Position numbers and translations under genes: made by a program
Shown here: positions 1-64,000 of the stretch, piece by piece
Position numbering within the stretch: position 1 is the stretch's first letter
Layout of the letters: the number at the start of each line of letters is the position of its first letter
Assembly (NCBI GenBank): GCA_965203555.1
Contig: CBDBCY010000004.1
Location: 1,952,001 to 2,016,000 of the forward strand
Source: Acidimicrobiia bacterium
Lineage (GTDB): Bacteria > Actinomycetota > Acidimicrobiia > Spongiisociales > ZC4RG35
Length of the DNA: 64,000 nt
Direction: 5' to 3'
Notes under the pieces: generated by a model
Databases searched by the model: none
What the model was told of the DNA's origin: nothing
Seen by the model: the letters and a program-made list of their open reading frames with translations, nothing else

Positions 1-904
1 TGCTCGCAGGACACCTCTGGAATCACACTCCACCGACTCAACTCTATGAACCGCTCGGCGCAGGATTGGGATATCAGCCCTCCTTTCGGATAGGGCCCCG
101 CTGACCCAACCACCACCCTTCCCCCGCAACGTGGAGATTGAGCGAACGGTGGAGAGTGCACCCCTGTTACGGATTGCCTCCCGTTCCTGAGGCAGAGAGA
201 AATGCCTGGTAACGGTGTCTTTCGGGGAGCGTGGTGCAGAAGTGCCACACCCAGAGCATTCCTCCGCTTGGCCAAGATCGGAGAATACGCAGAAACGATG
301 TGTACATCCATTGAGCACCTCAGGGTAAAGTGGAATACTGAATTTCTTGGCCGTCGCAGATTGTCCCAGCATCCCTGCGCCGACAAGACCGCCGACACTA
401 AAAGGTTGGCTTAACGCACCTCCAGCGGAAGAGGCGCCCATAGAGAGTACGTTACGGTTTTCTGGACAACCGGGAGCGGCGGGGCCTCTCTCCCGACACC
501 TAGCCGAGCGACGCCGAGGTCCAGTGCTACTCGTCGGCGAACGAACATCGTTCCCCGCTCGGGAGAGACGGAGCTGTCATACCGGGCGGGGCCGACCGTC
601 GTATGAGCGGGTTCCAGCGTTTTCGAGGAGGCGAGTGGTGGGTGGACACGTTACCAATTCCGCCACTCGTCGATGACTGATCTCGATGAAGCGTGAGCGT
701 CCACCGTCCTGTTGCAGGCCAAGAGCTGACACCAAGACTCCGCACCGTAGCCATTTATACAAGACCCCATCGACGAAGCGGTCGCAGAATTGAGCGCCAC
801 TCGACTAAGAATGGTAGCTTCGACAGCCGCCGCTCCCCGGTTCGTGGTTGTTCACAACCGGGATGGGAACATCGACTGGACTGCCACTCTGGCCGTCTAT
901 TGTT

Positions 905-3286
905 GTGCCCGTGCTCACGCTGCCCCAACTAGAGCGCCATCTCTTCGCCGCGGCCGACATTTTGCGGGGGAAGATGGACGCGTCGGAGTTCAAGGAGTAC
1001 ATCTTCGGAGCATTGTTCTTGAAGAGGGCGAGCGATGTGTTCGAGCAAGAGCGTCGGCTGGTCATCCAGGATCAGCTGGTACGGGGACGTTCATTGGAGG
1101 AAGCCCACTATCGAGCCGATGATCCCGATTTTTACAAGGACGCGTTCTTCGTTCCATCCGAGGCTCGCTGGCGGCACCTTCGTGACCATATCCATCATCA
1201 GGTGGGCCATGGGCTGAACAGGGCGCTCGGCGCGCTGGAGGAGAGCAATCCTTCTCTGGAGGGTGTGCTGCAGCACATCGACTTCAACCGGCGAGTCGGC
1301 AGGACAACCGTTACGGATAGGAAGTGGCGCGACCTCATCGATCACTTTTCGAAGTACCGGCTCCGCAACGAGGACTTCGAGTTCCCCGACCTGCTCGGTG
1401 CCGCATACGAATATCTGATCCGAGACTTTGCCGACTCGGCTGGTAAGAAGGGAGGCGAGTTTTACACACCCCGTCCTGTCGTGCAATTGATGGTGCGCCT
1501 TGTCGATCCGCAGGAGGGAATGGCTGTCTACGACCCGTGCTCGGGTTCGGGCGGCATGTTGATCTATGCCCGCAACCATGTTGCTGACAATGGTGGTGAT
1601 CCCGCCAATCTGGTTCTGGCTGGGCAGGAGAACAATGGCACCACTTGGTCGATTTCGAAAATGAATATGCTGCTCCATGGCATCAGAGACGCTGACCTCC
1701 GCAACGACGACACTCTCACCAACCCCGAGCACGTCCGTGACGGTGAGTTGGTCCGATTCGATCGGGTGATCACCAATCCCCCGTTCAGCCAGAACTACGA
1801 CAAGACCTCGCTCACCCACACCGAACGGTTCCGCTACGGCTACACACCCGAAGGAGGCAAGAAGGCCGACCTTATGTTCCTCCAGCACATGCTGGCTGTC
1901 CTAAAGCCCAACGGGATTCTCGCCACGGTCATGCCCCACGGTGTGCTGTTCCGAGGCGGCGCGGAAGGGACCATACGCCGAGCCATCATCGAAGACGACC
2001 TTCTCGATGCGGTGATCGGTCTGGGCCCGAACCTGTTCTACGGCACCGGCATCCCCGCCGCCATCCTGATCCTGCAAGCTAAAGGCTCCAAACCTCCAGA
2101 ACGGAAGGGCAAGGTGCTGTTCATCAACGCCGACCGCGACTACGGCGAAGGCCGCGCCCAGAACCACCTACGCCCACGCGACGAAGAGAAAATCACCGCC
2201 ACCTACCGAAACTTCGCCGATGTCAACGGTTTCGCGAAGGTCGTCACTCTTGACGGACTGGCCGAAAACGACTTCAACTGCAACATCCGACGCTACGCCG
2301 ACAGCGCCCCGCCACCCGAACCCCACGACGTTCGAGCACACCTCCACGGCGGCGTGCCAATCGCGGAGATAAAGGACGCCAAAGACCAACTGGAAGAAGC
2401 TGGCCTCGAAGCCGACCTACTGTTCTCCGACCAAGGCAACGGCTACGCCGAGTGGTGCCAACCAGTCAATAGTTTGGATGGGCGGGATGCTGCGCACTGC
2501 GTTATTAGCCGGGCTGTCGCGGCCAAGGCAGCCATCAGCCCTTGGCCCCGCTGGTGGGCCAACACCGTCGAACCCATGCTCCGCCAGCTACCCGACGCCG
2601 GCATCCTCGTTGGCCAACGTGACCAACTCGTCAAGGACTTCACAGCCCACATGGTCCCAGCTGGCATGGACCGCTTTTCCGCTGCAGGCATGGCCGCCAC
2701 TTGGTGGGAACAGACCTTCCATGAACTCCAAACCGCCGCCAACCGAGGCTGGAAAGCAGTGATCGAAGCATGGCTGACCACTGCCGAAGCCAGCAAAGAC
2801 GACAAGAAGGCTCCCAACATCGTCGACCAGACCGCCATCAAGCTTCTCGCCGCGGCCCAGTTAGCCAAACGAGCCGATCTTGCAGCCGAGCACACCCTCC
2901 TCGACACCGAGATCAAAACCGCCAACAACAGAAATAGCGGGCGCGGCAACGCAGCCCTGAGCCCGGCCGAGATCAAAACACTGAAATCGGCTCGCGCCAA
3001 AATCAAGCGACAACTCAAGGTCATCGACGCCTCACTGCTCACCACAGCCACCCAAACCCTCCGCACCATGAAGGCAGCCGACGCTCCTACCCACGCCATC
3101 GGCGCGCTCTGCAACCGCATCGAGAAACTCGTAACCGACCATTTCGCCACTATCGAAAACAACACCCTCGCCTGGTACAACAACCTCGCAAACAAATACG
3201 CTGTCCCCCTCCACGAACTCGAAACCCAACGAGACAACGCCGTCGCCCGACTCGAACAGCACCTTAAGGAACTCGGCTATGAGTGA
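905..3286 (+). CDS. hsdM: Type I restriction-modification methyltransferase subunit M (N6-adenine)
   Basis: N-terminal [38 protein letters not shown], motif I DPCSGSGG, motif IV NPPF. Start probably GTG at 905 or 911 rather than 848. Confidence 0.95.
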
Positions 3287-4370
3287 ATGGAGGCTCACAA
3301 CACTGGGTCGCGTTACAACGATCTCAAGTGGCAGTATTCCGCCGAGACAGAACGGTGCCTATGACGTCATGGGTGCCAATGGGCGAATTGGCGCGGCTGC
3401 CGAGGCAAACTTCGGCCCGGGCTACCTTGTTGGTCGTGTGGGTGCAGTAGGGGTCATCACGAAAGTTGTTAGTCGTTGTTGGGCCTCGGACAACACTCTG
3501 ACGGTGGTGCCCAACGCTTTCATCAATGAATCCTTCCTGGGTCACATGCTGAACGTCCTGGATCTTCAGCGCTTGGCAACAAAGACTGCCCAGCCTCTCC
3601 TTATCCAATCTGAACTCCGAAAACGGAAGATCAGCCTGCCGCCGTTGGAGGAGCAGCGGCGGATCGCAGAAGTCCTGGACACGATCGAGGAAACCATCCA
3701 GGCTACAGAAGTCACCATCACCAAGTTGACCGTCGTGGCGCACGCTGTCCAGCACCAGATCATCTTGACAGGAGGTCGTCAGTCAACGACACTTGCCTCC
3801 CTTGCGAAACTCTACGGAGGTAACGGATTCCCGGAAGATGAACAGGGGCGCCCGAGTGGCTCTCTGCCTTTCTACAAGGTGAGTGACATGAACATCGCCG
3901 GTAACGAGAAATTCTTGTCTAAAGCCAACAACTACGTTGAACCCGACACAGCAAAACGCAGAAGGTGGCGGGTTCTTCCACCCGGTGCTGTTGTGTTCGC
4001 AAAAGTCGGTGCCGCTCTATTGAGTAACAGGCGCCGAATCCTGACAGTTTTCTCAATCATTGACAACAACATGATGGGTGCTGTACCCCGACAGGTTGTT
4101 TCAACGGAGTGGCTCTATCGGTGGTTACAGACTGTTGACTTTGCCGACCTTGTCCAAGTTGGAGCACTGCCGTCCGTCAATCAGAGCCTGGTCGGAAGTC
4201 TGACGCTTGATCTACCGCCGAGTGGGGAACAGGCACGTCATGTCGAAGTTCTTGACGCCTACGATTCTCGGATTAACGCCGAGAAAGCTCAGTTAAAAAA
4301 GTACGAACAGGTTAGAGATGGTCTCGCAGCTGATTTGCTTTCTGGCCGTGTCCGGACGGTAGCAGCGTGA
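3279..4370 (+). CDS. hsdS: Type I R-M specificity subunit S
   Basis: Two TRDs, each followed by a conserved helix ([15 protein letters not shown] / [15 protein letters not shown]); C-terminal DLLSGRVR; overlaps hsdM and hsdR. Confidence 0.93.
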
Positions 4371-7300
4371 CTTTGGGGCCGGAGTGGGAAATGGTCGAGT
4401 GGCCGTTGTTGGAGCATCTTTCTTCGCTTGGCTGGGATACGTTGGTCTGGTCGGAACGTCAGCCAACCGACGGCGTGGCGCGGATGTCGGATCGTGATGT
4501 TCTTCTTGAGGAACGGCTGGGTCCCGGGTTGCTGAGGATAAACCGTGGACCGAACGGCCTGCCGTGGCTTGACGAAGTTCGGATCAAGGAGGCGGTTGCG
4601 GAGTTGGGGTCGATGCCGGCGGGGGCGAAGCTATTGGAGGCGAACCGAGTGTCGACGGATTTGTTGCTTCGAGGGGTTACGGTTGCGGGGCTCAATGGGT
4701 GGGATGGCGGTCGGGATCGGACCATCGATTACATCGATTGGAACAACTGGAAAGCCAATGACTTTCTTGCGGTGTCGCAGTTCCCGATCGCGACGCCGGG
4801 TAAGGCACCGAACATTCGACCCGACGTGACGTTGTTTGTGAACGGTATACCGTTGGTGGTGATCGAGGCCAAGCCTCCCGGCACCGCCAGCGGAATAGCG
4901 GACGCAGTAGATCAACTCCGCCGGTATGCCAACCAGCGAGGTGCCGAGGTTCCCGAGGGTGCGGAGCAATTGTTCTGGACGAATCAGTTCACTGTGGCTA
5001 CTACCGGTGAGCGGGCCGAGGCGGCAACGTTCACGGCGTTGCCTGAGCATTACATGGCTTGGAAGGATCCTTTCCCTTCCACGGTTGAGGAGGTAGCCGC
5101 CTCGTTGAGCAAACCGGTGGAGGCGGTTACTCAGCAGGAAGTGTTGACGGCTGGGATGTTGGCGCCGCAGCGGTTGCTGGACATTGTGAGGCATTTCACG
5201 GTGTTTATGGAGACCGGCCCGGGTCGTACAGTCAAGATCGTTGGGCGGTATCAGCAGTATCGGGGTGTCCACAAGGCGATGCGACGGTTGCTCACCGGCG
5301 CGACCAGAGCGGAGGATGGGGAGAGTGATCGCCGTGGTGGGATCGTCTGGCATACGCAGGGTTCCGGCAAGAGCCTGACGATGGCGTTTCTGGTCCGGGT
5401 GATGCGAAGCCATCCCGATTTGAGAAGGTTCAAGATTGTGCTGGTCACGGATCGGGTTGCTATTGAGCGGCAGCTTCGTGAGACAGCGGCGCTGGTTGGG
5501 GAGACCGTCAGGGTGGCCCGCAAGGGTGGGGAGGTTCGGGGGTTGGTTGGTCGCCCAGGGCCGGGTTTGGTGATGGTGATGATCCAGAAGTACCGGGACA
5601 TGTCGCCGGGTGGCAGCGGAGGCGGGGTTGGAAAGGAGACGTTCGGGACGTTAAACGAGTCGGAGGCGATCCTGGTGATGGTGGACGAGGCTCACCGATC
5701 TCATGGTTCGATTCTGCACGCCAATCTGATGGCTGCCCTGCCGAACGCGACCCGGATCGGGTTTACGGGCACTCCGATAATTATGGGCAAACGGAAAATG
5801 ACACGCGACATCTTCGGTGGGTATTTGGACAGGTATACGCTGGCTGACTCGGAGGCGGACGGGTCGACGGTGCCGATCTTCTACGAGGGCCGCACAACTG
5901 ACGCGGCCGTCAAGGGAGCTTCTAGGATGGACACGGTCTTTTTCAGGTGGTTCTCTGGGCTGACCGATGACCAGAGGCAGATTCTTCAGCAGAAGTACGC
6001 CACAGTCGCGCAGGTGCTTGAAGCTCCGGAGTTGATCAAGGCGAAGGCAAAGGACATCCTTCGTCATTACATCAGCACTGTGTTGCCGGACGGTTTCAAG
6101 GGCATGATCGTTGCTACCAGCCGGGAGGCTTGTCTCCGATATTTCAAAGCTTTGAACAAGGCTCGCGATGAACTCATTGACGAGATTAAGCGAATGGACC
6201 CGGATCAGCACGACATGGCCAGCACCCCGAGGTTCCCCCATTTGTCGTCGGCGGAGACCGCTGCTTCCCATAGTGAGCTGCTAGCCAGCATCGAGTTCGC
6301 CCCGGTGATCTCCGCAGATCACAACGATCCGCCGGATTACGCCCCATGGACCGACAAACAGCGTCAACAGGCACATATCGACAGCTTCAAGCTCCCACTT
6401 GGCTCCGCCGATGACGAACACAGTCCACTTGCGCTGTTGATCGTGAAGTCGATGTTGCTGACCGGGTTCGACGCACCGCAAGCGCAGGTTCTCTACCTCG
6501 ACCGCTTGATCCAGGAGGCTGAACTGCTCCAAGCCGTCGCTCGCGTCAACCGCACCGCACCGAAGAAGTCGTACGGACTGGTGGTCGATTACTACGGCGT
6601 GTCTGCTCAACTGTCCCAGGCTCTCGCCGCCTACGCCAACGCTGAGGGCGAGATCGTCGATCCCGACGTTGACGGGGCGCTCCGGTCGCTCGCCATCGAG
6701 ATCGAAAAGCTCGAACCGCAACGCCAACGCGTCAGGCAGTTCTTCGTCCAGCGCGGTGTCAAACCGGCCCCGGCCAACGAAGCGATCGAAGCCTGCGTTC
6801 AACTGCTTGCCGACGAACGGCTCCGGGCCGAGTTCGATATTGCACTGCGAGCCTTCTTCACCACCTTCGACACTGTCCTGCCGAGGCCGGAAGCACTGCC
6901 GTTCGTAGCGGATGTCAACCTCTTCGGTGAGATCCAGATCAGAACCCGACGCCGATATCGAGACACGCCCGATGGTGACTTCGATCCCCACAAATACAAG
7001 GAGAAGGTCCGACGTTTGATCGACCAGCACATCACGGTTCTGGACCTCAGCCAGAAGATCCAACCCTTGAAGATCAATGACCCGACCTTTGGCATTCACG
7101 TCAAAGGGATGGGTTCGGATCGGGCCATGGCGTCTGAGATGGAACACGCCGTACGTCACCACATCCGCACCCATGTTGACGAGGACCCCGCCTACTACGG
7201 CAAGTTGTCGGAGCGGATCGACGAGATCCTCGATCGGCTGGAGGACCGGTGGGAACAGATCGCGTTCGAATTGGAGGGGATGATCGACGAGATCAACGCC

Positions 7301-7618
7301 GGCCGCACCGATAGAGACCATACGGGCCTGGATCCGACTACCGAGCTCCCGTTCTACGGTCAAATGGTCGACAGAGTCGCGAGTTCAGCGCCGGAAACCA
7401 CCGAGCGTCTCATCCAACTCACCGTCGAACTTGTTGCCAGGATCGGCCGGATCATCGGTGTGGTGGGCTTCTGGGACAACGCCACCAAGCAAGACGAACT
7501 TCGGAAGGCTATCAAGCGAACGCTCGACGGGAGTGATCTGTTCGCTTTCTCCAGCCTTGACGAGTTGGCTGTCGAACTTGTCGCCCTCGCCAAAGCCAAC
7601 CAGCACCGCCTGTCATGA
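4367..7618 (+). CDS. hsdR: Type I R-M restriction endonuclease/translocase subunit R
   Basis: PD-(D/E)xK motif RPDVTLFVNGIPLVVIEAK, Walker A HTQGSGKS, DEAH, FTGTP, LTGFD, QAVARVNR. Confidence 0.96.
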   Translation: MTLGPEWEMVEWPLLEHLSSLGWDTLVWSERQPTDGVARMSDRDVLLEERLGPGLLRINRGPNGLPWLDEVRIKEAVAELGSMPAGAKLLEANRVSTDLLLRGVTVAGLNGWDGGRDRTIDYIDWNNWKANDFLAVSQFPIATPGKAPNIRPDVTLFVNGIPLVVIEAKPPGTASGIADAVDQLRRYANQRGAEVPEGAEQLFWTNQFTVATTGERAEAATFTALPEHYMAWKDPFPSTVEEVAASLSKPVEAVTQQEVLTAGMLAPQRLLDIVRHFTVFMETGPGRTVKIVGRYQQYRGVHKAMRRLLTGATRAEDGESDRRGGIVWHTQGSGKSLTMAFLVRVMRSHPDLRRFKIVLVTDRVAIERQLRETAALVGETVRVARKGGEVRGLVGRPGPGLVMVMIQKYRDMSPGGSGGGVGKETFGTLNESEAILVMVDEAHRSHGSILHANLMAALPNATRIGFTGTPIIMGKRKMTRDIFGGYLDRYTLADSEADGSTVPIFYEGRTTDAAVKGASRMDTVFFRWFSGLTDDQRQILQQKYATVAQVLEAPELIKAKAKDILRHYISTVLPDGFKGMIVATSREACLRYFKALNKARDELIDEIKRMDPDQHDMASTPRFPHLSSAETAASHSELLASIEFAPVISADHNDPPDYAPWTDKQRQQAHIDSFKLPLGSADDEHSPLALLIVKSMLLTGFDAPQAQVLYLDRLIQEAELLQAVARVNRTAPKKSYGLVVDYYGVSAQLSQALAAYANAEGEIVDPDVDGALRSLAIEIEKLEPQRQRVRQFFVQRGVKPAPANEAIEACVQLLADERLRAEFDIALRAFFTTFDTVLPRPEALPFVADVNLFGEIQIRTRRRYRDTPDGDFDPHKYKEKVRRLIDQHITVLDLSQKIQPLKINDPTFGIHVKGMGSDRAMASEMEHAVRHHIRTHVDEDPAYYGKLSERIDEILDRLEDRWEQIAFELEGMIDEINAGRTDRDHTGLDPTTELPFYGQMVDRVASSAPETTERLIQLTVELVARIGRIIGVVGFWDNATKQDELRKAIKRTLDGSDLFAFSSLDELAVELVALAKANQHRLS

Positions 7619-8388
7619 CCGCTACCGCAGTATTAGCTCTCCACGATCTCCCTGAGTTGGTAGTAGGAGACCTCGTTTTCAAAGTTGTTCCGGCATGCCG
7701 GCGCAAGACAATCGAGATCGTTGTCGAACGCGACGCGTCGCTAGTTCTCAAGGCTCCACCAACCGTGACAATCGAACGCGCAACGAGATTCGTTGCCGAA
7801 AAACGCCAATGGGTCTACCGCAAACTGGTCGAGAAGGACGCACTAATCGGTCCACCAGTCGTCAAGAAGTTTGTCGAAGGAGAAGGGTTCGCCTACCTCG
7901 GCCGCAGCTACCGACTAACCCTCACCCCCGAGGGGACCTGCGTTCGCCTCCATCAAGGCCGGTTCCATCTCCCCGCCGCGCAGGCAGACCAGGGCACTGC
8001 TGCCATGCGTCGCTGGTACACCGATGTCGGTAGCAAGTGGCTCCAAAAGAGGATCTGCCCTTGGGCTGCCCGACTCGGAGAACGATCAGTAGCCGTCGAA
8101 GTCCGCGACCTGGGCTTCCGGTGGGGCTCAGCACGTCCTCACAAAGGGCACCAACACATCAACATCCACTGGGCCACCCTTCAACTGCCCCCGACCCTCA
8201 TCGACTACATCCTGGTTCACGAACTCGCCCATCTGCCCGAGGCCAACCACGCCCCCGAATTCTGGTCGATCGTCGCACGCCTGATGCCGGGATACCAGTC
8301 ACAGAAAACTGCTCTAGCTTCTGTCGGCAAAAGCGTGTGGCTGGGTTCCTCGATCAACCGAGGCGTTGAGTGGTATCTCGAAAAGTGA
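7615..8388 (+). CDS. YgjP-like / M48 (DUF45) metal-dependent hydrolase commonly following hsdR
   Basis: RWGS and DYILVHELAHL..NH...FW motifs; 4-nt overlap with hsdR. Confidence 0.88.
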   Translation: MTATAVLALHDLPELVVGDLVFKVVPACRRKTIEIVVERDASLVLKAPPTVTIERATRFVAEKRQWVYRKLVEKDALIGPPVVKKFVEGEGFAYLGRSYRLTLTPEGTCVRLHQGRFHLPAAQADQGTAAMRRWYTDVGSKWLQKRICPWAARLGERSVAVEVRDLGFRWGSARPHKGHQHINIHWATLQLPPTLIDYILVHELAHLPEANHAPEFWSIVARLMPGYQSQKTALASVGKSVWLGSSINRGVEWYLEK

Positions 8389-9540
8389 GGCTGCGCGTTT
8401 TTGTGGGGAGCAGGGTTTAGGGAGGGGTCCTTGGTTAGGGGTTGAGGCCTCGCTGGAATAGGTGGTGTAAGCGAATCGCCTATCCAGGAGGCCTCGATGA
8501 ATGATGTTATGTCGGTCCGGTTGCACCTGCGTGGTGTGAGGGTGACCGAGGTGATGGTTGACACCCTCACAGAGCTGGTGGTGGGAGTTGTTTCGGTGAA
8601 AAAGCTGTCCTTGTGTCCCTATTGTGGTCGGTCCTGCCGGCGGGTGCACGACCGGCGTCAGCGGCGGATCCGCGATCTGGAAGTGAGTGGACGTTTGACC
8701 GTGCTGTTGTGGATCCAGCGACGGTACGTATGCGATGGGTGCGGGAAAACGGCACATGGAAACCCACCCCCAGTTTCTGGGCGGTATAACGCGTCGCCTG
8801 GCCCGCCGACTGGTCTCATCTGATCCGAACCCGGCGGCGCCGACAGAGATGCCGGGTGCTTCTGATCGACGAAACATCGATCAGGAAACGCCACCGCTAT
8901 GTGACCGTGATCGCCAACGGCGACACCGGCGAGATACTGTCCATGTTCCCCGGACGCTCCAAACAAGCCTTGAGCAGGTTCTTCATCGAACAGGGACCCC
9001 GCTGGTGCCAGAACGTGCAGACCGTGGTCTCAGACGGTTCCCGCTCCTATCAGGCGGCCATAGTCCGCTACCTTCCTTCGGCCCGTCATGTCCTGGACCG
9101 GTTCCACGCCGCTCGCCGGTATCACCGAAGGTCTCACCCTGGATGCGCCGGGACCTGCAACGCCAGCCGCCAGGCGTCAAACCCGCCTGGCGCCCGGATC
9201 TGTTCCGCGCCCGGTTCGTGCTCCTCAAGAGAAGGGACCATATCACCCCAAAAGAGCAGAAACGTCTCAAACGGCTGTTCGAGGCGTATCCGCGTCTGCG
9301 GATCGCCTGGGACGCTCTGCAACAGCTCTACGGCCTGTACGAGGCCAAAGACCTCCCCACCGCGCTCGAGACCCTGGAACGGTTCGTGAAACTGTACGAA
9401 ACCGGCCAGATACCCGAGTACTACCACACCGTAAACACTGTCCTCAACTGGTCAAACGAGATCCTCAACTGGCACCACACCCGACGCTCCAACGGACCCC
9501 TGGAAGGTATCAACAACCTCATCCACTCATACTTATAGGT

Positions 9541-9721
9541 GCCCCTGGGCCGGGGCGGGTCTGACTCCAACCTAACCTGGCCTGTTTGTGCCTTTGGTTT
9601 GATTTGTCGGCCTGCTTCCGGCCTGGGGGCGGCGCTCTCCCGACAGGGCGGCTGTGACCTGATAGGAGCCTTGCTCTTGCCACTTGAGTGGTCCGTCCAC
9701 CGCCTTTTCGGGTCAGGGAGA
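9541..9721 (+). ncRNA. Putative IS110 bridge RNA (target-binding and donor-binding loops)
   Basis: Stem 9541-9630 encloses CAACCTAA and GGTTTG, which match the target. Stem ~9636-9721 encloses ATAGGAGC and TGAGTG, which match the donor junction. Confidence 0.85.
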
Positions 9722-9754
9722 ACAGAACCGATTCTAAATGAGGAGAAGAGACGA

Positions 9755-10969
9755 ATGTCAGATCGGGTTGATGTGTTCGGTGGGGTGGACACCCACCGCG
9801 ATGTTCATGTGGCGGCGGTGGTGGATACCACCGGTCGGGTGTTGGGCACGGCATCGTTCGGAACCGACACAGCCGGTTATGAACAACTGGGCAACTGGCT
9901 GGGGTCACACGGCAACGTTGCCCAGGTCGGAATAGAGGGCACCGGCAGCTACGGCGCCGGCCTGACCCGCTACCTGGTGAGAATCGGTGTCGAGGTAGTG
10001 GAAGTGAACCGTCCCAACCGTCAACTGCGCCGCCGGTTCGGCAAGACCGACGCCACCGACGCTCAGGCCGCGGCCCGGGCTGTTTTGAGCGGACAGGCCA
10101 CCGGGACACCCAAAAGCGGCGACGGACCAGTCGAAGCGATCAGGATGCTTCGGGTGGTCCGCCGTTCGGCCGCCAAGGCCCGCACCCAGACCATCAACCA
10201 GCTGCACGCTCTGGTGGTCACCGCTCCCGACCAGGTCAAACACCAACTCGGGAGCCTTTCCCCGAAAGCCCGGGTGAAGGTCTGCGCCGCCTATCGTCCC
10301 GGCGCGAACCGGACCAATATCGCCTATGCCAAGAAAGCGTTGCGTCTGTTGGCCCGCCGATACCAAGCACTTACCTGGGAGATCCAACAACTCGACACCG
10401 AAATCAAACAGCTCTGCGCCCGGGCCAACCCGGCGCTGCTGGCTGCCGGTGGGATCGGCCCCGAAACCGCCGCCGCGCTGCTGGTCACCGCCGGGGACAA
10501 CCCCCACCGCATGCGCACAGAAGCGTCTTTCGCCGCTCTCTGCGGCGCAAGCCCCGTCCAAGCGTCGTCGGGACGCATAGTGCGTCACCGACTCAACCGC
10601 GGCGGCGACCGCCAAGCCAACAACGCCCTCTGGCGTATAGCCACAGTACGGCTACGCACCGACCCCCGCACCATCGAATACGCCCAACGGCGACAAGCCG
10701 AAGGCAAAACCCGCAAAGAGATCATCCGCTGCCTGAAACGCTACATCGCCCGCCAGGTCTACCGACTGCTGACCAACCCGAACCAAACACCCAACGGCAG
10801 CGATCTACGCTGCCTACGCCAAAAAACCCAAACAACTCTGGCTCGCGCCGCCATAGCCCTCCAAACCCACCCAAACCGCCTCTCACAACTCGAACGAGGC
10901 CTCTACCACAACCACCAACTCGCCACCCAATACCAACACTGGCTCACCACCCCCCAAACCCCAATTTGA
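9755..10969 (+). CDS. IS110 DEDD recombinase with C-terminal XRE-like HTH extension (404 aa)
   Basis: GGVDTH, GIEGTG and KTDATDA (DEDD); Tnp domain PVQASSG and HRLNRGGDRQANNAL; RBS AGGAGA before ATG 9755. Confidence 0.95.
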   Translation: MSDRVDVFGGVDTHRDVHVAAVVDTTGRVLGTASFGTDTAGYEQLGNWLGSHGNVAQVGIEGTGSYGAGLTRYLVRIGVEVVEVNRPNRQLRRRFGKTDATDAQAAARAVLSGQATGTPKSGDGPVEAIRMLRVVRRSAAKARTQTINQLHALVVTAPDQVKHQLGSLSPKARVKVCAAYRPGANRTNIAYAKKALRLLARRYQALTWEIQQLDTEIKQLCARANPALLAAGGIGPETAAALLVTAGDNPHRMRTEASFAALCGASPVQASSGRIVRHRLNRGGDRQANNALWRIATVRLRTDPRTIEYAQRRQAEGKTRKEIIRCLKRYIARQVYRLLTNPNQTPNGSDLRCLRQKTQTTLARAAIALQTHPNRLSQLERGLYHNHQLATQYQHWLTTPQTPI

Positions 10970-11266
10970 CAAACATAGGAGCATCAAACCCTCCGGCGCA
11001 CCGCCCACGGGTTCACCAACACACACAACTACGCTGCCCGAGCACTCCTCCTAACATGAACCCCACCACCTACCAGCCAGACCACAATCCCATAAATACG
11101 CGCAGTGCCCAAAAAGTGAACTTATGCAGACCATGGAGCACCATCCGCAAGACTGCCGTGGCTGCTCCGCTCTACTCAGTAGGGAGCGGCGCACAACTCG
11201 CAACCTCCACAACCTTGATAACACTTATCGCCCGACTACCGCATAGTCCATTGGCGAATGGCACAT

Positions 11267-11905
11267 CTACACCTCACGCGGCTCAGCAGCGCCTCGTTCC
11301 GGGAACAGGCCACGGAGCCGATCACCGACGGATATGATCCTGGCCTGTTCCTCGGCTTCTCGGCTGAGCTTGGACTGCTGAGGACCGAGGGGTGTGTCGT
11401 ATTTGGCACCGGCGGGATATGGCTGTGAAGTCTCCTTGTCGAGTTTCCAAAGCACGAGTTGGCAGATCCGACTACCGGTAATGAGCTTGAGGGGAACGGT
11501 TCCGCTGTTTACCAGTTCAAGGGTCAGCGCTCCTGTGAACCCCGGATGCACGGTCACCGCGGTGGCGACGAGGAGACCGTTGCGGGCCCACGAAGACCGG
11601 TTCAGGACTTGGCCTGCGAGATGGCGCGGTACTCGTAGGTACTCTAGCGTCGACCCCAACAGAAATTGGCCCGGGTGGATAATGAGTTGGTTGCCAAACG
11701 CGACGTTAAATCGCTGCTCGTCGTTGGCAGTGAACGGGTCAAGGACCCCTTGCTTTGTTCGTTGTACTTCCATGAACTCGGTGCCGAGGCGAAGATCGAT
11801 CGAGGCCGAGCCGATCTGTTTGGGATCAAGCATCGGGCACACGATTAGCCGCCGGTCCGCATCGTCATGATTGAGGACGGCGCGGATGGCGGTGTCAGAC
11901 AGCAT
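11267..11905 (-). CDS. dcd: dCTP deaminase (trimeric dUTPase-fold, Dcd family), variant
   Basis: MLSD, QIGSASIDLRLG, LGSTLE, RSSWARNG, HPGFTGALTLELVN, RICQL, PY..KY. Confidence 0.9.
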   Translation of the reverse strand: MLSDTAIRAVLNHDDADRRLIVCPMLDPKQIGSASIDLRLGTEFMEVQRTKQGVLDPFTANDEQRFNVAFGNQLIIHPGQFLLGSTLEYLRVPRHLAGQVLNRSSWARNGLLVATAVTVHPGFTGALTLELVNSGTVPLKLITGSRICQLVLWKLDKETSQPYPAGAKYDTPLGPQQSKLSREAEEQARIISVGDRLRGLFPERGAAEPREV

Positions 11906-13151
11906 CGTGATCGCTCCACAGGCGACGGATCTGGGCCATTTCGATGGCGCGTAACAGCACCCGGCTCAACTCGTAGTCGTTTGGTGCCTCAGCCAGTGTC
12001 TCCGGGGAGTCACCGTGAACCTTGAATGACCACTGCCACCCCAGCGTCAATATCTGCCAGGGTCCGATGGGCTCTTGGTCGACCTCGCTTGGCGGCACCC
12101 GCATGCGCAGTTGATCTAAGGCGCGTGGAGCGACCGCGGCGTGTGCCTCGGCGCTCATCGGCTCCGCGACATGGTGGGAGACGGTCGATTCGATCGCTGG
12201 CGCCAGTGCTTCACAGGCTTCTCGCAGGAACCGTTCTTGTTGCGATGTCGGCATGCGAGAAGCCTGTTGCCGGAGCCATCCGATGGTCTTAGGGCAGGTG
12301 TCCTCCATTAAGTCGCCCCACCCGGTGGACTCCAACGACGACAGGGACAAGTGGAGTCGGTAACTCGGGAAGGGATGGGTGCTTGTGGGATCGTCCGGCG
12401 CTGTAGCAGGAAGGAATGCGGCTCCGGCGAACAGATAGCTGGGTCCACAGAGCGATGTTGCCAAGCTGTCGCAGACCAACTCGTCAACCCAGCCCACGAG
12501 TTGGGTTTGCGCCTTGAAACGAGTCTCGGGATCTGCGTCGACGAGGTGTTTTGCGAGCAGGGCGTTGAGGTCGTCGCTGGCGACGCTCATCGCGGTGCTT
12601 CCCAGGTTTGCTTGAAGGATCGCGGTATGTCCGATCTCGTGGACGAGCAGTGGGGTCATGAGCGCGTTGAACGGACTCAGGACCGGCACGAAGAAGGCGA
12701 CGGGGGTTGGCTCACTTCCCTGTGGCCAACGAAGGAATTGGTACAGGTCAAGCGTCGCGTACATGTGGGCATCAATGAGATGAACTACAGGATCCGCGCC
12801 TGCGGGCAGCAAAGCGGCAATAGCCGAGTCGAGCGCTACCAGCATGCCGATCGGTACGTCATCTCTGCGAGCGCTTTCTATCAGCGGTCGTAGAAACGGC
12901 AGAATCGTCTCCACTTCTGTCAATGTCCGGCGCAGTGTCCGCTCCGCGTAGCGCAGTACGCTGGCGTTGTAGCCAGCCTCAAGCTTGGCGTCAATGTCGG
13001 CGAGCGTTTCTTCCGCTTGCTCGATCACTCGGCGGTGCAGGTCAAAGAGCCTGGCGCCGCGGCCGGTGTGGCTTGTTGGTTGCCCTCGACGTGCGCTGTC
13101 GATGTGGCCGGAGATCAGGCTTCGGATGAACTCAAGGCCTCGCTCATCCAT
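11895..13151 (-). CDS. Uncharacterised gluzincin (M48-like) zinc metalloprotease, 418 aa
   Basis: LLVHEIGH, downstream WVDELVCD...GPSY, and STHP; overlaps both neighbours. Confidence 0.75.
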   Translation of the reverse strand: MDERGLEFIRSLISGHIDSARRGQPTSHTGRGARLFDLHRRVIEQAEETLADIDAKLEAGYNASVLRYAERTLRRTLTEVETILPFLRPLIESARRDDVPIGMLVALDSAIAALLPAGADPVVHLIDAHMYATLDLYQFLRWPQGSEPTPVAFFVPVLSPFNALMTPLLVHEIGHTAILQANLGSTAMSVASDDLNALLAKHLVDADPETRFKAQTQLVGWVDELVCDSLATSLCGPSYLFAGAAFLPATAPDDPTSTHPFPSYRLHLSLSSLESTGWGDLMEDTCPKTIGWLRQQASRMPTSQQERFLREACEALAPAIESTVSHHVAEPMSAEAHAAVAPRALDQLRMRVPPSEVDQEPIGPWQILTLGWQWSFKVHGDSPETLAEAPNDYELSRVLLRAIEMAQIRRLWSDHDAV

Positions 13152-13600
13152 CTTTGCCTCCGTTCGGGACGACGTCGAGCTATCGATGCCGCGCTTTCGA
13201 GGGTAACCGCGCCCAAGCCATCAAGAAACCCAACGACGCTGTGAATCTGTTCGGATGTTCCCAATCCCTCCGCGATCGAATCCATCGAGTCGATCAACTG
13301 ATCAACGAACGCGTTGACATCGACCCGGTCCTTCGTTCGCGACACAAATCCGAACGTCTCCTCCAGAATCGAGATGGGACCCATAGCCCGTAGGGCCACG
13401 AGAGGCGGCACAGTTGTCCCTGCAAAGCTCTGCAACTGCACGAGTAATGCTCTGGCGTCTTGAAGTGCCTTGAGGTCGTCACCGTCGAGCGCCCCCGTCT
13501 CGGACCGGTGCACCGCGAGCTCCGCTCGATCGGCCAGCCGTCCTAGCCCCGTCAGGATCGCGACCCTTTCTATGCCAGAGATTCTTTCACGAATGTTCAT
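13115..13600 (-). CDS. Hypothetical, probably all-helical protein, 161 aa
   Basis: RBS GGGGAG before ATG; 12 nt downstream of the XRE gene and overlapping the next gene; no recognisable motif. Confidence 0.7.
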   Translation of the reverse strand: MNIRERISGIERVAILTGLGRLADRAELAVHRSETGALDGDDLKALQDARALLVQLQSFAGTTVPPLVALRAMGPISILEETFGFVSRTKDRVDVNAFVDQLIDSMDSIAEGLGTSEQIHSVVGFLDGLGAVTLESAASIARRRPERRQRWMSEALSSSEA

Positions 13601-13612
13601 GGTTCTCCCCTG

Positions 13613-14005
13613 TTAGCGGACTGTGCGCTTGATGGTTTCATAGATGTGAGCCCAATCACCGGGTTCTGCTGGTTGTTTACCGCGATAGTGAATCCCCGCC
13701 AGCATCTCGACGTCAGTCTCGGGAATCTTGGCGCTGCGGGCAAAAGCCCGCAGCGACGTGGGCAGCTCATCGGATTCGTTAGGTTGCCAGGTTTCAGAGG
13801 TGCCCGTGAGATCAGCTATCGAGGTGCCTAGCGCCGTGGCCAAGCGACGCAACACCTCATGGCTCGGCGTTGTCGAGGCACCGTGTTCGAGTTGAGAAAG
13901 GTATGCCTTTGATATCCGGGCGCGGCTCGCGACCTCTGTAAGCGAGACCGACTGCTCAGCACGCATATCGCGGAGCCGGTCTGCCAGGGAGCCACCCGTC
14001 GCCAT
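13613..14005 (-). CDS. XRE-family HTH transcriptional regulator (CapH/ImmR-like), 130 aa
   Basis: LADRLRDMRAEQSVSLTEVASRARISKAYLSQLEHG..PSHEVLRRLATALG; C-terminal domain MLAGIHYRGKQP...WAHIYETIK. Confidence 0.9.
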   Translation of the reverse strand: MATGGSLADRLRDMRAEQSVSLTEVASRARISKAYLSQLEHGASTTPSHEVLRRLATALGTSIADLTGTSETWQPNESDELPTSLRAFARSAKIPETDVEMLAGIHYRGKQPAEPGDWAHIYETIKRTVR

Positions 14006-14026
14006 ACGGTTACTATAGTCTCTGGA

Positions 14027-14040
14027 TTCGTAATCACGAA
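14027..14040. promoter_or_regulatory. Candidate operator palindrome upstream of the XRE gene
   Basis: TTCGT-AATC-ACGAA inverted repeat, 21 nt upstream of the XRE start codon. Confidence 0.55.
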
Positions 14041-14212
14041 CATTATTGCGCGCGATATCTGACATGGTGGTCCAGATACTTGCTACTGCTTCGGCCCTGA
14101 TCGCCTTCTCGCTGGAGGAACGAATTAATCCCCGGCTGTAGCCCGATGCCCCTGATCGGGACCGCTTGGTATTCTTCCGGCCAGACAGGCCCAACCGAGA
14201 AAGGCAACTGGC

Positions 14213-14842
14213 ATGAGCAGATGGGAACATCGAATCGAGGGAGCACATCTGATAAAGCTGCTGCTGGGACCCTTCGAGAACAACGTCTACATTGTGAGTT
14301 GTACCAACACCAAAAAGGCGGTCATCGTGGACGCGGCCGCCGAGCCCGACGTCATTGTGGACGCGGTCGGAGACTACGACGTGCAGGCCATCCTCACCAC
14401 CCATGGTCACATGGACCATCTCCAGGCCGTGGACCGGGTGAGCGACAAGCTTGACATCCCCTTTCTCCTGAACCCCGACGACATCTTCCTGCTCGAAGAG
14501 TCCGGCATCGAAAAGACATCCCCCGACGGCTTGATCGAGGATGGGCAGGAAATCGAGGTGGGAGACCTTCTCCTTCACGCCATCCATACCCCCGGACACA
14601 CTCCCGGATCGACCTCGCTCGTACTGGAACCGTGGCTGTTCAGCGGAGATACCCTTTTTCCGGGCGGTCCGGGCGCCACACAATGGGACTACGCGTCCTT
14701 CGGCCAGGTCATGGACTCGGTGGAGGCGCTAATAGCCAAGTTTCCCGACCCGACCCTGGTCTTCCCCGGACATGGCGCCAACGACACCACCGTCGGCGCC
14801 GAAAAGCCGCATACCGGAGAGTGGCGAGCCCGGGGCTGGTAA
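14213..14842 (+). CDS. MBL-fold metallo-hydrolase (glyoxalase II-like)
   Basis: THGHMDH, HTPGHTPGS, FSGDTLF, FPGHG. Confidence 0.92.
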   Translation: MSRWEHRIEGAHLIKLLLGPFENNVYIVSCTNTKKAVIVDAAAEPDVIVDAVGDYDVQAILTTHGHMDHLQAVDRVSDKLDIPFLLNPDDIFLLEESGIEKTSPDGLIEDGQEIEVGDLLLHAIHTPGHTPGSTSLVLEPWLFSGDTLFPGGPGATQWDYASFGQVMDSVEALIAKFPDPTLVFPGHGANDTTVGAEKPHTGEWRARGW

Positions 14843-15259
14843 CCGAAACCTTCAAAAATCGGGGTGCATGACTTGTTTTTGTCTCAGGCGTGTTGCATGT
14901 TGATATAGACAAACATGTATGCGCGGTCCGGATCGCCCTCATCAGATCGGTCGCGCTCCAAGGAGAGTGACGCTGGCTTGACAGTTTCTCTCCAGGGGCG
15001 GACTGTCTAGCCGAAAACTGATTTGCTTCGGGTTCAGGCAGGCCTGCGCCTGTCCGAATTCTGTCACGGTCAGGAGGCGGCGGGTCGGGAGGGAAACCCA
15101 TCAGAGGGGCGACGAAGGTCAAAAGTGGCAAAATCGGACGCGTTGGTCTGCCGGCAGGAGATGACAGAAAGGGGAGCGTCGACGGCGGGCAGGAGAGCCG
15201 GTTACAAGTGAGGCTGTTTCATTTTCTCCTCTTGGGCAGGTTTCTGTTCGTGTTTGCGG

Positions 15260-15683
15260 ACCCGTCGCCGCCAATTTGTCCGGAGACTGGGTCCGGGCGT
15301 CGTCGAGCAGTTCCTTTACGGTTGCACACTTGTTGGCGCCGGCCATGATCCGCGCGTTGTAATAGGAGATCTCTCCTTCTCGCAAACCTTCAGACGTCTC
15401 CGGCAAATCCGCCGGTTCTCCGGCGGTCTCCACCTCCGGACGCGCCCGTCTTCGTGATAACGGTCCTTCTTCTTGCAAACGCGGTCTCGGTGCGTTCGGT
15501 TCCCCGGCGGCGCCGCAACTCGGCCAGAGCGTCGGCTCGGACCGCCGCTGCCTGGGTCTGGGCTCTGATAGTGGACTGCACCCGTTGTTTCAGTTCTTCC
15601 GCCGACACTTGTGCGGCCGGCAAGGTGGGAGGCGCCAACCTTGCCAGGTTGGCGGACCGCCGGTTCTTGGCTACTTGTTTCAT
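15260..15683 (-). pseudogene. Frameshifted N-terminal remnant resembling DUF222 / 13E12-repeat HNH proteins
   Basis: AAVRADALAELRRRRG...(frameshift)...ARPEVETAGEPADLPETSEGLREGEISYYNARIMA resembles DUF222; no HNH domain follows. Boundaries approximate. Confidence 0.55.
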
Positions 15684-15936
15684 GCATACCAGTATGCCCA
15701 CCAGGTGTGACAAAACCGTGCGATCTCTCATCACAGGATGCCAACAAAACGTCTTGTCGTGCCGCAGTGTCATTTTGGAATTACCTGCGGATCAACCAAT
15801 ACCAGATGTCCCGCTACCGTTTGACCACGGTTCTCATAACCCTGGCAACATCGAGGAACTTGCAGCATCATCCAACACTGCACCTGCTGTATGTTGTGTC
15901 GACCCAGGGCGATCGCAGTCCGCCCCGGGCACTGGG

Positions 15937-17025
15937 TCAGTCGAAGACCACCACCGACCGCAGCACCTCGCCCCGCTCCATGCGGTGAAAGGCTTCCTCG
16001 ACTTCTCCCACGCCGATTGTCTCGCTCACGAAACCGTCCAGGTCCAAGCGTCCCTGCAGATAGAGATCGATCAGCATCGGGAAGTCCCTCTCCGGAAGGC
16101 AGTCGCCGTACCAAGAGGACTTCAACGCCCCGCCGCGGCCGAAAACCTCGATGAAAGGCAGTTCGATCTTCATGTCCGGCGTCGGAACCCCGACCAGCAC
16201 CACCACCCCGGCCAGATCCCGGGCATAGAAAGCCTGCTCGTAAGTCTCGGGCAGTCCGATCGCCTCGACCACCACGTCCGCTCCGTTGCCTCCGGTGATC
16301 TCCCGGATGCGTTCCACGGGATCCTCACGCAGGGAGTTGACGGTGTGGGTGGCGCCGAAGCCCTCGGCCCATTCCAGCTTGCGGTCGTCGATGTCCACTC
16401 CGATAATGGTTGCGGCGCCGGCCATGCGGGACCCGACGATCGAGCCGGACCCGACCCCCCCGCAACCGATCACCGCCACCGAGTCGCCCCGGCCCACTCC
16501 CCCCGTGTTGATCGCCGCCCCGATTCCCGCCATCACTCCGCAACCCAGCAGGCCGGCCGCTTCGGGTCGCGCCCGGCTGTCCACCTTGGTGGCCTGCCCG
16601 GCCGCCACCAGGGTCAACTCTGCGAAGGCGCCGATGCCCAGTGCCGGCGATAGCGCCGTCCCGTCGGCCAGGGTCATTTTCTGCGTCGCGTTGTGGGTTG
16701 CGAAGCAATACCAGGGTCGACCCCTGTCGCATGCCCGACAATCGCCGCAGATCGCCCGCCAGTTCAGGATCACGAAGTCCCCAGGGGAGATCTTGGTAAC
16801 GTCCGGCCCCACCGATTCCACTATCCCGGCCGCCTCATGACCCAGGAAGAATGGGTAATCGTTGTTTATTCCACCCTCCCGATAATGCAGATCGGTGTGG
16901 CACACTCCACAAGCCTTCACCGCCACTCGAGCCTCCCCCGGCCCGGGATCGGGAACCATCACTGTTTCCAGGGAAACCGGGGCCCCCTTTTCGAGGGAAA
17001 TCACTCCCTGCACCTCTGCCGCCAT
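15937..17025 (-). CDS. mscR: S-(hydroxymethyl)mycothiol dehydrogenase (Zn-ADH)
   Basis: [56 protein letters not shown]; GGAGG RBS. Confidence 0.9.
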
Positions 17026-17185
17026 TGTGCTGACCTCCGTTGTTGCTCCGTTCTCAAGACTAGCCCGCCGACTCCCACCGGCCCTCGTCTGGAACGGTCG
17101 GTTTCGCCAACCTATTCGACTTCCCCCTACTGCCCCTTTTTGTATCCTTGAAACCATCGGAAGATCGGAGTTTGGGCAGGAAGAC

Positions 17186-20100
17186 ATGACCAATCGAACA
17201 CATGACGGTCCGACTTTCCCGGTGCGGTTCGTAACCGCCACCACGCTCTTTGACGGGCACGACGCCTCCATCAACGTGTTCCGGCGGATACTGATTGCCT
17301 GCGGCGCCGAGGTGATTCATCTCGGTCATAACCGGTCCGCCACCGACATCGTGGACACCGCCGTCCAGGAGGATGCCCAGGCCATTGCGGTTACCTGCTA
17401 CCAGGGCGGCCACATGGAGTTCTTCCGTTTCCTCCATCAATTGGCGGCAGAGCGAAGCGGCGGAAGGATCCGCATTTTCGGGGGAGGGGGAGGAACCATC
17501 CTACCCGAGGAGGGTCGCGAACTGCAGGCGGGGGGGATCACCCGGATCTACTCGCCCGACGACGGGCGCACCATGGGACTCCAGGGAATGGTGGAGGACA
17601 TGATCCGCCGGGCCGATTTTCCCACCGGGGAACTTGACCAATTCGATGTCGACCAACTCTCTGTGTCAGATCACCGGATGCTGGCCGGACTGATCTCGGC
17701 CGCCGAGAATTATGCAGACAAATACGCCGACGTCTTCGAGGAACTGGAAGCGGCGGCGCACAGCCGCCCCAATCCTCCGGTTCTGGGGATAACCGGAACC
17801 GGAGGGTCCGGCAAGTCCTCGCTGGTGGACGAAATGCTCCGCAGATACCTGGCGGACCTTGGAGACCACCGGGTGGCGGTCCTTTCGGTGGACCCTTCCC
17901 AGCGGCGCACGGGAGGAGCGCTCCTGGGAGACCGCATCCGGATGAATTCCATACCCCACCCCCGGGTCTACATGCGCTCGATGGCCACCAGGCAAAGCGC
18001 CGGCGCCCTACCCGACGCGGCACGCACCGCCCTTTCCATCTTCGGGGCCGCCGGATTCGACCTGATCGTCCTCGAAACATCAGGCATCGGGCAGGCCGAC
18101 ACCAGCGTGGTGGATCTCTGCGACCATTCACTGTACGTGATGACTCCCGAGTACGGAGCGCCTTCACAGCTGGAAAAGATCGGCATGCTCGACTACGCCG
18201 ATCTGGTGGCGGTGAACAAGGGGGACAAGCAGGGCGCGGAGGATGCTTTGCGGGATGTGCGCCGCCAGGTCAGACGAAACCGTCTCGCCTTCCTCGATCC
18301 CGATCCCATTCAGGACGTGTATCTGACCGTGGCCTCCGACTTCAACGATCCGGGGACCGACAGTCTCTATCGGGCGTTGGTGGCCGCACTGGGGCGAGAG
18401 AGACCATCTTCTCCCCAAACGAGGCCCGCCAACAGCCGACAGGTAGTGATCCCGCCGGAACGTTCCGGCTATCTGGCGCAAATATCCGACACTGTCCACC
18501 AGTACAATCGGGCTGCGGCCGAACAGGCCGAAACAGCCCGCCGGCTGTACCGACTGGAAGGCGCCCGGCGCGCGTTGGAAGAGACGGACCAGGCCGAAGG
18601 CGCATTCGGGGACCTCGCCGCAGCCATCAGCATCAGCGCCGCAGAATTGACGGCCGAAAACCGGGAGGCGCTGGACAACTGGGATGACATGGCGGCCGCC
18701 TACCGCGCCGGTCAATACTCGTACAAGGTGCGAGGGCGCGACATAACAGTTCCTCTGTCGTCTCAGAGCCTCAGTGGAACGCGAGTGCCCAAAGTCGCCC
18801 TGCCCCGGTATCGAGACTGGGGGGACCGGCTGCGATGGCTGCTGCAAGAAAACCTCCCCGGCCGCTTCCCGTACACAGCCGGCGTCTACCCGTTCAAGCG
18901 CACCTCCGAGGACCCCACCCGGATGTTCGCGGGAGAAGGGCCCCCCGAGCAGACCAATCGGCGGTTCCACTATCTGGCCCGGGGCACTCACATGCGGAGG
19001 CTCTCGACTGCATTCGACTCGGTGACCCTCTACGGGGAGGACCCCGGCGAACGGCCCGACATCTACGGCAAGGTAGGCAATTCGGGCGTCTCCGTTTCCA
19101 CTCTTGACGATATCAAGCGTCTCTACTCCGGCTTCGACCTGTGCGATCCCTCCACCTCGGTCTCGATGACCATCAACGGGCCTGCCCCCATGATTCTGGC
19201 TTTGTTCATGAACGCCGCCATAGACCAGCAGTGTGAGTTGTACATCCGCCGCCACGGACGGACCCGCCGGATTGAGGAACAGATCGCGGCAATGTACTCC
19301 GGTCGACGGCGTCCCAGGTACCGCCAGGCCCTGCCGGAGGGAAACGACGGGTTGGGACTGCTTCTGCTGGGAACGTCCGGAGATCAAGTGCTACCCCCCG
19401 ACGTCTATCACAAGATCCGGGCGGAGACGCTCTCTCGGGTGAGAGGCACGGTCCAGGCGGACATCCTCAAAGAGGACCAGGCTCAGAACACCTGTATCTT
19501 CTCGATCGACTTTGCCCTGAAGATGATGGGAGACATCCAGCAGTTCTTCGTCGACAACCGGGTTCGCAACTTCTATTCGGTATCAGTCTCCGGGTATCAC
19601 ATGGCCGAAGCAGGGGCCAATCCCATCACCCAACTGGCCTTCACCCTGGCCAACGGCTTCACCTATGTGGAGCATTACCTGTCCCGGGGGATGGACATCG
19701 ATGACTTCGCCCCCAATCTCTCCTTCTTCTTTTCCAACGGCCTGGACCCCGAGTACGCGGTGATCGGAAGGGTGGCCCGTCGCATCTGGGCGAAGGTGCT
19801 GCGCAACCGGTACGGGGCGAATGCTCGCTCGCAGATGCTCAAGTATCACATCCAGACCTCCGGACGGTCCCTGCATGCCCAGGAGGTTGAATTCAACGAC
19901 ATTCGCACCACTTTGCAGGCGCTGAATGCGGTCTACGACAACTGCAATTCGCTGCATACCAACGCCTATGACGAGGCGCTGACCACTCCCACCGAGGAGT
20001 CGGTCCGGCGAGCAGTGGCCATCCAGTTGATCGTCAACCGGGAACTGGGCCTCACCAAGAATGAAAACCCTCTGCAGGGATCATTCATCATCGAAGAACT

Positions 20101-20542
20101 CACCGACCTCGTGGAAGAGGCGGTGTTGGCTGAATTCTCGCGGTTGAGCCGCAGCGGCGGGGTACTGGGCGCCATGGAACGGCAGTACCAGCGTTCCAAG
20201 ATCCAAGAGGAATCCCTCTACTACGAACGGGTCAAGGAATCGGGAGATCACCCCCTCATCGGGGTCAATACATTCCTGTCCGAGTCCGGTTCCCCATTCA
20301 TGACGCCCGACCGGTTGGTCCGCTCGACCGACGAGGAGAAGGCCCGCCGCATTCGGGAAGTGACCGACTTCCGATCGGTCCACTCCGAGCGCGCCCGACC
20401 GGCCCTGGACTCGCTTGCATCGGCGGCCAGAGCAGGTGGCAACGTTTTCGCCGACCTGATGGAGACCGCCAAAGCGGCGAGCCTGGGGCAGATGGTCAAC
20501 ACCCTCTATGACGTCGGCGGGCGCTACCGGCGCAACATGTGA
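17186..20542 (+). CDS. icmF: Fused isobutyryl-CoA mutase / MeaI GTPase (B12-dependent)
   Basis: B12-binding [11 protein letters not shown]-loop [20 protein letters not shown], mutase domain [41 protein letters not shown]. Confidence 0.95.
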
Positions 20543-21300
20543 GCCGAGACGGGGACATGAGCAGGGCAGACCGGCAGGACCAGGTAGAGAACGCTTCCCG
20601 GCCTCCCTACCGGCCCCACGTGGGAGAGAGCCGCCCTTATCTGCGGGACATGGTGCTGGGAGTGAATGACGGGTTGGTCTCTATATTCCTGCTGGTGGCC
20701 GGCCTGGTCGGCGGCCGGCTCGGCTCGTCGGAGGTCCTGCTGGGCGGCTTGGTGGGCGGCTTGGCCGGGGCTGTTTCCATGGCGCTGGGCGAATACCTGG
20801 CCACCAAGTCCCAAGACGAGGTGTGGGAAGCGGAGTTGGCGCTCGAGGATGAACACATCAAGCACTACCGGGAGGAGGAGGCCGACCAGCTTTACGATCT
20901 GCTGGGACAATTCGGGATCGAGGGGGAAGATCTCGACGAGGCCGTGCGAATCTTCTCGGCGACCGACCAAAGACTCAAGCAAGCCATGGCGGTGCTTGAA
21001 TTCGGAGTGGTCGAATCGGAACGGCGCTCCCCCTATCGGGCGAGCGTGCTGTCCGGAGGTATGTTCCTGACGGGTTCAGCGGTCCCGATAATCCCTTTCC
21101 TGTTCTCCCTTGAGCCTCACGCCAGTCTGCTATGGGCGTTCGGTCTGACCTTCGTCGGCCTGTTCGCGGTGGGGTGGACCAAGACTCGGATTACCAACAA
21201 CCCGGGCGTCCGATCAGGATTGGAAAACATGCTGGTCGCCGGCGCCGGCGCCGTCCTGGCCTGGTGGGTGGGCCGTCTCTTGGATATCGGGCTGTCCTGA
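20539..21300 (+). CDS. VIT1/CCC1 family Fe/Mn transporter
   Basis: [26 protein letters not shown], several TM helices. Confidence 0.9.
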
Positions 21301-21316
21301 TCCTCCCGAGTCCCGC

Positions 21317-21724
21317 TTACCGGTCTCTCAGCGAAGCCTCCTGCTCCGATGCCTGTTGTATCCACATCTGCAGGCTACGGGTGCTGGGCAACCGTCTCAC
21401 GATCCGATGCTCGTGATTTGCCGCGGTCAGCGCCTCCAGAAAATCCTCCACCGAGAGGTCGTGCAGATCCTCCATCTTGTGTACTCCGGCGGCTCTTAGC
21501 AGAGCGGAATACCTTCCGCCTATTCCTCGCAACTGCAACAGGTCGACCGATGTTGCCATGTCCATCAGTTTCTGCCTGTCGATCCCGGTTTCCTGGGATA
21601 GCAAACGCAGGCGGTCCGACTCCCGAGTTCTTTCAACAAAGGCTTCCGTTGTCTTGATTCCCGCTTTTCTCAACCGCGTCGCGGAAAGGTGGTCGATACC
21701 TGCGATCTGCCCGATAGCGGTCAC
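21317..21724 (-). CDS. DUF4332-like helix-hairpin-helix protein
   Basis: IAGID...LRKAGIKT, DLLQLRGIGGRYSALLRAAGV, RRLPS....WI.QA. Confidence 0.8.
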   Translation of the reverse strand: MTAIGQIAGIDHLSATRLRKAGIKTTEAFVERTRESDRLRLLSQETGIDRQKLMDMATSVDLLQLRGIGGRYSALLRAAGVHKMEDLHDLSVEDFLEALTAANHEHRIVRRLPSTRSLQMWIQQASEQEASLRDR

Positions 21725-22380
21725 GATGCCCCATTCCTCCGGTGTCTGCCTGGCAAGTGGTTGTCTCCGATCGCCTGTTCCGTATGCAGCTTCGGCCCAC
21801 GGGGTTTCAGTCTCTCCACATCCTCCTGGTCATCCACATCCTCGGGGGGCGATTCCGGCAACCAGACTTCGGTGATCCACTCGGGGTGGGACTTGAAGAG
21901 TTGCATTGCGCCGCGATCTCCGTCCAGCATCATCAACCGGCGCCAAAGCACCCTGTCGACCAGGACGGGATTGGAGTGGGTGTAGCGATACCTGGGTATC
22001 ACCGCCGGGGTAATCCCCGGCCGGTAGGCCTCCCGCAGCCGGGCGGCGATCCCGACCTTTACGTCCGGTTGGTCCCCCAGCAGGATCAAGGCGGCGGACA
22101 CCGACGATCCTCGCTCCAGGGCATCCAAACCCACCCGTAGAGACCCAGCCATACCTGTTTCCCACTCGTGGTTGACCACCACCTGACAGTGGGAAAAGTC
22201 CACTCCTTCCAGTATGAGATCATGAGCCGCTCCCAGCACCACCCATGTTTCTTCCGAACCCATTGCCAAAGCCGTTTCCAGGACTGTCCCCAGCAGGGTG
22301 GTTTCCCCCCAGGGCTCCAACTGTTTGGGCCTACCCAGCCGGGAGGAACTTCCCGCCGCCAACACCAGATTGGCAATCAT
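21721..22380 (-). CDS. Molybdenum cofactor cytidylyltransferase-like (MocA) nucleotidyltransferase
   Basis: [29 protein letters not shown]. Confidence 0.85.
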
Positions 22381-23174
22381 GGTTTATCCTGCCGACTCGG
22401 TCGGTGTGGTCTACCGACCAGGTCGAAGGGCATCCTGGGTCGCCTGCGAGTGGAGATTATTTCTCCCAGGATGGCCACCGCCACTTCCGAAGGCGAATCG
22501 GCGCCGATCTCAAGCCCAATCGGCCCCCTGATCCGAGAGATCTCCGCCTCCGAGTACCCGGCTTCAGCAAGCCGGCGCCTCCGGGCGGCGGCGGTGCGCC
22601 TGCTGCCCATTGCTCCTATATACCGAACGGGGGCCCCAAGCACCATCGGCCACAGGGGTGCCTCGAAGCGATCATCGTGGCTGAGCACCACCACGTACGA
22701 TCGATGGTCGAACGAAAGTTGCCTGGTGACTTCGTCCGGCCAACCCACCAGGAGTTGATCCGCGTTGGGAAACCGTTCGGCGGTGAGAAAGGCGGGACGG
22801 GCGTCTGAGACGGTGATGTCAAAGTCAAGGTGCTTGGCCAATGCACATAACGCCTGGGCAATGTGAACCGCTCCAAAGATGATCAGATGAGGCCGTGGAA
22901 TAATCACATCGATGAACACAGCCTGCTCCCCGTAGGAAACCGCCATGGACCGTTCCCGAGCCATCAACGTACGGGCATCGGCTATAACCTGCGCAACCAA
23001 CCGGTCGGGAAGTTCCCCGGCCACCAGACCCTTTTCAAAGTCCACCGCTGCCGAAGCGCCGGTTGGCGTCCCTTCCACTACGGTCGCCCTAGCCCCCAAC
23101 CGCCGGTGGGCAATCAATTGGGAGCAGGCAGCCAAGACTTCTGCTTTGTATACAGTCATACGATTGGTAGGCAT
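22377..23174 (-). CDS. XdhC/CoxF family protein, Rossmann part
   Basis: [42 protein letters not shown]. Confidence 0.88.
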
Positions 23175-23229
23175 ATTTTACAAAACATAAAGCGGGATAT
23201 TGCTCAAAGTAAGCAAGGTTTTCGAGAAA

Positions 23230-23538
23230 TCACCACGATTCGATGAACACCTGGATCGTACCGCCGCAAGATAGTCCCACCGTGAAGGCATCCTCGTCGC
23301 TTATGCCATAGGTAACCAGCCGCGGGCTTCCATCAGCCAAAACCGCAAGGGCATGCTCGAAGACATCGTTCTCCACACAGCCCCCTGACACCGATCCGGC
23401 CATGTCACCGGATGAGGAAACCAGAAATTTCGCCCCAACCGGGCGGGGTGACGGACCCGCGGTGGCCACCACCGTGGCTACCGCCACCTCTTTTCCTTCC
23501 TCCACCCATCGGTTACGAGTTCGCAACGCCTCTTCCAT
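23230..23538 (-). CDS. XdhC/CoxI N-terminal domain protein
   Basis: VATVV...[31 protein letters not shown]; ATG overlaps the coxE-like stop (TAATG). Confidence 0.88.
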
Positions 23539-24659
23539 TATCTCTTTCGTTCGGGTAGTGTTTCCAGAAGTGTTACCAGCGTAGCAAGGTCGGAAAGTCG
23601 GCCCCCCGCCAAGAAATCGTCCACATGGGGCAACGCAGCTTTCATGCCCCGGGTTTGCGGAGAAAAACCCTCCCTGGAAGCCAAAGGATTTACCCAGATC
23701 AAACGGTAAACGGTCCGGCGGAGTCGCTCCATCTCCTGGGAAAGGACCGCCGGGTCCCCCCTGTCCCAACCGTCGGAGATGATCAGGGTCACGGGCCCGC
23801 CCCTGGTCACCCGTCTACTCCACTCGAAATTGAACGTCCGTAGGCACTCGCCGATCCGGGTGCCTCCCGACCAATCGTCCACCGATTCTGAGACCTGCGC
23901 CAAAGCTTCGGTGGGATTGCGCCGCATCAACTGCCTGGTGATGCGAGAGAGTCGGGTGGAAAAGACGAAAGTCTCCATCTTCCCCAACCGGGCCCGCGCC
24001 GCATGGGCAAAGTAAAGCAGCATCTCCGTGTATCGCTCCATGGAGCCCGAGACATCGGCGATGAACAGGATGGGACGCGGTCGGGTTCTGCGCATGCTCC
24101 TTTCGAAGTCGATGAGGTCTCCTTCAGGCCCCACGCACTTGCGCAGGGTCCTCCGCAGATCCGGCCGGTCCCCCTTGGCGGAGGGACGCCGCCGCCGACT
24201 CCTCGCCGGCGCCGGACGCCAAATCATCTGCGCCAGGAGGTTTCGGACCTCGGCCTGCTCGGCCCTGGTCAACTCCGAGAAGTCTTTATCCGAAAGGCGC
24301 TCTGCCCAGGAAGCGCCGGTGAAGGCCTCCATCTCCGGTCCCGCTGATTCCCCGTCGTTTTCCGCTCCGACCTGCCGGACCCGGCTGATAGTCCACAAGC
24401 GGGGCTTGGGGGGCGCGGTCATGGCTATTCCACTGGAAAGGTTGCGGCCAAAGAACCGCACGAACACCCGGTCGAAAATGGGCAACTGCCATGGCGAAGA
24501 GACGGTCAGACAGCGAAACGCCGCGTGCACATCGGCGCCGGAGGCCAAACCCACCTCGTCGATGGCCGCCACCAGGTCGGCGGCGGTTGTGGATCCCACC
24601 GACAGCCCCTCGGAGCGCAACTCGCGGACGAACTCCACCAGGGTCTGGGCGCCGGGCAT
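23538..24659 (-). CDS. CoxE-like VWA domain protein
   Basis: [42 protein letters not shown]. Confidence 0.9.
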
Positions 24660-24665
24660 CCCGTC

Positions 24666-25562
24666 TCAGCCTCCCGCCCGAACCAGGCTCTCCACTCCCC
24701 TTTGCGTGACCGCTTCCACATCTTCACGGTACTTGAGCACCACCCCCAGCGTGTCCCGCACGGTCTCGACGCTCAATTCGGCGGCGCCCAGCACTCGCAG
24801 GGCGCGAGCCCAGTCCAATGTCTCGGCCACCCCGGGCGGCTTGAACAGCTCCAAGGCGCGAAGATCGGACATCGCCTCGGCCAGTTGGCGGGCCAGTCGC
24901 AAGTCGATATCCGGTACCTTGGCCCGTACGATCGCCACTTCCCGGTCCAGGTCGGGAAAGTCCAACCAGTGGTAGATGCATCTTCTCTTGAGCGCATCGT
25001 GAATCTCCCGGGTACGGTTGGATGTGATCACCACCACCGGAGGGACGACCGCCTTCACTACCCCTATCTCGGGGATGGTCACCTGGAAGTCGGAGAGTAT
25101 CTCCAACAGGAAGGCCTCGAATTCTTCATCGGCCCGATCGAGTTCATCTATCAGCAGCACCGGCGGTTTGCCGGCCGCCGACGAGTGCTCCACGGCCTGT
25201 AGCAGCGGGCGGGCCAAGAGATACTCCCGGTTCATGATGCTGTCAATGGAAACGCGATCCTCTCCCCCTCCGGCCTCGATCAGCCGAATGGCGAGCATCT
25301 GCCGAGCGTAGTCCCACTCATAGAGGGCGTGGTTGGCATCCAGGCCCTCATAGCACTGCAATCTGATGAGCTCTGTGTCCAGGACCCGGGACAGCACTTT
25401 GGCCACCTCGGTCTTCCCCACCCCCGCCTCGCCTTCCAGGAACAGGGGACGGCCGAGACTGTGCGCCAGATGGATGGCCACCGCCAGGCTGCGGTCCGCC
25501 AGATAGCGGCAAGCGGCAAAAGCGGTGGTTACTTCATCTACCGAACGGGGCGTCACGCCCAT
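24666..25562 (-). CDS. CoxD-like MoxR AAA+ ATPase
   Basis: LEGEAGVGKTE, RLQCYEGLD, LLIDELDRAD, TSNRTREIHDALKRRC. Confidence 0.92.
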   Translation of the reverse strand: MGVTPRSVDEVTTAFAACRYLADRSLAVAIHLAHSLGRPLFLEGEAGVGKTEVAKVLSRVLDTELIRLQCYEGLDANHALYEWDYARQMLAIRLIEAGGGEDRVSIDSIMNREYLLARPLLQAVEHSSAAGKPPVLLIDELDRADEEFEAFLLEILSDFQVTIPEIGVVKAVVPPVVVITSNRTREIHDALKRRCIYHWLDFPDLDREVAIVRAKVPDIDLRLARQLAEAMSDLRALELFKPPGVAETLDWARALRVLGAAELSVETVRDTLGVVLKYREDVEAVTQRGVESLVRAGG

Positions 25563-25578
25563 AAACCTTACCCAGAAA

Positions 25579-25616
25579 GGAAGGGGCCCGAGCCGTGGCA
25601 TGCTCGGGCCCCTTCC
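25579..25616 (-). terminator. Rho-independent terminator after the ABC substrate-binding gene
   Basis: 15-bp perfect stem GGAAGGGGCCCGAGC/GCTCGGGCCCCTTCC followed by TTTCT on the minus strand. Confidence 0.75.
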
Positions 25617-25633
25617 ATCTCGTGGCTTTAGGT

Positions 25634-26728
25634 TTATCGGGCAGGTGGCGGGTAGAGGAGACCGCCGTCGCTGTAAAGGGCGTTCAAACCGCGCCCCAGG
25701 CCCAGGGGCGTCAGATGCCGATCGTAGACCTCGGCATAGTTGCCGACCTGCTTAATCACCTGGTAGAAGGCATCGGCAGGCAGACCCATCTTGGTCTGGA
25801 GCTCGTCCTCGGTGGCGCCGAAGAGTCGACTCGCCTCACCGTCGACTTCCATCATGCCGTCGATGTTCGAGGAGGTGATGCCCTTCTCCTCGGCGATCAA
25901 CATGGCGAACACCGTCCACGTGACCACGTCGCCGAAGCGGGACTGGTTCTGGATCCAGCCCGGTCCCAGCGGTTCCTTGGAAATGGGAACGGACGGGAAG
26001 ATCACCCACTCGTCGCCGGGGTCGTCGCTGGCCTTACGCGACACCAACCCGGAACCGTCGGTGGTCACTATATCGCAGGCCTCCGACTTGAAGTTCTCCA
26101 GCACGACATTGAAGTCTTCGAATGTGTTCAGGGTCATGTTGATACCCATGGATGCCGCCGTCTCGGTGATGTTCTTCTCGGTTGTGGTACCGGCGTTGGT
26201 GCACACCACCGCGCCTTCGATCTCATCCAACGTTGACATCGAGGTGAATCCGTCAGCGCTTCTCGCCATCAATTGCTGCCCGTCGTAGTAGGTGGTCGGA
26301 CCGAAGTCCAAGCCCAGGTCCGTATCGCGGCTCTGTGTCCAAGTGGTGTTGCGGCTCAGAAGGTCGATGAGACCCGAGTTAACCGCCTCGAACCGGGCTG
26401 CAGCGGTCAACGCCTCGTACCTCACCGCCTCCGCATCGCCGAAGATGGCCGCTGCCACCGCCCGGCACAGATCGATGTCAAAGCCAACAAAGGCGCCGGC
26501 CGTGTCCTTGGAGCCGAATCCCGGCAGGGTCTCGTTTACGCCGCAGTTCAACTCGCCTCGGGCAGAAACCACATCCAGCAGATCTTCAGTCTCCACGGGA
26601 ACTTCCACAACAACGGTTTCCGGCGTTTGGGAGGCTGCCGCAGCCGTGGTCGGCGTCTCCTCGGTTTCTCCGCCACAGGCAGCCACAACCAGGGCCAGGG
26701 CAACCAGCGCGATAGCTGTTCTTTTCAT
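25634..26728 (-). CDS. General L-amino acid ABC transporter substrate-binding lipoprotein (AapJ/BztA-like)
   Basis: Lipobox VVAAC; RGELNCGV, GFDIDLCRAVAAA, LSRNTTWT..RD, ISKEPLGP, VGNYAEVY, LYPPPAR. Confidence 0.9.
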   Translation of the reverse strand: MKRTAIALVALALVVAACGGETEETPTTAAAASQTPETVVVEVPVETEDLLDVVSARGELNCGVNETLPGFGSKDTAGAFVGFDIDLCRAVAAAIFGDAEAVRYEALTAAARFEAVNSGLIDLLSRNTTWTQSRDTDLGLDFGPTTYYDGQQLMARSADGFTSMSTLDEIEGAVVCTNAGTTTEKNITETAASMGINMTLNTFEDFNVVLENFKSEACDIVTTDGSGLVSRKASDDPGDEWVIFPSVPISKEPLGPGWIQNQSRFGDVVTWTVFAMLIAEEKGITSSNIDGMMEVDGEASRLFGATEDELQTKMGLPADAFYQVIKQVGNYAEVYDRHLTPLGLGRGLNALYSDGGLLYPPPAR

Positions 26729-26900
26729 AAAGTCCTCCTCTTTCCGGGCCAGCCAGGCAGCCAACCTCATGGATCACAGATCGGGCGCGGCCCCGCGCTG
26801 TCGAGCGGGTGATGCGCCCGCACAATTATACACCCCAGCGGCCTTTTGTTTCGGCAACCGTGAAACTGTTGCCGAAGCGAAGCAATCGGCCCGGCGCGCT

Positions 26901-28265
26901 CTATTCTTCTGTCGGCGACTGTTCGACGTTGTGAGGTTTCAATCTCAACAGGAGATAACCCAAAAGCCCCGCCAAAACCGACCCGATCAGTATTCCCAGC
27001 TTGGCCTGATCTGTTAGCGCCGGGTCGACGAAGGCCAGGCTGGACACAAAGATAGCCACGGTGAAGCCGATCCCGGCCACCGCCGCCAATGCCACCACAT
27101 CCAGGCCCGTCACGCCTTCCGGCATTCGTCCCCATCCGATCTTTACCGCCAGCCAGGTGAAGAGGCTGATCCCCACGGTCTTGCCCACCAAGAGCCCGAG
27201 GGCGGTTCCAATCGCCACCGGCTGGAGCAATTGCGTCATGTCTCCCTCCACGCGCACGCCGGCATTGCCCAGCGCGAAAATGGGAAGCACCATGAAGGAA
27301 CTCCAAGCCAACAGTCGATGCTCGTTCCTGGCCAGCGGTGCCACCGATTCCCGCGCCACCTCCGCCAAGGTCATTATCTGGTGGTCGGCCTCTTCCCGCT
27401 GACGATAGGTGACTATGTGCCTCGGGAAAGACCCGAGCAGGTTGTATCCCTTGTCGTAGAGTTCCTCCGCCGAGTACATGGGGCGGGCCGGGGTTATGAA
27501 GGCCAGGGCGACCCCCACAAGGGTGGGATGAACCCCCGATTCATGGATGCAGAACCAAGCCACCAGCGCCATGGGGATATAGAAGGTGCGGGCCCGGATA
27601 CCGACCCTGCCGGCGATCGCCACCACCACCAGCGCAAGAATTCCCCAGGTCAGCCAATTCCACCGCAAGCTTCCCGAATAGAAAAAGGCGATGATCACGA
27701 TCGCTCCCACGTCATCGGCGATCGCCAACGCCAGCAGGAACAGCTTGGCGCCCGGCGAGACCCGTTTCCCGAGAAGGGAGAGCACTCCCAGGGAAAAAGC
27801 GATGTCGGTAGCCGTCGGGACCGCCCAGCCGTTCAGGGCCTCGCCGCCTTCTCCCATCACCATCAGCAGGTAAACCAACGCCGGCACCAGCATCCCCCCG
27901 GCCGCCGCCAGCACCGGCAGCGCCGCCGCCCGGGGATCCCGCAACCGCCCCAGCACCACCTCCCGCTTTATCTCCAGGCCCACCACGAAAAAGAAGATGG
28001 CCATCAGGGCGTCATTTACGAAGATCTGCAGAGACTCCGACAGATGGATCGGGCCGACCGCAAACTCCACATGGGTGTTCCACAAAGCGAAATAGCTGTC
28101 GGCCCACGGGGAGTTGGCCCAGACCATGGCGGCGGCCGCCATAAACAGCAGGACACCCCCGGTGGAGGCCTCTATCCGCATGAATTTCTGAATGGGGCGG
28201 ACAAACCGACGGGGAACGAACCGATTGGAGTCGATCCAGGTTTCGTGAAGCGGTTCTCTCAGCAT
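26901..28265 (-). CDS. nhaA: Na+/H+ antiporter NhaA
   Basis: NDALMAIFFFVVGLEIKRE, ATDIAF, LAIADD, GKTVGI, GIGFTVAIF. Confidence 0.95.
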   Translation of the reverse strand: MLREPLHETWIDSNRFVPRRFVRPIQKFMRIEASTGGVLLFMAAAAMVWANSPWADSYFALWNTHVEFAVGPIHLSESLQIFVNDALMAIFFFVVGLEIKREVVLGRLRDPRAAALPVLAAAGGMLVPALVYLLMVMGEGGEALNGWAVPTATDIAFSLGVLSLLGKRVSPGAKLFLLALAIADDVGAIVIIAFFYSGSLRWNWLTWGILALVVVAIAGRVGIRARTFYIPMALVAWFCIHESGVHPTLVGVALAFITPARPMYSAEELYDKGYNLLGSFPRHIVTYRQREEADHQIMTLAEVARESVAPLARNEHRLLAWSSFMVLPIFALGNAGVRVEGDMTQLLQPVAIGTALGLLVGKTVGISLFTWLAVKIGWGRMPEGVTGLDVVALAAVAGIGFTVAIFVSSLAFVDPALTDQAKLGILIGSVLAGLLGYLLLRLKPHNVEQSPTEE

Positions 28266-28271
28266 CCCTGA

Positions 28272-29306
<1,035 letters not shown>

Positions 29307-29359
29307 TTATCACCTCCGACCAAAGCTTATACCACTTCAAAATAGCACTGGGCGACCAA

Positions 29360-29935
29360 CTATCTCTTCACCTCGGCCCGCCCCAGAAAGTTGCCCAGCA
29401 GGCGCTTCCCCTCCGAGGTAAGAATGCTCTCGGGATGAAACTGCACACCCGCCACCGGCAAAGACCGGTGGCGGACGCCTTGGATCACGCCCTCCTCGCT
29501 CCAGGCGCAGGCCTCCAAGTCCGCAGGCAGCCCGGTGATAGCCAACGAGTGGTAGCGAGTGGCCACAAAAGGATTCTCGCATCCTTTAAAGACCCCTTTC
29601 TGGTCGTGTCTTATAGGAGATGTCTTACCGTGACGAGGCTCAGGCGCAGGTCCCACCTGCCCGCCATAAGCGACGGCCACCGCCTGGTGCCCGAGGCAGA
29701 CACCCAGAGTAGGGATCCTGGACCCGAAAGCCTTGACGTAGTCGACCGAGTACCCGGCGTTTTCCGGGCGGCCGGGACCTGGAGAGATCACCAACCTGTC
29801 CACCTCCCAGCCCAAAGCCTCCTCCGCCGTGGTTACATCGCTTCTCACCACCAGTGGTTCGGCGCCGAGTTCGCCACAGTACTGGGCCAGGTTGAAGGTG
29901 AACGAGTCGTAATTATCAAGAATCAGAACCCGCAT
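29360..29935 (-). CDS. Aminodeoxychorismate/anthranilate synthase component II (PabA/TrpG-type glutamine amidotransferase)
   Basis: DNYDSFT, SPGPG, GVCLGHQ, RYHSL, QFHPES. Confidence 0.93.
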   Translation of the reverse strand: MRVLILDNYDSFTFNLAQYCGELGAEPLVVRSDVTTAEEALGWEVDRLVISPGPGRPENAGYSVDYVKAFGSRIPTLGVCLGHQAVAVAYGGQVGPAPEPRHGKTSPIRHDQKGVFKGCENPFVATRYHSLAITGLPADLEACAWSEEGVIQGVRHRSLPVAGVQFHPESILTSEGKRLLGNFLGRAEVKR

Positions 29936-30050
29936 CACTACGCCAGAATACCAAAGACTCCCAGGCCGTTCCTCCATGTGAGAACAGATGCGTCAACTGC
30001 CGTACACCGGATGGGGCGGGTAACTGCCCGCTACTCTCTAGGATGGAAAG

Positions 30051-30287
30051 ATGCCAGTCTCAAAGAAACGCAAAGGCGCCCGCACCCGCAAACCCACACC
30101 ACCTCGCAATCCGGTGAAAGCCTCCCGCCCTTCGCCGAGATGGTATGTGATAACCATGGCCGGGCTGATGGGGGTGGGATTGATTCTGGTCCTGCTCCGC
30201 TTTGTCCTGGGTCTTGACCAACTGTGGCTGGTGGGTGGCCTAGCCCTCATCGCGGTGGGCTTCCTGATGACCACCAGATACCGCTAG
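30051..30287 (+). CDS. crgA: Cell division protein CrgA
   Basis: MPVSKKRK...PSPRWY, two TM helices, ends GFLMTTRYR; adjacent to pabA/trpG as in other Actinobacteria. Confidence 0.85.
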   Translation: MPVSKKRKGARTRKPTPPRNPVKASRPSPRWYVITMAGLMGVGLILVLLRFVLGLDQLWLVGGLALIAVGFLMTTRYR

Positions 30288-30544
30288 CCCGAAACCTCCG
30301 GTCGCCACACCGCCACCATCTCCTCTCGACAGTGCCGGGGCGCGGCTGTCTCCGATAAGCTGGCCACTCTCACCGTAAGCTCCGTGCCGCACAGGGTACA
30401 TCGGTAGTCCTGCACGACTTTCACCACCATGGCGGAATCCGGCTTCTCCGGCGGGGCCGCCAAGGCTCGCAGAAACCAAAGGCACAATCGCCAGACTGCC
30501 ACCCCGATCAGGAGGGCGATGATCAGATTCAGGGGGCTGATCAC
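30284..30544 (-). CDS. Small membrane-anchored hypothetical protein with CxxC...HC motif
   Basis: N-terminal TM helix, YRCTLCG...PRHCREEM; GTG start 22 nt after the thiolase stop. Confidence 0.65.
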   Translation of the reverse strand: MISPLNLIIALLIGVAVWRLCLWFLRALAAPPEKPDSAMVVKVVQDYRCTLCGTELTVRVASLSETAAPRHCREEMVAVWRPEVSG

Positions 30545-30566
30545 CGCCGGTGAAAGCGTTGGCGGT

Positions 30567-31742
30567 TCAGAGCTTCTCGATGATGGTGGCGTTGGCCATC
30601 CCGCCGCCCTCGCACATTGACTGCAGGCCATAGCGGGTTCCGGTGCGAACCATCTCATGGACCAAGGTGGTGAGCAACTTGGCGCCCGAGGCGCCCAGGG
30701 GGTGTCCCAGGGCTATGGCTCCCCCGTTTACGTTGGTGCGTTCCCAAAGTCCTTCCACATCGCTGCCGCCGTGCTCTGCCCGCCAAGCGCCCACGACCGA
30801 AGAGAACGCCTCGTTGATCTCGAACAGTCCTATATCGTCAATGGTGAGACCGGCCCGATCCAGAGCTTTGGCCGTGGCCGGGATCGGTCCGGTGAGCATC
30901 ATCACCGGATCTACACCCGCCAATGCGAAGGAGACGAACCGCGCCATGGGCGTCAGGTCGAGTTGGGCAGCCCGCTCTTCGCTCATGATCAGGACCGCAG
31001 CCGAGCCATCGGAGATCTGTGAAGAGTTCCCGGCGGTTATCTTGCCGTCCGCCTTGAAGGCGGGCGGAAGACCGGCCAAGGCCTGCATGCTGGTGGTCCG
31101 GCGGATTCCCTCGTCACGGGTCATTATCTCTTCAACTCCGCCTACAGTCACGGTAACCGGTTGGATCTGGGCCTGGAAGCGTCCTTCATCCGTGGCGCGA
31201 GCTGCCTTCTGGTGAGACTGGAGTGAAATCAGATCGAGTTCTTCACGGCTCAGCCCCCACTTGTCGGCGATCATTTCGGCAGAAATGCCCTGAGGAACCA
31301 GGCCGTTGGCATAACGTTCCATCACCTGGGGCCCGAAGGGAAGACCGGGACCCTGCTCAGCTGTGATGCCCATCGGAACCCGGGTCATCGATTCCACCCC
31401 GGCAGCGATTACCGCGTCGTAAGCCCCGGCTATCACCCCCTGAGCAGCGAAGTGCGCCGCCTGCTGCGAGGAGCCACACTGGCGGTCGATGGTGACTCCC
31501 ACGACATCCTCGGGGAATCCGGCGGCCAATGCGGCGTTGCGAGCCACATTCAGGCCCTGCTCGCCGGTCTGGCTCACGCATCCGCAAATCACATCCTCTA
31601 CCAGGCCTGGATCCAAATCGTTGCGCTCTACGAGAGCAGCCAGGGAAATAGCCGCCAAGTCGACCGCGTGGATTCCGGATAGCTTGCCCTTCCGCTTGCC
31701 TGCCGGAGTACGCACGGCATCTACGATTACAGCCGATTTCAT
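30567..31742 (-). CDS. Acetyl-CoA C-acyltransferase (thiolase)
   Basis: RQCGSSQQA, EINEAF, GAIALGHPLGASG, MCEGGG. Confidence 0.95.
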   Translation of the reverse strand: MKSAVIVDAVRTPAGKRKGKLSGIHAVDLAAISLAALVERNDLDPGLVEDVICGCVSQTGEQGLNVARNAALAAGFPEDVVGVTIDRQCGSSQQAAHFAAQGVIAGAYDAVIAAGVESMTRVPMGITAEQGPGLPFGPQVMERYANGLVPQGISAEMIADKWGLSREELDLISLQSHQKAARATDEGRFQAQIQPVTVTVGGVEEIMTRDEGIRRTTSMQALAGLPPAFKADGKITAGNSSQISDGSAAVLIMSEERAAQLDLTPMARFVSFALAGVDPVMMLTGPIPATAKALDRAGLTIDDIGLFEINEAFSSVVGAWRAEHGGSDVEGLWERTNVNGGAIALGHPLGASGAKLLTTLVHEMVRTGTRYGLQSMCEGGGMANATIIEKL

Positions 31743-32316
31743 CTTCCTCGCTCCTCTCGGGTTCGTCTTGTCGCTAAGAACGGCGTGGAGCCGATGTCAA
31801 CGCTGATTGGACTCTAGTGGTGTTTCTACGCCCTCCAATAGCGCTGTGTCGTCTCTCTCGGTTGGTGTTTCCCCTGTTCATGGCCTATTTGTGGTTGGGT
31901 GTTGTGTCAGGGGCCTTCACCCCATCGCACGGTCGAAAGTGGTACTGGGAGCGGTATGGACACCGACACCTGACGTGATCCCGCCAGAAATCAACCGGTT
32001 TCAAACTCCAATATTAGCGAGGAGGGACATCGGGGATGAACCGACTAAAACAAACTTCAGCCCCTTTCGTGAGAACTGTCACTTGCCCAGGTCGCTACGG
32101 CTACGGACGGGAACCATGGTCTGAGCCTGACGGTCAGACCCATCCAAATCAAGGGACGGCTCTCGAAGACTTGGGTTCAAAGGATTCGGAACCTGAATCC
32201 AAGGGCCCCCCATACGCCACAAAGAGAGTTGCCGCTTACCGCGACCTACGGGAGATTGTCAACCAGCAACCGCCCTACACCTCTGAGTTGTGCCAGATTG
32301 CAATCGGGGCCGCATC

Positions 32317-32602
32317 GTATACAAAGCTATGCGTCTTGCGTTATGCAACAATCTAAAGCGCAATAGCTCGCGGTAAAAAGGCTGCGGTCGGCCGTCTTGA
32401 CAAATCTACGCAGACTCGGCGCAGCTATTGCTAGCCGGTTCACTCTCGGGCCACCGATGTCGACGGCAAAAGCCCGTGCCTCCCGTGCTTGCCGACGGGG
32501 CCCCAGCAAGGGTGGCCTCGTGAACCTAACAGGCTAAGGACCGCTGCCATGCTGTATACAAAGTTATGCACGGTGCGTTATGTCAATATCTAACGCGCAA
32601 TA
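32317..32602. repeat. Pair of 49-bp imperfect direct repeats (32317-32365 and 32554-32602)
   Basis: GTATACAAAG(C/T)TATGC....TGCGTTATG..A..ATCTAA.GCGCAATA; 39/49 identical by manual ungapped alignment; period 237 bp. Confidence 0.85.
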
Positions 32603-32622
32603 AAGCGTGTATAGTTGTGGGG

Positions 32623-34275
32623 ATGCAGGCTCGAGGGACCGAAGAGATCATCTCAGAAGGCGAGACGTACTGGGTCGAGTTCAAGACCGATGCCAGTGAC
32701 GATGAAATAGTCGAAGCGGTCGTATGTCTCGCGAACGGGGACGGAGGGCGACTCCTGATCGGGGTGGCGAATGATGGATCGGTCAATGGAGCATCCCATC
32801 GACACGGCACCTCGACAGACCCCCGTAGGATCGAGGCGCTTGTCGCCAACAAGACGTCCCCCGCCCTATGGGTGGAAGCATATGTAGAAGTGCTAGGCCC
32901 CGGCGAGGTGATAACGATCCGTGTGCCGAGACCAAGATCCCTTGTCGCAACAACCTCGGGCAAGTACATGCGTCGGGCTATCGATGTCGACGGCAAGCCA
33001 CAGTGCCGCCCGATCCTTCCCCACGAGGTTCCCGGAAGGGTGGCCGAGCTCGGGTTGCGCGACTTGTCGGCGTTCCCACTGGCGGATCTGTCGGTGCAGG
33101 ATCTCGACGCCGCCGAACTCGACCGGTTCCGGAGTCTCGCGGAAGGCGGCGGTGACGAAGCCCTCGCCACCCTATCGGGAGAAGAGCTCCTCTCCGCACT
33201 TGGATTCAGAACTGTCGACGGCGTCCTCACACTAGGTGCCGCCTTGCTATTCGGGACTCCGGACATCCTCCAGACTATGGTCCCGACACACTCAACGGTC
33301 TTCCAGGCGCTCGACGAATACGACGCCGTCCGAGCCAACCGGCGCCTCCAGGTTCCCCTTATCCGGGCAATGGTCGAACTCTCTGAAGCGATAAGGCCCT
33401 ACAACCCTGAGGAGGAGGTCGACGATGGGCTCTTCAGGCTTGGACTACCCCTTTACTCCGAGATCGCGATTCGGGAGTTGATCGGAAACGCCTTCGCCCA
33501 CCGCGACTATTCGATCAATGGTGAGGTCCGGGTCGCCATCGAAGGCGCCACCCTTTCGGTCAGCAATCCGGGCGGTTTCCCAACCGGTATCAGGATCGAC
33601 AACCTCTTGACTGCACCGCCACAGGCGCGGAACCCCCTAATCGCCGATGCTTTCAAGCGAGCAGGGCTAGTCGAGCGGGTTGGACGTGGTATCAACAGGG
33701 TCTACCGTAACCAACTCGCTCTGGGAAGACCCCTTCCCGACTATTCGCGTTCCACTCGGGGCTGGGTAGAGGCCCGACTACCAGCTGGGCCAGCCGATCG
33801 GGAACTCGCCGCGTTCGTCGCCATGTCGGCTCGAGAAGGTAAGCGCCTCGATCTACACGCTCTACAAGTGCTACACGAGGTTCGAGCCGAAGGTCGGATC
33901 ACATCGGCTCATGCAGGACAGATCTTCCATGTCAGCCGTGATGAAACGCGGTGGATACTCAATACTCTGGTCGAGCGCGGCTTTCTCGAATCCCGCGGCC
34001 AAGGCAGGGGACGCGCCTACCACCTGACGGCCGCTCTCTACCGGGAGTTGGGGGAGTCGGCGGCATATGTCCGCACTCGTGGCTTCGACCGAATCCAACA
34101 AGAACAGATGGTTCTCACCTACGTCGGCGAACGTGGTTCCATCGCACGCTCAGAGGCGGCCGAGCTTTGCCAGCTGACACCCGATCAGGCTTCACGGCTG
34201 CTGCGGCGAATGGTAAAGGTGGGAAGCCTAGAAATGACGGGTGCCCGACGGACCGCCCGTTACAAGTCGCCATAG
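32623..34275 (+). CDS. Schlafen/AlbA_2 domain + HATPase_c_4 (RecG C-terminal-like) + wHTH protein
   Basis: GETYWVEFK...CLANGDGGRLLIGVANDG (AlbA_2); RELIGNAFAHRDY, SNPGG, RNPLIA, VERVGRGI; two C-terminal HTH-like segments. Confidence 0.88.
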   Translation: MQARGTEEIISEGETYWVEFKTDASDDEIVEAVVCLANGDGGRLLIGVANDGSVNGASHRHGTSTDPRRIEALVANKTSPALWVEAYVEVLGPGEVITIRVPRPRSLVATTSGKYMRRAIDVDGKPQCRPILPHEVPGRVAELGLRDLSAFPLADLSVQDLDAAELDRFRSLAEGGGDEALATLSGEELLSALGFRTVDGVLTLGAALLFGTPDILQTMVPTHSTVFQALDEYDAVRANRRLQVPLIRAMVELSEAIRPYNPEEEVDDGLFRLGLPLYSEIAIRELIGNAFAHRDYSINGEVRVAIEGATLSVSNPGGFPTGIRIDNLLTAPPQARNPLIADAFKRAGLVERVGRGINRVYRNQLALGRPLPDYSRSTRGWVEARLPAGPADRELAAFVAMSAREGKRLDLHALQVLHEVRAEGRITSAHAGQIFHVSRDETRWILNTLVERGFLESRGQGRGRAYHLTAALYRELGESAAYVRTRGFDRIQQEQMVLTYVGERGSIARSEAAELCQLTPDQASRLLRRMVKVGSLEMTGARRTARYKSP

Positions 34276-34472
34276 CAGGCTGCGACCCGCGGGCCGGTGC
34301 TAGTGGAACCAAAGCTCGCCCTGAACGGGGATGGAAACTACAGGTGGTGATGTTCGGATTAATGCACCGGAGAATCACACCAAGATGTTCCGCACCACCA
34401 TCAAGACCCCTTGGCGCCGACCATCGTTTCATCCGCGAAATGGTCACTTGTCGTGGCAAACACCTCTAGATG

Positions 34473-34549
34473 TGGTGGAGACGATGGGACTTGAACCCAC
34501 GACCTCCTGCTTGCAAAGCAGGCGCTCTTCCAGGCTGAGCTACGTCCCC
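34473..34549 (-). tRNA. tRNA-Ala (TGC)
   Basis: GGGGACGTAGCTCAGCCTGGAAGAGCGCCTGCTTTGCAAGCAGG...GTTCAAGTCC...CTCCACCA cloverleaf with encoded CCA. Confidence 0.96.
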
Positions 34550-34611
34550 TTGAAACCACAAGGATACTCGTCTCCGGGGGTTCCCAGCCTGTGTAATATG
34601 TCTTGCGGAGA

Positions 34612-34686
34612 GGGCTCATAGCTCAGGTTGGTTAGAGCGCATCCCTGATAAGGATGAGGTCCCTGGTTCAAATCCAGGTGGGCCCA
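34612..34686 (+). tRNA. tRNA-Ile (GAT)
   Basis: GGGCTCATAGCTCAGGTTGGTTAGAGCGCATCCCTGATAAGGATG...GTTCAAATCC...GGGCCCA; CCA not encoded. Confidence 0.96.
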
Positions 34687-34867
34687 CAGATATCTGCCTA
34701 CTCCCCCAACCGGGTCACTATCACCCCGCGGCCTTTGCGTCCATTCAGTGGAATGAGCCGGACCCGTCCGGGCACACCGCCCGTCTTCATCTCGGGACCG
34801 GTTCTGTTCTGGTAGGTCGGATGGGTGTCGGCCCTCTCCGAGGCGGGGCGAAACCAAGGGACAGTTG

Positions 34868-35368
34868 TCAGCTTGTCTCGACCACCATGGTGGGCTGGTC
34901 CGGATCGGTCGGCCCGGTGCGGTCGGGTGCGGGAAGGGCTGGCGTCTGAGCAGGTTCGGACGGAGATGCCACCACCACCGGCACCACGTTCTCTTCCAGC
35001 AGCACCACTTCCACGCCACCCACAACGTCGGCTACCAAGTTGTACATGATCGCCGCCAGAGTGGTCAAACCGCAGGACAAAACCGCCCATGCCACCGCCA
35101 GAATGGCAGACAGACGTATGAACTGCTCGGTGTTGGAAAACGGCGCCTCTCCTTCGTCCAAGAGGGTGATCTGGACCAGGAACTCGGTGATCCTCTGCGG
35201 AATTCCGGACCTTTCCACCACTTCCCAGAACATCACCGACGCGAGCATGAAAGCAAAAGCCGCCACCAGATAGACGATCAAAGACACCTTGAGAACAGTC
35301 CATGGGTCTATCCGCCGGATAATTCGACGAACGCGGTGCACCGAGTGAGTGGGCTGGGTATCTAGCAC
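34868..35368 (-). CDS. DUF3566 transmembrane protein
   Basis: RRIDPWTVLKVS, two TM helices, YNLVADVVGGVEV; conserved position after gyrA. Confidence 0.88.
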   Translation of the reverse strand: MLDTQPTHSVHRVRRIIRRIDPWTVLKVSLIVYLVAAFAFMLASVMFWEVVERSGIPQRITEFLVQITLLDEGEAPFSNTEQFIRLSAILAVAWAVLSCGLTTLAAIMYNLVADVVGGVEVVLLEENVVPVVVASPSEPAQTPALPAPDRTGPTDPDQPTMVVETS

Positions 35369-35412
35369 AACCAGGAGCCTACCGGCCAGCCACGGGCTAT
35401 GGCAGCGCCCCC

Positions 35413-39818
<4,406 letters not shown>

Positions 39819-39968
39819 CTAGCTTTCTGAAAAACGGCTTTCGTGGATCGCAGGGCAGGAGTTACGGCGACCCTCTTTGATCTGCCATATATTCTAGCCG
39901 AATCGCAGTGACATTTCTCGCCTTTCCTCCTCGTCAAAGAGTGCATTAATAGCCTCTGACCTGCGGGT

Positions 39969-40289
39969 TTAGTGCTCATAGAATGACCTGGCGACCTTTA
40001 TCGCGACATGGTGCACCACCCGTGACCCCAGTGCGCCGTTGAGTTGTTCCAGCAAGCCTGCCGCGCCGTAACGGAGCAAAGTGGCGTCCATTTGCGAGCC
40101 AACCTCCACCACCAGGCAATTGTCCTCGAGGACCAGGGGTCGGGCCTTGTCCCGCCAGGGCCCGGACACCATTTCCCCCCAGTGTCGGCGGATGTGGAGA
40201 TTGGCGGCGACCCTGGGTACCCCCAGCTTCGCCAATGTCTCTTCGACCTGGGTGGCGGCCCGCGTCGGATCGTTGCGAGAGGTTCTCAT
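39969..40289 (-). CDS. DUF721 / DciA family protein
   Basis: Position between recF and gyrB; W.EMV...ARP..L....LVV....L...LN..LG pattern. Confidence 0.75.
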   Translation of the reverse strand: MRTSRNDPTRAATQVEETLAKLGVPRVAANLHIRRHWGEMVSGPWRDKARPLVLEDNCLVVEVGSQMDATLLRYGAAGLLEQLNGALGSRVVHHVAIKVARSFYEH

Positions 40290-41377
40290 CGTACGCTCCC
40301 CGGCTCCACTGACCAGACCCTTCCTCCCACCGGCGCTTTTCTCTCATCCACTGCGGTCATAAAAGTTTGGGTGGTGGGCAGCCACTCAACCAATGCCCCC
40401 GCCCGGTCCTCGTCAAGTTCGCTGAAGACGTCATCCAGCACCAGCAGCGGTCGGCAGCCGGCTGCCTGCTCCACCGCCTCAAAGGCGCCCAGGCGCAGCG
40501 CAAGCGCCAGGGTTCTCTGCTCGCCCTGGCTGGCGAATAACCTGGCGTCTTCGTCGTTCAGGGTAAGCACCGGCTCATCACGATGGGGACCGGTGGTAGT
40601 GGCGCCCAACAGGAAATCGCGGCGGCGGACCTTGTTCAGGGCTTCCCTCAGTTCCTGTTCCCACACGGCGATCTCCACGGTCGGATCCAGCCTGCCGCCC
40701 CAACCTGATCGATAGTCGACTGCGATAGTCTCGCCCAGGCCCGCGATGGCCCACACCGCCTCTGACAGTGGAGAGAGAACTTCCCGAAAGGCGCGGGCGC
40801 GGGCGTCCATCACCCTGGCGCCCGACTGTGAGAGTCTCTGATCCCATACTTCCAAAGTGATCCGATCTTGCCGGTCCCCGGTCTTCAAGAAGGCGTTGCG
40901 CTGACGGAGCGCTTTCTGGTAATCCGACTGGTCCGCTCTGGCCACCGGCCACAGCAACGCGGCGGTTTCGTCCAGCCAGTCTCGACGCATACCCGGCCCT
41001 CCCTTCACCAGATCCAGGTGCTCCGGTATGAATATCAGCAACCTCCCCATCCTGGCCAACTCGCCGACCCGGGAAAGTCGGGACCCGTTGAGCATTATCC
41101 GGCGTCTCTGCATGCGATGCAACACCAATTCCACCGTGTGTGGAGAACTGTCATCAGTTTCTCCCCGGACCGCCGCCATTTCCAGTCCCGCGGATACCAA
41201 CGCCCGGTCAGGCGCTCCCCGAAAGGATGAGCCAGTGAACAGCATCCCCACTGCTTCCAGCAGGTTGGTCTTACCCACCCCGTTCGGGCCCACCAGCAGA
41301 TTGACCCCTTCCGCTGGCGTCCACCGCAGTTCCGGGTAGGAGCGGAACCCGGCCAGAGTCAGCCAGGCCAACGCCAT
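40286..41377 (-). CDS. recF: DNA replication/repair protein RecF
   Basis: FRSY, GPNGVGKTNLLEA, GPHRD, SQGEQR, LDDVFSELD. Confidence 0.95.
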   Translation of the reverse strand: MALAWLTLAGFRSYPELRWTPAEGVNLLVGPNGVGKTNLLEAVGMLFTGSSFRGAPDRALVSAGLEMAAVRGETDDSSPHTVELVLHRMQRRRIMLNGSRLSRVGELARMGRLLIFIPEHLDLVKGGPGMRRDWLDETAALLWPVARADQSDYQKALRQRNAFLKTGDRQDRITLEVWDQRLSQSGARVMDARARAFREVLSPLSEAVWAIAGLGETIAVDYRSGWGGRLDPTVEIAVWEQELREALNKVRRRDFLLGATTTGPHRDEPVLTLNDEDARLFASQGEQRTLALALRLGAFEAVEQAAGCRPLLVLDDVFSELDEDRAGALVEWLPTTQTFMTAVDERKAPVGGRVWSVEPGSVR

Positions 41378-42472
41378 CTACACGTTGACCGGCATCAACA
41401 AGTAGAGAAATTCGTCTCTTTGGGGATCATCTATAACACTGGGTTTCATGCCGTCGATGATGCGGAACCGCACCTTGTCAGCGCCGGTGGCAACTACGCC
41501 GTCGGAAAGGTAGCGGGGATTGAAGGCGACTGTCAGGGTTTGGGTCTCTCCCCCGAACTCTCCTTCTACGAAATCGGTCGCACGCCCGACGTCCTGCCTG
41601 ACAACATTCACCTCGGCGCCGCCATCACTGATGGTCAACCTGACGGGGTAATGATCCTCGGCCACCAACTCCATGCGTCGAATGGTTTCCAGCAACGTTT
41701 CTCGGTCGCAGGTGAATTGGTTGGGGTATTGACTGGGCAGCAAGCCTTCGTAATTCGGATAGTTTCCTTCGATCATCCGCAGCCGGAGAGTGCCGGCCGT
41801 TGAATTGAAGATCCCTTCCCGGCTACTGAAGGACACCTTCACCTTGCTGGCGCCTACGGTGTTAGGTAGTTCCCTCAACCCGCGGGCCGGCAGCAATCCG
41901 GTGGCGTCAAGTCCGATCGCCGGCAAATCGCGCAGGGCCAATCGGTAGGAATCCGTAGCGACCAAGCGCAAGCGCTCGGATGTTGACTCCACCAACACTC
42001 CGGTGAGGACAGCTCTGCCCAAGTCGGTGGAAGCTGCGGGAACCACCTGCTTGATAGCTTCGGTGAGACTCTCCCCTTCCACCTCGGTTCCTGAAGATCC
42101 GCTGACAGAAATCTTTGGAAAGTCTTCGTTGAGTTGTCGCAACGTGTACACCGGTTGGGGATTCTCGCCCGAAATCTTCAACTCGACTTGGTCTTCGGCC
42201 TGCAAGGTCACATCACCCGGCGGCATTCTTCGCACGGCTTGGGTGAACAGCCTCCCAGGGACAATTACCTTGCCCCACTCCTCCACATCGGCTGCTATTT
42301 CGCTGCGAACCGTCACTTCCAGATCGGTACCAGTAACAGCCAGTCTGCCATCGGACGCCTCGCACTGGAGTCCCTGCAGCACAGGAAGCGAACTTCGAGA
42401 ACCAACGGCCCGCTGCGCTCGTCCCAATGCGTCAGCCAGTTGTTCCCGGTTAGCTCGGATCTTCACAAACAT
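41378..42472 (-). CDS. dnaN: DNA polymerase III beta clamp
   Basis: GTDLEV, VATDSYRL, GNYPNY, AFNPRYL, YLLMPV. Confidence 0.95.
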   Translation of the reverse strand: MFVKIRANREQLADALGRAQRAVGSRSSLPVLQGLQCEASDGRLAVTGTDLEVTVRSEIAADVEEWGKVIVPGRLFTQAVRRMPPGDVTLQAEDQVELKISGENPQPVYTLRQLNEDFPKISVSGSSGTEVEGESLTEAIKQVVPAASTDLGRAVLTGVLVESTSERLRLVATDSYRLALRDLPAIGLDATGLLPARGLRELPNTVGASKVKVSFSSREGIFNSTAGTLRLRMIEGNYPNYEGLLPSQYPNQFTCDRETLLETIRRMELVAEDHYPVRLTISDGGAEVNVVRQDVGRATDFVEGEFGGETQTLTVAFNPRYLSDGVVATGADKVRFRIIDGMKPSVIDDPQRDEFLYLLMPVNV

Positions 42473-42654
42473 TCCCCTTTCATTAAGAATTCAATTTAAA
42501 AATAATGGGCGTAGTAACAGTAGGTGCTGTCGACTGTCCACACCTTGGCGGTATCGCTGGCGAATGCTGGGCGAACTACAAAGATGTTTGTATACCGGCA
42601 TACGGAGCTGTGGTCCTTGTCGGAGCGGCTGTGAACATATATGGCGCGACGTGG
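42473..42654. other. Probable replication origin (oriC) between dnaA and dnaN
   Basis: AT-rich tract 42482-42506; DnaA-trio-like TAC TGT TAC TAC (minus strand, 42511-42522); degenerate DnaA boxes CTGTCCACA 42534-42542, TGTCGACTG 42528-42536, TGTGAACAT 42630-42638. Confidence 0.75.
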
Positions 42655-44055
42655 TCATTGCTTGTTGATAGCGTTGTATATACCGTTGACCCGTCCGGCG
42701 AACTGGCGATCGCCGGAGATTTGGGAGAGGATGCGTCGGTGCGCGGAAAGCACAGTGGAGTGTCCCCTGCGAAACGCGGTACCGATGCGAGCGTATGGCA
42801 ATCCGGTGATTTCACGGGTGAGGTACATCGCGACTTGGCGGGCGGCGGACGGTATCGGGCGTCGATTATGGTTAAGAATTTCCTCGACGGTGGTCCCGAA
42901 CTCCTGCGCGCAGGCCGCGATGATATTTTCTGGGGTTTGCGCCACCGATGCCAAGCCCGACATAGGAGCCAGGTGTTGAAGAGCGGCCTCCGGCGTGACA
43001 GGAAGTTTCGTCAGGTTTGCGTAAGCGTACAGTTGGCGTAGTGCGCTGGCTAGGTCTCGGATGTTGTGTGTGAACTGGTCTGCGATGATCCGGAGGACAC
43101 TGTCGTCCAGGGACATCCGGCCCGTGTCCTGAAGCCGATGCAGAATCGCCATTCGCGTTTGTAGATCCGGCGGAACGATCTCGGTGATAAGACCTGCCGA
43201 GATGCGGCTTCTGGTACGGTCGGAGACGGCAGTGAGGTCTCGAGGGGGACGATCGCAGCCCAGAACAATGTGTTTGCCTTCGTTGTGAAGGCTGTCGAAG
43301 GTCCAGAAGAATTCCTCCAGGGTCTGTTCCTTGCCTTGCAGGAACTGGAAATCGTCGAGTATCAGCATGTCCACCTGCCGGAACCTTCTTCGGAAGGCTT
43401 CCATTTGTCGTTTACCAACGCATTGAATGAAGTCTTGGACGAACTTTTCCGAAGTGCAATAACTAACGGTCAGGTCCGGTCGGCGTGCTCGGGCGCGGTG
43501 GGATATGGCCAGCAGAAGGTGGGTTTTACCGAGCCCGGATGCGCCATAGATGAAAAGAGGGTTGTAACGATCCCCGGGACTTTCTGCCACGGAGGTTGCC
43601 GCCGCATATGCGAACAAATTGGAAGACCCCACCTCAAAGTTGTCGAAGCGGTGGCGATTGGCGGGATGCCGGGGGCTGGGTACGGGCGGGCGCCGCCTAT
43701 CCGGCGCCTTCGAGACGGCGGGAAGAGTAGTTTTGGGAGGTTTGGGTCTGGGCTCGATGCGGTCGGGGTTGACAGTTACCCGGATTCGGGCGGGGAGGTC
43801 GGCGCCCGCGGTTTTTGCTGCCGACTCGACCTGCGATAGGAACCTGCTTAACACTTGGTTGGCCACGAAGCGACTGGGCGCCTCCAAAAGAACTTCCGAT
43901 GACGTTAGGGAGATGTGGATGTCCTTGAACCACCGGGACCAGTCATCCGGAGAGGTGCGGGCGGTTAGCACCTCTCGGAAGATAGTTCGATCAAGACTGG
44001 GGGCGGACGGGGTCAAGGCAGGTTGTCTCCGGGCCTGTGAGCCAAGGCCACCCAT
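42655..44055 (-). CDS. dnaA: Chromosomal replication initiator DnaA
   Basis: FDNF..G.SN..A, YNPLFIYGASGLGKTHL, LILDDFQ, ARQVAMYLTRE. Start codon uncertain. Confidence 0.95.
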   Translation of the reverse strand: MGGLGSQARRQPALTPSAPSLDRTIFREVLTARTSPDDWSRWFKDIHISLTSSEVLLEAPSRFVANQVLSRFLSQVESAAKTAGADLPARIRVTVNPDRIEPRPKPPKTTLPAVSKAPDRRRPPVPSPRHPANRHRFDNFEVGSSNLFAYAAATSVAESPGDRYNPLFIYGASGLGKTHLLLAISHRARARRPDLTVSYCTSEKFVQDFIQCVGKRQMEAFRRRFRQVDMLILDDFQFLQGKEQTLEEFFWTFDSLHNEGKHIVLGCDRPPRDLTAVSDRTRSRISAGLITEIVPPDLQTRMAILHRLQDTGRMSLDDSVLRIIADQFTHNIRDLASALRQLYAYANLTKLPVTPEAALQHLAPMSGLASVAQTPENIIAACAQEFGTTVEEILNHNRRPIPSAARQVAMYLTREITGLPYARIGTAFRRGHSTVLSAHRRILSQISGDRQFAGRVNGIYNAINKQ

Positions 44056-44465
44056 GTTCCCGGGGTGGCGCGTGGACCAAGGCGTTTCGGTCGGGGGCTT
44101 GTGGCGAGTTGATGGCTGGGTTGTCCGGTGGGGGGACCTAAAAAGAGCGGGAGTCCCTAGAGTCAGTGTAAGGGCGGCTCACGGTCTCCCTGACAGGCGC
44201 GGTCCCGGTCCGGGGCGAACCCACAAGAATTGCTGCCCCGACCTGCGGAAAGAGCCGCTTAGGGTACAGTTTGCACGGAGAGGGCCGCGACTTGCCTGAG
44301 CAGGGAAAAAACAGGTATGTAACTTGATGCGGAGTTTCTTCGCGATTTCAAGATCTTTTTTGCCACAAAACACGTTGTTTTCACGACTTTGTCAGAACCT
44401 GTTCGCATGCAGGGGGGGTCACTTCTTTACAAAGAAGGAAGGTTCACATGGTTAAGGGCTTGTTC

Positions 44466-45032
44466 TTACGGATGTGAGCGATCAGCTTGCAAGGCGGACC
44501 CGTGCAAGTCGAACCCCAGGCCTGCGACCATCAGCCTCACTCGATCCGCCCGAGCGGCTATCAGTTGGTTGACGCGTCCCAATGCATCCCGGAATACCCG
44601 CCCGAGAGCAGAACCGGGGACAAGGCCTAAACCGACCTCGTTACTCACCAGAATCCAGGCCGCACCAGAGGCGGAAATCAGATCCAGCAAGCGGTCCGTT
44701 TCGACGAGGAGACGGCGTTCACCGTCGCAGTGACCTTCCCTTTCCAGCAGCAAATTGCTTACCCACATGGTTATGCAGTCCACCAGGAAGACGTCATAGG
44801 CGCCGAGATGGGGTCGAAGGGCCGTCACAAGGTCCCGGGGTTCTTCCAAGGTATCCCATGCCGGAGGTCTGGTTTGGCGGTGAATGCGGATTCGATGCTC
44901 CATCTCGTGGTCCCCAGGTTCTGCGGTAGCGACAAATAGAACCCGATCACCATCTTGAGCCAACTGCTCGGCAGCGGTGCTCTTCCCCGAGCGGGCGCCT
45001 CCGAGTATGAAGGTGAGGTGGGCCTCCATCAC
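44466..45032 (-). CDS. cobU: Adenosylcobinamide kinase / cobinamide-phosphate guanylyltransferase
   Basis: GGARSGKS, VATA...D.EM..RI..H...RP, SNEVGLG, FRDALG. Confidence 0.93.
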   Translation of the reverse strand: MMEAHLTFILGGARSGKSTAAEQLAQDGDRVLFVATAEPGDHEMEHRIRIHRQTRPPAWDTLEEPRDLVTALRPHLGAYDVFLVDCITMWVSNLLLEREGHCDGERRLLVETDRLLDLISASGAAWILVSNEVGLGLVPGSALGRVFRDALGRVNQLIAARADRVRLMVAGLGFDLHGSALQADRSHP

Positions 45033-45850
45033 AGCGGCAGCCCAATAGACGTGAAAAAGGGCGCTGCCGGCGTCCAGGCGGTCACGAGGGCGGCAAAAAG
45101 GAGAGCCGTAGCCTCTACCAGTTCATTTACAGCACCGTACACGTCACCGGTTAAGCCTCCCAGCAGCGTAGTCGCCCATCTTCCCACCGACCAGCCTACG
45201 ATGGCTGCCAGGGCCGCCAAGGCGAGACCCCACGGCCCTATCAGAGCGGTGCCCGCCACCAAGGCGACCGTCAGTCCGAGTGGCAAATGCCACCGCCCTT
45301 GCTTCTGAAGAAAGTCGACACCGAGGCCGTTGCTGCCCACATAGGGAAACACTTCCATGACTAGCAACATGGCGCCGCGGGACAAGCAGGGAACCAGGAT
45401 CAGTATCCACGGGCGGCTCTGCCATGGCAAGGCAGAAATAGCGGCCACTTTGACGAGCAGCAGGCACACAACCCCAACAACCGCAAATGTTCCCACGTGA
45501 GGGTCTTTGAGAATCTGCATGCGATGCTTTGGGCTGGAACCACCCAAGAGGGCATCACATGTGTCCATAAAGCCGTCCAAATGGAGGGCGCCGGTAATCA
45601 AGACCAACGCGGCCACCACCACCGCGCCGACCAGGACCTGGGCCACTACCGCGGCGCCGCCGTAATCGTTTATGCCTGCGCGGTATCCCCAACGTATCAA
45701 CAGATCGAACGCCGCCAACACGGTGCCAACCAGCAACCCGACCGCCGGGAACCAGGCGCGGGCCGAAGCAATCCCCTGTCCGTGGTTGGCTCGGCTCGAA
45801 CCCACCGGAAACGTGGTCAAGAATGCGATTGCAGATTGCAGACCCGTCAT
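45029..45850 (-). CDS. cobS: Adenosylcobinamide-GDP ribazoletransferase (cobalamin synthase)
   Basis: FLT..P, TGALHLDGFMDTCD, KDPHVGTF, GGLTGDVYGA. Confidence 0.93.
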   Translation of the reverse strand: MTGLQSAIAFLTTFPVGSSRANHGQGIASARAWFPAVGLLVGTVLAAFDLLIRWGYRAGINDYGGAAVVAQVLVGAVVVAALVLITGALHLDGFMDTCDALLGGSSPKHRMQILKDPHVGTFAVVGVVCLLLVKVAAISALPWQSRPWILILVPCLSRGAMLLVMEVFPYVGSNGLGVDFLQKQGRWHLPLGLTVALVAGTALIGPWGLALAALAAIVGWSVGRWATTLLGGLTGDVYGAVNELVEATALLFAALVTAWTPAAPFFTSIGLPL

Positions 45851-46926
45851 GATGATGTTTCTTTGCGATTGGAGACCCCCGCTTGGTCGAACGTGGCCAT
45901 CTGCGCCAGACAGGCAGCGGACGCTTCGACAATCGGCATGGCGAGCACCGCGCCCGTTCCCTCTCCCAGGCGCATGTTGAAATCCAACAAAGGGGCCAAT
46001 CGCAGGTAAGACAACACTGTGGGATGCCCTTGCTCAGCTGACCGGTGGGATGCGATCATGTAGTCGCGCGCCGCGCCGCAGAGACCGTACGCAATGAGAG
46101 CTGAGGCCCCGGAGATAAAACCATCCAGCAGGACTGCACAACGCATGACGGCGGCACCCAGCATGACGCCGGATAGCACGCCGATCTCAAACCCTCCGAT
46201 CTTGGCGAGCACGTCCAGTGGGTCACGGGGATCGGGGGCGTTTACTTTCAATGCTGTTCGAACGACATCGGTCTTATGGTGGATCTGCTCCGGGGTCCGT
46301 CCCGTCCCTGCTCCTGTCGTTTCAACGGGGTGACTACCGGTGATGGCCGCCGTCACTGCGCTGGACGTGGTGGTGTTACCAATGCCCATGTCTCCGGTGG
46401 CGATCAAATTGGCCCCTTGCTCGACCGCCAACTCCACCGCCAGGTTTATACCAGTCTCTACGCAAGACACCGCTTGGTCTCGGGACATGGCGGGACCCCG
46501 GCTGATATCCCCCGTCCCCCTACCCAAGGGAAGGGAACGCAGATTGGGATGAGAGGGCAAAGCATCTGTAGCAATGCCGGCATCCACCACAATCTGATTC
46601 ACCCCCAACAAGTTGGCCATAACACTGACAGCCGCCCCTCCGGCGAGGAAATTCAGAGCCATCTGCGCCGTCACCTCCTGCGGATAGCCTGTGACTCCCT
46701 GGGCAGTGACCCCGTGGTCGGCCACCGCCACGACCACAGCTTTGCCGCGGATCAGGGGACGTTCGTTGCCGAACATGCCCGCCAGCCTGACCGAGATGTC
46801 TTCCAGTATGCCGAGAGCGCCTTCCGGTTTGGTGAGAATCGACTGTCTGGAACGGGCGCGTCGCATCGCTTCCTGGTCGGCGGGGCGGATCCGTTCCACT
46901 GCGTCGGGCAGAGAGAGACGGCGCAT
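45847..46926 (-). CDS. cobT: Nicotinate-nucleotide--dimethylbenzimidazole phosphoribosyltransferase
   Basis: TKPEGALG, ADHGV, GDMGIGNTT, GGFEI, LDGFI, RLGEGTG. Confidence 0.94.
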   Translation of the reverse strand: MRRLSLPDAVERIRPADQEAMRRARSRQSILTKPEGALGILEDISVRLAGMFGNERPLIRGKAVVVAVADHGVTAQGVTGYPQEVTAQMALNFLAGGAAVSVMANLLGVNQIVVDAGIATDALPSHPNLRSLPLGRGTGDISRGPAMSRDQAVSCVETGINLAVELAVEQGANLIATGDMGIGNTTTSSAVTAAITGSHPVETTGAGTGRTPEQIHHKTDVVRTALKVNAPDPRDPLDVLAKIGGFEIGVLSGVMLGAAVMRCAVLLDGFISGASALIAYGLCGAARDYMIASHRSAEQGHPTVLSYLRLAPLLDFNMRLGEGTGAVLAMPIVEASAACLAQMATFDQAGVSNRKETSS

Positions 46927-47185
46927 TAGGGGGCGATACGTTTGCAGGATCGCACTAGCTGCCCGGCGTTGATCGCAAATAGGGACACCGATCTTTTACC
47001 AGACGGCGGGGAGAATTACAAGCTCGTAGTTCCATAGACCTGCTATGGACTCTATTAGGGCCGGCTCTCCAAAACGAAGGCTTGTCCAGTGGTGGTTTGC
47101 GAACCCGAGAGTTTGTCTTGACTTACAGGCCCTTTTGCGATAGCCTTGGCAAGTCCCCTCTCGACGATTCTTCAGGTGTGTAACT

Positions 47186-47320
47186 ATGAAAAGGACCTAC
47201 CAGCCCAAGGTTCGCCGTCGCAAGCGCCGGCACGGATTCCGTCACCGGATGCGTACCCGGGCGGGCCGGGCGGTCCTCCGCTCCCGGCGGCAGAAGGGTC
47301 GCAAACGTCTGGCCGCCTGA
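47186..47320 (+). CDS. rpmH: 50S ribosomal protein L34
   Basis: [44 protein letters not shown] (44 aa; below the ORF-track length cutoff). Confidence 0.96.
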
Positions 47321-47321
47321 A

Positions 47322-47639
47322 ATAGCGACGTACCAACCACTGCGAACGTCCAAAGACTTTAACTTGGTATTCTCGCGAGGCAAGCGATGCCGGGTAGGCG
47401 GCATTACAGTTTTTTGGGCGCCAGGCGAGGCTGGCAAGCCCAGGATCGGCCTGGTGGCCAGTCGCCGGGTGGGCAAAGCTGTGGTGCGCAACCGGGTCAA
47501 GCGGCGGTTGCGCGCGGCCTTGGTGGAGGTTGACCCGGTATCGGGTGGCGATTATGTAATCGTGGCAAGCAGGCAAGTGGCGGAAGCTTCCTTCCTGAAG
47601 ATCGTGGGATGGTTGACGGACGCGCTTGGACAACGGTAA
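47322..47639 (+). CDS. rnpA: Ribonuclease P protein component
   Basis: LRTSKDFNLVFSRGKR, RIGLVASRRVGKAVVRNRVKRRLR. Homology extends upstream of TTG 47364, so the start is uncertain. Confidence 0.88.
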   Translation: MATYQPLRTSKDFNLVFSRGKRCRVGGITVFWAPGEAGKPRIGLVASRRVGKAVVRNRVKRRLRAALVEVDPVSGGDYVIVASRQVAEASFLKIVGWLTDALGQR

Positions 47640-47642
47640 GTG

Positions 47643-47918
47643 ATGATGAGCAGACAAATCGAACGGACAGGCCCCGGCACGACAGCAAGGGTTTTATTGA
47701 AGGCGTTGGCTTTTTATCAGCGGTCGATAAGCCCGGCATTTGGACGGCGTTGTCGATATCTGCCTACTTGTTCAGAATACGCAACGACCTCTGTGGAACG
47801 ATTCGGCGTATGGCGAGGACTCGCTATGGCGGTTGGTCGCCTCTTGCGATGCCAGCCTTTTGGGTCAAGCGGGTTTGATCCCGTTCCGCCTGCCAACCGG
47901 GGCGCCGAATCGTGTTAG
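47643..47918 (+). CDS. yidD: Membrane protein insertion efficiency factor
   Basis: YQRSISP, CRYLPTCSEY, RLLRCQPF..G.DPVP. Confidence 0.92.
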   Translation: MMSRQIERTGPGTTARVLLKALAFYQRSISPAFGRRCRYLPTCSEYATTSVERFGVWRGLAMAVGRLLRCQPFGSSGFDPVPPANRGAESC

Positions 47919-48781
47919 ACCCATGGTGGACCCTTTGGGATCTTATCAAAGAGGGCCTGGGCTGGTCTCTGGCTACTGCATATGCCTTCATCCCAAACTT
48001 TGGCATAGCGATCATCTTGGTGACGATCGTCATCAACACCCTGCTGTTTCCCCTGACGCTCAAGCAGACGCGATCCAGTCGGGCGATGATGCAAATACAG
48101 CCCGAGCTACAGCGTATCCGCCGGGATTACCGGGATCAGCGGGAAGAGATGCAACGTCGGATGACAGAGTTGCAGCGCAAGCACGGGGCTTCACCCCTGG
48201 GCTGCCTGGGGCCCCTTCTGGTCCAATCACCTATCCTGTTCGCCATTTTCCGGGTGCTCAACGACCCGACCGGCCTGCAAAACGAGTTGTCTCCCGTTCC
48301 ACCTGGGAGTGCCCTTTGGCAGGCGATCCGGGCCGAGGAAGCCACATTCGTGGGAATGGATTTGGGAGTGCCGCCTTCGGAGGCAATCACCGCGGGCATC
48401 GCAGCCGCCATACCCTACTTGGCCACCATGGTCGCCATGATCGCAATTCAATATATCCAGCAGTGGTATACACAGCGTGACCAGGTAGCGGCGGGAGGAG
48501 ACCGACAAAGGCGACAGATGCAGATGTTCACCCGCATCATGCCGCTGTTCTTGGGATTCATCTCCTGGAACTTTCCTGCTGGACTGCTGCTCTACTGGAC
48601 TACCTCGAACCTGGTTCGCCTGGGACAGCAAATAATGATCAACTGGATGGACGGGCGCCCGGAGCCTCCGCCAGCGATCACCAAGGAGGACAAGCCGGAT
48701 TCGGGAGGTTCCTCATCATCCTCCTCCCCACCACACCCCCGATCGGCTAAGAAATCAAGGAGGAGGAAGAGGAGGAACTAA
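47912..48781 (+). CDS. yidC: Membrane protein insertase YidC
   Basis: FGIAIILVT, PLTLKQ, QPEL, GCLGPLLVQ, PAGLLLYW. Confidence 0.92.
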   Translation: MLDPWWTLWDLIKEGLGWSLATAYAFIPNFGIAIILVTIVINTLLFPLTLKQTRSSRAMMQIQPELQRIRRDYRDQREEMQRRMTELQRKHGASPLGCLGPLLVQSPILFAIFRVLNDPTGLQNELSPVPPGSALWQAIRAEEATFVGMDLGVPPSEAITAGIAAAIPYLATMVAMIAIQYIQQWYTQRDQVAAGGDRQRRQMQMFTRIMPLFLGFISWNFPAGLLLYWTTSNLVRLGQQIMINWMDGRPEPPPAITKEDKPDSGGSSSSSSPPHPRSAKKSRRRKRRN

Positions 48782-48785
48782 GAAT

Positions 48786-49595
48786 ATGGAACTAATAGAA
48801 GTAAGGGCCAGAACGGTGGAATTGGCCAAGCAGGCCGTTTTGGAGGAACTGGGCCTAAAGGATGACAACAGGGTGGAGTGGGAAATCCTGCAGGAACCCA
48901 CCAGGGGATTCTTGGGGGTCGGAAGGCAGGACGCCATTGTGACAGGTAAGCGGAAGCCGGCCAAGCGGCGCCGCAGTCGTGGAGGTAGGGGTGGCAGAGG
49001 CGCCAGGGGCAGGGCCGGACGCGACTCCGGCCGCGGGACGAGAAAACCAAGAGGTGGTCGTCCGCCTCAGGCGAAGGGCGGCCAACGCCCAGCAAAGAAA
49101 GCCAACCGAGGTAAGCCGCCAAAGAAGAGACAGCGCGGATCTCTGCAAGAACAGGCCGCGGCGGCCGACGGTTTCTTGACGGGCCTGTTGGAAGCAATCG
49201 GGGTGGATGGAAAGGTCCGTACCCGATACGAAGAAGATTTGATCGTGGCGGAAATCGAGGGACAGGCGACAGAGGTGCTGGTCGGCCAGCGAGGAGGCGG
49301 CATCGAGGCTCTGCACACTATCGCCAAATCTGTGATAAAACGCAAGACTGCCGGGGGGGCGCGGTTGCGTTTGGACATCGCCGGCTATGGCCGCCGTCGC
49401 CGGGAGGCTTTAGCCATCTATGCCACGGGTCTTGTGGAGCAGGTGACAGCCGAGGGCGGAGAGTTGATGCTGGAGCCCATGAACGCCGCAGACCGGAAGG
49501 TCATCCATGACACAGTCTCCAGGCACGATAATGTGCGCTCTTTCTCAGAGGGCGAAGCACCACATCGTTATGTAGTAATAGCTAACACCGGTTAG
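48786..49595 (+). CDS. jag: Jag/KhpB (EloR) RNA-binding protein
   Basis: Jag_N (RTVELA...GFLGVG), KH VGQRG, R3H PMNAADRKVIH, SEGEAPHRYVVI. Confidence 0.92.
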   Translation: MELIEVRARTVELAKQAVLEELGLKDDNRVEWEILQEPTRGFLGVGRQDAIVTGKRKPAKRRRSRGGRGGRGARGRAGRDSGRGTRKPRGGRPPQAKGGQRPAKKANRGKPPKKRQRGSLQEQAAAADGFLTGLLEAIGVDGKVRTRYEEDLIVAEIEGQATEVLVGQRGGGIEALHTIAKSVIKRKTAGGARLRLDIAGYGRRRREALAIYATGLVEQVTAEGGELMLEPMNAADRKVIHDTVSRHDNVRSFSEGEAPHRYVVIANTG

Positions 49596-49602
49596 CGTGA
49601 GG

Positions 49603-49626
49603 GGCGACACGGGTGCGCCGTTTTTT
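49603..49626 (+). terminator. Candidate intrinsic terminator after jag
   Basis: GGCGACACGGGTGCGCC bulged hairpin followed by GTTTTTT. Confidence 0.5.
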
Positions 49627-49654
49627 AGGAGTTGGTTTGTCGGGGTCTGCTCCC

Positions 49655-50506
49655 CTATTGGGCCGTTAGTTTGGCAAATACTCGTTGAAGGTCGTCGACC
49701 GAGTTGAACGTCACCTTTAAGCTGCCCTTTTGATCCCGGTAACTGATGGAAACCGCAAGGCCGAGCTGGTCGGTCAACCGGGTCTCCAATTCAATGATTT
49801 CTGCAGGGCGCGCTTTTCGGGAAGATAGAGATGTTCTCCGGCGTGGCGCCCTGGCCTTGGCTGCCTCCTCTACCCGGCGCACCGTCCACCCTTCCGACAC
49901 GGCCCGTTTGGCTATATGGACGGCATATTTGGGATCTGAAACCGACAACAAGGCGCGGGCGTGTCCAGCAGTCAGCTTACCTGTGTCCAGCAGTTCGAGA
50001 ATTGCGGGAGGAAGGCGCAGCAACCGGATGCTATTGGCCACCGTGGCTCGTCCCTTACCCACCCGATGAGCTACTTCCTGCTGGGTGAGTCCATGGCTGT
50101 CGATAAGCAGTTTGTAGGCGGAAGCCTCTTCGAGGGGGGTTAAGTCTTCCCTTTGGATGTTCTCCACTAAGGCTTGAAGCAGAGAGCTGGTCTCGTCCGC
50201 ATTGCGGATCAGGGCGGGGATAGCCTCGAGGCCTGCTATTTGAGCAGCCCGCCATCGGCGTTCTCCGGAAATGAGGACATAGCCGGTGTCCATCTCCTGA
50301 ACCACGACGGGTTGCAACAGACCCACCTCGATAATTGATCGGGCCAGGCCTCGAAGGGTGTCCTCGCTATAGCGGGTGCGAGGCTGGGATGGGTTGGGCC
50401 GGATCTGATTGACCGGGATCTCCCGGTAAGGCGATCCCGGGGAGGGCTCGCCAGTGGGGATGAGGGTGCTCAGGCCCCGGCCGAGGCCTCCTCTCCTGTT
50501 AGTCAT
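49655..50506 (-). CDS. parB: Chromosome partitioning protein ParB
   Basis: GLGRGL, PNPSQPR, GERRWRA, ENIQREDL, GHARAL. Confidence 0.95.
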   Translation of the reverse strand: MTNRRGGLGRGLSTLIPTGEPSPGSPYREIPVNQIRPNPSQPRTRYSEDTLRGLARSIIEVGLLQPVVVQEMDTGYVLISGERRWRAAQIAGLEAIPALIRNADETSSLLQALVENIQREDLTPLEEASAYKLLIDSHGLTQQEVAHRVGKGRATVANSIRLLRLPPAILELLDTGKLTAGHARALLSVSDPKYAVHIAKRAVSEGWTVRRVEEAAKARAPRRRTSLSSRKARPAEIIELETRLTDQLGLAVSISYRDQKGSLKVTFNSVDDLQRVFAKLTAQ

Positions 50507-51318
50507 CGACTACTGACCATTCTGGATTGGAGTCTGGAATGCAACTCTTCGGCCAGCCTCCGATAAGCGATGGCTCCTCGATTCATGTGATCAAAAATCT
50601 CTATGGGCTCCCCGTAGGAGGCGGCCTCCGCCAGACGGACTCTGCGGGGGATGGATGTGCGAAAGACCGCGGCGCCAAAATAGTCCTTGACTTGTTCGGA
50701 GACTTCCCGGGACAGACGGGTCCGGTAGTCCAGCATGGTGAGCAACACGCCGAGCAATTCCAGGGAGGGATTGAGTGCCGACCTAACCATATCGATGGTG
50801 CGGTGCAATTCAACCAAACCATCCAACGCGTACTGCTCGCACTGCATCGGTATGAGCACGTAGCGGGCTGCCGTAAGTGCGTTGACCGTCAAGAGTCCCA
50901 GAGAAGGAGGGCAATCTATCAGGATGTAGGCATACTGACCCTCCAGCGTGCGCAGAGTATTACGCAAGATCTGCTCGCGTGCCATGAGAGGCACCAATTC
51001 AATGGTGGCGTCGGCAAGGTAACGAGTGGATGGGAGTAGATAAAGATTGCGGACGGGGGTGGGCTCAATGGCATCTTCGACGTCGGCGCCTTTTAGTAGG
51101 ACATCGTAGACGGACACATCGATCTCCTGAGAACTGAGCCCCAGGCCGGCTGTGGCGTTGGCCTGGGGATCCAAGTCAAGCACCAAGACGTTCTCTTGCA
51201 AGCCGGCCAAAGCCGCGCCGAGGTTGACGGATGTGGTGGTCTTGCCTACCCCGCCTTTTTGGTTTGTCACGGCGATCAGCGCGGAGGAGATCATGTTCCG
51301 TCCATGATAAGGAGCCAA
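50503..51318 (-). CDS. parA: Chromosome partitioning ATPase ParA/Soj
   Basis: NQKGGVGKTT, DLDPQAN, DCPPSLG. Start may be 51294. Confidence 0.95.
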   Translation of the reverse strand: MAPYHGRNMISSALIAVTNQKGGVGKTTTSVNLGAALAGLQENVLVLDLDPQANATAGLGLSSQEIDVSVYDVLLKGADVEDAIEPTPVRNLYLLPSTRYLADATIELVPLMAREQILRNTLRTLEGQYAYILIDCPPSLGLLTVNALTAARYVLIPMQCEQYALDGLVELHRTIDMVRSALNPSLELLGVLLTMLDYRTRLSREVSEQVKDYFGAAVFRTSIPRRVRLAEAASYGEPIEIFDHMNRGAIAYRRLAEELHSRLQSRMVSSR

Positions 51319-51911
51319 ACCGGAGAACCTAGGATACTTGCGGGAACTTCCTGGACGCGGTATCCCCGAACGTTTGGCCGGGCGCGGTGGGAGCCGCCGA
51401 CAGCGGCGGCTCCGGAGGTGGCTAGCAAACGAACAAGGTCCGGGCGGAGGGTTGTCGGGGAACCAACGGCCCTGCAGACTATGAAATCAGCTGGGGATGT
51501 CCATTCCCGCAGTTGGGCGGTGACCACGTTGACATTGTCAAGACGAAGCAGACGGACAGCTCGTCGCGCGAGATCGGTGCGACGGGAGGATCTGTCCAAG
51601 AGGGTGACTTGGGTATTGGGCCAGGCGATTGCCAGGGGCAGCCCCGGAAGCCCAACGCCGGCGCCCACGTCCAGGAGGGAGGAAGGAGGGTCGGTCGAGC
51701 TTTTCCAGGCGGAAGCGAACAGGAGAGAATCGGCCAAGTGCCGGGTGTAGACCACCCGGCCTTCGGAAGGACCGAGGCCGCCGCCGGGAATGGCTTCCTT
51801 TACCAGCCAGTCGGCCAGGCCTCCCAGGAGCGCGAGTTGGGGATGGTCCAGGGGAAGGCCTGCCCACCGGGCGGCCCGCCTCAACACCGGCCAGTCGCTT
51901 CGGCGGCTCAA
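51291..51911 (-). CDS. rsmG: 16S rRNA m7G527 methyltransferase
   Basis: RHLADSL, DVGAGVGLPGLPLAI, VCRAV; upstream of parA. Confidence 0.88.
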   Translation of the reverse strand: MSRRSDWPVLRRAARWAGLPLDHPQLALLGGLADWLVKEAIPGGGLGPSEGRVVYTRHLADSLLFASAWKSSTDPPSSLLDVGAGVGLPGLPLAIAWPNTQVTLLDRSSRRTDLARRAVRLLRLDNVNVVTAQLREWTSPADFIVCRAVGSPTTLRPDLVRLLATSGAAAVGGSHRARPNVRGYRVQEVPASILGSPVWLLIMDGT

Positions 51912-51920
51912 GGCGTACGG

Positions 51921-51936
51921 TGTTTCACGTGAAACA
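51921..51936. promoter_or_regulatory. parS site (perfect palindrome)
   Basis: TGTTTCACGTGAAACA. Confidence 0.95.
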
Positions 51937-51995
51937 TCACAGATTGCGCATTCTCAAGTCAGGTTAAGCAGGGAAGGGCGACCACAAAGCGCCAG

Positions 51996-52011
51996 TGTTC
52001 CATGTGAAACA
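51996..52011. promoter_or_regulatory. parS site (two mismatches)
   Basis: TGTTCCATGTGAAACA. Confidence 0.85.
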
Positions 52012-52187
52012 CTTGATAAGCACGAGCTATAGGCTCATTTCGCGTGGTTCCAGGCTCACCCCAAACTGACATTCTGCAAGAGGCGACGGTTCAGTCCCCT
52101 TAAGCCCCGGGCAGGGCACTTTGCTAAAACAACAGTCATGTAGTTTGTCGTGGCAATAGTGTAGGACTGCCGGGGAGGTTCGTTGGG

Positions 52188-53150
52188 TCATGTGACCGAA
52201 GTTCGGAAGAAGTCTTGCAGCCCGGTAACCGCCGCCTCGCCGGTTGCAGCGCCCAAGTCGGGTACGGCGACGACGACGGCGGGGGAACGGGTCTCCTTCA
52301 GCATGGCTGTCGCCTGCCCTTCGGTCTCCAATGACATGGCCTCCGCAATATAGGATGCGATCAGCTTTCCTGCCACGCTGTGGCTTATCGGTGAGGCGAA
52401 ATAGTTGATTATGCCGGGTGGGCGGTCCGCCAACTGGAACGAGATAATCAAGTCGGCGCCCATCCGGTTGGCTCTTTGGGCACGGACCCTTTCTGGGATG
52501 GTGCTGTCTACCCCTCGGGACAAAACGGGTGTACCACCTCTTTGTTGGAGAGCTACAGAAGCGGCGGCGGCGGCCTCCCAACTGACGGCAGCCTCCTTCT
52601 GGGTCCGGCAAGCCGGATCGAAATAGACGCGGGCGCCGACCAGGGTGGCTGGGCGGGTACGCAGCCACTCCCTCTCCCGGAGCGTCACTCGACCGGCTCT
52701 CATTGATCCCCGTGCTACGAGGCGCAGTTCGGTAATCACCTCCGGGCCGGAAACGCCATCAATGGCCAAGGCTCGGTTAAGCTGGAAATCCCGAAGGCCT
52801 CTTTCGGTCTGCGGACCGAAGATCCCGTCATGTTTACCTGTGTCGAACCCGAGGGCATCCAGACGACTTTGTAACTCTGCAACGTCATCGCCTCGCAGCA
52901 TGGGTCGTCGCAAGAACAGGAGGCGGTCTCCCAGGCGATATCCGGCCTCGTACAGGGCGCGCCAACAGTCCTGACCGACCACGCCATCAACGGGAAGCCC
53001 GCGGTCGCCCTGAAAAGCCCTGACCGCGGCGAGGGTGGCCTCGCCGAACTCGCCCGGCGGGTCCTTATCAGAATTGTGACCCAGCGCCGCCAGACGTTCC
53101 TGTATATCTCGCACTCCCTCTCCAGTGCTCCCTAGCTGAAAGCGGCGCAT
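52188..53150 (-). CDS. CwlM-like peptidoglycan-binding protein with degenerate Amidase_3 domain
   Basis: Two PG-binding domains (VRAFQ..RGL.VDGVVG; RGDDVAELQ.RL..LGF), YRLGDRLL; position after trxA. Confidence 0.85.
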   Translation of the reverse strand: MRRFQLGSTGEGVRDIQERLAALGHNSDKDPPGEFGEATLAAVRAFQGDRGLPVDGVVGQDCWRALYEAGYRLGDRLLFLRRPMLRGDDVAELQSRLDALGFDTGKHDGIFGPQTERGLRDFQLNRALAIDGVSGPEVITELRLVARGSMRAGRVTLREREWLRTRPATLVGARVYFDPACRTQKEAAVSWEAAAAASVALQQRGGTPVLSRGVDSTIPERVRAQRANRMGADLIISFQLADRPPGIINYFASPISHSVAGKLIASYIAEAMSLETEGQATAMLKETRSPAVVVAVPDLGAATGEAAVTGLQDFFRTSVT

Positions 53151-53238
53151 CTAATTCCCTGCTGATGGCGGAAGAACGACCTTCTCTCAATCAGGATAGA
53201 ACAAGAGCCACAGGCCGCGCGGCAACCTCGAAGAGGGC

Positions 53239-53562
53239 TTAGAGGTGTTCTTTGATGTTCTTGTAAAGCCAGGCTTTCGGGCGTGCGCCCACTATCCGTT
53301 GTACCTCCTGGCCGTTCTTGAACAGAATCAGAGTAGGTATGCTCATCACGCCGTAACTGGCGGGAGACTGGGGATTGTCGTCGATGTTCAGCTTCGCAAC
53401 AGTGAGCTTGTCGGGGTTCTCTGCTGCCAAAGCCTCGAGATGGGGGGCGACCAGTCGGCAGGGCCCGCACCACTCGGCCCAGAAGTCAACCAGCACCGGG
53501 CGGTCGCCCGAGATGACATCTTGGAAATTCTGGTCGCTGATAGTGAGCAGGTTGTTTGCCAT
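53239..53562 (-). CDS. trxA: Thioredoxin
   Basis: VDFWAEWCGPC, SIPTL. Confidence 0.95.
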   Translation of the reverse strand: MANNLLTISDQNFQDVISGDRPVLVDFWAEWCGPCRLVAPHLEALAAENPDKLTVAKLNIDDNPQSPASYGVMSIPTLILFKNGQEVQRIVGARPKAWLYKNIKEHL

Positions 53563-53591
53563 CGATTTTGATCCTTTCTCGGCGGGCCGAC

Positions 53592-54527
53592 TCAAAGCCC
53601 GAGTGTATTTTGCAAGTAATGGTCTGCGTCCAAGGCGGCTTGGCACCCGGTGCCCGCCGCGGTGACGGCTTGACGATAGACCGAGTCAGCTACGTCTCCG
53701 GCAGCAAACACACCCGGCACGGAAGTAGCGGTCCCGCCTGGGTTGGGAAGGGCTATGTAGCCGCGTTCGTCCAATTCTACCCACTCCTGGAAGAGGTCGG
53801 TGTTCGGCCGGTGACCGATGGCAACAAAGACCCCGTCGACGGGTCGATGCCGAGCCTCACCGCTGATGGTGTCCACCAGAGTGGCCCCGGTCACATGCTC
53901 GTCACCGTGTATCACCTCAAGGACGGTGTTCCATTCCACCCGTATCCTGGGATTGGCCAGGGCCCGCCGGGCCATGATGGCCGAGGCGCGAAATTCATCT
54001 CTGCGATGAACGATCGTCACCGAGGAGGCGAACTTGGTGAGGAACAGGGACTCCTCCATAGCGGAGTCGCCGCCCCCTATCACCAAGAGTTCCTTGTCCT
54101 TAAAGAAGAACCCGTCACAGGTAGCGCAGGCCGAGACGCCCCTTCCAGTGAGACGTTCTTCGCCGGGAATGCCGAGCCATTTGGCGCTGGCGCCGGTGGC
54201 GATGATCACGCTATGGGCCAAGTGGACACCGCCGTTGGCGGTAACTGCGAACGGCGAGGCGGAAAAGTCCACCGAAGTGGCGTCTTCCATCATGAGGTCA
54301 GCGCCGAATCGCTCCGCCTGAGCCCGGAATTTGTCCATGATCTCCGGTCCCAGTATTCCATCGGGGAAACCCGGATAGTTCTCCACGTCCGTAGTGATCA
54401 TCAATTGGCCGCCAGGTGAGCTGCCCTCCAACACCAGAGGCGCCAACTCGGCGCGGGCGGCATACAGGGCCGCGGTGTATCCGGCCGGCCCTCCGCCGAT
54501 GATGAGAACTTTGTGAACGTTGGTCAA
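53592..54527 (-). CDS. trxB: Thioredoxin reductase
   Basis: [26 protein letters not shown]; TTG start overlapping the upstream stop. Confidence 0.95.
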
Positions 54528-54859
54528 CTGGGGCCTCTCGAAGGCGTGCGTCCCTTGTTCCATATAAACAATCCGGCGATCAACAATAGTCCCCCCAGCA
54601 CAGCCAAAGAACCGGCCGGCCCCAGCCAGATCGACAGTGCCCGGTGAGCGGCAACCAACAGAAAGATCAGACCAACAGATACAAGCACCAGCAAAACGAG
54701 AAGAAACAGAGCGGTCCGGATCCAATTCTCCAGCCGGTCGGCGGTCAGGGCTCGAACGCGGCCGGCGGCCGATTCCAAAGCATCGGCGAATCGAGTCGGA
54801 AAGTCATCCAGTTGCACGATTTCAAAGAGGCTAGCGTGATCGAGCAGCAAGGCTTGCAA
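54524..54859 (-). CDS. Hypothetical two-TM membrane protein
   Basis: Two hydrophobic helices; stop overlaps the trxB start. Start uncertain. Confidence 0.6.
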
Positions 54860-54905
54860 GTTATGTGCAACGTGTACTTTGCTTACACAACGCTAACAGG
54901 GCTTA

Positions 54906-56261
54906 TTATCCCCAAAACCGGACTTCGGCGATGGAGGTCGAATAATTCTCGGGACTCACATAAGGTAGCTCGGTGAACCACACCATCCAGGCTCCGGCCG
55001 GACGCTGAGGCAAGGTAAGAAAGAAGGCGCCGGATGCGGTTTGCCCGGAAGCAACCGGGTTCCATTCACTCAAAGAGGCGTCAGGGCTTGCAGCCCATGA
55101 AAGTGTGTAAACGGTGCCCGGGGTTATGCCGAGCAGTTCCAACCGCCGCGCTTCCGCCGGTGGAGTTATCACCAGCCCAACTCCTGCCTTTATCAGAGAC
55201 AGCGGGTCGTAGTAACGCTCTGTTCTCCAGGTGGTCTCCCGGTCACCGTCGACCAGGCGCTCCAGGCGGTGGTCCATTTCCCCACCACCCCCATAGGGGT
55301 CGAAGGTGGCGACTCCGGGAGGGTCCAGCAACGTGGACGCCGGGGTGGTAAGGACGGGCGCCACCGTAGCTGTCGGGACAGGTTCGGCTGCCGCGGTGCT
55401 GGGTGGGGACAGAGTCGAGGTGGTTTGTTGTAGGACGGTATTCTGAGTTGTGGTGGATGAGACAGGGGGAGCAGAAGAACGTGACCCCGAGGAGAGGAGA
55501 CTTCCTATCCCTACCAGCCCGACCGCGGTCAGCGTCAAGAAAGCGGCGATCCACAGAGCGGAGCGGGAGGCGCCCGACGCTCTGCTGGTTGGTGGAGAAG
55601 GAACCGGCGCCGAAGAGAGCAGCACTGCCAACTGGGCGGAGGAAAGTTCCCCGCCGGCGGTTTCGGCGAGAACCTGGTCGATGGAGGGCGGGATCCCGTC
55701 GACCAATTCCGATAGTGGCAGACCTTGGGAGGGCCTCCCGGTGACCCACTCTTCCAAGGCCTCCACCAGTTGCTCGACATCGGAGACGAGGGTGCTGTCC
55801 TTGTTGGGGGGTCCTACACCTCCCAGCTTGGCGGGATGATCCACGGAGTAATAAATGCTGTTGGTGCTGATCCTGGAATGGACCACCCCCGTTTCATGTA
55901 AAACGGCCAAAGCTTCGGCCAAGCCGGCGGCGTTCTGCTGGAAATGGGCCGGATCCAGCCTGGCCCCGGCCTCAAGGCGATGAGAGAGCGCCGTGCCACC
56001 CGTCCACTCGTAAGCGGCGAACACCCCGCCGGGTACCGAACCGGCATCGAAAACAGAGAGCAGGTGGGGATGAGAAGCCGAAGTCGACTTTCGGACAGCT
56101 TCCAGGTACTCCTCGCGCAGGGCTGGAGGGGTCTCAGGTCCAAGCACCCGCATTTGGACCGGCCGATCCAATACCACGTCGGTGGCCAGCCACTCTTCAA
56201 CGCCTTCGATTCTGCCCAGGCGAACCTCGAGGCGGTAGCGGTCGGGAAGCGGAGGCGGCAT
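54906..56261 (-). CDS. Membrane-anchored Ser/Thr pseudokinase with extracellular domain
   Basis: DRYRLEVRLG...ATDVVLDRPV, LAVLHETGVVH, TM helix, S/T/P-rich linker, DGDRETTWRTERY; catalytic K, HRD and DFG are absent. Confidence 0.75.
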   Translation of the reverse strand: MPPPLPDRYRLEVRLGRIEGVEEWLATDVVLDRPVQMRVLGPETPPALREEYLEAVRKSTSASHPHLLSVFDAGSVPGGVFAAYEWTGGTALSHRLEAGARLDPAHFQQNAAGLAEALAVLHETGVVHSRISTNSIYYSVDHPAKLGGVGPPNKDSTLVSDVEQLVEALEEWVTGRPSQGLPLSELVDGIPPSIDQVLAETAGGELSSAQLAVLLSSAPVPSPPTSRASGASRSALWIAAFLTLTAVGLVGIGSLLSSGSRSSAPPVSSTTTQNTVLQQTTSTLSPPSTAAAEPVPTATVAPVLTTPASTLLDPPGVATFDPYGGGGEMDHRLERLVDGDRETTWRTERYYDPLSLIKAGVGLVITPPAEARRLELLGITPGTVYTLSWAASPDASLSEWNPVASGQTASGAFFLTLPQRPAGAWMVWFTELPYVSPENYSTSIAEVRFWG

Positions 56262-56335
56262 TGGCTTGCCAAGAAGAATATCCGCTCCGGGCGTTTGCCG
56301 TGGGGCGATGTCGCGCCAAACTATCTAGGGCGGAT

Positions 56336-57346
56336 ATGAGAGTCTTCTATTTGACCCACCCTGCCTTCTACCGGCATCAAGCCGGGAATTATCACCCGGA
56401 GCGGCCCGCTCGACTGGAAGCCGTCCAACGGGGGGTGGACGCCTGTGGCCTGGACATCCAACCGGTGCAGGCGCCCCAGGCCGATGATAATCTGCTGGTA
56501 CTTGCCCACACCCCCGCATACATCTCCTATGTGAGGGAATTCATTGCCGCAGGCGGTGGCCGTTTCGATCCCGACACCGCCGCCGGTCCCGGATCGTGGG
56601 AAGCAGCCGTCAGGGCTGCCGGAGCAGGGCCCCATGCCGCGGCGCTGCTGGAAAGCGCCTCGGATGCGGTTGCCCTCTTGGCGGTTAGACCCCCGGGCCA
56701 TCACGCCCTGGCTGATCGGGCGATGGGATTCTGCCTGTTCAACAATGCGGCTGTCACGGCCCGCCACCTGCAGGCCGGGGGGGCGAGGGTTGCAATTGTG
56801 GATTGGGATGTACATCATGGCAACGGAACGGACGCCGAATTCGCCGCTGATCCGGAAGTGTTCTACATCAGCGCCCATCAGTGGCCCTATTACCCGGGTA
56901 CGGGCGCCCTCGATGAAGTGGGGTCGGGCGCCGGCAGGGGATACACCATTAACGCCGCTTGGCCGGCGGGCGCCGGCGGTGACGTGTACCGGAGGTTGTT
57001 CGACGAAATGGTGGTTCCGCGACTTCGCCGATACGCTCCCGACTGGGTACTGGTGAGCTGCGGATTCGACGCCCATCATTTGGACCCTCTGGCGGGCCTG
57101 CGGCTTACCGAAGCGGACTACCACTTCATGGCTTCACAACTCTTGGAGATCGTTCCGCCCAACCGGGTCCTGATCTTTTTGGAAGGCGGCTACAACCTCG
57201 ACGCTATCGCTCATTCAACGAAAGCAATGCTGGTGGGTTTGGCCGGCAGGCCATACCAGGGTTCTGCTCCCTCGTTTGCGTCCCCGCCTCGAACCCACCA
57301 TGTTTTCGAAACCCTGCTGAGTATTCACCAACAGACGGCGGGGTGA
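56336..57346 (+). CDS. Histone deacetylase-family (Zn) amidohydrolase
   Basis: HPERPAR, RPPGHHA, GFCLFNN, DWDVHHGNGT, GFDAH, EGGY. Confidence 0.93.
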   Translation: MRVFYLTHPAFYRHQAGNYHPERPARLEAVQRGVDACGLDIQPVQAPQADDNLLVLAHTPAYISYVREFIAAGGGRFDPDTAAGPGSWEAAVRAAGAGPHAAALLESASDAVALLAVRPPGHHALADRAMGFCLFNNAAVTARHLQAGGARVAIVDWDVHHGNGTDAEFAADPEVFYISAHQWPYYPGTGALDEVGSGAGRGYTINAAWPAGAGGDVYRRLFDEMVVPRLRRYAPDWVLVSCGFDAHHLDPLAGLRLTEADYHFMASQLLEIVPPNRVLIFLEGGYNLDAIAHSTKAMLVGLAGRPYQGSAPSFASPPRTHHVFETLLSIHQQTAG

Positions 57347-57397
57347 GAGCCAAAACCCACCGCCGCATAGCGAAACCCAACGACCACAATTAGCTGC

Positions 57398-58816
57398 GTG
57401 ATACCCGACAGACTCACCTGGCTACTGGACGACGACCAGATCCCGGGTCTACTGGGTCGTCGCTTTGCCCGGCACGGCTACCTGCTTTATCTGGTGGGCG
57501 GCACCGTCCGCGACGCCTTCATGACCAGGGATCGTCCCGGCGCGGGCGGAGAATTCGACTTCGCCACCGATGCGCGGCCGGCCGCTGTAAAAGCGGTCCT
57601 GACCGGCTGGGCGGAGAAGGTTTATGCCACCGGGGAAACTTACGGGACGGTGGCCGGCATCAAATCCGGCCACTCCGTGGAGATAACCACTTTCCGAAGA
57701 GATGTTTACCGCAGCGACAGCCGCCATCCGGAAGTCTCATTCTCCGACACTATCGAGGAGGATCTGGAGCGGCGGGACTTTACGGTCAACGCCCTTGCCA
57801 TCAAGGTGCCGGAGGCTCAGATGGTGGATCCCTTCGGTGGATTGGCGGATCTGGCGAGACGGGTGTTGAGGACCCCCACCGATCCGGAGAGGACCTTTGA
57901 AGACGACCCGTTACGCATGCTGCGTCTGTTCCGTTTCTGGGCGTCGCTGCAGTTTGCGCCGGACAACAGGACTCTTGAAGCGGTGACGAAGATGGCTGAC
58001 CGTCTTGACATCGTGTCAGCGGAGCGGATCAGGGATGAACTAAGCAAGCTGTTAACCGCTACCCATCCTGCGGAGGCTTTGCTGGGTTTGGTGAGATCCG
58101 GTCTGGCTGATCAATTCCTGCCGGAGCTGTCCTCTTTGCAGATGGAGCAGGATCCCCGGCATCGCCACAAGGACGTGCTGGCCCATAGCCTGGCTGTGGT
58201 TGAAAAGGCCACCCCCCGGCTTGTCCTCCGGTTGGCCTGTTTGCTGCACGACATTGGAAAACCCGACACCCGACGATTCGGCCCCAAGGGGGTGAGTTTT
58301 CACCATCATGAAGTGGTTGGGGCGCGAATGGCCCGGCGCCGTCTTGAAGAACTTCGTTACCCAAGGGCGGTGGTAAATGATGTGTCCAGGTTGGTGGAAC
58401 TGCACCTTCGCCCTCACACCCTGAAGATGGGGTGGACGGATTCGGCGGTGCGACGCTACGTCCGGGACGCCGGTCCCCTTCTGGAGGACCTCAACGAGTT
58501 GGTTCGCTGTGATGTCACCACGGTCAACCGCCGTCGGGCCTACGCCATTCAGAATCGAATCGACCGTTTGGAAGAGCGCATCTCCGAACTGAAGAAACAG
58601 GAGGATCTCGACCGGCTCCGCGCTCCGGTGAACGGCCATCAGGTCATGGCTTATCTGGGTATTCCTCCCGGCCCCGAAGTGGGCGAGATCATGAAGATTC
58701 TGCTGGAACGCCGCATCGAAGAGGGTCCCTATCTCCCCGGCGAAGCGCTGGAAACCGCTCGACAGTGGCACATAGGGAAGGGAAGGGATGATCCCGGCCC
58801 TCCGCCCCCTGTATGA
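57398..58816 (+). CDS. cca: CCA tRNA nucleotidyltransferase (with HD domain)
   Basis: LVGGTVRD, EFDFATD, DLERRDFTVNA, DDPLRMLR, LLHDIGKP. Confidence 0.93.
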   Translation: MIPDRLTWLLDDDQIPGLLGRRFARHGYLLYLVGGTVRDAFMTRDRPGAGGEFDFATDARPAAVKAVLTGWAEKVYATGETYGTVAGIKSGHSVEITTFRRDVYRSDSRHPEVSFSDTIEEDLERRDFTVNALAIKVPEAQMVDPFGGLADLARRVLRTPTDPERTFEDDPLRMLRLFRFWASLQFAPDNRTLEAVTKMADRLDIVSAERIRDELSKLLTATHPAEALLGLVRSGLADQFLPELSSLQMEQDPRHRHKDVLAHSLAVVEKATPRLVLRLACLLHDIGKPDTRRFGPKGVSFHHHEVVGARMARRRLEELRYPRAVVNDVSRLVELHLRPHTLKMGWTDSAVRRYVRDAGPLLEDLNELVRCDVTTVNRRRAYAIQNRIDRLEERISELKKQEDLDRLRAPVNGHQVMAYLGIPPGPEVGEIMKILLERRIEEGPYLPGEALETARQWHIGKGRDDPGPPPPV

Positions 58817-60525
58817 GAGCGGCCCACGCGTTCGTGTGCCTGGTGGTGGCGGGGAGCCTGGTGGCTTGTGGCGCCGAACCCGTAGACACTTCCCCCTCCA
58901 CCACCTCGTCCTCTCCCAGTCAGCCCGGAGCAACCTGGACCGTCGGCGAGACTACGACAACCGCTACGCCCGAGAATATCTCAGCGCCCGAGGCGGCGCC
59001 CACCACCTCCACCATCGGTCCGATCACCGACGGCACAGCAGCCACCACCACGACTTCGGCCATCGCCGCCACCGTGGTGACCACAACCACCACCCAGGCC
59101 GAGGCAGCAGAGTCGTCCTTGTGGGAAAGACTCCAGGAAACCACAGGCGCCGGGTTGGGCGATTCCCTTTACCCCGCGCTCGGCAACGGAGGCTACGACG
59201 TGGATACCTATAGCATCGAGATGAGCTTCGATCCCGTCACCCAGGTGATGTCTGCCGCCTCCACCATCACGGCGACGGCCACCACCGACCTCGACCTCTT
59301 CAGCCTGGATTTCTTCGGTATGTCGGTCAGCGATGTCACGGTCAACGGATTGGAGGCGGACTTCGACCAGGTGTCCGAGGAACTGATTGTTGATCCGCGG
59401 CAGCCGTTGGCGAGAGGAGATCGGATGGTGGTGTGGGTGTCCTACGAAGGGGTGGTTGCATCCCGGCCGGCCAGGGCGATACAGGGATTTACTGCCGGAG
59501 GCCACTGGTCCCAGGACGGGACGACCTTCTTCGTGCTGAACGAGCCGGAGGGCTCGGCGGCATGGGCGCCCTTCAACGATCACCCCTTGGACAAGGCACT
59601 GGTGACGGTGGAGGCGGAAGTCCCTACGGGATGGACGGTTGTCTCCGGCGGCAGGCTGGTCGACATGCGGGAAGTCGAGCAGACGACCGTCTTCACATGG
59701 TCCATGGAGCATCCGGTGGCGCCTTACCTGATTCCCCTCGCCATCGGCCCTTTTACTTCCCAAGCCGAGCCAGACTCGCTCGGTTTGGGGATTACCACCT
59801 GGTATCCGGAACACCTCGACACATCCCTGCTCGAGCCTTTCTCCCACCAGCAGGATTATGTGAGATTCTTGGAGGGACTATTCGGACCGTATCCTTTCGA
59901 GTCCCTGGGCGCCCTGGTCGTTCAGGCCGGGATAGGGCTTGCTCTTGAGCACCAGACCCTTCCCACCTATGACGTCTCTGCGGTGTGGGAGAGCGTGGTT
60001 GTACACGAACTGGCTCACCAGTGGTTCGGCAATGCCGTTTCGGTGGCGGATTGGAGCGACATCTGGCTGAACGAGAGTTTTGCCACCCTTGCCGAATGGC
60101 TCTGGGCCGAAGAGACGGGGGGCGCTACCGAGTACGATCGGATAGTGGCCGATCACTACGGGCTGTTCTCCGGCGCGTTGTTCCTTGACGAAGGCGTCTC
60201 GATCGATCAGGCGACCGCCGCCGCCACGGACCGGTTCTATCCGCCGGGTCGACCCCCGGCGGACGATCTGTTCAACTACACGGTATACGCCCGCGGCGCC
60301 CTGACCCTGGTCGCCCTTCGGGATGAACTGGGCGATGACAGTTTCTTCGGCATGGCCAGGAACTGGTACGACACCCACCGTTACGGGAATGCCTCCACCG
60401 AAGAATTCCTCTCGCTGGTAGAGACCACGGGGGGATCTGATGCAAGAGCTCTGACCGAGTCCTGGCTATACGATCCGCTTCCCCCGGCCATGCCAGAGAG
60501 AGACCTCTACCCCCTTGAGCGGTAA
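58813..60525 (+). CDS. M1-family zinc aminopeptidase lipoprotein
   Basis: Lipobox LVAC, Thr-rich linker, GNGGYDV, ALEHQT, HELAHQWFG...WLNE. Confidence 0.9.
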   Translation: MRAAHAFVCLVVAGSLVACGAEPVDTSPSTTSSSPSQPGATWTVGETTTTATPENISAPEAAPTTSTIGPITDGTAATTTTSAIAATVVTTTTTQAEAAESSLWERLQETTGAGLGDSLYPALGNGGYDVDTYSIEMSFDPVTQVMSAASTITATATTDLDLFSLDFFGMSVSDVTVNGLEADFDQVSEELIVDPRQPLARGDRMVVWVSYEGVVASRPARAIQGFTAGGHWSQDGTTFFVLNEPEGSAAWAPFNDHPLDKALVTVEAEVPTGWTVVSGGRLVDMREVEQTTVFTWSMEHPVAPYLIPLAIGPFTSQAEPDSLGLGITTWYPEHLDTSLLEPFSHQQDYVRFLEGLFGPYPFESLGALVVQAGIGLALEHQTLPTYDVSAVWESVVVHELAHQWFGNAVSVADWSDIWLNESFATLAEWLWAEETGGATEYDRIVADHYGLFSGALFLDEGVSIDQATAAATDRFYPPGRPPADDLFNYTVYARGALTLVALRDELGDDSFFGMARNWYDTHRYGNASTEEFLSLVETTGGSDARALTESWLYDPLPPAMPERDLYPLER

Positions 60526-60599
60526 GGGACCTACGCAGGTACAAGCGAGGAGGGGTTCGGTGCGGGACTGGAGCGGGCGGGGGCTCGGTTGCGTGACTT

Positions 60600-60630
60600 T
60601 GGTGATATGCGCATATTCGTATATAGTTGT
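60600..60630. promoter_or_regulatory. Possible ARG-box / promoter region of the arg operon
   Basis: AT-rich patch with palindrome ATATGCGCATAT just upstream of argC; only loosely ARG-box-like. Confidence 0.4.
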
Positions 60631-60654
60631 CCCGATGGCCATCAGTGACAGCGT

Positions 60655-61677
60655 ATGAAGCTCACCGCGGCGGTGATCGGGGCATCCGGTTATGCGGGTG
60701 GGGAACTGGTCCGCTTGCTGGACGCGCACCCGGTCTTCGATCTGGTGTGGCTCGGCGCGCACTCGCGGGCGGGCGACACCCTGCGGGAGGTGCACCCGCA
60801 CCTGTCCGGGGGTGACCGGAGGTTGGCTGAAACCGTTCTTGAAGACGTTCCACCGGTGGATGCTGCGTTTCTGGCGTTGCCCCACGGCGCCTCCTACCAG
60901 TTGGGACACGATTTGGCGGAGCGGGGCGCCGCTGTGTTCGACTTGGGCTCCGATTACCGGTTCGACACGGCTGAGCGTTATGAGAATGCATACGGCGCCC
61001 CTCACCCGGCAGACGACCGGTTAGCCGAATGGCGATACGGCCTGCCCGAACTGTTCGGCCTGGAAGGGACCCGGCGGGTGGCCCTGCCCGGTTGCTATCC
61101 GACCACCGTCCTGCTGGCCGCAGCGCCCTTGCTGGCTGCCGGGTTGGCCACGGGTCCGGTGATTGCCGATTGCCTGTCCGGGGTCTCGGGAGCAGGGCGG
61201 TCGTTGAAGACCGATCTGCTGTTCGGGCAGGTGGCGGAGGGAGCACGGGCTTACGGCATCGCCACCCACCGGCACCGGCCAGAGATCGAGATGGGTATTG
61301 AAATGTCCGGCGTCTGCGCTTCCGTTACCTTCACCCCCCACCTCCTGCCCATCCAGCGGGGTCTGCTGGCCACCGTCACCATGCCGGCCGCCGACCCTCC
61401 GGTGGACCGCTCGGACCTACTCGGAGTGCTGGGGAAGGCATATGAAGGACGGCCCTTGGTGGAGGTAGTCGACGCCCCTCCTCAGACGCGATGGGTGGCA
61501 GGGTCGAGCCGGGCGATGGTAACCGCCTTCTTTGACGCCCACTCCGGAATGGTTATCGCCCAGGGCGCCCTGGACAACCTCTTGAAAGGAGCGGCCAGCC
61601 AGGCGGTACAGGCTGCCAACCTGGTGTTCGGGTTGGAGGAGGCAACCGGACTGGATATGACGGGGTGGATGCCATGA
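60655..61677 (+). CDS. argC: N-acetyl-gamma-glutamyl-phosphate reductase
   Basis: GASGYAGGEL, LALPHG, PGCYPT, SGVSGAG, DNLLKGAA. Confidence 0.95.
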   Translation: MKLTAAVIGASGYAGGELVRLLDAHPVFDLVWLGAHSRAGDTLREVHPHLSGGDRRLAETVLEDVPPVDAAFLALPHGASYQLGHDLAERGAAVFDLGSDYRFDTAERYENAYGAPHPADDRLAEWRYGLPELFGLEGTRRVALPGCYPTTVLLAAAPLLAAGLATGPVIADCLSGVSGAGRSLKTDLLFGQVAEGARAYGIATHRHRPEIEMGIEMSGVCASVTFTPHLLPIQRGLLATVTMPAADPPVDRSDLLGVLGKAYEGRPLVEVVDAPPQTRWVAGSSRAMVTAFFDAHSGMVIAQGALDNLLKGAASQAVQAANLVFGLEEATGLDMTGWMP

Positions 61678-62837
61678 GCGTTACTTATCCCGAGGGTTTC
61701 CGCGCCTCGTCCAAAGCAGTGGGCATCAAGCCTTCGGGAGCGCCGGACCTGAGCCTGTTGTTGGCTGCTGAGGCCGTTCCCACGGCCGCGGTTTTCACCC
61801 AGAACGCCGCGGCGGCGCCGCCGGTGCATCTCAGCCGGCGGCATATGGAGATTTCGGGAGGGCTGATCCGCGGAGTCATCCTCAATTCCGGCTGCGCCAA
61901 CGCCGCCACCGGAGAGCAGGGGGCCCAGGCGGCGCAGGACATGGCAAGCGCGGTGGCCGAAGCAGTGGACTGCCGGGCGGCCGAGGTGCTGGTCTGCTCG
62001 ACCGGGCCGATCGGCCCTCATCTGCCCATGGACAAGATCGCGGCCGCCGTGCCGATGCTGGCCGCGAAGGCGACCGCCGCCGAGGACGCCGGTCTGCAGG
62101 CCGCCGACGGGATTCTCACCACCGACACTTTCCGGAAGGTGGCCAGCGCCGCCGTCGGAGGGTTCAGGGTAGGAGGGATGGCCAAGGGGGCGGGAATGAT
62201 ACGTCCGAAAATGGCCACCATGCTGGCGGCGATCACCACCGACGCCGTAGCGTCACCGGATCGACTGCGCCAAGCCCTCGGCCGGGCGGCGGACGAGACT
62301 TTCAACAGCATCAACATCGACGGGTGCGAGTCGACCAATGACACGGTGATTCTCATGGCTTCGGGGGCTTCGGGAACCGAACCGCGGCTAGAGGAGCTAA
62401 CGGAAGGTGTCCGTGCGGTCTGCGCCGGTCTGGCCCGCGACATCGTGGTTGACGCCGAGGAGTCCACCCGGGTGGTGACCCTTCGAGTTCGCGGCGCCCC
62501 GGACAGCAGTTCCGCACGAAGAATGGGCATGGCGATCGCCGATTCCGACCTGGTTCGCTGTTCTTTTTACGGAGGGGACCCGAATTGGGGCAGGCTGGTG
62601 GCCGCTTTGGGAGCGTGCGGAGAACCGGTGGAAGCCTCCCGGATCGGCATCTCCTATCAGGGAGTTCCGGTGGCCGCCGAGGGCGTGTTCACCGGGACGG
62701 ACCTGGCGGCGGTGGAGGCCTTGCTCCAGGGAGACTTCGTGGTGGACGTGACAGTGGGGGAGGGGACAGGTGCCGCCGAGATTCTCACCTGCGACCTCAC
62801 TCCTGGATATGTGACCTACAACGGAGAGCCCTCATGA
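61674..62837 (+). CDS. argJ: Bifunctional ornithine acetyltransferase / N-acetylglutamate synthase
   Basis: FTQN, NSGCANA, TTDT, KGAGMI.PKMATML, STND, DPNWGR. Confidence 0.95.
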   Translation: MSVTYPEGFRASSKAVGIKPSGAPDLSLLLAAEAVPTAAVFTQNAAAAPPVHLSRRHMEISGGLIRGVILNSGCANAATGEQGAQAAQDMASAVAEAVDCRAAEVLVCSTGPIGPHLPMDKIAAAVPMLAAKATAAEDAGLQAADGILTTDTFRKVASAAVGGFRVGGMAKGAGMIRPKMATMLAAITTDAVASPDRLRQALGRAADETFNSINIDGCESTNDTVILMASGASGTEPRLEELTEGVRAVCAGLARDIVVDAEESTRVVTLRVRGAPDSSSARRMGMAIADSDLVRCSFYGGDPNWGRLVAALGACGEPVEASRIGISYQGVPVAAEGVFTGTDLAAVEALLQGDFVVDVTVGEGTGAAEILTCDLTPGYVTYNGEPS

Positions 62838-63739
62838 GCACCGGACACAGCCGACCCACCCGACTAAAACCACGTATCGCCACGTCTATGGGCAAGGCGG
62901 CCATCCTCATGGAGGCGCTGCCTTACATACGCCGTTTTGCCGGAACCACGGTGGTGGTCAAATACGGCGGCTCGGCGATGGATGATCGCACTTTCGCCAA
63001 ATCTTTTGCCAGGGACGTGACCCTTCTCTCGCAGGTGGGAATCAAAGTCGTGGTCGTGCACGGCGGAGGTCCCCAGATCACCGCCGCCATGAAGAGGGAA
63101 GGAATCGCCCCCACCTGGGTGGACGGTCTGCGGGTGACCAACCGCCGCACCATGGAATTGGTTCGGCGGGTTCTTGGTGGTGAGGTGAATGGAGAGATAA
63201 CCCGATTGCTGGCCGCCAGCGGCGCCCGGGCGGTGGGCCTCAACGGGGTGGACACCGGGATGTTGCGCTGCCGACAACTGGACGACCGACTGGGACGGGT
63301 GGGAGATCTGGTGGAGGTGAACCCGACGATCCTGAACCATCTCTTGGACGCGGGGATGACGCCGGTCGTGGCGCCATTGGGCCTGGGGTTGGACGAGGGC
63401 GTCTACAACCTCAACGCCGACACCGTGGCGGGCGCCCTGGCTGCGGCGCTGGAGGCGCAGAAACTGGTGTTTCTCACCGATGTGGAGGGGGTCTACCGAA
63501 ATACCGACGACCAGGGTTCGCTGATTTCGAAGATGACGCTGAGCGAACTGGCCTTCATTGTTGACCGGTTCAAGGGAGGCATGCTTCCCAAGCTAAGGTC
63601 GGTGGTGGCGGCAATGAAAGGCGGCGTCGCCCAGGCTCACGTCCTCGACGGCCGGGTGCAGCACGCCCTGCTATTGGAGATGTTCACTCCCGAAGGGATC
63701 GGGACCATGATCATTCACCAGGAAGGAGAGTCGCCGTGA
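62834..63739 (+). CDS. argB: Acetylglutamate kinase
   Basis: EALPYI, VVKYGGSAM, VHGGGPQI, NLNAD, GGMLPKL. Confidence 0.95.
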   Translation: MSTGHSRPTRLKPRIATSMGKAAILMEALPYIRRFAGTTVVVKYGGSAMDDRTFAKSFARDVTLLSQVGIKVVVVHGGGPQITAAMKREGIAPTWVDGLRVTNRRTMELVRRVLGGEVNGEITRLLAASGARAVGLNGVDTGMLRCRQLDDRLGRVGDLVEVNPTILNHLLDAGMTPVVAPLGLGLDEGVYNLNADTVAGALAAALEAQKLVFLTDVEGVYRNTDDQGSLISKMTLSELAFIVDRFKGGMLPKLRSVVAAMKGGVAQAHVLDGRVQHALLLEMFTPEGIGTMIIHQEGESP

Positions 63740-64000
63740 ACTGGATCGAGGCGGCAGATCGGACGCTGGTGCCCGCCTACGGGCGGACGCCGGTGATATT
63801 CACCAGGGGCGAGGGCGTCTGGCTTTACGACGACCAAGGTCGAACTTATCTGGACTGTCTAACCGGCCTGGCGGTAGTGGCGGTGGGCCATGCCAATCCT
63901 CGAGTGTCGAAGGCCGCCGGGGCCCAGCTTTCCGAACTGGTTCATGTCTCGAATCTCTTTTACACCGAGCCGATGGCGAACCTGGCTGCCCGTCTGACCC
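63736..64000 (+). CDS. argD: Acetylornithine aminotransferase (5' part, truncated by the window edge)
   Basis: YGRTPVIFTRGEGVWLYDDQGRTYLDCLTGLAVVAVGHANP...HVSNLF. Confidence 0.9.
   Translation, partial: MNWIEAADRTLVPAYGRTPVIFTRGEGVWLYDDQGRTYLDCLTGLAVVAVGHANPRVSKAAGAQLSELVHVSNLFYTEPMANLAARLT

Follow-up and report, generated by a model that had tools for sequence, protein, structure and literature searches.

A putative bridge RNA-guided IS110 element from an Acidimicrobiia bacterium and the crossover base of its clade

Known bridge RNA systems and the element in the window

The closest described system is IS621 from E. coli with its bridge RNA and recombinase (Durrant 2024, PMC11208160; Hiraizumi 2024, PMC11208158); here and below, statements on known systems refer to those parts of the cited publications on which we draw. 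According to these accounts, the two bases located 3' of each right guide of the RNA pair with the partner DNA upstream of the core after top-strand exchange (PMC11208158, PMC13626964). Such handshake bases upstream of the core are also described for ISCro4 / IS622, which recognises 14 bases (bioRxiv 10.1101/2025.05.14.653916; PDB 9t56). The elements of the IS1111 group belong to the same protein family and follow the same guide logic, and their RNA is encoded in the right end (PMC11208160). Predictions of bridge RNAs extend to thousands of IS110 elements (PMC11208160) and the class has been widely mined, so that one more member is unsurprising in itself.

The window analysed here, a stretch of 64,000 nucleotides from an Acidimicrobiia bacterium, contains on its + strand a 1461-bp IS110-family element (one copy of the crossover C counted) that is inserted within an ISL3-type transposase gene (Table 1). 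The element possesses a non-coding left end of 231 nt (9524-9754) and a right end that extends 15 nt past the stop codon (10970-10984), a combination of long non-coding left end and short right end that is characteristic of the IS110 group. Since the RNA lies in the left end, unlike in the IS1111 group, and the right end lies within 15 nt after the stop codon, we assign the element to the IS110 and not to the IS1111 group. We consider it highly probable (about 0.93) that window 9524-10984 is an IS110-group insertion sequence whose left end encodes a bridge RNA, the guides of which direct insertion beside a single shared C. The value of the locus lies in its being fully resolved, since a single genome contains both empty and occupied sites as well as three identical copies and two diverged sisters with other guides.

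The element resembles IS621 in that a long left end encodes the RNA and two hairpins with internal loops are present; where IS621 has a promoter split across the circle junction, a candidate promoter can be read in the joined ends of the element. Handshake dinucleotides 3' of the right guides and the order of the linkers are likewise the same, as is an effective left target guide of 9 nt, a length that we adopt because the first guide position seldom pairs in the relatives. In contrast to IS621, no separate 5' stem-loop is predicted ahead of the target hairpin, the right target guide comprises 6 nt (4-7 in IS621), and an inner stem of the donor loop is little developed or absent in part of the clade. 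Moreover, the left guide appears to occur in two registers, and a single base, C, appears to be shared in place of the CT dinucleotide of IS621. The same architecture is found in ISCro4 / IS622, to which, unlike the element described here, a CT core and tests in human cells belong.

The recombinase of 404 aa matches the Pfam families DEDD_Tnp_IS110 (PF01548, 9.2e-26) and Transposase_20 (PF02371, 1.4e-18), and it scores 202.6 bits, against a cutoff of 140, with the NCBIfam model NF033542 'IS110 family RNA-guided transposase'. Its sole relatives of solved structure found by phmmer are IS621 (8wt6_A, E = 3.5e-11) and ISCro4 (PDB 9t56, 6.4e-10); the similarity is low, and the alignment with chain 8wt6_A consists of two local stretches. 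In this alignment D12, E61, D99, D102 and S272-G273 face D11, E60, D102, D105 and S241-G242 of IS621, which were named catalytic (PMC11208158). As in IS621, a DEDD RuvC-like domain is hence combined with a Tnp domain whose serine aligns to the catalytic one. In contrast to the solved IS621 chain of 328 residues, it carries a C-terminal extension of about 65 residues (window 10776-10966) past the part aligned to IS621. It is plausible, judged from its sequence, that this putative recombinase is a new programmable one, as the original prediction had proposed.

The genome (3.4 Mb in 4 contigs) harbors two further copies of the element with 100% identity, one with 87% and one with 72%, as well as several fragments, and the full identity of the three identical copies spans 1425-1462 bp. 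The insertion site is carried by five ISL3 copies in this genome, three of which are occupied and two empty. Both empty copies are uninterrupted and read ...CAACCTCATC-CAAACC..., with the left target stretch identical to that beside the element. Comparison of the empty with the occupied ISL3 sites gives a circle junction that reads ...ATAGGAGCAT-CACTCAT.... The target and the donor that had been reconstructed from the window are thus correct, the former being borne out by the two empty and three occupied ISL3 copies and the latter by the comparison between them. The flanks of the element encode a Zn_ribbon_ISL3 domain and two pieces of DDE_Tnp_ISL3 in different frames.

The host ISL3 transposase gene (window 8497-9523) is itself broken by at least one frameshift. 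In the third 100% identical copy, the 3' end is interrupted at element position 1425 by a 2287-bp insertion (C4:2912924-2915210). Two long ORFs lie in this insertion, of which the second encodes a GPPGVGKT Walker A motif. The terminal inverted repeats of the insertion are imperfect and come with internal repeats, and there is a duplication of 4 bp, CACC. We take it to resemble an IS21-family element.

Table 1. Positions, in the window, of the element, its target and donor sequences and the parts of the predicted RNA
Feature	Position	Strand	Basis
Left target (LT), CAACCTCATC, in the ISL3 transposase gene	9514..9523	+	8/10 against the left target guide
IS110-family insertion sequence	9524..10984	+	Empty sites and homology end in relatives
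Crossover C, left copy (c1)	9524	+	Sole base common to donor and target across the family
Right donor (RD), CACTCA	9524..9529	+	Paired by the right donor guide
Candidate -10 box CATACT, used only in the circle junction	9528..9533	+	CATAAT in several relatives
Target-binding hairpin (TBL): outer stems, internal loop, inner 3-bp stem-loop	9541..9631	+	Fold and covariation
Left target guide (LTG), CAACCTAACC	9568..9577	+	Flank match and relatives; linker U at 9578
Right target guide (RTG), GGTTTG	9596..9601	+	Pairs top strand C-AAACC 10985-10990, 6/6
TBL handshake dinucleotide AT	9602..9603	+	Complementary to donor -2, -1 (AT 10983-10984)
Donor-binding hairpin (DBL): long outer stem and GAC/GUC clamp	9640..9712	+	Fold and arm duplex energies
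Left donor guide (LDG), ATAGGAGC-C-T-T	9662..9672	+	Window sequence and relatives
Right donor guide (RDG), TGAGTG	9685..9690	+	Window sequence and relatives
DBL handshake dinucleotide GT	9691..9692	+	G complementary to target -1 (C9523)
IS110 recombinase gene, 404 aa	9755..10969	+	Pfam, NCBIfam and PDB matches
Candidate -35 box TTGACA, overlaps the recombinase stop codon	10966..10971	+	TTGACA or a close variant kept in relatives' right ends
Left donor (LD), ATAGGAGCAT	10975..10984	+	Sequence and relatives' right ends
Crossover C (right copy) and right target AAACC	10985..10990	+	Sequence and empty sites

Fold and guides of the left-end RNA

The left end is predicted to fold into two hairpins whose internal loops hold the four guides. 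The minimum free energy (MFE) of the region amounts to -103.3 kcal/mol compared to -88.2 +/- 5 kcal/mol for shuffled sequences (z = -3.0), and none of 200 shuffles folded as well. Within the target-binding hairpin, GGC at 9579-9581 pairs with GCC at 9590-9592 to form the inner stem, and this 3-bp stem is changed from GGC/GCC to GAC/GUC in five sequences. Among 29 non-identical relatives, 94.5% of the cells of 21 consensus pairs in this hairpin are paired, with 44-55% in slid controls, and 12 of the 21 pairs show compensatory changes on both sides; none of 500 shuffles reached any of these measures, although the common ancestry of the relatives means that such stem statistics overstate independence.

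Misalignment of the variable arms kept RNAalifold from recovering the donor hairpin when it was run on all 249 columns of the alignment. The arms of this hairpin were instead assessed by duplex energies with non-cognate controls, and the cognate duplexes of the outer arms average -18.0 kcal/mol (n = 37 distinct) versus -12.8 kcal/mol for the non-cognate ones (n = 1294). In many relatives and in the MFE fold of the window, the LDG bases GGAG can pair with a CUCC/CUCU-like stretch within the donor loop (window 9655-9690), and a sub-clade with short donor loops has no inner stem. A search of window 9300-11200 against Rfam 15 with E values up to 10 matched no family, which is to be expected only if bridge RNAs are uncurated there.

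For the comparison of guides with flanks, we used 80 loci of relatives with 48-84% protein identity, most of them from metagenome-assembled genomes of Acidimicrobiia. The left ends of the relatives were located by nhmmer and then aligned, and the right ends were located next. This resulted in 45 loci with both borders defined by homology, which carry 24 distinct target loops, and the 552 pairings among these loops served as the non-cognate control for the target guides. Left out before the counts were 17 of 62 parsed loci, in which the left border was extrapolated or a flank missing (L003, L021, L024, L025, L053, L056, L059, L060, L069, L073, L075, L077, L079, L081, L083, L092 and L097). As judged by eye, the right guides of two of these excluded loci, L083 and L092 from Rhodococcus, match at 6/6 positions, and L024 combines a right guide of 6/6 with a left guide of only 5/10.

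In the window, CAACCTAA (9568-9575) agrees with CAACCTCA (9514-9521) at 7 of 8 positions. Over its full length, the left target guide matches its own left target in the ISL3 gene at 8/10, with mismatches at -4 and -2, and GGTTTG at 9596-9601 is the reverse complement of CAAACC (10985-10990). When the relatives are included, at least 7 of 10 positions of the left guide match the element's own left flank in 23 of the 24 loops (22 before two longer loops of 11 and 12 nt were corrected) compared to 21 of the 552 non-cognate pairings. The right guide reaches at least 4 of 5 variable positions in 20/24 loops and 15/552 non-cognate pairings, and both thresholds together are reached in 20/24 versus 5/552. 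The target guides thus covary with the left target on the bottom strand and with the right target on the top strand.

One of the 24 target loops, that of L022, fails at its own site (left 3/10, right 2/5), and L042, the second site of the L019 loop, is mismatched as well (4/10 left, 2/6 right). The L022 site is of the type used by another family, that of the L032 loop. Both misfits could stem from recombination between a resident and an incoming element, that is, replacement, or from insertion at a half-matching site. L076 and L080 have a left guide that matches the left flank at 9/10 and a right target guide that complements their own left end (CACACA) instead of the right flank, for which 3/6 positions match when the C is counted.

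The same correspondence is apparent among the diverged copies in the window's own genome (n = 3), whose right guides GGTTTG, TGGTGG and TGCCAG stand beside the flanks CAAACC, CCACCA and CTGGCA. The window copy and its 87% sister differ in their right guides, each of which fits its own site, and the left target guide of the window copy fits perfectly the site type that the 87% sister occupies; the sequences of the two copies suggest natural retargeting. Within two mismatches of the 16-mer that is specified by both target guides, the 3.4-Mb genome contains the ISL3 sites only, and by sequence match the ISL3 site is the best available in this genome, with two mismatches to the left guide.

These two mismatches raise the question of whether the window copy is a dead relic with guides that no longer function. 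Such a reading would also agree with the finding that contigs of three DNA runs (one study) contained no circle junction, joint or excised form, a search in which contigs cannot show absence. A relic is, however, hard to reconcile with three copies that have remained 100% identical, with an open frame of 404 aa that retains D, E, D, D and S at the positions corresponding to the catalytic residues of IS621, and with a right guide that matches its own site at 6/6. We therefore regard a relic as improbable.

The donor side was compared with the circle junction. ATAGGAGC at 9662-9669 is identical to positions 10975-10982, TGAGTG at 9685-9690 is the reverse complement of CACTCA (9524-9529), and in total the donor guides of the window match the junction at 9/10 (left) and 6/6 (right). 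The left donor guide matches the donor at positions 1-8 and 10. Position 9, a C, U or G, is always mismatched with the A at donor -2; base 10 pairs with donor -1, and the crossover C can be faced by base 11, which is U or C. Since the donor ends are nearly invariant, with the same right end in 22 of the 24 loops, covariation of the donor guides rests on single families. In the L076 family, a left end that reads CACACA is accompanied by the compensatory right donor guide GTGTG, and the same family has TT in the donor and AA as handshake.

The handshake dinucleotide AT of the target-binding hairpin faces AT of the donor in 22/24 loops. In the donor-binding hairpin, the first handshake base (G9691 in the window) is complementary to target -1 in 23/24 loops, as against 212/552 non-cognate pairings, and the second is complementary to target -2 in 17/24 loops. 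By complementarity, both dinucleotides could thus pair with the partner DNA after strand exchange.

This covariation bears on a further explanation, according to which the left end serves solely as a 5' leader, regulating expression of the transposase by attenuation or translation control, and its complementarity to the flanks is incidental. The position of the RNA directly upstream of a ribosome-binding site and the ATG at 9755 would suit a leader, as would the ability of the left donor guide to self-fold in the MFE structure. Yet in 20-23 of the 24 independent target loops the loop sequence follows the flanks of its own element, which is not so for the non-cognate pairs, and the handshake bases covary with the partner DNA. 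As a leader-only role predicts none of such covariation, we consider it very improbable.

The covariation of guides with flanks, of handshake bases with partner DNA and of the stems argues for an IS110-type bispecific bridge RNA, as put forward in the original prediction. Its further statements on the RNA agree with our analysis: the fold (z = -3.0) supports two hairpins at about the predicted coordinates with an inner GGC/GCC stem, and the sequence check placed all four guides where they had been predicted, with the predicted matches. The recognised stretch, expected to be about 16 bp, comprises about 15-16 bp. Folding and covariation across homologues, on which the prediction had made its case depend, show that stems and guides covary, with guide and target doing so in 20-23 of the 24 loops.

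Crossover base and left-guide registers

The donor has an A directly after the crossover C. In the targets, this position is occupied by A in 6, C in 6, G in 7 and T in 5 of the 24 loops, and it pairs with the right target guide in 23/24 loops. The preceding base is T in the donor; in the targets, C, A, G and T were found in 11, 10, 2 and 1 loops. All 45 loci that have a right junction read GGAGC(A/G/T)TC there and then a variable base. At the left junction, a variable base precedes CACTCA or a close variant of it. The base after C is invariably that of the donor at the left junction and that of the target at the right junction.

Empty sites were available for three families. Those of G001 read ACTGAAATC-C-GATGAGCC (or the GAAGAGCC variant) in 15 of 16 sites, those of G002 read CACTTGCAA-C-CACCGATGG in all 35 sites, and an empty site in the window's genome reads CAACCTAACC-C-CACCA. 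Since the base after C in these three families differs from that of the donor, only one C is common to donor and target. For the window copy on its own, donor and target could share CA at most. No dinucleotide shared by donor and target and pairing with all four guides was found in the clade, and the CA core of the original prediction is contradicted by the free base after C in the 24 target loops and by the single shared C in the empty sites of the three families. As a candidate for the window copy, we also considered a TC core comprising -1 and C. It predicts GGAGCATCCAAACC at the right junction, where the sequence reads GGAGCATCAAACC, and was rejected.

The single C might nevertheless be only apparent if the core were an ordinary dinucleotide, CA or TC, with mismatches that are tolerated and always repaired in one direction. 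In IS621, the cuts in the bottom and the top strand lie several bases apart, and mismatches may undergo excision and repair (PMC11208158); in addition, the window copy has CA on both sides. What speaks against a dinucleotide core is that the base after C differs between donor (A) and target in 18/24 loops, that the junctions are consistently one-sided, including all 12 sites of the L032 loop, and that the donor T at -1 stands against C, A or G in 23/24 targets. Furthermore, the RNA bases that face -1 behave as handshake and not as core-binding bases. We regard a dinucleotide core with one-way repair as possible but doubtful.

With regard to the left guide, two positions relative to the crossover are apparent. 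The tenth base pairs with -1 in 8 loops, the window's included, where the linker U could wobble with C (register A). In 15 loops, the partner of the tenth base, which is nearly always a C, is the crossover C (register B). Both registers are confirmed by empty sites, A by those of G001 and B by those of G002, and the length of the RNA is the same in both; a single common register of the left guide, which we had considered, is contradicted by the G001 and G002 sites. The donor loop follows the register in which the tenth base pairs with -1. In register B, inspection by eye of the linker base against the base after C revealed pairing in about 6 of 15 loops and hence no signal.

The view that the left guides stop short of the core does not apply to the target side, where guides of the relatives pair up to -1 (8 loops) or C (15 loops); matches per position continue through position 10, and the guides often match at 9-10/10. 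The apparent stop of the left target guide in the window results from an imperfect ISL3 site that the guide fails to match at two positions, -4 and -2, which makes the window copy an outlier. On the donor side, a left guide that ends at -3, as originally proposed, agrees with the conserved mismatch of the left donor guide at -2 and disagrees with its renewed pairing at -1.

We give an even chance to a model in which C is the only fixed crossover base throughout the clade, the next base is freely chosen via the right target guide, the handshake guides alone read the two bases before C, and the same scaffold supports two registers of the left target guide one base apart. A literature search by term found no paper on a single-nucleotide core of a bridge recombinase; this clade may be listed in the supplementary data of Durrant 2024. 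The clade offers comparative evidence for a one-base core and two left-guide registers and thereby bears on the design rules of programmable recombinases. If true, a one-base core would constrain the target sequence less than the CT/GT core of IS621 and IS622, and two registers would imply that the geometry between left guide and cleavage site is more flexible than the IS621 structures suggest. Judged by its sequences, the clade could be a variant of interest.

Proposed life cycle and related target loops

Transcription, binding of the RNA by the protein and catalysis are modelled here on IS621. The element would excise as a circle, in which the joined ends set TTGACA of the right end 17 nt ahead of CATACT of the left end; in sequence, the two motifs with their 17-nt spacer align once the ends are joined and are conserved in the relatives. 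Transcription may start at about 9538-9541 and would yield the bridge RNA followed by the recombinase mRNA; a search of sequencing runs matched the sequence in three DNA runs of one study and in no RNA run. As sequence and covariation show, the first hairpin is laid out to read the target and the second to read the circle junction via the left (9662-9672) and right (9685-9690) donor guides. Recombinase dimers on both loops would bind target and donor, and the DEDD/Ser recombinase would exchange strands adjoining the single shared C, whereupon the handshake guides, the two bases after each right guide, would pair with -2 and -1 of the partner DNA after top-strand exchange. Strand exchange at the shared C would have placed the element between ...CAACCTCATC and CAAACC... 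of the ISL3 gene.

A different kind of target is specified by the target loop of L026 (and L021), which contains the left target guide CTTGACAAAC and a right guide complementary to CATAGA. The site at which this loop aims, TTGACAAA-C-ATAGGAGC, is the right end found in related IS110 elements. L026 itself sits in such an IS110 right end and is thus an IS110 element that targets the ends of other IS110 elements.
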